From Eledone cirrhosa (taxonomy: Eukaryota), in the NCBI GenBank assembly GCA_964016885.1, contig OZ024742.1:58590001-58654000 (forward strand): 64,000 bases of DNA, in the 5' to 3' direction. Both the position numbers and the translations under genes were made by a program. This document shows positions 1 to 64,000 of the stretch, in pieces. Numbering within the stretch: the stretch's first letter is position 1; every line of letters starts with the position of its first letter. The notes beneath the pieces are model-generated. The model did no database searches. It saw only the letters and a list, made by a program, of their open reading frames with translations, and was not told the origin of the DNA.

Positions 1-1
1 T

Positions 2-353
2 CTGAGATCTGCATTGACTGTGAAATTAGCTCAGATGGACTTACATATTGTCGATTCTTTAGAAATCCCAACGGACGAACCTGACTATATTGAAAGTTTA
101 TTTGCTTCTAGGTTTTGGGGGTTTTCAGGTCTTTTTGTTGATGACACGGATTTCATGCCTCGAAACATCTCCATTGCTCTGAACAAATTGAAACACTTCA
201 ATTTAATGCCGGTTTATGGATTAAATGTATATAGTATGTTGAAACACGAGACTCTGGTGTTGACAGTGGCTGCAGTGGAGAAGATCGAACAGAAATTGTT
301 ATTTCAGCTTCATAAGACAGAAAAAGAAAAGAAAAGTACTGTAGGATATTGGT

Positions 354-355
<2 letters not shown>
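2..355 (+). CDS. MRPL4: Mitochondrial ribosomal protein uL4m, C-terminal coding part (5' part outside window)
   Basis: Frame is open from position 2: LRSALTVKLAQMDLHIVDSLEIPT...FNLMPVYGLNVYSMLKHETLVLT. This matches the animal MRPL4 C-terminal motifs. TAG at 353-355, AATAAA at about 460. Confidence 0.9.

Positions 356-405
<50 letters not shown>
356..405. repeat. (CT)n microsatellite directly after the MRPL4 stop; (TA)n tract at about 503-558
   Basis: Seen directly in the sequence. Confidence 0.95.
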
Positions 406-408
<3 letters not shown>

Positions 409-482
409 ACGCGCGTTTCGCAATTGATCAGCTCAAGGCTCGATCTGGCCCGATTCTGGAATAAAAAACTCGTCGGACATCT
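403..482 (-). ncRNA. Degenerate Penelope-type hammerhead ribozyme motif
   Basis: Minus strand reads UGU-CCGACGA...C-GAAAC-GCGC-GUC-ACA. The GAAAC-GCGC-GUC end is typical of Penelope-element hammerheads, but CUGA has become CCGA. Confidence 0.4.
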
Positions 483-500
483 GTTATGGATGTTGCAGTC

Positions 501-561
<61 letters not shown>

Positions 562-2598
562 GGATTTTGGTAGATAGATTGAACATATAAATATTGCTCT
601 GTTATAATATCGTACTAATTTAACAGATTTCACCCCCAAAAATGTCTCTATAAATTGGTGTTTTTTCTATAAGATATCGATTTATAAGCGAAATGTTTTA
701 GTTGTTTCTTTTTGTTGACGTTTGTTGTTTTTATTCTTCCCATTGTATTTGGCCAACTTTTCTAATTTATTTTAGTGGCAAATGATTTTGTAGAAGCTAC
801 TCTATATGTGTTTGTATTTATTAAGAATATGATTTTCAAAATCAACAAGTAATGAATATTCCAGTAAGAGAGAAAAAAAGGGGAAATACACGTCGCCATT
901 CTCCCTTAATTACACAGTACAAGCAGTGAATGTAAAATCCTAAAGGTTTGTAGGAGGCAAAAGAAAGGGAGAGACATAAAATGAATTAGCATCAGAACAT
1001 TGTACAAGATCTATGACTGGTAAACAAGGAATGGAAGAATGTACTTGCCTTGGCTCGGAATAGGAAATGCTGGATTGCTCTGACTGCCTCGTGTCTCAAG
1101 ACATGGGAGCTCCTAAGTCTAAATAAACTACCAATGTTGCAACTGGTAAATCAACCCAATTCTCCAAAACTTTGACACTCACAGAATGTAGGGGACTCCA
1201 GATTGATCAAAAATAGAGTTGAAAATATGTTTTGATTAAAATTCTAGAGTCAGGTATTTTTATTTTATTTTATCACATAGGAAGTGTTGAACCTGCATTG
1301 ATTCCGATGAGGGCGTTTCAGTTGATTTGAGCAACAGAATCGCCTGCTCATGAAATTAACATGCAAGTGACTACAGACTATAACAGTTTTCAGGAAGATT
1401 CAGTATGACACAAGGTGAGATAAATTTGGTCCTTTGAACTAGAGGTACAACTCATTTTTGCCTGTTGAGTGGACTGGAGGAGCATAAATAAAGAGTTTTG
1501 CTCATGGACACAATGCAATGCTGGCATTTAGAAGAAGTGGGGGATAGTGTGAGTTCCTCAGTTGTTTGGGATAGGAAGGGCATCAAGCCATAGAAAACCT
1601 CTCAAACAAAGGGTAATGATGACTCTTCAGCTGTATCATAGACATGACAACTTCCTTAGTATTAATGCCACAATAAAATGAGTATGGGATTGTGTATCAG
1701 GCCTTGGCGAACCTGGAGATCAGAGACTTTGCTTGAGTAACGATAGGTCTTACCCTGACTAGTTGTGAAAAATGGACACTAAAAGACGACTGATGATGAG
1801 GCTGGATGAAAGTTGGAAGAGACTGGATGAAGGCTGATTGAAGAAAACTAGATGAATATTGCTGATAATGATGATCTTATTTTACTCTTCTGACTTCTTG
1901 GTTCAAATCAAACTGGAGCTGAATTAACTTTTCATCACTAGTGTTTCTATAGGAAGAGGGTGGGGCAATATTTTGGTAGAACATGGGTCTTCAGAATGAG
2001 GCATATATATACCATGCTATATACTATGTCCATTCATGGTGGAGTATGTGTGGCATGGAATAAAAATGGTTGAGAAATACTACTCTAAAGCAATTGAGAG
2101 TGATTGAGTATTGGAGCCCAAACCTGACATAAAAATACAAGTCCAGAAATTTGTGAGGAAGAGAAAGTTGATTACATCAACCCCAGTAATTTACTGGTAC
2201 TTTATTTTATTGACCCTAAAAGGATGAAAGGGAGAGTTGAACTTGGAAAGTAAAGAGCTGGAAGAAATACCACAAAGCATTTTATGTGACTCCCTAACAA
2301 TTCTGCTCTGGAAATATATAAAATAATATAATACATATGCTGAACAAAGAAAACAAAAGGTGAAGTTTAGTGCTTAACTAGATCATTGTTTTACGATCGT
2401 TTCAGAAGGTTGATTGACCATGATAAGTCGATATAATGGCTAATCGATAGCAGTTATGCGACTCCATATTATTAGTCTTAGTACTATAGATCCATCTTAC
2501 TGTCTTCGTAAGAAACAATGCACAAAACTGTGCCTTTTGTTTTCATTGTTCAACATATATATATATGTGACTCTGTAGCTCATTGAATATATATAGAT

Positions 2599-2932
2599 GG
2601 AGGCTCATGGCTTAGTGGTTAGAGCAGTGGCCTTGCAATCGAAAGGTTGTGAGTTCAATTCTCAGACCGGGTGATGTGTTGTTTCCTTGAGCAAGACACT
2701 TTATTTCACATTGCTCCAGTTTACTCAGCTGTAGAAATGAGATGATAAGGACTGAGGTCCCTATCATTCCACTGAAAATTGGTCGTGGAGGTGCCACGGA
2801 AAAAAAGCACCTAGCACTCACTGTAAATGAGGTTGGTGTTAGGAAGGGAAGGGCATCCAGCTGTAGAAATCAAGCTAGAATCAGTTCCCGTCACACCCTT
2901 GCAAGCAGGGAAAAGCGGACGTAAAATGATGA
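2599..2932 (+). mobile_element. tRNA-derived CORE-type SINE with RTE-like 3' tail
   Basis: A box TGGCTTAGTGG, B box GAGTTCAATTC, CORE-like CCTTGAGCAAGACACTT, tail GGACGTAAAATGATGAT. Near-identical copies elsewhere in the window. Confidence 0.85.
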
Positions 2933-3046
2933 TAGAGAGAGAGTCTAAAGTCTGTCTCTAACACAGAGACTCATTAGGTTGGTGCTTGATTGAGAGTACA
3001 AGACTCCCTCCTGGACAAGACGTTAGTTCATCACAGAGTTAACCCC

Positions 3047-3298
3047 GCTCAGCGTTGCTGAAGCATGGAACAAACTTCCTGCATCAATTGTTAGCTGCTG
3101 AGACACTGCATCCTTTAAAATCTTCATGCTTCCTGAAATTCGCCAACACTATACCTGACATCCCCCCTCCATACACATGCACATGTGTATATCATGACTT
3201 ATACACTGTTCATTTTCCTGACGTTTGTACATTATTCTATGCACTATACATGAACCTTTTATGAGTTGTAATGCACCTGAGCACTGTACACAATAATT

Positions 3299-3329
<31 letters not shown>

Positions 3330-3330
3330 G
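3047..3330 (+). mobile_element. CR1-clade LINE 3' end fragment with (ATT)n tail
   Basis: Matches the 3' ends of the copies at 7160-7363 and 38670-38935. Confidence 0.8.
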
Positions 3331-3839
3331 TACTGCTTGTACACATTTTCAGCTGAGCTCAAGAACACAACCCAACCTGGTCCAGAAATAGAACCCTCAA
3401 CATTATAGTCGTAAATCCAACACCTTAATCATTAAGCCATGAGTCTTCACAATTTACATAGTTCTAGATTAAAAGATACAAACAGAGAATATTTTCACAA
3501 AGTCTTATTTCCACACTTGTGGGCAAACAAAAAAGTAATGTCTCAATATATTAGATGTTAATCCTTCATCAGGAAAGACAAAAGTTTGGCGAGAGAGGAG
3601 GTTGGAAGTTGAAGGAAAAATAAAAGGGTTTATTAGGATGAGTGAGGTGCAAATGTAAGTAGACCGCCATGTAGGGGTAGGTCAAAGTTGCAAAAGTGAT
3701 GGTGGAGTGTCCAAGTCTATCCTGTGTGTGAGTGTTGTTTTTATTTATTGTTTGTGTGCATGTGTTGGTATATATGTTGGAGTGGTGAATATTTTGCACA
3801 TGATAGTGTGCGTGTGTGGTATAAATAAATATATATATA

Positions 3840-5092
3840 TCTTAAAGTTAACTTGTCTAAGACTAAAGTTCTAGTTTGTAGGAAGGAAAGTAGGGCACCG
3901 GTCCCATCTGGGAAATGGCCATGCTCAGTGTGTAGGAAAGGAGTAGGCAGAAACTCCATTTTATGTCCCAAATACAAAGTATGGGTGCATAAAAGATGTA
4001 GTGGGATCACAGGTAAGCTAACTAAGAATATAGATTTTATATGTGGCCGGTGCTAGGGTGCAATAAGTAGCAGCAAGTGCCCACAGAATACTAGCTCATT
4101 CCATTGCACAGATGGTTCTATAGAAATAGTGGACACCTTCCATTACCTGGGTGACAAAATCAGCAGTGGGGGAGGGTGCTCTGAAAGTACAGTAGCTAGA
4201 GTCAGAACGGGATGGAAAAAGTTCAGAGAGCTTATACCACTATTGGCCGCTAAAGGGTTCTCTCTAAAAATGAAAGGCAGGCTGTATGATGCCTGCATAC
4301 GAACAGCAATGTTACATGGCAGTGAGACCTGGGCATTGTGTGCAGAGGATATACGCAGACTGGAGAGGAACGAAGCTTGCATGCTCCACTGGATGTGTAA
4401 TAGTAATATACGCGAACGGCAAAGCATAAACGAACTAAGGGAGAAATTAGGAATAAGAGGGATCAGATGTTGTTTACTCGAGAGAAGACTACATTGGTAC
4501 GGTCACGTGATGCGCATGAAAGACGACAGCTGTATAAAAAGTGCAGGGCGATAAAAATAGACGGTAGCCACAGAGTAGGCAGACCCAGAAAAACCTGGGA
4601 CGACTTGATAAATTCCGACCTCACACACTTACACCTCTCCAAGACAATGTCACTGGACCGAGACCTTTGGCGCTACACAGTCATACAGAAGATCCGCCTT
4701 GCCTAAGTACAAAGCGAAACCTACAGTCAGTAGGCACCTCTAACAAAATACACCCCCGTCCCACTACCCCCAGCCCATCCACACCACCCCCTTAAATGTG
4801 AAGTTATGTTGGTACCACAACATCCAGTCCGAAACAAATGAGGTCGTGTAGGTGTCACGACAAAAAAACTCACAGTCCACGCTGTAATGTGGCCGTGTAG
4901 GTAACACGGTAAAAACCTCCCAGTCCACACTGTAAACGTGGTTGGTGTTAGGAAGGGCATCCAACCGTAGAAAACCCGCCAGACAGTCCTATACGAGCAG
5001 GACAACAAATCTTGCCTCAAGTGGGAAAACTCCCGTCCAAACCCATGCAAGCGTGGAAGATGGACGTTAAACGATGATGATGATGATGATGA
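3840..5092 (+). mobile_element. RTE-clade LINE, 5'-truncated and disrupted, with 3' UTR and (GAT)n tail
   Basis: ORF pieces [12 protein letters not shown]..., FHYLGD...[16 protein letters not shown], homologous to 27322-29817. Contains a stop and frameshifts. Confidence 0.9.
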
Positions 5093-5099
5093 TAATATA

Positions 5100-5308
5100 T
5101 ATGTAAAAGGTAAACAGAAATAACAACACAATCGGTACAGTATATGGAAGGGATATATTAGGTTAATGCTTGATATAGCTGGAAGAGGGTCTTAACATTT
5201 CGGACGCTAGTCCTTCATCAGAAGAAAGAATGATAAATAAGATAGATTGAGGGGACAGGCAGGCTGGAATTGGAAAAAATTTCTTTAGATAAAAACAACA
5301 GGTCCATG
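5100..5308 (-). mobile_element. Short repeat carrying a minimal hammerhead motif at 5190-5225 (Penelope pLTR-like), copy 1 of 3
   Basis: Minus strand UCUU-CUGAUGA-A-GGAC-UAGC-GUCC-GAAA-UGUU-AAGA. Homologous copies at 60598 and 63650. Confidence 0.7.
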
Positions 5309-5688
5309 TGTGTGTGTGTGTGTGTGTTTATGCTCTGTAACTTACCGGTTTGAGAAAAGAGTATCAGAAACATAAGTACCAAAGTTGATATGATCAACTA
5401 CATCCAAGAATAGCCACTGTCCATTCATTGAAATTAGTAAATCAGGTTTATGATTATAGAAGAAGCATACCAATAAAAAAGAACGCGTTGGAAAGAAGAA
5501 AAAGATGGGACAACATACACAATCACACTCTACAACAAGAAATGCTGGTATTGCTTTCTAAATATTGTTGAGGTCAGCTAAAACATTCACATTACCACAG
5601 GTTATAGCAAAACTAAGTTGCTGAAATAGTCAAGCACTCTCTTGAGCATCCCTTGGAAATTAAGTATGGTGCTCTGCCAACAGTTGTT

Positions 5689-5905
5689 TTAACCCTTTAG
5701 CATTTAAACCGGCCATATCTGGCCAGAATTCTTTCACCTCTTTCTGTTCAAACCAACTGTAATCGGCCGTTCATACTGATGTTAAGGTATTGTTCTCAAA
5801 ATAAATAACATCAAAATCTCATAGATTCGATATTATGTGAGGTAAAGTCTTTACTGTGAAAATACAATAGTATATATAGAGTAATGTAAATGCTAAAGTG
5901 TTTAT
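5689..5905. mobile_element. piggyBac-like MITE
   Basis: Termini TTAACCCTTTAGCATTTA ... TAAATGCTAAAGTGTTTA. Inverted copy at 38236-38444. Confidence 0.6.
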
Positions 5906-6344
5906 ATTTAACTAAAAACCTTCCATCATCATTTCTTGTAAGCTTTGTTAAGTTATGCTCTGAACACCAGCTTAATAATGAGGAAGTTAGTTATGTTGCT
6001 AAATTCTTGATGATGTAAAAGTCACAGACAATGTTTTTCGTGAGAAATATTTTAATGAAATCCTTCTTGTTCAAAGCTTAGTTTAATAAACTGGATGTAA
6101 TTTGATGGAGATCATCAATCTACTACCAAAAGAACACTCATTGAGAGAGCCTCTTTAGATTTACTAAACCCTCTCATTACCATATTTCTTATAGAAGACA
6201 CAAATAATTCTGAAAATAATCAAGAATTTGGAGGGATTTAGTAATATAATTAACTTTATTGTTATTAAGCTGGAGTTTGGAACATAACTTAAGAAAAGAT
6301 GGTATTCAGCTAAATATAAACCTTTTCATTACCCTATTTATAAT

Positions 6345-7363
6345 AGAAGAGAAACCATTGTCATCTGGTGTACCACAGGGATCTGTTCTTGGCCCCCTTT
6401 TGTTTGTGGCATATATTAATGACATAGATGCCAACTTAAAAAATGCCACAGTACTGAAATATGCAGATGATATCAAGCTGTACCTTGAGATAAAAAGGAC
6501 AGATCTTGAACACTATAGATCTTGCCTGCAATCTGACCTGGACACAATGCAACAATGATTCATGGACTGGCAACTCAAGCTGGCTGTGGACAAGTGTACC
6601 ACCATGCATTTTAGAAGTAAAAACCCAGCATCCATATACTCCCTCCACAACACTAATATCAAGAAGTCTTCTTGTGAACGTGACCTGGGCATTACTGTTA
6701 GCAGTGATTTGCGTTGGACGAAGCACGCCTCTAAAATTGACAAGAAGGCCGAGGGTGTCTTAGCATCACTCAGCAAGACCTTTGTCAGCTGCTCTCCGCT
6801 ATCTATTTAAAGCTGTATATAGCTATGGTGCAGCCACACTTAGAATTTGCATCACCTGTCTGGAACCCCTATCTTGCTCAGAACATTGACCGCCTGGAAA
6901 CCGTTCAGAGACGTGCAACCAAGCGAATACCGTCCATCAGGCATCTACCATACTCTGAACGCCTTGCTTCCCTGGTCATGGATACATTGAAGCTCCGACG
7001 TCTGGCAACTGAGTTGGTAAACACCCATAAAATTATCAACCATTTTGCCAACAACAACCCTGAGTACCTTTTTGATTTCCATGTGTCTAACACACGTGGA
7101 CATGCCAACAACGTCAGAAAACAGCACAGCTCCCATGACTTTCGGAAACATCTTTTCACGCTCAGAGTTGCTGAAGCATGGAACAAACTACCTGCATCAA
7201 TTGTTAGCTGCCGAGATACTGCATCCTTTAAAACCTCCATGCTTTCTGAGATTCGCCAACATTCACCCCTGACATTTGTATATTGTTCTATGTACTATAC
7301 ATGCACATTTGATGAGTTGTAGTGCACTTGAGCACTGTATACAATCATTTCATTATTATTATT
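6345..7363 (+). mobile_element. CR1-clade LINE RT fragment (5'-truncated, disrupted)
   Basis: SGVPQGSVLGPLLF, KYADD, ERDLGI, PHLEFASPVWNPY, LETVQRRATK, (ATT)n tail. Contains a stop and a frameshift. Confidence 0.9.
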
Positions 7364-9455
7364 ATAATCAAGAATTTAGAGGGATTTAGTACATAACTAA
7401 CTTTCTTGTCCTTTTATAAAGATGAATTTCTCTTTGTAAAACGGTTGTATCAAACGATAGTCAGTGGTGTAAGGGAGATAACTCTTAATTTCTGAAACTG
7501 AAAAAGATTTAAGTTAATTCGGCAAAAAGGATAATTTGGCACAGTTCGGGAACCAAAGGTGTCGGAAAATAATATTTTTTCTTATATAGACACAAGGACA
7601 ATTTTTTTCATGATGGGTTATGGGTTGTAGTCGATTTAAGTGGCTTCAGTATTTGACTTGTACTTAATGCATCGACATCGAGAGATATGAAAGTCAAAGT
7701 CTAACTCTTGAGAATTTCAAAAAACTTAAGAAACAGACTCCAGCAGATTGACAGAAGGTAATTTAATATTACTACAAAGCATCGTAGATACTAATAAAAA
7801 TCATAATAGAACATAATAGATGGCGACATCGGTAGCATTTGAATTCAGAGCGTTAAGTTACACCATAAGGTATTTTGGTGAAATTCAAGAAAAGCAGCGT
7901 AATGAAAAATAAGACCAACTATAAAAAGGTCTCAAGCAGAGCTTCTCAAAGTGGACGCTACCGCCCTCAGGGGTGAGAAGGTTCAGGTTGCGCTAGGGCC
8001 TAAGGGGACAGTGGTGGCTAGATATTTTATAATAGAATATTAAATATCAAATGATACATATTCTATATAAATATAGTAAAATAAAAAAATACATATTTAT
8101 TTATTCATAGTATATATTATATTATTTATTATATATAACTTAACGATTTTATTTATATATTATTTACAATTTGCGTGTAGGCAGGTCTCTTTGGGAATGG
8201 GGTTGGAAACGCTGAAGGTATTACGTATGCCTCAAAATCGAAGACTTATAAGGCTGGTGTTTATTCCGGTTTCCCTGGCGTTAAGCGACTGAGATTACAA
8301 GACCCTTCCTCTGAACTAGGCACCAGTCCACCAGTGTTAACCCTCCCAGCTACTGCTGGCACTCATTTTCAGCTGATAATACTGGAGCAACGTGAAATGA
8401 AGTGTTTTGTTCAATAACAAAATACATAACCCAGTTCAGGAATCGAACCTACGACATCATGATAGTAAGGAAAGGGTCTGTGTAAAAAATAACACCATTT
8501 TCCTGAATTTTTCAAAACGAAGAGTCATTTTAGTGATGATATTTTTTTAGTTTCAATTTATTAAGTTTTGAAATTTCATTTCAAATACAAACATATATTT
8601 ATAAATAAAAAATGTAGGTAGGGTGCTAAAAATTCTACTTTCAAACCAACTTAAAACGACGTTTCAGTTAATCAAGGATGACAATTTAAAAAGAAAAAAA
8701 AACACATTTCGTTTCGGTAATTCAGGAAATTCTAGATTTTTTTTATTTTATCACCCACATTTATTTCTGGTTTCATTTTTAATCAAACATCTTTTCTCGA
8801 ACTTTACCAGTATTTCGCCCGACATTCAAATGAAAAAAATTAAACTTATAATTGAATTAATACCAACTGGTGCTTTTTCGTTATTACCTCGCATTTCAAA
8901 TTGAAACGGACATTACGCAATAATAACCCATAACACGAGCTCTAATTTATCTATATATATCAATTTAAATGCGAGGTAACAACAAAAAAGTACCCAACAA
9001 TTATTGTTGCGTAAGAAACAATGGGAAATATTTTAATGTAAAGTTGTAACAGAGTTCCGGTAAGCAACACATGCTCAATAAAACGCCCATGTGTATATAA
9101 TAGACAGAGAAATATAGGAGGAGAGAGAGAATATAAGATATATATATATATATATATATAATAGAATAATCGAGTATCGGAAAATCAGCTCACGGATTAA
9201 CGATAAACAAGTCCGACATGAGTGGCAGAGGGCTCAATAATTCAGATAAATCAGAGCTATAACTATCGTTAAAATACCAACACACAAAGATTATGCCTAA
9301 AATCACCCATGCAGCCGAAAAAGAACGACCAGGAAGATTCGGGTCACTCAAATAAAATATCAATAAATATATATATTATATATACTCCAGTCCTACAAAT
9401 TGTAGAGTGCTTCTTATCTGCATTGCTTTATTGTACTACAATAAAACTCGCCTCC

Positions 9456-9508
<53 letters not shown>

Positions 9509-9798
9509 AGAGAGAGAGAGAGAATATAGAAAGGTATGCTATATATATATATATATAGATATATATTGAGAGAGAGAGAATATAGAAAGGTATGCTATGT
9601 ATAGGGAGAAATGAAAAATTATATTGAGAGAAAGATATAAAGTTAAATAGGGAAAAAGATAAAAAGAAAGATATAGAGTTATATAGAGAGAAGGGTAAAA
9701 AGAAAGATATAAAGTTATGTAGGGAGAAAGATATAGAGTTAGATAGAGAAAAAAGAGCCTCGTTCTGATACGCAAGCCATCCATTAAAATTTATAATC

Positions 9799-9832
9799 AT
9801 GTTTGGTGGTTCATCTCCAATTATTGTTCTCA
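9799..9832 (+). CDS. CCT3: CCT3 exon 1 ([11 protein letters not shown])
   Basis: ATG at 9799, donor GTAAGT at 9833. Confidence 0.85.
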
Positions 9833-12800
9833 GTAAGTTACAATTAAATAACATTAGTAATTCATTAGTAAACTAACAGAAAGACATTTATTAAATCCTA
9901 ATCTAATGTATTTTCAGATCAAAATACCAAACGTGAGTCTGGTCACAAGGTACAGTTTGGTAATATAAAGGCCGGTAAGGTAAGTCTTGCTTTTTCTTCA
10001 GAGAAGCACATGGACGAACATCGAGAATGTTCTTTGAAACAATTCATCTCTTTTTATATTTGTCCCTCTTTATTCTTTCTTTATAATATTCAAATTTTAA
10101 TCTATCTGAAATGCTAGTCTTTGCATTTTGTCCTCTGTTATTTCATATAATCTTTTTTATCGAAGTTTTTTTTTTTTTCCTATTAATTAATGAATCATAA
10201 GATTATAAGTCGGGGATCACTTTTCTTTTTCAATTTCTTTCTCTGTTTTAATCTATTATATAGTATTAAATCTAATTGTTTCTATTTTCACTTGTGCTTA
10301 TAAGTTGCCTTTATTTCACAAATTTAAACATTCGTTTGTTCATTTGACATCGTCTACATCACGTGTGTGCATATATATGAGTGTCTCGCTTTCTCTTGAT
10401 TAGCTTTATATGGCCTGCCTGTAGATATAAGGTTCCCGGCAGAACTGGCACCCGGGTTCGATACCCGGTGACATTAGCAGCCACCACCATCTTCAATGTC
10501 TGTCAAACTGTCGACGTTACCCTACTAAACATATCTAGAAAATTATTTCCATGTCTGTATTATAAGGCAGTATTCGTCATCGTTACAACTATTCATTGCC
10601 CCCTTCCCCATACACACCATTTATGTATATTATATATGTATATTTAATCTACCTTCATCATGTGAACATTATAATTATGACCATCTTTTATCGATAAACT
10701 CAATTGCAAGTGTTGTCTTTTGTGTCTGGGTATCTAATTAGGGAAAGGAATAAACACCACTTCACTATCCCCATGTCTATATCCAACTACATATTCTCTA
10801 TAATTCCATACCGCATTAAACCAGGAGATATAGAATACCGATTTAAAAATATATTTCATTGTAAAGCTAAATTATAATAAGGAAGATTAAATATATATAA
10901 GAAAAACGAAGTACATAATACAAGATATATGCATTATATTATCAAGTTTATTCTTGCTTTGTTCAAACACCATCACCACATACACCTGACAGAAGCCTTG
11001 GATACAGGGTTATTAGATCTATTTTATAGAAAAGTAACGTAAAATTTCCAAAATGTAGCAAATGAAACTTTTGTTAGAATATGAAAGAATACATATTTAA
11101 TGATTAGCTGTAGGTTAGTCTAAGTTACATAGTAAATAAAGTCAAGGAATTACATTCTGTAATGATTTAGCAGAAAATATCGAAAATTCAAATGTTTATG
11201 ACATTTTAACTTCTTGACAGATAGTTGAGAAAATTTTTAATAGTAAAGACATCGATTTTTAATGTGATGCAGTCACAGTGCTGTTTTATACTTTTCAAGA
11301 CTTTTGCTAATGCGGTTTCATGTACAGAACTGCCAACCTCTAAAAACCCAAACGGAGAGTACCATGAAAAAAAGTGCCCCAAAACGGGGGAGAAATAAGG
11401 CAAAATGGGGAGCATTTTACATAATAATAATAATAATGAAATTAATGAAAGCTATACCTATTTTCACAAAAGAAGCCATTTCTCACTTATCCCAAAGTGG
11501 GTGGGAAATCTCCCTGTAGTACAGGATGTTGTTAAAAAAAAAAACAGCGAGCAGTCTTTAAAAGCAGCGCGAGTCGCTACTTGTCCCAAACTGGTAACCT
11601 TGTTTTCAATACTTGAGTTGACTTCAGAATTTCAGTTATTGTCTTTTGATCTGGCGACCTAACATCCAGTAATGATTGAGTAGAAAATATCTAAAAACAA
11701 TTATTCATGCAAATGTTTATATTATCTTTACTAGTGGACTGATCATTGTGAATAATTGAAGTATTTATGATGCATAGTGTTCTTTTGTATTTTTCAAGAA
11801 TGTCTTGCTAATGTCGTTTTATGTGGTTTATTGATTCAAATGTTCATAGTATTTTTACTACATAAAACTGCATGAGCAAGACATGTACAAAACAACATTG
11901 TAACTACTGCATCACATTAAAAATGAAAGAATACTGCAAATTTCACAACAATGTACTCTTGTAAAGATACTATAAACATTTGAATTAGCAAACCTGTTTT
12001 TAGACGTTTCCTGCTAAATCATTACAGTATGTTAAGTTAATAGAATGCCATCCATAAAAGTACAATATATTTTAGTCTTTTTAATATAAATTATGATAAT
12101 TACACATTGAATAGTCTAGTCTATGTATTTCAAATCAAACTGTTAAGCTTTTACCATTTTATTTTGTCAAAATTGTGTTGAATTTAGGACAGTTTTATGC
12201 TGTTAGAAAATTATAATTTACATATCATCTGTATATCATAAGAAGTGACTAAAAGGTTTAGTACCAAGAAGGACATCTGGGTGTAAAACATTGCCTTAAA
12301 ACGCCCTATAATTAATAGGAAGACTCGTAGATCCTCAGGGCTAAAGCTTGCTTTAGCATGGAAAATGGCATTAAAACACTTATAATGGATGTTTTTCCAT
12401 ACATGCACGAGTGAAATAAGTCTTCTCCAATATGCCACCTAGCCACTGGTAGTCTATTGTTACCTCAATTTCGAGGTGCAGCATCCTGAGATTAGCTATC
12501 ACTACTTCTCATATCTTCCTTGATTTTGCTCTTCAGCAAGTTCCTTCCATTTGGATTGATTTGCATTTTATCCTGTCATCTTCCATATACATCATAGGTC
12601 TATACCAGTTCGGTCTCTTCTGTTCTACACTAAATCTGATTCCTCTTATATGCAGTTTTTTTTACTCAACGTTCCAGCATTCATACACTACTATCATCAG
12701 ACATCCAGTGGAGCTTCAATTTTAGTCCTTGTACACCCTCTATATTCACTACCTATGTTTTGCTACTATGCAGCATAAGCATAATACAATCTGCTTTTTA

Positions 12801-14505
12801 TGTGGAGAGAATCATTTTGTTGCCTGTAGTTGTAATTATTCCCTAAACTTATTCTACAACATTCTTACTCTCGTTTCAGAGCATCCACCTATACTAATTA
12901 AATTCTCTAATTCACAATCTATCAACTATTTTTATGGAGCCCTCTGAGCATTTGAAATAATGTATTTCATACGTTATGCTAATTATTCCTGCACATTTAC
13001 TACTTACAAAGTCTTGATTTCTCTGTCAGCCTACCTGTAATACTTCATTTCGTATGCACCCATTGTTTATATTCAGTATGCTGTATGTAGTTTGTAACTA
13101 TTTCCTTTCTGCATATCAAACATGACAACTTCCCAGATGGCAATAGTCTTCCTGAAATTTTTATCTTTGTTAGGTTTACTATATTTAAGGCCTTTTGATT
13201 GTAGGCTTTGTTTTCACTTTTGTAATTTCTTCAAAGTTTGTAACAGTTTGCTTTGAGAACTAGATAGTTTTGTTATGGCCAGAACTATAACAAACATTGT
13301 GGAACTGAGAACAGAACCCTGATGGACACTTGTCTGCAAACTAAATTCTTTGCTGATTCCTTGCCAACAATATCTCAGTACATGGCTTGAATGTCTCTTA
13401 GGAGCCATTTATTTAATTTTCTTAGTGACTACAAGATTACAGATTTGCCCTTTCAAAGGCCTTCTTCAGGTCGAATTCTAGATATAGAGATTTACTCTTA
13501 GCTATAGATTTCTACAGTTGTCATTAAGAAGAGGGCTGTAGTGATGCTCCACCTTGAAGCAAATCTGAATTTCATCTTATTTAAGCTAATTCTCTTAGCC
13601 CTTCTATTTGATGTCACTGTAGTTGCTTTTTTTACAGTTGTAAATAATAACCTGATAAAAAGTTTTATCAATTGAGAGCCAATGCTGTTAATTTTTGCTT
13701 TTTTCAAAAAATTGTTAAACAAATATTTTGATCAAATTTACCTTACTTTGGTGGAGAACTGATGTAAAATAACATACAAGGGTTGAGAGGTAAAAAAATG
13801 TACCAGTATGGCACTCAAGGAGTTAATAATTGACAATGTTAACACTAATGTTTAATGTGATTTATGTAGTTATATCATTTCTTCTATGTTTGTAGTCAAT
13901 TGCTGATATTATCCAAACATGTTTGGGACCAAGATCTATGTTGAAGGTAACCTTTTTCTTTATTCTAGTTTATTTTTTTTAAATAAAAACTAAATATATT
14001 ATTTGTCTTTTAACTATTTTGATATCAACCTGCCTAAAATTAGTTCTGGTTCTATGAAATAAAAAATACATGTTTCAAACGGTTCCTATTTAAATTGAAA
14101 ACTTCCAACATAATTTTATATAAGAATCGTATGCTTGGTTAGTATCTTAGTAATGAAATAATTCATAATTTTTAGTGAATCCCTCAAAATTCTTCATTAG
14201 AAATGCAGTCATGAAAGGGTTAAAGATATTTACATGGTTGAAAGGATACTTCAATCATCACGGCCATGACAACCTCTTTTGTGCTGGATCCACATAAATC
14301 ACAGCTGATGATAAGAAAGGCATCTAATTGTAGAAAACCTGCCAAATAAAAAGTTGAGAGGAATATTCAGTTATGTCAAAGAAATGACTACCTCTCTAGT
14401 GCAGAAATGTGAAATGTGGCTCTCTGGTGGCATTGATTAGGTATTGACATAGTCTGTGACAACCCAGCCAACTTTTGGTATCGGGAGAAAATAGACATGA
14501 AATGG

Positions 14506-14547
<42 letters not shown>

Positions 14548-15034
14548 AAAGTTATATTTAAATTGTTGGGTTACAACTAGTAAATATTTATAACTGATAT
14601 AAAAGCACTCGACAAGTATTTGGAGCATATTTACAATATTAAATAAATGGAAACTATATTTATAAAACCATATTTATTTCATTATATATATTTCAGGGAT
14701 ATCATATTAACAATATGCTATGCCTTCCTCAGACAAAATACAATATAAACAGTTTTATAGATAAATAGATTTGACATACCGTAACAACATCGACTTGTAT
14801 TTGAAAAGTTGAATTGGCAGTGAAAAAATTGTACACAGTACAATTTTTTCACTGCCAATTCAACTTTTCAAATACAAGTCGATGTTGTTACGGTATGTCA
14901 AATCTATTTATCTATAAAACTGTTTATATTGTATTTTGTCTGAGGAAGGCATAGCATATTGTTAATATGATATCCCTGAAATATATATAATGAAATAAAT
15001 ATGGTTTTATAAATATAGTTTCCATTTATTTAAT

Positions 15035-15070
<36 letters not shown>

Positions 15071-18000
15071 TTCAAATCTAACATTGAATTCATTCAGGAT
15101 TTCCCACCTCGACTTAATACTTTATTCATCAAAGATAAATAAATTGTGCTGAAGTGTCAAATGAACACATTATTTTGTTTGGTACTTTCATTGTAGCAAT
15201 ATCGATTAGGAAATCTATAGTGTGTCTTTGTGTACATTTTAAAGGGTTACAGATGGATATATATATAAATATACAAACACACATAGTGTATTACAGTTGA
15301 TATTGTCACTTTTTATACAAATATCAAGTTTTGGCCAAAAGTTTCAATTGACCTCTTGGGTAATCGTATCAACACCTTGGGATATAGTTTGGGTCAATAT
15401 CTACCATTCTGGAAACTCCTGCTACAGCAGTTGTTTCCAACAATACCGGAACAGCATCATTCATTAATACTTAGTATATGTAGCTGTAGTTTACCTCTGT
15501 TGGGGAAACTGATTGATTTTTAAGATAAGATCATAATCTTAGCTAGGACTCACACTTATCAAGGAGCTTCCCTTGTCTGGGTCAAAGGAAAGGCAATAAC
15601 AGTATGTCTGAGGTTTAATGGGGTCCACTCCATTTGTTGGTGTGATGGATGGCTGTTGACAGGTATTTTTTTATCCCATCAGGGTGTCCATTCACCCTCT
15701 ACTTGCTAGAGTGAGATCCTAGTTTAGTTAACCAACAGCTTGACCATAAAACAGGTAGTAATGGTTCTGACGTGTTGATGTTAAAGTAGATATTATAACA
15801 GCTTTCATTTTTGTAATTTGTGTACTATATCTTTTGAATTTGTTTTGTGTTGACAATATAAATGGTAACAAATTGTAATAAGAATGTTCTTCTTAATTGT
15901 TCCAGATGTTGATGGATCCAATGGGAGGAATTGTCATGACAAATGATGGCAATGCCATTCTCAGAGAGGTAAGCTCATCATTTTATTTCTCCTCTTGATG
16001 CTATTGTTTTTATTTTTAGATCCCCCCCCCCCTCCTGTGGTCCTATACGATTACTTCCCTTAGTATTTGACACTTAGCTCCTTTCGGTTTCACACAACCT
16101 CCCTAAACCATTAATGAGAATCAATAGTTTTTTAACATGACCCTACCAAAAATGCTATACATTTTCAATGAAGATTCCAAACTGAATTTTCTAAAGGATA
16201 TTGCAAAAAGTTTCATTATATTGACAGATAATTTAATATAATAAAATGTAAGCAAAAACATAAAAAAAAACAATTATTTTCTGTATCAACATATACATAT
16301 GTTGATACTTAGAGAAAATAATTCTCATATATGTGCTCCATGTAGTCTTTTGCTGCCCTTAAGCATGGCACAATGTGGTGTTCCCTGGTCTATTGATTTC
16401 GCCTGTCAATTGTTAAATCATTGGGACTAGAATTTGTGGTCGGCGGTGTCACAGTCCTATTATGCCAGGCTGTTGCCACCAGGTTCACTTTTTGCCTCTG
16501 TATTGTGTCACCTCGTTGCCTCAATTTTGCTGAGGTAACAGCTTTTGGCATGTCATGTCTTTTTTCTTTTTTCTTATTGCCTTGCAAGCATAGGTCCCAT
16601 TTTTTAAAGGTTCCTGAAAGAGGAGAAAAAATTATCACAATGCACATGATTTTTTCCCCCATATGTCCTTTGTGAGACCCTTTACAATCTTTCACTAAGT
16701 CTTTGTTCCATTGAATTAAGACTTTCCCTGTATAAATTTGGAAGCCATTTACATAGCCATTGTGTGGATCAGCCCCCATCCACACTTTTATCCCATGCTT
16801 TATAGGCTTCAGTGGACGATATTGTTTGAAACCAAATCATCCAGTGAAAACAACCATGCCTTCATTCCATGTTGGACTGTAGTGCGATTTCAAATTCCTA
16901 TGTATCCTTTCAATAAATGGCCGAACATGGGAAAGATTGTCATGGTTAGGGTGACCAGGTGCTGGATTCTGGGTGACATCGGAAATAAGGAAATACTTGT
17001 AATCAATTCCCTGATCCTGCAGACTGAAATAAATTATCTTTTAAAAAATACGTCTTGATTCTACACAATAATATGCCATGTGTGCTTGTATATTTATATA
17101 TATGACCAAAGATTAATATGGTTCATTGATTACTCAATGAATATAGTTTTACAATAGATTAAAATCACTCTACAGAAAAGTTTTATGGAGTTATTATTAT
17201 CCAGAATAATAATAAATGAAGACATTCACATAATCAAAATATATGTTTTATTATATATATTTTGAAGGTACTATGCTGCTTTTTTCAGTACGTCCTCGTC
17301 AGATAAAATACATGAATTGATGTACGACATACCTCAACTGTCTTGATAGTTCAATTCCAGTATTGCCTATACTGGAATTGATCTATCAAGACAGTTGAGG
17401 TATGTCATACTTCAATTCATGTATTTTATCTGACGAGGACATACTGAAAAACCAACACAGTACCTTCGAAATATATATATTATATATATATCCCTATAAC
17501 TCATTAAAATCTGCACAATACACCTTGTGTGTTTGTATATTATATATATATCCAATGCAATTCCTACCTTGGTGATATTGCTACAAGAAGTTCACTTTCC
17601 AATCACAAGCTATTTCTCCAAAGCTACTCATGTATTTAATCTTGTCATTTGTACATATGTACTGAACATTTATGCAATTATATATTAGAAATAAATTATT
17701 AAAATATCATTTTTATCTTTAATCCCTTCCACATGTCAGTAATCAACATAAACTATAAGGTTTCTCTTAGGCAAACCATTAATTTATCAAAATGCAAATT
17801 TCTCAGTTCGTATGATTGTTCATATATATGATAATCCTGATATATATGACATATCAATTCTGGACTCCAAAAATTAAATATGTTCAATGCCATCGATGGC
17901 ACTGGTCCACTAGTTTTAGTATTGTAACATGTAATGTAATAGTTTCCTTCTCTCTTTAGATAACAGTTCAACATCCAGCTGCTAAATCTATCATTGAAGT

Positions 18001-21000
18001 AGCTCGTACTCAAGATGAAGAAGTTGGTGATGGTACCACATCTGTTATTATTCTTAGTAAGTTTTCATTTATTTAATCACATTTCTCCACTCAAATCTTT
18101 CTGGCATAAATCTGCTATGGAATTTTTATCTCTAAGCTACTCCATATCAATGTTGGTGCATGTTAGTAAACCCAATTTCACTTCGTATTTTGATTTTAAA
18201 TAAGAAAAGATATATCCTACCAATGAAACATTTAACTCTTTCATGATTGCATTTCTCATGAAATACACTCAATTTCAATTAATGAAGAATTTCGAGGGAT
18301 TTACTAAAATTATTTCATTATTAAGATAGTAACGGTGGATTGGCAGTATTGGTAGAGGGTCGGATGCCATGCTTTGACGCATAGAGTTACGGCCCTTGCC
18401 ATTCTGAGTTCAAATCCCGCCGAGGTTAACTTTGCCTTTCATCCTTACGGGGTCGATAAAATAAAGTACCAGTAATACACTGGTTAATTGCTGGCCTTGT
18501 GCCTAACGTAGAAACAATTATTAAGATAGTAACGTGATGTAAGGTTCTTAGAAAATTATAAGGAAAGGTTTTAATTTAAAATGGGTGGTTTTATTTAATA
18601 AAATTAGAGCTGGTTTTGGCTGGGTTGGTAACTGAGAGGTTAATCCTATTGTTACCATTTTTCTAACCCAAATAATCAATAAATTTTACATCTGCTTTTT
18701 CCTGCTTGCAAGGGTGGGACGGGTCCTATTCAGCACAACATCTCTCCACTTGTCACGGTCCTTCATCATCTCCACCGTGAGCTTCAGCGATCTGAGGTCT
18801 GTTCTCACCACCTCCGCCCATGTTTTTCGTGGTCTTCCTCTACCGCGTCTTCCTTCTACTGGCATTTCTTGGCACTTCTTTACCCAGCGGTCATCCTCCA
18901 TGTGCATCACATGTCCATATCATTGCAGTCTTCTCTCCTGCACACTACAACTTATCCCTCTTAAACACAGTTTCTCTCTCAACACATCCATGTTCGGTCG
19001 TTCACATACATTGACATTGCACATCCAACGGAGCATGCTTGCTTCATTCCTCTCCAGCCGTCGCATATCCCCTCAGTTGCTGCCCATGTCTCACTACCAT
19101 GCAGCATCGCACACTTCGCACAGGTTGAGGAAGAAGTGCCTAAACTTTTTCCAACCCGTCCTTATTCTAGATACTATGGCCTCGGACCCCCCCCCCCCCC
19201 ATGCTAATCTGATCACCTCGGTACCAGAAGCTATCAACCACTTCTATAGAACCTACCTGCATTTGAAAAATGTGTCTATCAATGCGACTTCTACTGTCAA
19301 ATTTCCCTGTACATCTACTGCATACGTATTTTTCCCTACCTGTTAGTTTGCCTGCTATCCCACTACATCTTTTGTGTACCTAAGATCTGCATTGCGTCAT
19401 TTTATAGCATTTATGCCAGTTCCTTTTCTGATATCGAACATGGCCATTTCCCTGATGGAATCAATTTGTCCTCTTTTCTACTTATCAACACTTTTGTCTT
19501 AGCTAGGTTCACTCTCAGTCCTCTTAATTCCAACTGCTCTTTCCATAGCCAGAATTTATTCTCTAGCTCCTCTACTGATTCTGCTATAAGAACCAGATCG
19601 TCAACAGAGAAGTTCCCATGGGCAGCCAGTCTTAACTCCTCGGTTATGGCTTGGAGGACTATAATGAACAAGAGCGGGCTGAGGACCGAACCTTGATGTA
19701 CTCCTACTTGTATCTGGAATTCCTCACTAAACTTCATTCCTACCCTCACTTTACTGACAACACCTCTGTACAAAGTTTGCACTGTCCTCACAAGCCATTC
19801 CTCAACACCTAGTTTCCTTAGGGACCACCAGATGACAGATTGGGGTACCCTATGAAAGGCCTTCTCTAGGTCAACAAAAGCTAAGTATAGTGGCTTATTC
19901 TTCTCTAAGAACCTCTCTTGTAGTTGTCTCACTAAGAAGAGAGCATCTGTTGTACTTTTCCCAGGCACAAAACCAAACTGCATCTCATCTAGTTTGACCC
20001 TTTCTCTAATTAGTTGCGCTAATATCCTTTCTGCCACTTTCATAACCTGATCCATCAGTTTTATGCCCCTATAATTGCTCCTCTCCAGAGCATCCCCATT
20101 ACCTTTGTAGCAATTTTTGAGAATACTGCTGCACCAGTCTTTGGGTATGACACCGCCATATATAGCTTGATTGATGATGCGTGCAACCAGTTTAGTGCCT
20201 ACGTCCCCTGATGCCTTCAGCATTTCAGCAACTATCCCCTATGGTCCAGCGGCCTTACCATTTTTCATTTCCTTAATTGCCTCTTGGACCCTATATTCGT
20301 CAGTTTCAATAGCTTGTCCCTCTGTCGGATCTACTGAGGGTAATTTCTCTCTCTCTCCAATTCGTTCTCCACATTCATCAGTCTCTCATAATGACATTTC
20401 CAGGCTTCCTTTTCCTGATCATTCGTGATACTAAGTACACCGGCATCATTCCGGACACACTTATCTCCAACATCCTGATTTGCATTGACACGCGGCCTTT
20501 CAATGCAGAACACTTTACGCCTCTGATCTTCTCGTCGCAGAACAATGGCAAACCTCCTACTCTCAGCCTCCCTGTGTGCTAAGTACACCTGACGTTTAAC
20601 TTCTCTCTTAGCGGCTGTGTATCCTTCTCTACTCCCACCATTTAAAAAAAATTTTTTTTTATAAAGACAAAAACTAATACTATTTACCTTGTAATAATTA
20701 GATTATGTGAAAGTGTGTGGCATAGTAGCTAGGGTGTTGGACTTACGATCATAATGTCATGAGTTTTATTCCTGAACTGTTGTTGTTCATCAAAACTCTT
20801 TATTTTATGTTACTCCAGTATACTCAACTGAAAATGAGTACTAGCAAGTAGCTGGGTTACATTTCGGTGGACTGGACTCCTGTCCAGCGAAGAGTCTTGC
20901 ACTCTGTCACTTAACATCAAGAGAACTGAAATAAGCACTGCCATAATGAGCTTCTGGGCTTAATCAGGTTTTAGATATTTTAGAATGAGATTTCAATTTG

Positions 21001-24000
21001 AACACTTACATAGAACCAGGTTGTTTAAAGGATTAAAGGTATGTAAAATGATGTAAAGTATATGACTTTCATTGTTAAATTGACGTGTTGATTTTTGTTT
21101 ACAGCTGGAGAAGTATTAAATGTGGCTAGTCCATTCCTTGGAGAGCAGATGCATCCTACCGTCATCATCTGTGCTTTCAGGCGTGCTCTTGATGATATTT
21201 TGGAAGTTATGAAGAGTAAAATCGGGTAAGTTTAAAAAATTTATTTATTAAGGCAGCAGAATTCTGATATTTTGTGTTGTTATTTTTTATTATTTGGTTA
21301 GAACAGTGGATCCCAATTTTTTCACTACCAAAGACTATTTATTTAAATGAATATTCTGTAAGGATCTTGACAGCATAGAGTAGAGAAAACCTCAACCTGT
21401 TGAGTATCTGATAACCTCTCTAGTGTTGGCACCATGATATAACAAGGGCACTCTGTAAAGTGCTTGATGATTAACAAACAATGTACAGTAGAGAAGGCTT
21501 TCCACCTTGTCAAACAATATCTTGTGTTTGTGCCATGATAAAATGTACCCAGTACACTCTGTAAAATAGTAGGGTGCCACAATAAAATGTACTTTGTATA
21601 CTCAGTAAAGTGCTTGATGTTAAGAAGGCATCCAGCTGTAGAAACTAACTTGGTCTGTGACGACCTGTCCAACCCATGCCATCAGGGAGATCAGATGTTA
21701 AATGATAATACACAACTGGTAAGTGACAAAAGCAGTTGAAGTTAGCCTGTGACTTAAAAAGGGAAATGGATGAGGTTACATGGAAAGTTGTAGTCCTTAA
21801 TTTCACATGAACAGGTGCTTAGTCCAAGTGACAGGAATAGGTAATCCATTACATCCATGTGATGTAAAATGGTATAAGTGAGGATTATCTGTGAGGAGAT
21901 TAGAATTATTTAACCTTTTTGTTATATTTCTAACGAAAGACATTGCATATAACTTTCAAATCCTTTTAAAAATAATCAAGAATTTGGAAGAATTTAGTAA
22001 CATGATTTTATTATTAAGGTGGTGATTGGAACATATCAAAAGTTCTTAAATATAAATTATGATAGCTATATACAGTTTAACAGTTTTGTATCAAAATCAG
22101 CAGTGGTTTGGTATCAAAAAAGGTTAAATGGCTTTTTGATTTTTCATAACTTTAGTTAAGTGCAGCACATCGTTAGTAAGTGTGTGGGGGATTATTTGAT
22201 ACTGAAAATCTTATCGGGATGACTGGAACTAGATTTGAAAATTTCACCAATTATACAGTTAAAAAATATCACATTGTATTTTATTTATTTTCAATCAGAG
22301 TTCCAGTTGATGTGAGCAATGATGCTGAAATTTTGAAAATCATTAAAAGCTGTATTGGTACCAAGTTTATGAGACAATGGTAAGTTGAATAATTTTTTTG
22401 TTTATACAGAAGTATACAATAATGAAAGTAGTTAAACAAAATTTGACATATAAGAACCCGTTTTCTTTTCCGTTCCCAAATGGGTCTTATATATGAAGTT
22501 ATCTGTTAGGCTGTTTTTTTTTTTATCTCAAAAAGAGGAGGGCGCATCTTATATGTTTTGTGGGAGGTCTTATATGTCATCAAATACACCAATAAACAGG
22601 AAAAAAAAGATAAAGAGGAGAGTAGGCAAACTACACACTTGGTTGGATGGTACATCTTTGCTGCGTAATAATATATCTCACCTGAGCCAAATGGACTGAG
22701 TGGCTTTTATTTTTCCTGATTAGTTGGAGGGAATGGTAGTGTACATTTTTTTTAGAGCCTATAAAATAGTTAGAAGGGAAATAGTAATCTTCAAACTGGA
22801 AACCTCATTTGAATACTTGCGAAGGCCAGATGGTGGTGTTAATCCAAGTTAGGTTTTAAGTCACCTCCTCTGCTCCTAAGCAAGTCACAGCAGTATTTGA
22901 ACTCAGAACACCAAGAACCAGGCATCTCATCTAACACGAGCAGTTTTATCAATCCACCACTCTGGACTGCTGCTTTATTTTATCGAAAACCCAAAACGAT
23001 GAAAGGCAATATTGACCTCTGTAATTCATTGCCTATATATATATATATATCTATCTATATACATAAATGGCAGTTTCTGTTTGTTTGTATGTTTGTGAAC
23101 CTGAACCTAAAACTACCAAATCGATCTTGATGAAACTTGACACACATGTGGTTCTCATGCCCATTTGATTTCTTATGTATATTTTTCATTTTAATCAAAG
23201 GGTTCCCCAGAGGGCTGAAAACCCCCGCTGAAAATATTTTTCCTTCAATTTATATGAAATTTAAACCATAGGTAAATGACAAGATATGATGCCTATTCAC
23301 AAAATTTCAGTAAATTTCAATAATATTAAGACACCCCGGGGTTCTATTTTTTTCCTTATAGCAACACTCAACTTCTCTGACAAACATTTTTTCGCCTGAC
23401 CAATGCAATCAACAATATTTGTTTGTATTATTGTTTCGTAAATGAATTTGTCTTCATCATCATCATTTTACGTCCACTTTTCCCTGCTTGCAAGGGTGGG
23501 ACGGGAACTGATTCTGACTTGATTTCTACAGCTGGATGCCCTTCCTAACACCAACCTCATTTATGGTGAGTGCTGGGTGGTTTTTGCCGTGGCACCTCCA
23601 CGACCACTTTGCAGTGGAATGATAGGGATGCCAGTCCCTATCATCTCATTTCTACAGCTGAGTAAACTGGAGCAATGTGAAATAAAGTGTCTTGCTCAAG
23701 GAAACAACACATCACCCGGTCTGAGAATTGAACTCACAACCTTTCGATTGCAAGGCCAATGCTCTAACCACTAAGCCATGTGCCTCCTGATTATCTGTCT
23801 TATAATTTGATTTTGTTTTTGGTCTGAGAGGCATTGGGCATTTTAATGGGAACTGGGAATACCCCCGCTCCCGGGTATTACCAGGTACCTCAGCTAATAT
23901 ATATATATATACATACTAGCAGCTGAGCCCGGTTGCACCCGGGGCCACTTTTTATTAAGTTAATAATTTGAAAAATATTATTGAAAGTTTATTATAAAGA

Positions 24001-26943
24001 AGCAGTTTCAGGAAAAAAAATAGAAATATGCACTTGGGGCTGGACGGCGTACAATGAGAAGTGGAGCGACGTGAAAAGCGTTGTTTATTAACAGCGAAAT
24101 AGCAATGTCGATGATATGCAATTTGAAAAATACTACTTACTGTTAGTGGTGGTTAACATGTATTAGAATTAAAATACAAACACGCGTCTCTTTGCAATTT
24201 AAGGGTTTTATTTCTTTTGATGGAAAACTGACCGTACTGCAGAATCGATTTCATAAAACGGTACTGTATGATCGTTAAATGTAGAAGGATGATAGTTTAT
24301 TAACAGCGAAATAGTAATGTCGATGATATGCAAGTTTAAAAATGCATATTATGAAGGTTTGTATGATAGTTTACACTTTTTCCTGAAACTGCTTCTTTAT
24401 AATAAACTTTCAATATTTTTCAAATTATTGGTACTGTATGTTAACAGCGAAAGAACGTTGATGAGTTTAAAAATTTGTATGAAATTGTAAATAACTCAGC
24501 CAAGTATTAGAACAGGGAGAAATAACTCACTGAACGCGATAGTAAATAGACCGTTTGGGGGCCCTAGGGACCACATTTTTCAAGTTAGAGATTTGAAACC
24601 TCGTCTATTTGCTTCCTTGGCACTTTTTACATAGGTGTGTAAATTTTCATGTCCGTCCGACCACGTCTACTACCATTTAACTGTGCACATCTGAATTTCA
24701 ACCACCACCCATTTCACAAATATATATTAGATATATATATACACTAGTTGACTGTAATCATATAAGTGTTTTATTTTATATTTATTTTAAAGAGCATTGC
24801 TGATTATATTTCTTTCTGTTTGAATGATTGCAGGTCCGAGTTGGCTTGTAAGATGGCATTAGCTGCTACTAAAACAGTCATAGTAGAAGAAAAAGGGAAG
24901 AAAGAGATCGATATAAAGAATTTTGCTAAAGTTGAAAAAGTAAGTGGCACATACACACACATGCACATCATCACCATCATCATTATCATTTTATGTTCCC
25001 TGTTCCATGCTTGCATGGGTTGGATCTTTTTCAGCACAGCATTTCTTTACGTCTCGCGTTCTTTCACCATCACCTCTATGAGCTTAAGCAATTTCAGGTC
25101 AGCTCTCACCACCTTTACCCAGATCTCTCTTAGCTTTCTTCTGGAATTACTTGGCACTTCACCCAGTGACCATCATCCATGCACATCACATATCCATACC
25201 AGCGCAGTCTTCTCTCATGCGCACTATATCTGATTTCTCTCACACTTAGTTTTTCCTCTCAGTTCATCTGTGATTTGTTGTTCATACACATTAATATTGA
25301 ATATCCATTAAAGCATACTGATTGCAGGTCCTCTGCGTTCACTGCCCATGTTTCTCTACCATGCAACATTGCAGTTCACAGACTAGCGTCATCCAGGCAA
25401 CATTTCATGATGAGAGAACTTTTGTTGTCAATAGAGGTAGTAGCTCTCTAAACTTTTTCCACCCTGTCCTTATTCTAGCTTCAAAGCTATGAGACCCCCC
25501 CCCCCTTTACTGCTAATAATTTCAACTAGGTAGTAGATGCTATCAATTCTATGGATTCTACCTGGGATTGGGAAAGGTTTATATCACTGGAACTCTTAGA
25601 ATGAATTATTCCTGAACATCTGTTTACAAAGTCCTTCTTTTCTGTTAATCTGCCTACTATACCACGACACCTTGTGTACCCAAGATTTGCATTTTGTACA
25701 TCATATAGAATTTATGCCTCTTATTCCTTTTTTACATATTGAGCAAGGCCACTTCTCTGATTGGATCAGGGCCCTGCCTTCTTTCCTACTTTTTAACACT
25801 TTGGTTTTTACTAAGTTTACTCTCAGTTCTCTTGATTCTGTTTCCACAGCTGGAATTTGTTCTCTAGTTTTTCTACAGATTCAGTTATGAGAACCTGATC
25901 ATCAGCATATAGAAGTTCCCATGAATAATTTTCCTGTTATAGCCTGAAGGATTTTAATAAACATGTACTTCTTCCTGTATCCTGAATTCCTCACCAAACT
26001 GATTTCCTACTCGCATTTTACTGACAGCTCCTCTGTACATGGCTTGCACTGCTCTCATAAGCCACTCTTCTACACCCAATTTTCTTAAGGACCACCAGAT
26101 ATTGTGGTGCTCTTAGGAACTTCTCTATACTAAAAAGAGGGCATCTGTGGTGCTCTTCCCTGAAACAAAACTGAACTGTATCTCATGGAATTTGACTCTT
26201 TCCCTAATTAGTTGTACTAGAACCCTTTCTGTCACTTTTGTAAGTTGGTTCATTGGTATTATTTTTTTTTTTATTGTTGCTCCTTTGTCGGGCACAACCT
26301 TTGTAGCAATTAATGGGTATACTATTGTGCCAATCATTGTATATGACTTCATCCTGTATTATCTGATTTACTATGTGAGGGACTAGTTCATCTCCTACTT
26401 CTCCAGATGCTTTTAGCATTTCAGTGACTATCTTTGATGATCCAGCTGCTTTACTATTATTTTTCTTGATTGCTTCTTTGACTCTATAGCTGATCCCTAT
26501 TAGGTCAACAGAGGGTAGCCTCTCTTCCTTTTGAGTCTCTCTCTCTCTCTCTCACATATACATGCATAGACTCCTACTCATTCCGTCAAACGCACATAAC
26601 ACACATGATTCATCATCATCATCATCATCATCATCCCACCCTGCTTGCAAGGGTGGGATGGGTTCTGATTCTGGCTTGATTTCTACAGCTGGATGCCCTT
26701 CCTAACACCAACCTCATTTACAGTGAGTGCTGGGTGCTTTTTTGCCGTGGCACCTCCACAACCACTTTTGCAGTGGAATGATAGGGACCCCAGTCCCTAT
26801 CATCTCATTTCTAAAGCTGAGTAAACTGGAGCAATGTGAAATAAAGTGTCTTGCTCAAGGAAACAACACATCACCCAGTCTGAGAATTGAACTCACAACC
26901 TTTCGATTGCAAGGCCAATGCTCTAACCAGTAAGCCATGTGCC

Positions 26944-27000
<57 letters not shown>

Positions 27001-27018
27001 GATAAAATATAAATTTGT

Positions 27019-27050
<32 letters not shown>

Positions 27051-30000
27051 CCGTTTTACGTCCGTTCTTCCACGCTAGCATGGGTTAGACGGGTTGTCCT
27101 GTTGTGGGCAGTGTCTGGTCGGCTGACCATGCCTTGCTCATACAGGAACTGATCTGGCTTGATTTCTACAGCTGGATGCCCTTCCTAACACCAACCTCAT
27201 TTACAGTGAGTGCTGGGTGCTTTTTCGTGGCGCCTACACGTCCACTTTACAGTGTGGGCTGGGTGCTTTTTTGCCGTGGCACCTCCACGACCATATTGGG
27301 GGGGCATATTGTTTATATGCTTCAGCATGTACCCATGGGAGGTCGGGTACCCTGTATTACTGCGTGACGCCAGAAGTCACGGTCGTGTGTCATTGACTTT
27401 GAGAGGTGTAGTTGGGTAAGGTCGGCTTTTATCACCTCATCCCAAGTCATCTTGGGTCTCCCCACTCCGCGGTTTCCATCAACTTCTAGTGCTCTGCACC
27501 TTTTTATGCAGCTGTCATCCTTCATACGCATCACATGTCCATACCAGCGTAACCGCCTCTCCTGCACGCAGCATTTGATTCCTCTTATGCTCAGTCTCTC
27601 TCTCAATTCATTTATGCTTTGTCGTTCACGTATATTACTGTTACACATCCATCGGAGCATGCAGGCTTCGTTTCTCTCTAATCTACGTAAGTCTTCCACC
27701 TTCAGCGCCCAGGTCTCACTACCATGCAACATCGCTGTTCGGATACACGCATCATACAGTCTGCCTTTCATTCTGAGGGAGAAGCCTTTTGCAGCTAGCA
27801 GTGGTAGTAGTTCCCTAAACTTCTTCCATCCCGTTCTTACCCTAGTTATTGTACTTTCTGAGCACCCACCTCCGTTGCTAATTCGGTCACCTAGGTAGCA
27901 GAAGCTGTCTACTGTTTCTACAGGGTCCTCCCAGAGATTGGTGGTACTTGTTTCCTGTGGCTGTTTGCTTGCTGTTTCAGCACAGCTGCTGCATGTGAAT
28001 CCTACATTCTTAATTAAGCTTCCTGAGATCCCGCTACATCTCTTGTGTACCCATTGTTTGCATTTGGGGCAAAGAATGGAGTTCCTACCTACACCTTTCC
28101 TACATACTGAGCAAGGCCATTTCCCTGAGGGGATCTGGGTTCTGTTTTCTCGTCTACTTATAAGGACCTTAGTCTTTGTCATGTTGACTTTGAGGCCCTT
28201 TCTCTCTAGTCCCTGCTTCCAGGTTTGGAATTTATTCTCTAGTTCTACCATAGATTCAGCTATGAGTGCGAGGTCATCAGCATACAGGAGTTCCCATGGG
28301 CATCCGGTCTTAAACTCCTCCGTTATTGCCTGCAGGACTATGATGAACAGGAGAGGGCTAAGAACAGAGCCCTGGTGGACCCCAACCTGTACGCTAAATT
28401 CCTCGCTATACTCATTGCCAATCCTAACTTTGCTGACTGCTCCCCTATACATGGCTTGTACCGCTTTCACAAGCCATTCATCTACTCCTAGTTTTCTAAG
28501 AGCCCACCAGATTACTGCACGTGGAACTCTGTCAAAGGCTTTCTCAAGGTCGACAAATGCCAAGTAGAGTGGCTTACTTTTAGCTAGGTACTTTTCCTGT
28601 AATTGCCTCACAAGGAAGAGCGCATCAGTGGTGCCTTTCCCTGGAACAAACCCAAATTGCATCTCGTCTATATTCACCCGGTCCCTAATCAGCTGTGCTA
28701 TAACTCTTTCTGTTACTTTCATGACCTGGTCCATCAACTTTATACCTCTATAGTTTCCTCTATCTAGTGCATCGCCTTTACCTTTGTAGCAGTTGACAAT
28801 GATGCTACTGCACCAATCTTTTGGTATGGCCCCCTCTAGTATTACCTGGTTAACGATACGTGTGGTTATAGTGTGACCTACAGACCCAGATGCCTTCAGC
28901 ATCTCGGCAGCTATACCCGATGGACCGGTTGCCTTCCCTATCTTCATATCTCTGATTGCCTTACTTACTACGCTGCCGCTGACTTGTACTGCTGGTCCCT
29001 CTATAGGGTCTACGTGGGGTAGGGTCTCTTCTTCCCATGCATTCTCCTCATTTAGTAATCTATCATAATGACTCTTCCATGCATCTTTCTTCTCAGCACT
29101 TGTGAGGGCAAGCTCACCTTTATCATTCCGGATACACTTCTCTCCAATGACATCACAACTATCTCTGACACACTGCCTCGCAATCTTGAATACCTCCTGT
29201 TTCTGGTCCTCACGTTGTAAAACATGCTTGAATTTTCTATCCTCTGCTTCCCTCCTAGCTAAGTATACTTGTCGCCTAGCTTCCCTCTTGGTCTCTATGT
29301 AATGTACCCTGCTCCCCCCGTTCTTCCATTCTTTCCATGCCTGTCTCTTGGCCTTGACTGCTTCATCTACCTTATTGTTCCACCACCAAGTCACTCTCCT
29401 CCTGCTTGAGGTCTTACTCCAGCCACAAACCTCATCCGTCGCCTCTAGTAAGTTATTTTTTAGGAACTCCCAGTTCTCTTCTACGTTAAATGTCTCTATC
29501 TGTTCTTCTTTACTGTCGTAGGCGTTGAGTAAAATATCTTTAAATCTGTTACTGGTTGAGGGGACTTTCAGCTTCCAGATCTTTCTTCTCCAGGTTGGCC
29601 TCTGTTTCAGGGCTCGTCTAGTTCTGACCGTGAGGTCGCTGACAACTAAGCTATGTTGGGATGTACATTCCTCACTAGGGAAGGCTTTTGTGTTTACGAC
29701 CGTCCATCTGTCACGTCCTCTGATGAGGATAAAATCTAACTGACTAGAGTGCTCCCCTGATCTATAGGTGATCAGGTGGTTGTCGGGTTTTTTAAAGTTT
29801 GTGTTACATATCGACATGTCATTGGCGTCGCAGAATTATTATTATCATTAATCAAATGTCTTTACCATGCCATTTGTAGAGGTTTGTTTAAAATTATACA
29901 GAGTATTGTAATTTATTTGGATTGTGCACTATTTCTTCTTTTGTAACTTGTTTTATTTCTGAAATTTTACCCTAGATTCCTGGTGGTTGCATTGAAGATT

Positions 30001-33000
30001 CTTGTGTATTGCAAGGAATTATGCTGAACAAAGATGTTACACATCCTAAAATGAAGAGGTAAGTTAATATTCTAATATTGAGAATATTGTATCAAGGTTA
30101 TTTTTATTTTAACAAGTATTTTATGGTTGTTATTCCTGCTAAAGTAGGGGTTCTTGTGGCCCCATGACAACTTTCATACTCATTGTGAAGCCCTATTTGA
30201 GGCAGTGTTAATGAATATATGATGCAGTTATAGTACTGTTTTGTACTTTTTCAAGAATTTCTTGCTAATGTGTTTTGAAGTTGTACAGGACGTTAAAAGT
30301 TTAAATACGTAGCATCTAAATGACATTTCCTCTATTTACAGAAAAATAGAAAACCCTCGCATTCTTTTGCTAGATTGTTCTTTAGAATACAAGAAGGGAG
30401 AGAGCCAGGTAATTCTATTTTCACTTAATTTTATTTCTACCTAGTTATGTAAAAAAAGCCATTCCTTTTATTGGTTACAGTAAATCAATACAAACATTTT
30501 AATCCTTTCAACACTAACCTGTTTGGAATCACCCATTAAAGTGTTCAAATATAAATTTAAATTTTGGACTGAAATCTCATTACATGAGAGATATTTTGGA
30601 GTCACCTATTAAAGTGTTCAAATATAAATTCAAAATTGAAAGTTTAACTAAATCTCCTATAAATATTGTTTTGATAATTTAAACACATTATATTCTTGTA
30701 ATAAAATCTGCAAAAGAGTTAAGGCCATTTTTCTGCTAAGGCAGGGTTTAGCACTGCTGACTTTACAGCCAGATGCCTTTCCTGGCATCAGTCCTCATAG
30801 TCACCTTTTATGATAATCAGCAATATGGTGTACCTATTTTAAGCTGGATACATACATAACTCATTTTTCCCTTGTGGCCAGAATTGATTATTTCCCTTAG
30901 TATTTGACACTAACCTCCTTGTTTTAACACGACCTCCCTAAGCCAATAGTGAGAATCGATAGTTTTTTAACATGACCATATCAAAACTGCTCTAAGTTTA
31001 TAAAAGTTTTGTATTTCAGATTATTAAATAACAAATAATTTCATATAATAAAATGTAAGCAAAAATATGAAAAAAAAATTTGTTTTTTTTGTAAGTATTA
31101 TCATATACATATCTTTAAGTGAAATGTTCTAGATCGTAGGGCTTGAAACAATAAATAACAGAGATTTACCTTGCATTGCTCACACCCTGTTTTTTGGAAC
31201 ACTGCTTACATGTTCTCTTTTCCCCTAAGTTTACAGGCCAGTACATAGCACCCTGAACCTGGGGAACTTCTTCCAAAGGCATTTTCCTTTTATACGAATA
31301 ACCCTCGATAAGTTGCTGGGCCAGGTTCATTCTGAAACTCATCTGGATACATTTTTTCTTGCTTTTTCTAGACGAGTTTATGGTTTTGGGATTGTTTCAA
31401 CAACAAAATAAAACAAATACTTCCATTTATTTGGCTTCCTTCCATTGCAGTAGCTGGCTCTCATCTGGTCTGCATGGTCCACTCCATTATGTGCTCCATG
31501 TGGTCTTTTACTGCCCTTGGACATGGCACAATGTGGTGTTCCCGTCTTTTATTTTCACCTGACAATTGTTAAATCATTGGGACTGAAATTTGTGGCCAGC
31601 AGTGTCACAGTCCTCTTATGCCAGGCTGTTGCTACCAAGTTCCCTTTTTGCCTCTTTATTGTGTCAGCTTGTTGCCTCAATTTTGCTGAGGTAACAGCTT
31701 TTGGCATGTCTTTTTTTTTTCTTATTGTCCCGCAAGAATAGGTCCCATTTTTTAAAAGTTCTTTGAAGGTTCCTGAAAGTTTGACAGGAGAAAAAAATTA
31801 TCACAATACACGTGATTCCCCCCCCCCCCCCATGTCCGTTGTGAAGTCTTACACATCTCTTTCTCCAAATCCTTATTCTGTTTGATTTGGGACTTTCCCT
31901 GTATAAACTTGAAAGTCGTTTACATAGCCGTTGTATGGATCAGCCTGCATCCATATTTTTATCCCACACTTTATAGGCTTCAGTGAAAGATATTGTTTGA
32001 AACCAAGTCATTCAGTGAAAGTAGCCATGCCTTCATCATTCCATGTTTCACAGGGTAGACTGTATTGCAGCTTCAAGTTCCTATGTATCCTTTCAATCAA
32101 TGGCTGAACATGGGCAAGTTTGTCATAGTCAGGGTGGCCAGGTGCTGGATTCTGGGTGAAATCTGAAATATGGAAATACTGGTTCAGTTTGTCCAGTCTG
32201 TCCCTTTTAATCACTTCCCTAGTCTTTGTGACTGGAATAAATTATCTTTTAAAAAATACATGTCCTGATTAGGGACAGAAGCAACTCCCATCACTATCTG
32301 AAACGTAATATAGGCCCTCATTTCTGAAGCAGTTATATTTTTCGCCATTTCTGTTTTAATGTCATGACTATACTCATAGTTAGGGAGCAAGGAGTTAAAT
32401 GATGATGATACATGCAGCAATATGGCGTAATTATTCTAAACTGGATACACACAGCATACAGCAAATGAATAAGTATAAGAGTACAGTTGTCCCCTGGTAT
32501 TCGCAGGGGTTACGTTCCTAGAGCATCCGCAAGGAGTGAAAAACCACATATTGGATGTGGTCCATAAAAATGCCTATAAACGTCAAAACATAATGTAAAA
32601 TAAAGGCCGGCAAATACAGCATATTGTTATTAATAATTTAGTGTTAAAAAGTGAAAAACGGCATTAAAAAATTGCAGAAGATATTTACGAATCCACAAAT
32701 GTGGTTTTCATGAACAATTATTAGTTAGGTTCTAAGGAAAACTCCACGAATGCTGGGGGTACATAGTTTTTATTTCTCAAGTATCATCATGGTATGGGTT
32801 GGACTGGCAGTTATAGACCAGTTCAGTTCTTAATCTTTTCATTATCATATCCTTCATGAAATACACTTCTTATGGTATTGAAATAATCAAGAATTTGGAA
32901 GATTTAGTCATTATTAAGTTGGTGTTTGGAACATAACTTAAAGGTTCTTACATAAAATTATGTTGAAATCTTTTTAGTTTTAGAATTAATCACTGTTTTA

Positions 33001-36000
33001 GATGGATCGACACACCATACCTTTCATACATTTTAATTTTTGCATAGTTTCTACAACTGGATGCCCTTTATAACACCAGTCACTTTACAGGAATATGTGT
33101 TGTAAATAAATGAGAAGATAGTTTTACTTGGTTCATAATTCTACTTTTTTACTTTGTCTATTTTACATCTTACATTGTTCTGTTTATTTATTTTTTATAT
33201 TATTATTATTACAGCAGTAATTGTTTTATCAATGTTTGTTTATTTTCTACCCATACCTGGCTAGAGTATATTTAATTTAATATAATATATTTAAGATTTT
33301 GTTATTTTTTAAATTAAAGTCTTATATCAAAATAACATTTTTTCATTATTTCATTGATTGTCAGACAAACATTGAGATATCTGCCGAAGAAGATTTTGTG
33401 TAAGTATTAATATTGTCTTGTGTGTGTGTGTGATAAAAGCCGACCTTACTCAATTATACCTCTCAAAGGCGATGACACACGACCGTGACCTCTGGCGTCA
33501 CACAGTAATACAGAGTACCCGACCTCCCATGGGTACAAGCTGAAGCATATAGACAATATGCCCCCACACCCCACTGCAAGGTGGTCGTGGAGGTGCCACG
33601 GCAAAAAAGCACCCAGCCCACACTGTAAATGAGGTTGGTGTTAGGAAGGGCATCCAGCTGTAGAAATCAAGCCAAATCAGTTCGTGTATGAGCAAGGCAT
33701 GGTCAGCCGACCAGACACTGCCCACAACAGGACAACTCGTCTAACCCATGCTAGCATGGAAGAACGGACGTAAAACGTCCACTTTACAGTGTGGGCTCGG
33801 TGCTTTTTTGCCGTGGCACCTCCACGACAACTTTGCAGTGGAATGATAAGGACCCGAGTCCCTATCATCTCATTTCTACAGTTGAGTAAACTGGAGCAAT
33901 GTGAAATAAAGTGTCTTGCTCAAGGAAACAACACATCACCCAATCTGAGAATTGAACTCACAACCTTTTGATTGCAAGGCCAATGCTCTAACCACTAAGC
34001 CATGTGCCTCCATACATACATACATAAATGAGTTGCACTACATAAATATGCATCACATACACACACACACTTACAATATATATATATATATATAATAATC
34101 ATCATCATTTTACGTCCGCTTTTCCCCGCTTGCATATATATATATATATATATATAGTAAGTGTGTGAGTGTGTATATATGTGTTATGCATATTTATGTA
34201 GTACAACTCATTTTTTTCCAGCTGAGTGGATTGGCAGGAAATAATATAACTAATAATTCTTCAAAAGGTTTTTATTGTTTCATGTAATATAAAGACAAAA
34301 ATAAAAAAAATAATGGTATAAAGTGCAGTGTACAAAAATATTAAAATGAGCAGGGCTATATCACAAAAACATTTGGCTGCCTCAATGGAAGATAAACAAA
34401 CTAATGGCAACATACTGAAAGTGTACTGGATCATGGGGTGCCAAATTTAAGAAGTCCCACTTATATATTGCTCCACAACTAGGAATCTACATCTATACTT
34501 TGACAGAGAAGTTCCCACGTCTTGAAGTGCATGAGGCAGTTAAGCTAATCCAGCATTTCCTATCTCCAGTCATAGATGTTGCACAATGTTCTGATGGCAA
34601 TTCATTTTAGGTCTTCACTTTCTTTTGCCCCCTGCCACCCAGCACAAAGTTTTGTTGGCTGGCTTCATTTATGGCAGTGTGGAAAGATATCCAAGTCAGC
34701 TAAGGTGCTTTTTGCAGATTTTTAATGATACTGGCTGCTGACCTATTTGTTCCCTGATTTCTTTATTTGTAATAAAGACGTTCCATTTGACATCAAGGAA
34801 TTTCCTTAGGCATTTGGTCACAAGCTTTTTCTCTTAACTGCTTTTGAGTTGCCACGTCTCACAACCATACAGAAGATTAAAGATTATGGTGGAGTTGGAG
34901 AATCGTAGTTTCAGCTTGAGAGAACTTTTCGCTGGCACAGATTTTGTTGAGTTAGCTAAATTTCTATTCTCTAGCTGACAAATCTTACGACCATTTAAAC
35001 TCTAAAAGTTGTCTCCCATAACAGGAGTAACTTCCCCTGCCATCTAGTTACTACAAATTTTAACGTTTTAATTCATTTTGAGTTTTGAATATAATAAATG
35101 TGATTTGTTAATAATGTGGCACGACTTTTTATTGAAATGACTGAGAAAAAACTTTCATGAAACAAATTTAAAAAATAATTTATTTTGTAAAATATATTTA
35201 ATAAGTTATAAAAATATAGAATTATTAAGCTATCCTGGAGCTCATTCATCTCTCCTCCCCACATCATCCATCACTAATCACTGTATTCAGTATGTTGTCC
35301 CTCTGTGACTCCTTCCCTGTTAAAAAGAGGGTGGATTTGTGTCAGTTTTAGCAAAACGGAACACAACCAGCATTGATCTTTCCCATGTTAGAGGGTGTGT
35401 GAAGGTCACGGGCACTGTACCTCCCTCCAGACCAAGGCCTTTTTGAAACAATTTTATGGCTGGATGCCCTTCCTGTTTTACTGTTTAGCCAATTGAAGGC
35501 CACTTTTTGCCATTTCTTCATCAACCCTTTTAGCACCATCTCACTTGAAATCATCTCTATTTTAGTATTCAAAAGAAATTCAGATCCTGTGATTGAAATT
35601 TCATTGTTACATTACAGATAACATTAGATTCCATAAATTAAGTTATGTTTTTGAAATATGCAAAACCACTATATTAAAAATTGCATTATGTTAAAAATGG
35701 AAGTCTTTACTCTAATACTGCATATTTTCACAATGATCTGTTTGCTAGTAAAGATACTATAAGCATTTGAATTAACAAACCCATTTTAAAACGTTTTCTA
35801 CTGAATCATTATAGTTAAGAATGAATATGAAAATGGTTAAACTGAAATTTTTCTTTGTTTAAAGTTATGAAATATGATATGGAAAAGGTTAAACTGAAAT
35901 TCTGTCTATTTTCAGCAAGGTGTTACGTCTTGAAGAAGAATATATCCAGGAAATCTGTAATGACATTATTGCAGTAAAACCTAACTTGGTCATCACTGAG

Positions 36001-39000
36001 AAGGGCGTGTCTGATCTGGCCCAGCATTTCCTTATCAAAGCTGGTATTAGCTGTATTCGTAGAGTTAGGAAAACTGATAACAACCGTATTGCAAGGTAAA
36101 CCAATCACCTTTCTAATTAGCCTTGTTTTGTTTGTTTTATGTTTTTTAAGTTCTATCTCTGGCATGTTGTTTTGTTGTGCTTTGTTACTTTTTCTTGCTG
36201 CCAAGTGAAGGAGCATGGCCATGTGGTTAGGAGGTTGAGCTCTTGATTAGGAGGTTGAGCTCTTGATTATAAGATCATCAATTTGATGTGGTCATTGTAT
36301 TCTTTTGTTTCTCTTCATGATAAACTGGGCCCCCCCTATCATTAAAACACCAAGAAACTTCCCATAAGATACAATCATATAGGCTCCCAGCTAAACTGAT
36401 ATGGCTGTGAGCTATTTTCTTCATAATATGACTGGGGATCCTATCATTAAGTCACACAAGAAAGCTATGAGATACAACCATATAGGAGGCCAGCTAAACC
36501 TACATAGGTGTGTTCTGTAAATTTCATTTGTTTTTCATTGTCTGTGTCAATTGTGTATTAGACTTGATACATCACCCAGTTTATCTCCACTGCCTGGCTC
36601 TTTGGTGTCCCTAGTGGAGTTCAGCCTATTGCAAGCATTTGAACCAAGTCTCCAATTTAAGGATATCTTGTGTGGCACTGCTGGATACATCCACTCTGAT
36701 GGTTGGGAATTGGCAGAGTTCCTGGACTATTCCTGGTTCTTTCTGCTTAAAATTAAAATCCCAACATCAACTTTGCCTTTCATCCTTAAGTATCAACCCA
36801 GGGCATTGGATTAGGGAAGTAGTTAGTGTTCAAGGGAGTAGTTGAGGCATTCCATTCTGAGTTCAAATATGTGTTGTACTACTTCAGCATAATTGCCACT
36901 AAGATGCTAGTGCCACAAAAAAATGTACAGCATAGCCTATATGGTGGTTGGTGATTGGAAAGGCATCCAATTGTTGTGTAGAAAACTTGCCAAACAAATG
37001 GCTGGGAGAACTCTTTAGCTGTCAAAGACCTTCTTTGGTGCTAGAATAAAATGCACTCCATAGGGTATGGACACATGTGAGCAAGATGCATGTCTCTGAC
37101 CAGTCAGGTCAGTAGATTTGATTATATACTGATGCGATGTCCAACTCTTGCTAGCATGGAAAAGGGATATTAAATGATAATGACTGTCCACTCTGATGGG
37201 ACCTCAGAACATCTTTTAACAACTGGAATATTTCAATGGTAGATCTGAATAACATTTTGGAGGGTGTTTCCTTCCAATTGTCGTTGTAAAAGCTGTAGGT
37301 TGGAACAGTTTGTTACTATTGACAACTGAGAGAAATGTTGAAATGATTTGGAATGCAATCATTATCATCACTAGCAGAAAAACCACTCTTCGGGTGGTTT
37401 TCTGCTAGCCTGTGTAGGTGTGCATATTGATATTATACGCAAGTATATATACATGTAGATATGATACATCAAATAAAATCGTAATTGACAATATATACAG
37501 AAATTGAACGAAGACTGTTACACTGTCTTATGTAATCAGTAACATAATCCATTGATGGAAATATATGACTGTTTATTTAAGCGATCGCTAACCGGAAGTG
37601 TTGACATTTGAAACTTTTAAAGAAGTGAATCTTAAAATAAGCGACAAAATTATTTATATTTAATCAAGAATAACAAAATTTAGTAGATAAATTCTGTAAT
37701 ATTCATTCATTATTTATTCAAAGTAATCCGACATATTTTACTTACGGGATAAAAAAATAAATTCTGGACGCTGTCCCGCATTCCTCCCTTTATTATAGTT
37801 TAGATTATTTTACATCTGTTTTCAATGATGGTATGGATTAGACCACATATCAGTTATACATTCTATATTTGGCATGGTTTCTATGGCTGGATACATTTTC
37901 TTGACAACCACTTTACAGTGTACTGGATGCATCCGTTTTCTATGGGTTATACCACATATCAGTTATACATTCTATATTTGGCATAGTTTCTATGGCTGGA
38001 TACATTTTCTTGACATCAATCACTGTACACAGTGTGCTGGGTACATTTTATTGTGGTACCAGTTCTAGCAAGGTCATGTCCTTGACATGACTGAAGAGTC
38101 CTTTTTACTCTGCAATATTATTGTTTGAATGCCAATTTCATTTCTAATGGCAAAAACAGCTTGTGATTTTCAAATTATAAAAAAAAAAATCGATTTTAAC
38201 TTTCTCATTAAGTAAGTTGTTATTTGGAACATAACTTAACCATTTAGCATTTACATTACTAGCGTGGAAGATGGACGTTAAACGATGATGATGATTACTC
38301 TATACATATATTGTAATTTAGTAGTAAAGGCTTTACATAATATCACATAATATCAACTCTGAAATTTTGATATTATTTATTTTGAACAGAAAGAGGTGAA
38401 AGAATTCTGGCTGGATATAACTGGTTTAAATGCTAAAGGGTTAAAAGTTCTGACATCAAATTATGAGAATGTTTTTAGATGAATATAAATATTTAAAAAC
38501 AAGCTCCGACGTCTGGCAATGGACTTGGTAAACACCCACAAAGTTATTAACCATCTCGCCAACAACAACCCTGAGCACCTTTTTGATCTCCATGTGTCTA
38601 AAACACGTGGACATGCCTACAAAATCAGAAAACAGCACAGCTCCCATGACTTTCGGAAACATTTTTTCACGCTCAGAGTTGCTGAAGTATGGAACAAACT
38701 GCCTGCGTCAGTTGTTAGCTGCCGAGACACTGCATCCTTTAAAACCCTCATGCTTCCCGAAATTCGCCAAAACTACACCTGATGTACCCCTTCCATACAC
38801 ATGCACATGTGTATATCATGACTCATGCACTGTTCATTTTCCTGACGTTTGTACATTATCCTATGTACTATACATACACTTTTTGATGAGTTGTAGTGCA
38901 CCTGAGCACTGTACACACTATTTCATTATTATTTAAACAGTTTTGTATTGTAGAACCAAGGATAGTTTCAGGCAGTTAGATCTCAAAAGTGCTCGACTCT

Positions 39001-42000
39001 ACTTTAGTTCACTGCAATTTTCCAAAATAATCTCACCACCAATAAAGATAGTATAAAGGAACTAGATACAACTGTATAGAAAATTAAACTTTTGCACCAT
39101 GTGAAATGCCTTGAAGTGACAAGTATGTTAAATGATCAATCTGAGACAAACAGCATAGAACTGTCAAATATCTGTAACTTAAGTTGGTTTGAAACATTTC
39201 TCACATAACTCACATCAGACCTAGTTCAAGTTGATGTTGTTCTTGTGTTATACTTGTTATACTTTTTGTTTTATTTGTTTATTTTTATTACTTATGGTCC
39301 CTTTTTATGTCTTGATTCTAAATTTAAGGCGTGGCTCTCTTCTATCTTGTACATTGCTTAACTATTTTTTTATAAACTAGTAAACTGTGTGTGTATATAT
39401 GTATGTATATGTGTGTGTATACACACACACACACACACACACACACATTCATATACTCATTGCTGATTATTGTGTATGTATGTATGTATAAGTATATATA
39501 CAGGGTGCGGACGATATTTGTTCGCAAGATTACTGTCTAGGAAAAGAAAAAATAACACAGTTTTATTTAAAGATATATTTATCAAACTTGGGTCAGTTTG
39601 TCTTCATGACTTGTTCTTTCGATCTCACTCGATAAATCCGCCATTGGCTTTGATGACTGCCTCGGAACCGGCTACAGGCCTTTGTCACTGTTCCCCGACT
39701 TAGGCCCCTAAAGGCACTTGTGAACCTGGCATTCAGATCGTCTTTCGTATTGCAGCTAGATCTGTTGGTGTCTCGTTCCACTGCGCCCACACAAAGAAGT
39801 TGAGGGGGTTGCAGTCAGGCGAGCTGGGAGGCCAGATGTCAGGCGAAGTGTGGTCGATGAAGTTCTCTGACAGCCAGGCTTGGGTCTTTCAGCTGGTATG
39901 GCAGGGTGCTGAGTCTTGCTGCCACACGTATGGCCTACCTGCAGCTACCTGGTCGATCCAGGGCTTTACTACCTCGCTCAGAATGCGGATGTAGCCATCG
40001 GTGTTCAGCTTGAGGCCCTCAGGGAAGAAGTGAGGTGGCATGACATCACCTTGACTGCTGGCGACACCTAAGACCAATGTTGTCGCTGGAAACTTTGTCT
40101 GCATGACTCTGGGCACGGCTTTGGATGAGACAGCGAGCCACCTGTTGTTCTGGGAGTTGATCTTCTGGTCTTGGCAGGGGTTTTTCTTGGAGAAAAACCA
40201 CAGCATGTCTGGCTCCAGTGGGTGTTTCAACTTGTTGATCAGCTTCTTTGCGTGCTTCAGTCGCTTTTCTTGCATCACCTTTGACAGAAATTGTCCTTTC
40301 CTCATCTTGTATGAAACGTAGCGAATCTCTTCATGTACCACCAGCCTAATGAGCTTTTCATCCACGCCTTTCTCCCTTGCAATGTCACGCATCGACTTGC
40401 TAGGTTCATTGTTGAGGATATCCTGAACTTCAGCGATGAACTCAGGCGTTCTGAAGGCGTCAGATTGTCCATCATGTGTTTTCCTCTCTGATGTTGTAGT
40501 CGAATCCTGAATCTTCCAATTCCTTTCTGATCTTTTCCACCATTCTCCTGCTAACGCTGAGAAAGTCTGAAATTTCTTTATTTGTCCTCCCGGCGCGGAT
40601 TCCAAGAAGAACTCTGTGTCTCTTCCACAAATAGGGAGGTTCAAAATTATTCATAATCAATTATTCTGAAAATAAATAATGGAAATATAGTCACTGTTTT
40701 TATGAAGACAAGAGTGACAACGGAAGTAAAAAATATTTGCATAAAATTAGCAGTTGAAAATTGCGAACAAATATCGCCCACACCCTGTAGTGTATGCTTT
40801 TACAAATTTTTCTAATGTTGATACCTAATCCCCCTATTTGTCAATCAAATGTCTTTCAACATCAACTGCCACTTCTTAATGTGGTGTTTAATTTCTTCCT
40901 TTAATTCTATTAGTGCAACTCTCTCTCCTCTCCAGTGAGGCCTATCACTCCTGATATTCTACACTACAAATATCATTCCAAAAAAAAAGATTTAGTTTAA
41001 GATGATAGAGCTGGGGATGTAGATTGGGCAAAATGGAAAAGCTTGTCATAGGACCCATGAGTCTCTCTTGCTTTAGCAGAGAAAATGGCCTTAAAACCAA
41101 GGCCTCTCAAACTCAAGGGCTCAAAAGGGCCATTACATTCTGGGGAAGAGGCACGGTGGATCCAAAGTGAGATAGTGGCGGGTATGATTTCAACCAGTTA
41201 TAATCTTATCTTAGTCCCATGACTCCTAAGGAAGTCGTAGGGAGGCCATAGTGGCATACAATGTTCTAGGGCATTTTAAAACCTGGTGCAGATTTCTTCC
41301 AGAGATGGATAGAGAGTGAGAGAATGGAAGTGAGAAAGAGATATAGAAGAATCAACCTTGGTACTAGACTACTACTATTTTTATCAATCTCGAAAGGATG
41401 AATGGCAAAATTGACCTCGGTGAGATTTGAACCGAGAGAGAGTCGGTGTCGGAATGAATATCGTAAAATATTCTATCCATGTTTTAACAACTCTGCTAAT
41501 TCGCTGCCTTGCCAGTTCTGCAATACAGCTGATAGGTTGGCAGGTCAAGCTTAATGCTGCTGTTGCAAAGAATGAAAAGAGCGAGAGGAAAAATTATCAA
41601 GTTTTAGGAAAATATTAGAAAATTGTTCTGCTGTAGATCATAGAAAAGGTAGTTTTTGGACCATGTGTTTGTGACCCTGCCATAAAATACTTGCTGTTGT
41701 GGTTGTTACAAATATCATTTCTATTTTACTCTTTTTTTTTTTTTTGTTTGATTTCATGTCAATTTTTCTTGTTTGATTTCATGTTAATCTTTCTTGTTTG
41801 TTTTAATCCAAAGGGCTTCTGGTGCTACAATTGTTAGCAGAACCGAAGAAATCAAGGAGGAAGATATTGGTACTGGATGTGGACTTTTTGATATTAGGAA
41901 GATTGGTGATGAGTATGTATTTATTGTTTTTTCTTTTTTCTATGGTTAAATAAGAAGCATAGGCATGACTGTGTGGTTGAGAAGTTTTCTTCGGAATCGC

Positions 42001-45000
42001 GTTTTCTGGTTTAGTCCCAGGGTGTGGCATCTAGACCAAGTATCTTCTATTATAACCTTTGGCCCACTAATGCCTTGTGTGTTAATGGAAACTGTAGGAA
42101 GCCTGTCATATGTGCCAGTGTGTTTGAATGGATAATAAATGATGATTATGTATAAAGTTATGTGTGTTTGTGTGTATGCCAGTTGCCGTATAAATGTCAT
42201 ATCAACATTATAAATATAATGCTAAGTGCTAACATTGTTTATGTTCTTCTTACCCTGTCCTGCAGTGTAGCAGTTAGATTCCATGTTTGCAGTATATATA
42301 CTATACTTAAAATAAAGTGTGGGTTAACATCAGGAAGTGCATCTGGCCTGAGAGAACCTACCTGCCTCAAAAATTTAATCTGTATCTATGTTGAGATGTA
42401 AAAATGGTTGATGGTATTGAAGAAGAGATTCAGAACAATCTTATTTTAACCCTCACATCACTATGGTGCTGATAAAATATGCTGCCTATATTTTTGAATT
42501 TGAAAGTAAATTCATGTGAAGTCCACATGTATTTGTTTACATATTTTTGTATCCACACAGTTTAAGAAAGCAGTAGTATGTACTATATTTGACTATATGG
42601 GTTGGTATCAGGAAAAGTATTCACTCATAGACTACTGCTCTGAAAAAGCAGATCATGAAACAAAATACAACCACATTAAGCTAGTATTAGAATGGGCATC
42701 TTCTTGTAGAAGCATGTAAAAAAGAGTTAAGAGGACTTTTCAGTCATGCCACTGACACGGCAATCTTTCTAGTGCTGGTGTCATAAAATATGCGTCCAAT
42801 ATACTCTGTAAAATGGTAGATATGAAGAAGGACATGGTAGACTTGATCCGTCACTCAGTTTATCACCTCTGACTGGCCCTTGGATTCAAGAGTCCATTCT
42901 GTTGCATGCATTCCAGATATCTGGTTTGAGGGTTTCTTCCTCACTCCTTTCTCTCTCATATGGGGAAAGTAACAATGAAAGGTAGATCAGCATATAAAGC
43001 AGGCAGGCATGGGTAACGTTTTATGAGCAGTAGGCTGCACGAGATATGGCTCATCATAAGGCAGGCAACCCCATTACTGCCGTGCCCTAGGCCCAGAGCC
43101 CAATCACCCTTCCCCTTCCTCTGTGACACTGGAGCCCTGCCTTTCCCTTTTCTGTTTTTAAAAAAAAATTTTTCTTATTTCACATTCTGTTCTTTCTTCT
43201 CATTTAACGACTTGGATTTTATATTAGGTATGCCATTCAGAAAACCAAACAGGTTGCAGTTTGCCAATGATTGATATCTGATCATAATTGTTTGGAGAGA
43301 ACTAAATGTATTAATAGATATCACCACCACCACCGTTTTTATGTCTGCTTTTCCATGATTGTGTGGTTAAGAATTTCCCTTTGCAATCATGTGGTTTTGA
43401 GTTGTGCTTCATGGATGTCTCATAATGTTTGACAAAGATGAGCAATGTGGAGCATAATTAGAATAAAGTATGGGTTGGTATCAAGGCATTCAGTCATAGA
43501 AAAACTGCCTAAAAAATCTAGTCCAACCCATGTCAGCATGGAAAAAAAAGAGTAAAAAAATGTGTTGCATCTCAGCAGGTTCTTGGGTGTTTTAATGATA
43601 ATGTCTGTCTTGTTACACTTCACAACCATGTTGGTTTAGCTGGCCTCCAAGGAGGTAGCATCTCATAGATTTCTTGAGTGTTTTAATGGTAGGGGCCTCG
43701 ATCCTACCATGAAAAAATCAAGTGAAATGAAGCGTCTTGCTCAAGCACACATGCTGCCAGTCCGGGAATGAAATCCACGACTTTTATAATTGAGTCTAGC
43801 ACTCCAACCACTAGATCATGTGCCTTCACCTTCTACCAGTGTTTCACCACAATTGATAAAACTATTTCTTTTTTTATAGGTACTTTACATATTTAATTGA
43901 TTGTAAAAATCCCAAAGCTTGTACCATTGTATTACGTGGCGCCAGTAAAGATATTCTAAATGAAGTGGAGAGGAATCTACAAGATGCTTTAAATGTTACC
44001 AGAAATGTAATCCAAGAACCAATTTTGGTACCAGGAGGTGGTGCTACAGAAATGGCCTTAGCACATGTAAGTTATTTTTTTATTTTGTGTTTCTGGGTGT
44101 AGGTTGAAATAAAGTATATTATGAGTTCTTTTTACTTATTATATGCAGTACAATTGTCACCTGTAGTATGTGAAACAGTTTGGCAACTTGTTTCAGATTG
44201 TGTGCTGTATTCTCTATAGCCGAGGTCCCCAACCTTTTTATATGAAAGGGCCACATAAACATTCCAAATTTAGATGAGGGCCGCATATTAGATTTATCCA
44301 TACTATCAAAGGCAGTTCACGTTTTTATGATGACAGACTTGCACTTATAATTGCCGCGTTTTCAATGCAAACTTGTTAGACACGTTTTTTTTTTTCCGAG
44401 AAAGTCTTTTGAAGTCAGTCGCGTTATCTAAAAGTTGAAAGACATGTAGGCACATACACGTTTTCTTTTTTGAAGTTGCGTTGCCTATATGTTGAATTTT
44501 TTCCACACACATACACATGTATATATGAAGTGTGACACTTCATATATCCTTTTAGGATATAGATTATTACTACTACTACTTGGCAAAGTAGTTTGAATTT
44601 ATATAAAAATTGCTGCAAATATTTGAAATGTAGCAAAAAATCCTGTCATGCAGTTGCTGGCTATGTGCAACTTGCTGGACAAGAGCATAATTCTTTTCTT
44701 GTTTTGAGGGTCACACTGAATATCCTTAAGGGCTGCATGCAGCCCTAGGGCCACAGGTTGGGTATACTTGCTCTAGAGGATTATTATTATTATTAGGGTA
44801 GTGGATTGGCAGTATTGGTAGGGTGTTGGACAACAATCTTTGCAGCATATAGTTATGGCCCTTTACATTCTGGGTTCAAATCCTGCCATGGTTAGCTTTG
44901 CTGTTCATCCTTACGGGGTCGATAAAATAAAGTACCAATTAACGCGCTGGGTGAATTTGAGTTTACAGTTTACTCTTTCCTTGGCCTTGTGCCAAATGTA

Positions 45001-48000
45001 GAACAATTATTAACTCTTTCATTACCATATTTTTTATCAAATACAATATTTGAATTAATTAATGAAAAATTTGGAGGGATTTACTAAAATTATTTCATTA
45101 TTAAGCTGGTATTTGTAACATTAACTTATCAAAAGGTTCATGTGTCAAATTATATTTGAAGATTTAAATATAAATAGGGACCTTGTGAAATGGAAGGTTT
45201 TGTTTCATAGAACCAGAGACAGTTATTTTTAGGAGTGTGGGGTATCAAATGTGTTAGGTGATGGATTGGTAGACCAACTTTTGTAACAGCTCTTTACATT
45301 CAGATACTACCCTATGTTAACTTTGCCTTTCATCCTTTCAGGATTGATAAAATAAAGTATATTTTGCTAATACAGTTTCATGCAATATATGATGTTAATT
45401 ATAAAATCTCAGTTTGTGTCAAGTTGAAAAACTAATTTCACTTTGTTTTAGGCATTGAACGAGAAAGCAAAGAGTATAGTAACTGTTCATCAATGGCCAT
45501 ATCGTGCTATTGCCAAGGCTCTGGAGATTATTCCTTCTACCTTAATTCAGAACTGTGGTGCCAGTACTATTCGTACTCTTACAGCTCTCAGAGTAAGTGT
45601 TTCATTTAACTTGGATATTTATACCTTATTTTTCATGTTATTGATTTTTGCTTATCTCAAAGTGGATATATATGTGTATATATATATATATATCCATGGC
45701 ATATTTCTATGTGGATATATATCTGTGTGTATTTAACTATACATATCTATATTAATGTTATCTATCTGAATATATTTATATGAATATATTTATATGAGTA
45801 AATATATCATCTATTGGCCACATGTGGCACTATGCTGTGTGTGTTGTTTTGCTTTCTTTACTATGTCTTCTATGTGTGCTGTGGATGTTTTAAAGGTCTT
45901 GTCTACAACTCTTAGCAATTCATGTGTTAATTTATGTATTCTAGTTTATTAGATGTTTATGTGAGAGGATCCTTAAGTTACTGTTAAGTTACCTGTCCGG
46001 TGCTGGCTCCATGAAAAATGCTCTCAGTAGACTGGCTGATGATAGGATGGGCACCCACTTGTAGAAACCAGGCCAAAAGGAAAAAAAAAGCTGAATGGAC
46101 TCTTCAGTTGTGTTAAAAACATAACTTCCTTAGTGCTGGTTATTCACTAAAATGCACTCACTATACTAGAGTATAGGAATGTACATAAGTGAGATCTCGC
46201 TCTCCCCATCCACACTCCATGTGAGAGGTCAGTAGCATGACTGGTCTGTGATGATCCATGCAAGACTTACTAGCAGAGAAAACGAATGTTGATGGTGTGT
46301 GACCTTGTGCTAGTGGTTAGGATGTTAGTCTCACAGTTACATAGTCAATCACAGGACTGGGCATCAAGCTGTATTTGTGGACAAAGCACTTCATTTCATG
46401 TTGACACCGTTTACTCAACTGTAAAATAAGTGCCAGGGAAGAATCAGTCACTTAACCCTTCATGAAACTGGGATAAGCTCTGGCTTTTTCAGCCTCTAAG
46501 CTTGGGAGGGACTTTACATTTTTAATGTGTGTGGTGATTTGCTTTCTTTACTATGTGTACTGAAGGTGTTGTCTTGTAAGAAGAGAGGTGGTGGTTTGGT
46601 TTGTGCTAAATTGTACATACTGCTCACACCTAAGTAGATTTAGCTGGCCTAATAGGATGACAGGGATCCCAGTCATACATTGTGTTGGTTTGAAGCCCTA
46701 TTTCAAGGTGGCTGATGTAGGAGTAGTTGTGACTTAGAGAATGATGAAAGGATATGTTTAGTGTAATGTCCATGCCATATGAAACTTTTTTTGTGTGGTG
46801 GTGTGAAAGGAAACATCTATGTGGTTGCTCAATCAGCAAGAAATTGTAGCCAAATGTTCTTGTGTGTTTAGGGTTATTGTTGGCATCATTTATGGTCATA
46901 TAATGTGAACCAAAATTATTAGGGTGCCTTTGTTACCTCATCTGGCTACAGCCAATTACTTTCAGAGAGATACCCCAGTACAGAACTTATTTACCATACT
47001 GAAACAAGTGACTGGCAATGTTGGCTTCAGTGGGATTTGAACTCAGTGTGACAAAGCCAGAACAAATGTCAGAAGACATTCGATTTGATGCTCTAATCAC
47101 TCTGCAGCTTTGCTTCCTTGTATATATATATATATGCATATGTATGTGTGCGTGTGTGTGTGTAAATTCTGTATAACAATATATTATAGTTTTGTTATAA
47201 AGTATTTTAGTACTTTAAAGTGTGTGGTGTGATCAGTACCACTGTTGTGTCACATGTTTGGTTGTACTCTGTGTGTGTCTAATTGACAATAAATACATAA
47301 ATACAGTAATTATATAATATACCATAGAACAATTGAAATAACTAAGTCTTTATAATAATACATAGTCTCTGTTGGAATTGTTTAGTGAGAGAGTACTCTC
47401 ACATAACAACGCAACTACATACACATAACACACCTATTTTCTCTTCGGTCAATTAATTATGTGTGTGTGTGTTGGAATATTGTTTTCCCTCTCTCTCTAA
47501 ATAAAAGACATAGTAATGCTCTGGCATAGCATGATTGATATGTGACTGGGGTTGTATATTGATTGATATATGAAATATTCATGTAAATTCATGTAAACAT
47601 TTTTACAGCCTTATGGATTTTAGAAGTGAATTTCACCACCGGTCTTTAGCAACCAAGAACGAACACTCTAATGGCTGTTTTTGGCTTGCTAACCGTCTTC
47701 AGATGGGCTTGATCAATTACTGTCTCTTTTGTGGACACAAAATTAATCCTAAAGTTAATGATCAGATTGTAATATATAAATATATACACACACTCACACA
47801 GGGTGAATAAAAAAAAAATCAGGGCTGTGTAGGACCTACTCAAAATCAATCTTCAAACTGAGCACACAATTTTCAAAGTTATTTTTTGGTCTGTATTCTG
47901 TAGTGGTACTTCTAAAGATCCTCTTTGATAACCTTTCTGCAAGTTTTTCTGGAGAGATATAAAGACAGGCTTTTTTTGTGCAGTGATTGTTTTGGGCTCT

Positions 48001-48344
48001 GTTCAACAGACCATGTCAATAATTTCTTGAGTCGTCCAGAGTGTGTAGGATGGTCCTCAGACATTGTATTGAGGTTTTCCACTGTCCTCTAGGTCTGAAA
48101 CTTCTTTATCCAGTTTTGTATATTGGCATTGAAGGGAGATTTTTCTGTTTCAAAAGTTGCATGGAACTGCTTGTATGAGCCTCACTTATAGTTGTGTTTC
48201 ACATAGAAAATCTGGTGCTTGCACTGGAGACTTGTCTTTTCAGATGTATCTACCATAAGGTTGATCAGTTGAAAATGAATATTCAGTGAAACAATATGTG
48301 CACAGGGCCATTTTTTTTTAAATTATTATTTTTTTTATTTATTC

Positions 48345-48412
<68 letters not shown>

Positions 48413-48616
48413 CACACACATCTATTATATTTATATGGAGCTTGAGCAAGGTTTTAAACTTATTTTGTCTTTGTAGAATGACTTGTCATTTTTGCTATAT
48501 TTGTATTTTAATGTGTGTGTGTGCGTGTATGTATGTATGTGTGTGTGTGTGTGTGTATATGTATATATATATACAAACCCATGCAAGCGTGGAAGATGGA
48601 CGTTAAACGATGATAA

Positions 48617-48657
<41 letters not shown>

Positions 48658-51600
48658 TATAACAGCCATTGAAATATATTTTCTTATTCTTAGTAAATAC
48701 AAAACCATCCTGTACCTCTCTCACCCACATACTTAGTGATTTAAGTTTAATGTATTATTATTGTATTGTTTGTCAGGCTAAACATGCTCAACCCAACAGC
48801 ACCAGTTGGGGTATTGATGGAGAGACTGGAGAAGTGGTAGACATGAAACAGTATGGTATCTGGGAACCATGTGCAGTGAGGGCTCAGACATTCAAGACAG
48901 CCATTGAGGTTTGTACAATTTCCATTTTACTATATATTTCTCTAATCCTCTCTTTTTCTGTGTGTGTAAGGGAAGGCTGGAAGAAGAGAAAGAGTTCAAT
49001 AGATGAGTGTAGTATTGCTGAGAGTGAGAGGGGAAGACAAACAATGAATTGCCAAGGTTTATGGGAATTAGGCTAGTGATGAATGTGGTGAAGAGAAATG
49101 GAATGACATGGTTGAGTCATGTTGTGGATGGGTGAGAGGAGTGATGGGAAGAGAACTAGTGATAAATGCTGCAATGAGATGATTTGTTTATGTGTCAAAG
49201 GATGAACATGAAGGTGAGAAGAATAGAGCTAGTGATGAATGTTGGGAAGAGAAATGGAAAGAAATGGTCATGTTTTGAGGAATGATTAATTTAGCATTTG
49301 CATTACTCTCTCAAATGTCATGTTTATCTATTTACATTATTTTGAGTTAATCATATTGGAGAGGGTTATCAACTATATTTGTTTGTAATTTTGTTAATTT
49401 TCTATATGCTGAAGGGTTCAGTTAGAGACCACTCATCATCGTATCTCAAACCATTTTTTCTCTCTCCCTTATGATTTTCCCCCATGTAAATATCAAAGTT
49501 TGCACAACAGCTTTTGTCCAATTCTCAGAGTTCCCACACCTTGATGCCACATTTGGTGGGTTTAGCTGAAATATACTGTCTGAAATGTACCCTACCCTTT
49601 ATACCCAATCATTGTTTCATCAACATAGATTTTTTCCAGATATATATAGTTTTAAATTTTTTCCGATAATATTTAATATTTATAGAGATGATTGTGATTC
49701 GATTAATTTCTGCCCGGCGCATTTGAAGTATCGACTAGGAGCAAATATTGATTTAATTTTAAATACCCTGATTTTGGAATAATACTTGATGTGTTGTTTC
49801 CTTGAGCAAGAGACTTTATTTCACATTGCTCCAGTTTACTCAGTTGTAGAAATGAGATGATAGGGACTGGGATCCATATCATTCCACTGCAAAGTGGTCG
49901 TGGAGGTGCCACGGCAAAAAAGCACCCAGCACTCACTGTAAATGAGGTTGGTGTTAGGAAGGGCATCCAGCTGTAGAAATCAAGCCAGAATCAGTTCCCG
50001 TCCCACCCTTGCAAGCAGGGAAAAAAGCGGACGTAAAATGAAATGAAATGAAAATGATATAAGGGTGACTAAACCTTATATCAGTGCTTCAGTAATTCCA
50101 GTCTTGGAAATTACTTTATACTGAACATTATATTTATAGTAAAAAATGCTCAAATTTCCGCAGCATCTGTTGGTCGCCATCAAAGATCGAGTTTTGCCTG
50201 ATTTGAAATTTGTTGTTGGGCATATTGATTTGTCTCTTTTGCCACAACTCCGAAGAAAGTCTGGCAAAAACAAAAAGAAATAATCCAGTGCTTCAGCATC
50301 AGGAGGTAATGTGTGTTGTGGACCAGTATTTTCAGTAAAATTGGGAACATGTATTGGTGGTGTTTTTCAACCACGTTGTTGTAACATTTTCAATGGCGTC
50401 CTGGAGATCTTTGCTTTCATTATCAAAACAACAATCCTCGTCGGATGAAAATTCAAAAGTATATACGTCTGATTAATTTGAAGATAAATCACTGATTTTT
50501 CCTTTTATTTCTCCTTAATTTTGAATGTCATCACATGTAAAATCTTCAAAGTCGGCATCGCTACTTTCACAAGCCAGCTGTTGTACTTCCAACGTTACAA
50601 AAAGACACATGTTGTTTCCAGTTTCACTATATTATGTGTTGTATTTCATGGTAAAGGCTTTGTTACAGTAATCTCGAATCAAGATTTTGATGACATTGTT
50701 TATTTTTAGAATATCTTAGTGTCTGTGGCCGGTTTGAACAAATAATTGGGAAACAATTTCAGCCAGATTTGGCCGATCTGAACGCTAAAGAGTTAAAGTG
50801 ATTGGATGAGAGGAGTAGAGCCAGTAATAAATATGAAGAAAAATGTAATGAGATGACTGAGTCATGTGTTGAGGAAGGAGATTGCGGAAGGAAGTAGAGG
50901 AAAACAAAGACGTGGCTAGCAATGATGGAGGTGGAAATGAAAGCCAGGGAGTTACTGAGGGGACAAAATAGAGAAGTGTGTCATATGGTCTGTAAGTTTA
51001 ACCCTTGCTTTAGCTCTGAAAATCGCCTTAAAATACTTTGTATTTATGTAGTCTCCAACTTGGGTGAGTTATTGAGTTTGACATTCCTTGTTTGAGAAGT
51101 TTTATGCCAGCATGGAAAGTAGACATAAAATAACGAATAACGATATGTATGACACAACACAAGGGCCTTTTTTGTTTTCCCTGCTATAGTAGAACCCATC
51201 ATAAATATCATAATCACATGGTCCTTTTTTAGGCAATGTTTTACAGATGTATGCCCTTTCTGATGCCAACCTTTTTAGTTGCTTCTTATGACCTACAGAG
51301 ATATAGTATACTTGTTTTAAACCAGATACAAGAGACTGGATATGTTGGCCTAGCAAAACTGGCAGCTGCATCATAGCTATGCGCTGGCTCATCGCAACTG
51401 ATTCAAGGTTTCTTTGCAAAGAATGATATTTTGATCATTCACCAGGTTGTTTAATCTCCAGACATTGTTCCCCAAAATGTCTCTGAAAAGCTCCTGCTTG
51501 AAGAACTGGAAGTACATCATGCAGACTGTGACAACAGAGCTGGGTGACATTCTATGAAAAGCATTCCAGATGTGGAAAGTTTGCTGGATTACTTGTGTGG

Positions 51601-51846
51601 AGGCACAAAGTGCCTACATTGAAGGGGATTAGCAACCTCACTAGCATGTAATTCTTTTCCTCCTGTTGGATATTTTTTTAATATATCTCATATATACAAT
51701 AACCAAATGTATATCTTTCTGTATATATCTATTTTCAGACTGCCATATTGTTACTGCGTATTGATGACATAGTGTCTGGTGTGAAGAAGGCCGAGGGTGA
51801 CGGTACTGCCAGAGCTCCACCACCCGAGCCACAACCCAATGAATAA
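9799..51846 (+). CDS. CCT3: T-complex protein 1 subunit gamma (CCT3), 17 coding exons, 1647 nt / 548 aa
   Basis: All exons have GT..AG junctions with consistent phases. Motifs [59 protein letters not shown]. Confidence 0.97.
9918..9979 (+). CDS. CCT3: CCT3 exon 2 ([21 protein letters not shown])
   Basis: TTTTCAG acceptor, GTAAGT donor. Confidence 0.93.
11150..12030. mobile_element. Old foldback/MITE-like element with long diverged inverted arms
   Basis: CTGTAATGATTTAGCAG and TTTTTAATGTGATGCAGT near 11157-11272 are reverse complements of sequence at about 11905-12027. Related pieces near 30220 and 35715. Confidence 0.55.
12540..13490 (-). mobile_element. Heavily decayed RTE LINE
   Basis: Remnants [19 protein letters not shown] on the minus strand. 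Confidence 0.65.
13896..13946 (+). CDS. CCT3: CCT3 exon 3 ([17 protein letters not shown])
   Basis: TGTAG acceptor, GTAAC donor. Confidence 0.93.
14632..15040. repeat. Perfect palindrome with 203-bp arms and 3-nt spacer (ACA 14835-14837); probable inverted Penelope pLTR
   Basis: 14632-14834 is the reverse complement of 14838-15040 with no mismatch seen. (TA)n tracts nearby on both sides. Confidence 0.95.
14932..14997 (+). ncRNA. Minimal type I hammerhead ribozyme (mirror copy on - strand at 14675-14740)
   Basis: Stem I UAUUUUGU/AUGAAAUA, core CUGAGGA, stem II AGG..CAUAUU-GUU-AAUAUG..CCU, GAAA, palindromic short stem III AUAUAUAU, cleavage triplet AUA at 14987-14989. Confidence 0.7.
15906..15968 (+). 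CDS. CCT3: CCT3 exon 4 ([21 protein letters not shown])
   Basis: CCAG acceptor, GTAAG donor. Confidence 0.95.
16050..17060 (-). mobile_element. piggyBac (PGBD4-like) transposase remnant
   Basis: [20 protein letters not shown] and NLVATAWH. Colinear with 30890-32460. Confidence 0.75.
17252..17480. repeat. Imperfect palindrome with arms of about 112 bp (spacer TGCCT 17364-17368) carrying hammerhead cores
   Basis: Arms are reverse complements with several mismatches. Plus arm reads UAUUUUAU-CUGACGA-GGA..UACUG..CAGUA..UUC-GAAA at 17422-17471. Confidence 0.85.
17960..18056 (+). CDS. CCT3: CCT3 exon 5 ([32 protein letters not shown])
   Basis: TTTAG acceptor, GTAAGT donor, ATP-binding GDGTT motif. 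Confidence 0.95.
18335..18516 (+). mobile_element. tRNA-derived SINE (second family) with 18-bp TSD
   Basis: TSD ATTATTAAGATAGTAACG at 18317-18334 and 18517-18534. B box GAGTTCAAATCC, body CCTTTCATCCTTACGGGGTCGATAAA. Copy at about 44795-45012. Confidence 0.85.
18686..20640 (-). mobile_element. RTE LINE, disrupted
   Basis: ORF 19411-20223 carries RT motifs ([34 protein letters not shown]). C-terminal GRPRKTW. Confidence 0.9.
21105..21225 (+). CDS. CCT3: CCT3 exon 6 ([39 protein letters not shown])
   Basis: ACAG acceptor, GTAAGT donor. Confidence 0.93.
22299..22379 (+). CDS. CCT3: CCT3 exon 7 ([27 protein letters not shown])
   Basis: TCAG acceptor, GTAAGT donor. Confidence 0.92.
23054..23897 (+). 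mobile_element. Non-autonomous Helitron-like element interrupted by a SINE
   Basis: 5' TC followed by (GTTT)n-like repeats. 3' hairpin CCCGGGTATTACCAGG then CTAA|T. Confidence 0.55.
23455..23788 (-). mobile_element. CORE-type tRNA SINE
   Basis: Reverse complement of the 2599-2932 family. Confidence 0.85.
23916..24731 (-). mobile_element. Non-autonomous Helitron
   Basis: Minus strand A|TCTAATATATA ... CCCGGGTGCAACCGGG hairpin ... CTAG|T. Confidence 0.7.
24834..24939 (+). CDS. CCT3: CCT3 exon 8 ([35 protein letters not shown])
   Basis: GCAG acceptor, GTAAGT donor. Confidence 0.94.
24965..26530 (-). mobile_element. Decayed RTE LINE
   Basis: [26 protein letters not shown], (CAT)n tail at about 24965. 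Confidence 0.8.
26610..26944 (-). mobile_element. CORE-type tRNA SINE
   Basis: Same family as 2599-2932. Confidence 0.85.
27021..29835 (-). mobile_element. Young RTE-clade LINE, 5'-truncated within the endonuclease domain; intact ORF 27322-29817 (831 aa)
   Basis: APE C-terminus (SQLDFIL, SQHSLVV), RT ([25 protein letters not shown]), PHD-like finger, 3' UTR and (GAT)n tail. Confidence 0.95.
29976..30058 (+). CDS. CCT3: CCT3 exon 9 ([28 protein letters not shown])
   Basis: CTAG acceptor, GTAAGT donor. Confidence 0.95.
30342..30408 (+). CDS. CCT3: CCT3 exon 10 ([22 protein letters not shown])
   Basis: ACAG acceptor, GTAAT donor. Confidence 0.95.
30890..32460 (-). mobile_element. piggyBac (PGBD4-like) transposon remnant
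   Basis: [33 protein letters not shown]. Many disruptions. Confidence 0.8.
32483..32760. mobile_element. Tigger/pogo-like MITE (partial copy at about 63920-64000)
   Basis: TA|CAGTTGTCCCCTGGTATTCGC terminus. GGTTACGTTCCTAGAGCA-like segment shared with the window end. Confidence 0.5.
33365..33399 (+). CDS. CCT3: CCT3 exon 11, 35-nt micro-exon ([11 protein letters not shown])
   Basis: TCAG acceptor, GTAAGT donor. Phases fit both neighbours. Confidence 0.9.
33430..33776 (+). mobile_element. RTE LINE 3' end (same family as 27021-29835)
   Basis: Reverse complement of about 27052-27435. Confidence 0.85.
33777..34011 (-). mobile_element. CORE-type SINE lacking its tail, fused tail-to-tail with the RTE 3' end
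   Basis: Same family as 2599-2932. Confidence 0.8.
34480..34970 (-). mobile_element. Old RTE/BovB-like LINE fragment
   Basis: LLYGCETW motif on the minus strand at about 34852-34875. Confidence 0.55.
35916..36095 (+). CDS. CCT3: CCT3 exon 12 ([14 protein letters not shown]...[13 protein letters not shown])
   Basis: TTCAG acceptor, GTAAA donor. Confidence 0.95.
37371..37804 (-). mobile_element. Non-autonomous Helitron
   Basis: Inserted between A and T. Minus strand 5' TCTAAACTATAATAAAG, 3' hairpin AACCACCCGAAGAGTGGTT then CTAG. Confidence 0.75.
38236..38444. mobile_element. piggyBac-like MITE with TTAA ends, containing a 33-bp RTE-tail insertion
   Basis: TTAACCATTTAGCATTTA ... TAAATGCTAAAGGGTTAA. 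Confidence 0.65.
38500..38935 (+). mobile_element. CR1-clade LINE 3' fragment
   Basis: [10 protein letters not shown]...[10 protein letters not shown], matching 6990-7363. Confidence 0.85.
39501..40787 (-). mobile_element. Tc1/mariner superfamily, maT (DD37D) transposon, full length but inactivated
   Basis: TA TSDs and about 27-bp TIRs (CAGGGTGCGGACGATATTTGTTCGCAA). WQQDSAPCH followed by 37 residues to SPDCNPL(N). In-frame TGA, third Asp changed to Asn, first Asp (FSDEK) lost. Confidence 0.9.
41814..41912 (+). CDS. CCT3: CCT3 exon 13 ([33 protein letters not shown])
   Basis: AAG acceptor, GTATGT donor. Confidence 0.92.
43880..44066 (+). CDS. CCT3: CCT3 exon 14 ([24 protein letters not shown]...[13 protein letters not shown])
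   Basis: TATAG acceptor, GTAAGT donor. Confidence 0.95.
44220..44770. mobile_element. hAT (Charlie-like) MITE
   Basis: Termini CCGAGGTCCCCAACC / GGTTGGGTATACTTG. 8-bp TSD CTCTATAG/CTCTAGAG (one mismatch). Confidence 0.7.
45452..45592 (+). CDS. CCT3: CCT3 exon 15 (ALNEKAKS...[34 protein letters not shown])
   Basis: TTTAG acceptor, GTAAGT donor. Confidence 0.95.
47799..48350. mobile_element. Internally deleted Tc1/mariner-like element
   Basis: CAGGGTGAATAAA... / ...TTTATTCACTGTG termini, decayed interior. Confidence 0.5.
48777..48908 (+). CDS. CCT3: CCT3 exon 16 ([18 protein letters not shown]...QTFKTAIE)
   Basis: TCAG acceptor, GTTTGT donor. Confidence 0.95.
49788..50045 (+). mobile_element. 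5'-truncated CORE-type SINE
   Basis: Same family as 2599-2932. Confidence 0.8.
51739..51846 (+). CDS. CCT3: CCT3 exon 17, last coding exon ([17 protein letters not shown]...PQPNE*)
   Basis: TTTCAG acceptor, TAA at 51844-51846. Confidence 0.95.
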   Translation, partial: TAILLLRIDDIVSGVKKAEGDGTARAPPPEPQPNE

Positions 51847-52089
51847 ATCAATCAACACCATTCTAACTGTTTATCATGCTTTTTACCCCTCTCTCTTACT
51901 CAAAGCCATTTCTTTTGTATTGAAGTATTTTTTTTTAAATTATATATTCATGTTGAGCACATGAAATAATTGCATCAGACCATTTAACAGTTGCTTACTT
52001 TCTATGTAACCTGTGATTACCATCAGAGCTTAATTCTTTCATCAGTGTATCTGTGTTCTCACATTATTGGAGGGAACATTTAAGAATGC

Positions 52090-52112
52090 TATAATAATAA
52101 AAATAATAAAAC
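52090..52112 (+). terminator. Probable CCT3 polyadenylation signals (AATAAA twice)
   Basis: AATAATAAAAATAATAAA about 250 nt after the stop, followed by a GT/T-rich tract. Confidence 0.6.
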
Positions 52113-52189
52113 AAATATTACTGAGATAATACCTTTGTTCTTTGTTAATGTTCACTGTTTAAGTAACTTTGGTGTTAATGTTTACTGTT

Positions 52190-53100
52190 TAAAAGACAGA
52201 CATGGAAAGACTGGAAAAATAGCAGCAGCAATCACAAGTAGCTAAAAGAGAAGCTTGATGACAGGTTTACTGAGCATTTAGAGAAGCAGAAAGTAAGGGG
52301 TTTGGCAACATTCTGCAATGTGAGGATCAAAGGAATGAGGTGTTTGGCATTGTGAAGTAATGTCATTGTTTAATGTCTGCTTTCCCTGTTAGCAAAGTTT
52401 GGATGGGTCTACATAGACCAAGTCAGTACTGAAGTGCACAGCAGAGGTTGTCATGTCTTTGACACAACTGAAGGGTCTTCATGTTAGTGCAAATCTGTGC
52501 AAAAGAGTTTTTAAAATAATTCCTACTGAGAAGAAAGAGAACTGGAAATGTTACTATGAGGGGTTGATGAATGTGGAGAATGGGTAGAAGGAAGAAGTCT
52601 ACTTCTAGTAGATTCAACAGAAGGCCAGCTATTGAAATTGACAGATGGACTGTCAGAGATAGTAGTTATGATAAAATCATCTGGGGAAGTAGGAGTCGAA
52701 CTAGTCACCTGCATAACCAATCAGGTAATACATAATGATATATCCAATGACCAGTGTTGCAGTATAATAATTGTTACAAAGGAAAAGATGATACTCTAGA
52801 AAGGAGCAAATTTAGAAGTATAGAAATGGTTAAAATTATGAAAGTGATCGAAACAGTCAAATTAGATAAGTTGAAGTTTGTTTTTGTGATGGGAATAAGT
52901 ACGACAGATGCCCTCATCTTAGTGAGACAACTATAAAGCTTTTGTAGATGTGGTGGTCCTTCAGGAAACTAGATGAGTAGCTGTGTAAGCCATATACAGA
53001 GGTACTGTCAGTAAAGTGAGAGTAGGTAATGAGTTTTGCGAAAAATTTAATGTGCAAGTGGATGTTCATCAAGTCTCTAACCTTAGCTTTCTCCTGTTAT
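52190..53100 (+). mobile_element. Decayed RTE LINE fragment
   Basis: NCYKGKDDTLER and GISTTDALILVRQL. Confidence 0.7.
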
Positions 53101-54589
53101 AGCCCAGGAAAGATGTTTTTGTGGAAGACCAGCAGTCGCCCATCATGCAAGTCTCCACGTCACCAATGTAGTCCAAAGGAAAGGAAAAGGCTAATATAGC
53201 TTGGCAGTTTTACTCTAGAATTATAATTATATGAAGTTCTACAGAATTATTTTTATTTTCTTACTCAACATTGTAATATATAAGTTCGTTTCCAAAGAAA
53301 GACGTTGAAACAATGGAAGTATTTCAAATAATTTGACGCCATTTATATAAAAAGCAAACGTGACTTAATATATAATCCGTTACTAACCATATTTCACTGG
53401 TATCTCATGTAGAAGTGTACAGAAAAATGGTGAAAGATTTTTACACAATAGAGGCTTGTATTTCACTCAGATTTATCTCAATTTGTGCAGACATTGTCGA
53501 TCTTAACACCCTGTTCGGGAGATGTTTACACATTCTTTCAGTTACTCTTTTTATTGATTCTGTTCCTCATTTTAACTTGTAATATTTATTAACTATTATG
53601 TGTGACCCTTTATTACATAATATTAACGCCTCTGCTACATACTATAATATATTTAATCATTTTTTACTGTAATTAGTGAATTTAGAGGATATGCATGAAG
53701 TGAGTGCTTTGATGGATGTGCGACAAAGCATGAATGATCTGAGAAAAACTGGATACCAGAAGAATAGATATAGTATAAAAGAAAAGACTGCGCTGGTGTG
53801 GACATGATGATGATGGTGGTGAATTAACTCATTATTAAATACCCATGGCCTTTTATGGTGATGGAGCAGTGACATTTCTTATAAAAAGGTTTCTTATATT
53901 GACCCCAGACTCCAGATTTATTGTGGCAGAGAAATGAGATTACAGGAAGTTCTTGACTTCCTAAAGATATTAGCAGCATAGGTGATGTTTCTCTGAAGAC
54001 TAGCGGCTTATAAGGCCAAATCACACCAGCTTTATGTGACGTCAAACAAAATACAGTAAAGATGAGGGACCAGTCCGTCGTAAGGTTAACCCTATCCCCA
54101 CATTTACTGTTGCTACATATTTTACATTTGAATGGGCTGGAGCATTGTGAAATGACGTGCCTTGATCAAGGACACTCTGCCTGGTGTGGAAATCAAATTA
54201 TAACATTACTATCGTGAGCTTATCACTCTAACTGCTAGGCCACGCTTCTTCACAACATAAAAGAAAAGGAAGCGGTCATCAGATCGGACTGTTTCCAAGT
54301 CTTTCCATTGGTGATATCTGTCTGTTGCAACTCCTGGTAGAAGGCGGTGAGATTTGAAGTCAGAATGGACAGCGCCCGAAATCATCCTGTTTGACTTTTT
54401 AACAATTCTTCCAACACATCGCTCCGGGACTCCTACTTTATTTATCGGCCCTAATAGGGTGAAAGGCAAAGTTGACCTCGGCGGGATTTGAGCTCATTGC
54501 AAAGTCAGAATAAATACTGAAGTATTTATTCTAGCTTTGTAACGACTCTATCATTTCGCCACCTTCACTATTCTAAAAGTGTAAAGTCT

Positions 54590-54835
54590 GTCTCAAGCCA
54601 AGAGGCTCATTAGGCCGGTGCTTATCCTGGTCTCCTCGGTGTTAAGCGACTGAGAGTACACGACTCTGCCCTTCGGAGAGGATACTAATCCCTCACTGGT
54701 ACTCATTTTTAGCAGAGTATACTGGAGCAACTTGAAATGAAGTGTTTTGTTCAACACAACCCGATCCAAGAATCGGACCCACGACATTCTGATTATAAGT
54801 CAACACCTTAACCACTAAGCCACATGGCTTCACTC
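54590..54835 (-). mobile_element. CORE-type tRNA SINE variant (relatives near 8250-8470, 20713-20960, 46300-46510)
   Basis: CCACTAAGCCAC head and TGAAATGAAGTGTTTTGTTCAA core. Confidence 0.65.
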
Positions 54836-57129
54836 CACAAAATTGATGAAGTTTAAATAGCCACATGAGTATCAAAACCATATCACGATCTTGGGTGGTT
54901 CAGACATTTTACTCAATGGTACTCGTCATTTTACAAACATTTGGAAACCGATTGTAATGAGGTTTCCACAAATCACAAAATGAGTAGATTGATTTTAATT
55001 AAACTAAATTAGTGAATGGTAGTGACAAGAATAACGATTTTATATATACTTATAATTAACTTCTGGGTGTGTTTTAAACACCAACACCACAGCCATCTGG
55101 CTATCAAGGTCTTTAAGGGGAATCAGCAAACCAGGGAGACATAGGACAAGTTGTGCCTTTCGACACAAAGTAAAAAAAAAAAAAAAAATGCTACAACCCA
55201 ATGTGCGTCAACAGAGAGGGAAGAGATAGAAACGCGGTGCATGGGAGCTTAGCCGAAAGAGAAAAAAGTAGAAAGGGGAAAAATAGAAAAAAATATATTT
55301 GACTACAGTTCTCCGTATATATCTATCTGGAAGGATGCAGGCATGGCTCAATGGCTGGCTATGATGTTCTACATAATAACGCACAGATCTGGGTTCGCAT
55401 CGCAAGAGACATCGCTTTGTGTCTTCGGGTACGATTAGCAAAGACATCTAGTATTACATCACCAGTTTAATTGAGAACTCATTATCGAAGGCGTCTATAG
55501 CTAATTAATAGAGAAATAATAGTTAATTAAAGATCTCTGAATAGCTCGGGGTATCTATTAATGACAATTAACATATCTTAAATGTTTTTTCAGGGAAATT
55601 ATGTGAGTGTGTGTGTATGTACACGTATGTGTGCGTAGGTGTACACACACACACACACATGTATATATGTGTGGGCGGGCGCACAAGTGTTTCTCAATAT
55701 CCAGTCATAAGAATATATATATATATATAAATTACACATCTACACACATACAAATGACTGAGAACAGTGGAATTTGTTCACATATTTGAATAAGAAATAT
55801 AAAATTAAATTAGAACCAGTGAGGAATAAAAGTTGCAGCAATGTTGCTTTTGTTGTTGTTGTTGCTGTTTGTAGTTGTTGTTGTTGTTATATCTATGACG
55901 CTGTCTTTACGTAAATGAGAAACTCCGAATCGTGTTAGAATTATCATAAATAAAAAATTCCATTCTTTTGTTTAATTTTTTCCTCTTTATTGTAAATGCT
56001 TGGTTTCTATTTTAGCTTGGTTTTTGGTCTTAAAGTTTTATTATTAATTTGGAATTGTGAGAGTCCCAAACATAGAAAATAACTAATAACAGTCAATCAC
56101 TATAGATAATAGTTGAGAAAATTGGGTAAATATCCTTTGAAACGGAAAAAAAGTGGAAAGGAACCACCACGAGAAATCAAACTCCACATATCTCAGAAAT
56201 CGCGCACGCGAGTGCGTTAAAATTGACGAAAATACACCCAGTCCAATATTACATTTCTTAGTTTAGTAGTAGTAGTTGTTGATGTTGATGGTGGTGGTGA
56301 TGATGATGATATTGTTGTCACTGTTTTATCGGAAACGAGAAACTTCGAATCCTGTTAACCATTCCATGCCATATTTCGGGAGACACTGCCAATCAATTAA
56401 TTAATGAAGAATTTGGAGGGATTTAATAAAAAAATATTATTTAATTACCAATATGTTAATTGTAATATGATTTAAGGAAAGGTTCTTATATAAAATTATA
56501 TTTGAAGAGTTAAATTTAAATAGGACAGCTTTAAAATGGGTGGATTTGTTCCATAGAATCAGGTTATTTTTGGCTGGGTTGGTGTCAGAACGGTTGAGGG
56601 TACTAGTTGGAACACTCATCGGCGAAACTGATGGATGTCCAGTAATATATATATATCGGCCTCGGGAGTTTCGTCTGTGTATACACAGGGTCATCAGACA
56701 AGACTAATGAAGAGACATCAAGATAGGGAAAATGGACTTAAGAAGGATAAAGAGGTCAAGATTGACCGAAAGTGGCCAAAAGAGGGAGTAAAAGGGGGAG
56801 AAGGGGGAATATAGGTTAAAGGGACATAAAGATGGGAAAATAGTGGTTAAGAAGGATAATTAAGGCAACAGCGGCCTAAAGGCGCCAAATGACCCTTAGT
56901 AGAGGTGGAAGTAGGGCGAAAGGGAGATGGGAGGAAGGGAAGGAGGGTTATATTAAAGATACATAAGGAGGAAAGTTAAAGAGGGCTTAAGAAGGTTAAA
57001 GAGGGCAGAAAAGACCTAAAGTGGTTACATGACGCTGATAAGGGGAGGAAATCACACTTCAACTTGGTCTTAAAAAAATACATATAGATGTACACACACA
57101 CACACAGACACACACACTCATAGATTTTA

Positions 57130-57868
57130 ATGCACATCTTCTTCGCCCACTTATTCCTGAGAGGATCGTCAAGCACACCATCCAGTGGGTCCTGTTAAAA
57201 GCAACCGTCTTCAATTGATCCGGCTGGATCCCCAACCGAGACCAGAAGAACTCATGGATGTTATCCAACCATCGTGCTCGGGGGTCTACCCCTGGGTCAC
57301 CTGCCGGTTGGTTTTGCTCGTAAAATCTGTCCAGTAATTCTTTCCTGAGACATTCTAACCACATGGCTGTAGTATTGGAGCTGATATCTAAATTCGGAGA
57401 AGTAGCGGCTCTACATGGAGCGATTCTTTGACCTCCGAGCTACGCACACTATTGAGTAACGTTACTTCATAGACTCTTCGGAGGAACCGGTCGCTTGTGT
57501 TTGCGTTCGTATTATTTCGGTCATTACACAATGCACATAGTTAATAATTTAATGTGATATTCAACTGGACTTTAAAATTTAATATTTTCATATAGATCAA
57601 GAATTCCATTCTACTTTTCTTTAATGTTTCCCTCGTCGCCACTCCACAATCCACGACTTTCGCATCTAGCAACACTTATAACTTAACAATTCTCGCTTTC
57701 CCACAGTTCATTTACGTCGCTGCCTTTTCTAATAACACTAATGAGTAGAATATTGCTTCCACGGGTACACAACTCTCACTGAAGCCGTAGAGGCACCCTC
57801 TTGGTATACCGTCTTTATAAGCCTGTTGGCGCCCATCCATTTCCAGAGCACAGTCGATTTCTTCTATA
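57130..57868 (-). mobile_element. Old RTE (Expander-like) LINE C-terminal fragment
   Basis: Minus frames give RFLRRVYEVTLLNSVRSSEVKESLHVEPLLLRI and FWSRLGIQP. Confidence 0.6.
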
Positions 57869-57869
57869 G

Positions 57870-60014
57870 GGGGATGACATAGGCAACTTCCGGCCCATAA
57901 CTCTGCTAAACACAGAGTTACAGATTTTGGCCAAGGTGTTGGCAAAGAGGCTGGCGCTTGTCGTCGAGAACCTGGTGGGAGAAGCGCAGACATGCGCGAT
58001 CCCGACCAGGTCCATACACGACAACCTCCACCTCATGCGATACATCATAGAGAGGGTAGGGTGTAAACCCGGCTTCGGTGGGGCCCTGATCAACTTGGAT
58101 CAGTCTAAGGCTTTCGATAGGGTTGACCATCGTTACCTGGATGCGGTGCTCGAGGCGGCAGGCTTCGGACCCGTGTTCAGGGGCTGGATTGCTGCAATGC
58201 ACAACAGCAACATCTGCTCAAGGGTCAAGGTGAACGGTTACCTCTCGGAGCCGTTCCATATTACGCGATCCATTCGACAGGGATGCCCTCTCTCCTCCCT
58301 TCTGTACGTACTGACTCTCGAGCCACTACTGCGGAAGCTGGAGCTATTGCAGGGCATCCCTCTGGAACCGGGACTGCGGAAAGCGGCGTCGGCCTACGCC
58401 GACGACGTGACAGTAATGGTGTCGAGCGCCTCGCAAATCGAGGAAGTCGGCACCTTACTAAAGGAATACGAAAGTCTCACAGGAGCGAAGCTGAACCGGG
58501 ACAAGTCCATCGGTTTGCAACTCGGATCGTGGAGAGGCAGACCGATGCCTTCCGATGGCGTCGTCGGACGCTGGACGGAAGGACCGGTAAAGCTGCTCGG
58601 GGTCTGGTTTGGTCCGGACCTCCAGGTGGAGAAGAACTGGAACGAAGTGACGGCCAAGGTGTTTGCACTCACCCAGAAGTGGGCCGAGTGCAAACTATCC
58701 TTGAAAGGTCGAGCGGAGGTGGCGAACACTTTTATAGCGTCCGCCATCTACTACCGCTTGACCGTCGTGCCTTGTCCAGCCAAAACGCTCGCCAAAATGG
58801 AGCGCGCCCTCTTCCGATTCCTTTGGAAGAGGCGGGCTCCTTTGGTAAGAAGATCCATCTGCTGCCAACACCCTTCTAACGGAGGGCTGGGGATGCCGTG
58901 GTTGACGATGCGCAAACACGCGCTCAGGCTGCGGCATCTCTACGTATTCCTCACCGGACAACCGGTGTGGGCCCCGTTCGTGAGGCGAGCCTTCCCACGA
59001 CTCGTCTCGCTGACCGAGCTGCAGTCCTGGGTCAAGCAGAGACCGAGGAAAATGGGCGACTGGCACATCGAATGTGCTCAGGCGCTCACAGCCCTCTGGC
59101 AGGCGGACCCGGCGATCAGTGGAGACTCCACTTCGTCATTCTATAGAGGGTTGGTCCGCAGCAAGTGCGACGACGCGCTCGGTGAAACTCTAGGCGTGGA
59201 GGAAGATGAACTGGCCAGTCTGTTCGGTAGGACCTTCCGCCCGGGACCGATGGACAACTTCCAAAAGTCCCTGGCCTGGCAGTGCTACCGAGGAGCTCTA
59301 CCAGTTCGAGACAAGCTCTACAGACATGGGCGCCCGGGCAGGGACCCTGCAAAAAAGATCTGTCCGAGGTGCGTGCGAGACGAAGAAACCGTCGCGCACG
59401 CATTCATACACTGCCCGGGCGTCACTGACCTGTGGGGCTATGTAGAACGACTATTGTCGCGGGTGGGACCAATCCAGTTGACCACCGAGTCCATTGTCAT
59501 GATCAAACCGCCACCCTCCTTCAAAAACGAAGGAGAGGCGGTTTTCCTTTGTGTGATAGCTATGGCGAAAGAGGTTGTATGGTGGACAAGGTTGAAAGGG
59601 CTGAGGTCAGACACCTTTCTCTCCGGCCAACAACTGATTCTTTTTTTCAAATACCACTTTGGAAGAAGAATCAGGATGGAGAGAGAGGTGCTGTACCCCA
59701 GCAAGTTTTATGAAAGGTGGGTGAAAGTGGCGAGAATGGCCCGAGTGAATGGGCCTTCTCTCTATATCAGCCTGTAGGTTGAGGAAAAGGAGGAGGAGAG
59801 GAAAGGAGTACAAGCTCTTCGTACTCCTGGAGATGAGGGTTGCACATTTTTTTCGGGGGTCTGTGTTACCCATATAAACTGTCTCCCTCTATTGGGGAAA
59901 ATCGACTAACTTTTAAATTCCATCTGTGATAACATTTTACACGTTTTTATTGTATGTAAACTTCCCCCTTTGTATTTGTCCCCTTCTTTTGTGCCCCTGT
60001 GGCTAATAAAGAAA
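57870..60014 (+). mobile_element. Tx1/L1-clade non-LTR retrotransposon, 5'-truncated, intact RT-to-zinc-finger ORF ending at 59777
   Basis: NFRPITLLN, LDQSKAFDRVDH, IRQGCPLS, AYADD, GGLGMP, CPRC...ETVAHAFIHC. GC-rich body, AATAAA, then (TATC)n. Confidence 0.92.
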
Positions 60015-60016
60015 TA

Positions 60017-60055
<39 letters not shown>

Positions 60056-60063
60056 TTATCTAT

Positions 60064-60546
60064 GAGAGGCGATTTTCCTTTGTGTGATAGCTATGGCGAA
60101 AGAGGTTGTATGGTGGACAAGGTTGAAAGGGCTGAGGTCAGACACCTTTCTCTCCGGTCAACAACTGATTCTTTTTTTTCAAATACCACTTTGGAAGAAG
60201 AATCAGGATGGAGAGAGAGGTGCTGTACCCCAGCAAGTTTTATGAAAGGTGGGTGAAAGTGGCGAGAATACCCGAGTGAATGGGCCTTCTCTCTATATCA
60301 GCCTGTAGGTTGAGGAAAAGGAGGAGGAGAGGAAAGGAGTACAAACTCTTCGTACTCCTGGAGATGAGGGTTTCATATTTTTTCGAGGGGTATGTGTTAC
60401 CCATATAAACTGTCTCCCCCTATTGGGGAAAATCGACTAATTTTTTAAATTGCATTTGTGATAATATTTTACACGTTTTTATTGTATGTAAACTTCCCCC
60501 TTTGTATTTGTCCCCTTCTTTTGTGCCCCTGTGGCTAATAAAGAAA
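60064..60546 (+). mobile_element. Second, short 3' copy of the Tx1 element inside a (TATC)n tract
   Basis: Near-duplicate of 59533-60014. Confidence 0.9.
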
Positions 60547-60597
60547 CATATCTATCTATCTATCTATATATCTATCTATCTCTCTCTATATATATAT

Positions 60598-60870
60598 GTA
60601 AAAGGTAAACAGAAATAACAACACAGTCGGTACAGTATATGGAAGGAATATATTAGGTTAACGCTTGAAATAGCAGGAAGAGGGTTTTAACGTTTCGGAC
60701 GCTAGTCCTTCATCAGAAGAAAGAATGAGAAATAAGAAAAATTGAAGGGACTGGCGGGTTGGAATTGGAAAAAATGTCTTTAGATAAAAATAACAGGTCC
60801 ATTCATGTTGACCACTCTTGGAAAACTGTTGGTGCTGGCGTTTTGTGTATGATTTATTTTTTTTAGAGAG
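60598..60870 (-). mobile_element. Hammerhead-bearing short repeat, copy 2 (motif 60685-60720)
   Basis: Minus strand CUGAUGA-AGGACUAGCGUCC-GAAACGUU. Confidence 0.7.
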
Positions 60871-61267
60871 AGAGAGAATATACTCTAAAACCAGAGAGTT
60901 ACTCAATTTTTTGATCTAGAAAGGATGAAAGGCAAAGCTGATCTCAGTGGGATACGAACTCAGAATGCAGTAAATAAGAGCCAGAACAATTACAATAAAA
61001 GTCTTCTATTTCACAATCTAACGACTCTACAGAATGGCACCACATTTTATAACCAAATTATGCAAGTCTTCGAATGTTTGGGTTTATTATGTTGTTCGAT
61101 CACAGTTAGTTCCGACGATGAGTGTTCCAGTTATTGGATCAACGGAACAACCTGCTCCTGAAATTACCATGCAAATGGCTGAGCATTCCACAGATACATA
61201 GTATCTGTGTTCTCAGAAAGATTCATCGGTGTGACACAATGTGTGAATGACTGGCACAACTCATTTT

Positions 61268-63072
61268 TTGGTGGTGGTAGTGTTAGTGGTGGGTGTGGAG
61301 GTGGTGTTAATAGCAGCAGTCTTAATGGTGGTGATGGTAGCAGTATTAGTAGCGGTGGTGGTTGAAGTGAAGTTAGTTGCGGTAGTGGTGGTGGTTGAAG
61401 TGGTAGTAGTGGTGGTTGTGGTGGTGGTTGAAGTGGTAGAGGTGGTGGTGTTTGAAGTGGTAGTAGTGATGGTGGTTGAAGTGGTAGTAGTGGTGGTGGT
61501 TGAAGTGGTAGTAGCGGTGGTGGTTGTGGTGGTGGTTGAAGTGGTAGCAGTGGTGGTAGTTGAAGTGGTAGTAATGGTGGTGGTTGAAGTGGTAGTAGTG
61601 GTGGTGGTTGAAGTGGTAGTAGTGGTGGTGGTTGAAGTGGTAGTAGTGGTGGTAGTTGAAGTGGTAGTAATGGTGGTGGTTGAAGTGGTAGTAGTGGTGG
61701 TGGTTGAAGTGGTAGTAGTGGTGGTGGTTGAAGTGGTAGTAGTGGTGGTGGTTGAAGTGGTAGTAGTGGTGGTGGTTGAAGTGGTAGTAGTGGTGGTAGT
61801 TGAAGTGGTAGTAGTGGTGGTGGTTGAAGTGGTAGTAGTGATGGTAGTTGAAGTGGTAGTAATGGTGGTAGTAAAGTGGTAGTAGTGGTGGTGGTTGAAG
61901 TGGTAGTAGTGGTGGTAGTTGAAGTGGTAGTAGTGGTGGTGGTAGTAGTGGTGGTAGTTGAAGTGGTAGTAGTGGTGGTGGTAGTTGAAGTGGTAGTAGT
62001 GGTGGTGGTAGTTGAAGTGGTAGTAGTGGTGGTGGTAGTTGAAGTGGTAGTAGTGGTAGTGGTTGAAGTGGTAGTAGTGGTGGTAGTTGAAGTGGTAGTA
62101 ATGGTGGTGGTTGAAGTGGTAGTAGTGGTGGTGGTAGTTGAAGTGGTAGTAGTGGTGGTAGTTGAAGTGGTAGTAGTGGTGGTGGTAGTTGAAGTGGTAG
62201 TAGTGGTGGTGGTAGTTGAAGTGGTAGTAGTGGTGGTGGTAGTTGAAGTGGTAGTAGTAGTAGTGGTAGTTGAAGTGGTAGTAGTGGTAGTGGTTGAAGT
62301 GGTAGTAGTGGTGGTAGTTGAAGTGGTAGTAGTGGTGGTGGTAGTTGAAGTGGTAGTAGTGGTGGTGGTAGTTGAAGTGGTAGTAGTGGTGGTGGTAGTT
62401 GAAGTGGTAGTAGTGGTGGTGGTAGTTGAAGTGGTAGTAGTGGTGGTGGTAGTTGAAGTGGTAGTAGTGGTGGTGGTAGTTGAAGTGGTAGTAGTGGTAG
62501 TGGTAGTTGAAGTGGTAGTAGTGGTGGTGGTAGTTGAAGTGGTAGTAGTGGTGGTGGTAGTTGAAGTGGTAGTAGTGGTGGTGGTAGTTGAAGTGGTAGT
62601 AGTGGTGGTGGTAGTTGAAGTGGTAGTAGTGGTGGTGGTAGTTGAAGTGGTAGTAGTGGTGGTGGTAGTTGAAGTGGTAGTAATGGTGGTGGTAGTTGAA
62701 GTGGTAGTAGTGGTGGTGGTAGTTGAAGTGGTAGTAGTGGTGGTGGTAGTTGAAGTGGTAGTAGTGGTGGTGGTAGTTGAAGTGGTAGTAGTGGTGGTGG
62801 TAGTTGAAGTGGTAGTAGTGGTGGTGGTAGTTGAAGTGGTAGTAGTGGTGGTGGTAGTTGAAGTGGTAGTAGTGGTGGTGGTAGTTGAAGTGGTAGTAGT
62901 GGTGGTGGTAGTTGAAGTGGTAGTAGTGGTGGTGGTAGTTGAAGTGGTAGTAGTGGTGGTGGTAGTTGAAGTGGTAGTAGTGGTGGTGGTAGTTGAAGTG
63001 GTAGTAGTGGTGGTGGTAGTTGAAGTGGTAGTAGTGGTGGTGGTAGTTGAAGTGGTAGTAGTGGTGGTGGTT
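61268..63072. repeat. Minisatellite of 24-27-bp units (GAAGTGGTAGTAGTGGTGGTGGTAGTT)
   Basis: Seen directly; it explains the poly-Val ORFs. Confidence 0.95.
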
Positions 63073-63289
63073 TAAACAGCTGGAATATGTTTTTGAAACA
63101 TTTTAACTTGGCCTCTGATTACGGTTGTTACTGAAACATTGATCGCACATGCACACACATACATACACACATATAAATACACGCACATACACGCACATAC
63201 ACACACATACGTACACACACATACATACACATGCACACACACACACACACACGTGTGCGTGTGTATGTATGTATAGTTATATATATCCA

Positions 63290-63900
<611 letters not shown>

Positions 63901-64000
63901 AAGTGGATGATGGAGCGCACGGGGTTTACGTTCCTAGAGCACCCACGAAGAGGGAAAAACTGCGAATATTAGACGGTCCATAAAAATACCTATAAACCAC

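What the first reader, a model, noticed from the sequence alone, without database searches (positions are those of the whole stretch)
14632..15040. Perfect 409-bp palindrome in CCT3 intron 3 that encodes a complete hammerhead ribozyme on each strand
Seen: 203-bp arms with no visible mismatch and a 3-nt loop. Each arm holds a full type I hammerhead (+ 14932-14997, - 14675-14740): 8-bp stem I with two GU pairs, CUGAGGA, stem II, GAAA, a 2-bp stem III whose AUAUAUAU is self-complementary, and an AUA cleavage triplet. Known: minimal hammerheads with palindromic stem III mark the pseudo-LTRs of Penelope-like elements, are thought to cleave as dimers, and such pLTRs can be inverted. Inference: in CCT3 pre-mRNA the antisense arm is made first and would lock the sense ribozyme in a long duplex. 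A self-cleaving motif could then sit harmlessly in an essential gene, and the duplex would be a strong ADAR/Dicer substrate.
Basis: partly seen in the sequence, partly recalled or inferred. Interest (0 to 1): 0.8.

Follow-up and report, generated by a model that had tools for sequence, protein, structure and literature searches.

The report
Hairpin stub of a Penelope retrotransposon
The perfect palindrome in this gene's intron is a short back-to-back insertion of a recently spreading jumping gene (a Penelope-like element) whose ends carry the hammerhead motif; hundreds of similar hairpins lie across this genome, so it is likely an ordinary by-product of how the element copies itself, not a control switch of the gene.

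Summary
In detail: exact 203-bp arms, 3-nt loop, a minimal type I hammerhead in each arm, in CCT3 intron 3. The palindrome is the core of a 496-bp insertion (14545-15040) between two (TA)n arrays. It consists of two 5'-truncated copies of the 3' end of a Penelope-like element (PLE), joined head to head; one copy keeps an 87-nt 'tail', the other does not. The family is young (1,765 exact ribozyme-core copies) and has a 3.8-kb unit whose 737-aa ORF carries the Hydra-clade marks. Head-to-head inverted PLE copies, junction palindromes, tails and opposite-strand hammerhead pairs are all published, and this scan noted such stubs before in a shark. Added here: 49 of 51 inverted insertions have one tailed and one short end; either arm may be the longer; and in tight palindromes the arms stop at a TCACT initiator-like motif (41 of 48). 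This fits two cDNAs primed on both target strands and joined by fold-back. Locking of the ribozyme in the duplex is predicted by folding but is likely incidental; cleavage, editing and presence in raw reads were not shown.

The parts
14545..15040 (.). Whole PLE insertion: two 5'-truncated 3' ends joined head to head, between two (TA)n arrays
14545..14838 (-). Tailed arm: element positions -206 to +87 relative to the short end; 1 substitution in 294 nt against natural copy L035
14545..14631 (-). 87-nt 'tail' extension, present on one arm only; holds this copy's single difference from L035 (14626)
14838..15040 (+). Short-ended arm: element positions -202 to 0; 100% identical over 203 nt to 21 other places among the 42 matches listed
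14835..14838 (.). Inversion junction: 3-nt loop ACA, 1-nt microhomology; unique in the genome (1 match)
14932..14997 (+). Minimal type I hammerhead motif, predicted cut after 14989
14675..14740 (-). Mirror copy of the hammerhead motif
14849..14853 (+). TCACT initiator-like motif (A = element position -189); inferred start of the element's RNA, where most tight palindromes of the family end
   Evidence: TCACT Inr in PLE pLTRs per PMC3846280
14513..14544 (.). Left (TA)n target array
15041..15066 (.). Right (TA)n target array
13896..13946 (+). CCT3-like exon 3 (host)
15906..15968 (+). CCT3-like exon 4 (host)
17238..17490 (.). Second, older hammerhead palindrome of a sister PLE family in intron 4 (arms 88.6% alike; both motifs damaged)

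Best explanation
The palindrome is a 5'-truncated, head-to-head insertion of a young Penelope-like retrotransposon family (Hydra-clade marks) into a (TA)n array, and the two hammerheads are the motif that every copy carries in its pseudo-LTR. Shown: family membership, one tailed and one short end, unique junction. Inferred mechanism: the element's GIY-YIG endonuclease nicks both strands of the (TA)n target; reverse transcription starts at two internal RNA sites 87 nt apart (the tail), one cDNA on each strand; both stop early; the 3' end of one folds back, or jumps onto the other at a 1-nt microhomology, and the gap is filled, which gives a near-perfect hairpin. In CCT3 pre-mRNA the arms would zip into a 203-bp duplex that buries the sense ribozyme, but that is likely a side effect: the minimal motif is predicted to be nearly inactive alone, and the intron is likely tolerated without selection for a lock.
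For: Arm is a high-copy repeat: 1,466 first-look candidates, 1,765 exact 54-nt core matches, control 0. A natural 3,808-bp unit with a 737-aa open ORF lies between tandem repeats in L035; it has YRDD, DKT, RWR, CxCx5C, a VY...YVG GIY-YIG core, CxxC and CxH, no CCHH, the Hydra marks of PMC8557442 section 11; atlas neighbours carry GIY-YIG and RVT_1 on part of their members. Of 62 loci examined, 51 have outward-pointing ends; 49 of the 51 have one tailed and one short end, 42 are (TA)n-flanked on both sides. Among the first 100 core matches, 34 adjacent pairs are head-to-head, 0 tail-to-tail. The two arms stop within 40 nt of each other in 6 of 23 longer insertions against 1.4 expected (permutation p=0.00045). 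In 48 tight palindromes 42 have one tailed and one short end; the longer arm is the tailed one in 18, the short one in 17, equal in 7. Two RT start sites that bound the tail and cleavage/extension of both strands were shown in vitro for another PLE (PMC11167929). Stem II covaries across 73 distinct motifs from several families (positions 1-3 paired in 72, 71, 73 of 73).
Against: No Pfam or PDB match for the ORF itself, and the structure prediction was not returned, so RT/GIY-YIG rests on motifs, homologues and the atlas. Unit length 3.8 kb exceeds the '<3 kb' usual for Hydra. No tree with reference Hydra proteins was made. No contig of three runs of one sample spans the junction and none carries this copy's private tail base; this may mean a polymorphic allele, filtering, or an assembly fault. 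Arm-to-arm divergence did not separate fold-back from two-cDNA joining. This copy extends 17 nt beyond the -189 wall, so it did not arise by run-off at that inferred RNA start.
Confidence: 0.9

Rival explanations
1. Same element, other route: a single self-primed cDNA folds back and copies itself into a palindromic DNA with tails on both ends, and the endonuclease trims one end at the short site during integration (self-priming model of Arkhipova 2013; tail from EN resolution as suggested by Craig 2021).
For: Tiny loops and hairpin-shaped recurrent junctions; arms of one locus share private variants (0.66 differences per 133 nt within loci vs 1.04 between); PMC3846280 passages; PMC8557442 passages.
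Against: 17 of 23 longer insertions have arms that stop more than 40 nt apart, often by kilobases; the tail sits on the shorter, folded-back arm in 17 of 42 cases, which needs trimming at the start of the first cDNA; two RT starts on both strands were seen in vitro (PMC11167929).
Confidence: 0.3
2. The hairpin is a host-retained safety or regulatory device: the antisense arm locks an otherwise active ribozyme in an essential gene, or feeds ADAR/Dicer to regulate CCT3.
For: Duplex of -329 kcal/mol, z -40; sense ribozyme fully paired at all prefix lengths tried; a second such element in intron 4.
Against: The copy is near-identical to family members (1 change in 294 nt), so very recent; the structure is the family's routine product; about 23,000 cores genome-wide give about 0.5 per 64 kb, so two loci in a 42-kb gene need no special cause; the monomer barely folds; the older intron-4 copy has decayed.
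Confidence: 0.07
3. A non-autonomous palindromic unit (MITE-like) that is copied as a whole hairpin.
For: One junction recurs 39 times; the sister family repeats one centre at several loci.
Against: This copy's junction is unique; the recurrent junction occurs in different variant backgrounds, with the first base after the joint following the locus's own variant and with the tail on either side, as expected of independent events at a hot spot.
Confidence: 0.05
4. Fold-back artefact of sequencing or assembly.
For: No junction-spanning contig and no contig with the private tail base in three runs of one sample.
Against: The arms end exactly at the element's two natural ends with different genomic flanks in correct exon order; at least 173 tight palindromes of the family have varied centres, older ones with diverged arms; whether that sample is the assembled individual is unknown.
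Confidence: 0.04

Closest known systems
Hydra-clade Penelope-like elements (Craig et al. 2021, PMC8557442; includes Hydra-1_Obim from Octopus bimaculoides and Penelope-13_HM with an inverted 5'-truncated copy)
   Same: C-terminal GIY-YIG, DKT, RW[KR], CxCx5C linker, no CCHH, CxxC and CxH, hammerhead in the pLTR, (TA)n targets, inverted 5'-truncated copy, tail on one end
   Different: Unit 3.8 kb rather than <3 kb; tail 87 nt rather than 30-40; listed Hydra-1_oBim hammerhead has another sequence, so a different family; RWK is RWR
Penelope insertions with inverted pLTR, junction palindromes and TCACT initiator (Arkhipova et al. 2013, PMC3846280)
   Same: Head-to-head arrangement, palindrome at the inverted junction, optional tail, Inr-like TCACT in the pLTR
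   Different: There a few copies with target-site duplications; here hundreds of ORF-less stubs in (TA)n, allowing junction counts; no TSD can be read in (TA)n
Minimal hammerheads of metazoan PLEs (Cervera and De la Pena 2014, PMC4209133)
   Same: Type I core, long helix II with unpaired base near its base, palindromic tiny helix III; paper notes dual motifs 100-700 bp apart on opposite strands
   Different: Helix I 8 bp; pair 10.1-11.1 is A-U here, G-C or G-U in sister families
Poseidon element PAc of Anolis (Frangieh et al. 2024, PMC11167929)
   Same: Two ends separated by a tail, AT-rich targets, hammerhead near the RT start region
   Different: Other clade; there the ORF starts inside the hammerhead, here the ATG lies 48 nt past the tail end
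Non-LTR retrozymes (bioRxiv 10.64898/2026.07.22.740005)
   Same: Non-coding, type I hammerhead, PLE pLTR origin
   Different: Retrozymes are head-to-tail tandem units; this is an inverted pair with no tandem partner for dimer cleavage in cis

Membership tests
Penelope-like element (EN+) | Single ORF with RT and GIY-YIG endonuclease in full-length copies | tested here: met
   737-aa ORF L035:2646-4856 with YRDD and VY...YVG/RxxxH/E/N motifs conserved in 15 homologues; atlas neighbours with GIY-YIG and RVT_1; Pfam and PDB searches of the ORF itself blank; structure job not returned
Penelope-like element (EN+) | Partial tandems forming pLTRs, inverted 5'-truncated copy, tail on one end | tested here: met
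   Tandems in L035, L045, L069-L071; 49 of 51 inverted insertions with one tail
Penelope-like element (EN+) | RT phylogeny within PLEs | not tested
   No reference PLE proteins were available as tool-given sequences
Hydra clade | DKT in place of DKG; RWK motif | tested here: met
   SDKTNN; RIRWRAF (RWR variant; RWK and RWR both in homologues)
Hydra clade | CxCX5C linker; CCHH absent; CxxC and CxH around conserved E and N | tested here: met
   CNCRDRSKC; one unconserved Cys inside the GIY-YIG core; CDLCAEE; CCRH
Hydra clade | (TA)n target preference and pLTR hammerhead | tested here: met
   42 of 51 inverted insertions TA-flanked on both sides; hammerhead 100 nt from the short end
Hydra clade | Generally shorter than 3 kb (typical, not diagnostic) | tested here: not met
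   Unit 3,808 bp, owing to a long 3' non-coding part
Neptune / Naiad clades | CX2-5CxxC linker plus CCHH motif (Neptune); N-terminal EN, DKA, no hammerhead (Naiad) | tested here: not met
   Linker is CxCx5C, EN is C-terminal, DKT, hammerhead present
Minimal type I hammerhead ribozyme | CUGANGA / GAAA / NUH core with helices I and II and covariation | tested here: met
   Core present; stem II positions 1-3 paired in 72, 71, 73 of 73 distinct motifs with A-U/G-U/G-C swaps; stem I positions 1-6 paired in 61-72 of 73; 21,205 genome matches vs 4 in the reversed control
Minimal type I hammerhead ribozyme | Score above an Rfam hammerhead model | tested here: not met
   No hammerhead family at E<=10
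Minimal type I hammerhead ribozyme | Self-cleavage (monomer or dimer) | not testable with these tools
   AUAUAUAU self-duplex predicted at -3.2 kcal/mol, monomer stem III probability 0.00; no sharp pile-up of 5' ends at the cut site among tight junctions
Non-LTR retrozyme | Head-to-tail tandem units each with a hammerhead | tested here: not met
   Inverted pair only
MITE / DNA transposon | Symmetric termini and a shared, inherited internal sequence | tested here: not met
   Ends asymmetric by an 87-nt tail; centre unique

The most novel reading that the evidence does not exclude
The thousands of hammerhead hairpins in this genome are a fossil record of PLE integration: each is built anew from two cDNAs started at the two ends of the tail on opposite target strands, many running off the RNA 5' end at the TCACT initiator and folding back, so that PLEs by their mechanism seed host introns with perfect, ribozyme-containing dsRNA substrates (about 250 short pairs in this family, about 3,000 across sister families, by extrapolation).
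Probability: 0.5. Interest if true: 0.55.

Novelty: new member of a known kind. Interest (0 to 1): 0.3.

Why it matters
The locus itself is ordinary. The family matters more: how PLEs make inverted repeats and tails is named as an open question in PMC8557442 and PMC11167929, and a young family with 1,765 identical ribozyme cores, an open ORF and hundreds of readable junctions makes the two-cDNA and self-priming models testable. If the hairpins are transcribed in introns they would also be a large, perfectly paired source of dsRNA for ADAR or Dicer.

Tried and rejected
Rfam: no hammerhead hit; the microRNA hits are below gathering scores and reflect any long hairpin. Pfam and PDB sequence searches of the ORF: blank. 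Structure prediction: submitted, not finished, so no fold evidence. Sequencing runs: no RNA holder listed. Contigs of three runs of one sample cover the flanks but none spans the junction; a RAD-seq run did not cover it: inconclusive. Arm-to-arm divergence by junction type was spoiled by alignments running into (TA)n flanks: not used. Excess of 5' ends at the ribozyme cut site: 64 tight junctions, centres spread over about -50 to -75, about 8 of the 50 listed with an arm ending at -50 (counted by eye), no wall: no support for cleaved RNA as template. First version of the junction script had an indexing error in the extension columns; corrected. MITE, retrozyme, Neptune and Naiad readings rejected as in the membership table. 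Literature searches for a PLE fold-back or twin-priming study and for PLE hairpins as editing substrates returned PMC3846280 as the only directly relevant paper beyond those cited; the library lacks most subscription journals.

Full report
Observation. The arms are exact reverse complements over 203 bp (14632-14834, 14838-15040) with a 3-nt loop, and this is the only non-microsatellite perfect hairpin of 20 bp or more with a loop under 12 nt in the window. Each arm holds a minimal type I hammerhead: the core pattern matches 3 times in the window against a shuffle mean of 0.02, twice here and once at 17430. Rfam models do not detect it. CCT3-like exons with GT-AG boundaries place the site between exons 3 and 4; the gene name rests on recalled motifs.

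What it is. The arm is a young high-copy repeat (1,765 exact core matches in 3.0 Gb, control 0). Flanks of the best copies show two kinds of end: a short end followed by (TA)n, or a further 87-nt tail followed by (TA)n. In the window the minus arm has the tail and the plus arm the short end, so the insertion spans 14545-15040 between two (TA)n arrays. Locus L035 holds a 3,808-bp unit in partial tandem with a 737-aa open ORF. Pfam and PDB searches of it were blank, but 153 homologues were found, an alignment of 15 of them conserves YRDD, DKT, RW[KR], CxCx5C, a VY...Y(V/I)G core, CxxC and CxH, and atlas neighbours carry GIY-YIG and RVT_1 on part of their members. These are the Hydra-clade marks in section 11 of PMC8557442, which I read whole; its supplement, part 2 of 59, lists Hydra families with (TA)n targets, one from Octopus bimaculoides. 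The unit is longer than the usual 3 kb and no tree was built. The host taxon was not determined; the named protein hits nearest the top are from Argonauta hians at 35-41% identity.

How common the palindrome is. Among the first 100 core matches (first 222 Mb of C1; 60 clusters) 14 adjacent pairs are head-to-head within 300 bp, 20 head-to-head at 0.3-6 kb, 6 tandem, 0 tail-to-tail. A looser core pattern that excludes this family's G at position 7 gives 21,205 matches against 4 in the control, and 13 short head-to-head pairs among its first 100. Extrapolated, about 250 short hairpins in this family and about 2,750 in sister families; 173 tight ones centred near position -185 were counted directly. 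The junction of the window copy occurs once.

Mechanism. Of 62 loci examined (window, L001, L031-L091 without L051; chosen from best hits and from the C1 list, not at random), 51 have outward-pointing ends and 11 do not or were cut by the fetch; 49 of the 51 have one tailed and one short end. For 38 loci with a cleanly mapped junction (24 others were fragmentary, single-armed or complex and left out), the tailed arm is longer in 19 and the short arm in 18; among 23 with an end upstream of -195, 6 have both arms stopping within 40 nt, against 1.4 by permutation (p=0.00045), with loops down to 0-5 nt on arms of up to 2 kb. I then examined 48 loci from the first 50 of the 173 tight palindromes: 42 have one tail and one short end; the longer arm stops at -190 to -187 in 41 and never beyond -190, although the pattern allowed up to -206; the A of TCACT is -189; the longer arm is tailed in 18, short in 17, equal in 7. 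A sister family has the same TCACT with a TATATAAA about 30 nt upstream, matching the TATA/TCACT layout described in PMC3846280 (nine passages read). I infer that TCACT is the RNA start and that many stubs arise by run-off there. One junction recurs 39 times in different variant backgrounds and polarities, which points to independent events. PMC11167929 (parts 1-2 of 4 read) shows in vitro, for a Poseidon element, cleavage and extension of both strands and two RT starts that bound the tail. The simplest joint reading is two cDNAs, one per target strand and start site, joined by microhomology or by fold-back and annealing. A self-primed hairpin trimmed on one side at integration remains possible. 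The window copy runs 17 nt past the -189 wall and has a 1-nt microhomology.

The ribozyme. Across 73 distinct motifs from the fetched loci, stem II positions 1-3 are paired in 72, 71 and 73 with changes on both sides, and a C.C mismatch follows in 70; these count sequences, not independent events. The monomer is predicted to form stem II only. PMC4209133 (parts 1-2 of 4 read) reports no cleavage for a single minimal motif, low cleavage for dimers, and dual motifs 100-700 bp apart on opposite strands. The whole insert folds to -329 kcal/mol and the sense motif is fully paired to the antisense arm at all five prefix lengths tried. So the lock is predicted, but nothing shows it is needed or selected. 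No wall of 5' ends was seen at the cut site.

Against and open. Contigs from three runs of one sample cover the flanks with no substitutions in the long pieces listed but do not span the junction, and all contigs covering 14626 carry the family base rather than this copy's private base. Whether that sample is the assembled individual is unknown (its one fixed difference lies in a poly-C run), and contig filters drop records, so the allele is unconfirmed; a polymorphic insertion is the likeliest reading. No RNA run was listed.

Prior knowledge and verdict. Inverted 5'-truncated copies, tails, junction palindromes and opposite-strand hammerheads are in print (PMC8557442 passages; PMC3846280; PMC4209133). 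Retrozymes differ by being tandem (bioRxiv 10.64898/2026.07.22.740005, part 1 of 5 read; its supplements are closed). This scan noted palindromic PLE stubs in a shark (e1-7858806). Searches did not list a paper with junction counts of this kind, but the library is partial. Verdict: a real, new member of a known kind; interest 0.3, higher only for the family's value in testing PLE integration.

Noticed in passing
window 17238-17490 (tail to about 17100): Second head-to-head hammerhead palindrome in CCT3 intron 4, from a sister family (1,267 first-look candidates); arms 88.6% alike, plus-strand motif lost the 3' side of stem I, minus-strand motif lost its GAAA; centre lies at the family's TCACT/TGCCAA hot spot.
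   Followed up: partly
G000 genome-wide: At least 21,205 further minimal hammerhead cores of several related families, all with a TA-type palindromic stem III; more than the 2,000-9,000 per genome quoted in PMC4209133 (different descriptors).
   Followed up: partly
L115-L117 (G000:C1:133985400-133986400): One insertion with three repeated fold-back junctions at 223-nt period, separated by AT-rich stutters of the sequence just before the hammerhead: looks like repeated template switching.
   Followed up: no
L035, L045, L069, L070, L071: Partial tandems always join tail end to unit start, and the upstream partial copy reaches 430-977 nt upstream of the short end, beyond the inferred RNA start; fits a circular or read-through template.
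   Followed up: no
L036/L037 (G000:C3:7839219-7849313): Two near-identical inverted insertions 8.8 kb apart, one with two short ends: possibly part of a larger duplication or misassembly.
   Followed up: no
L035:4130-4220 (ORF residues about 495-525): Asparagine-rich insert between RT and EN parts, as described for rotifer Penelope elements in PMC3846280.
   Followed up: no
window about 14040-14290 and 15180-15340: Other high-copy short repeats in intron 3, seen as depth peaks in laid contigs.
   Followed up: no
window 60001-64000: Strong G skew (about 0.48), probably simple purine repeats.
   Followed up: no
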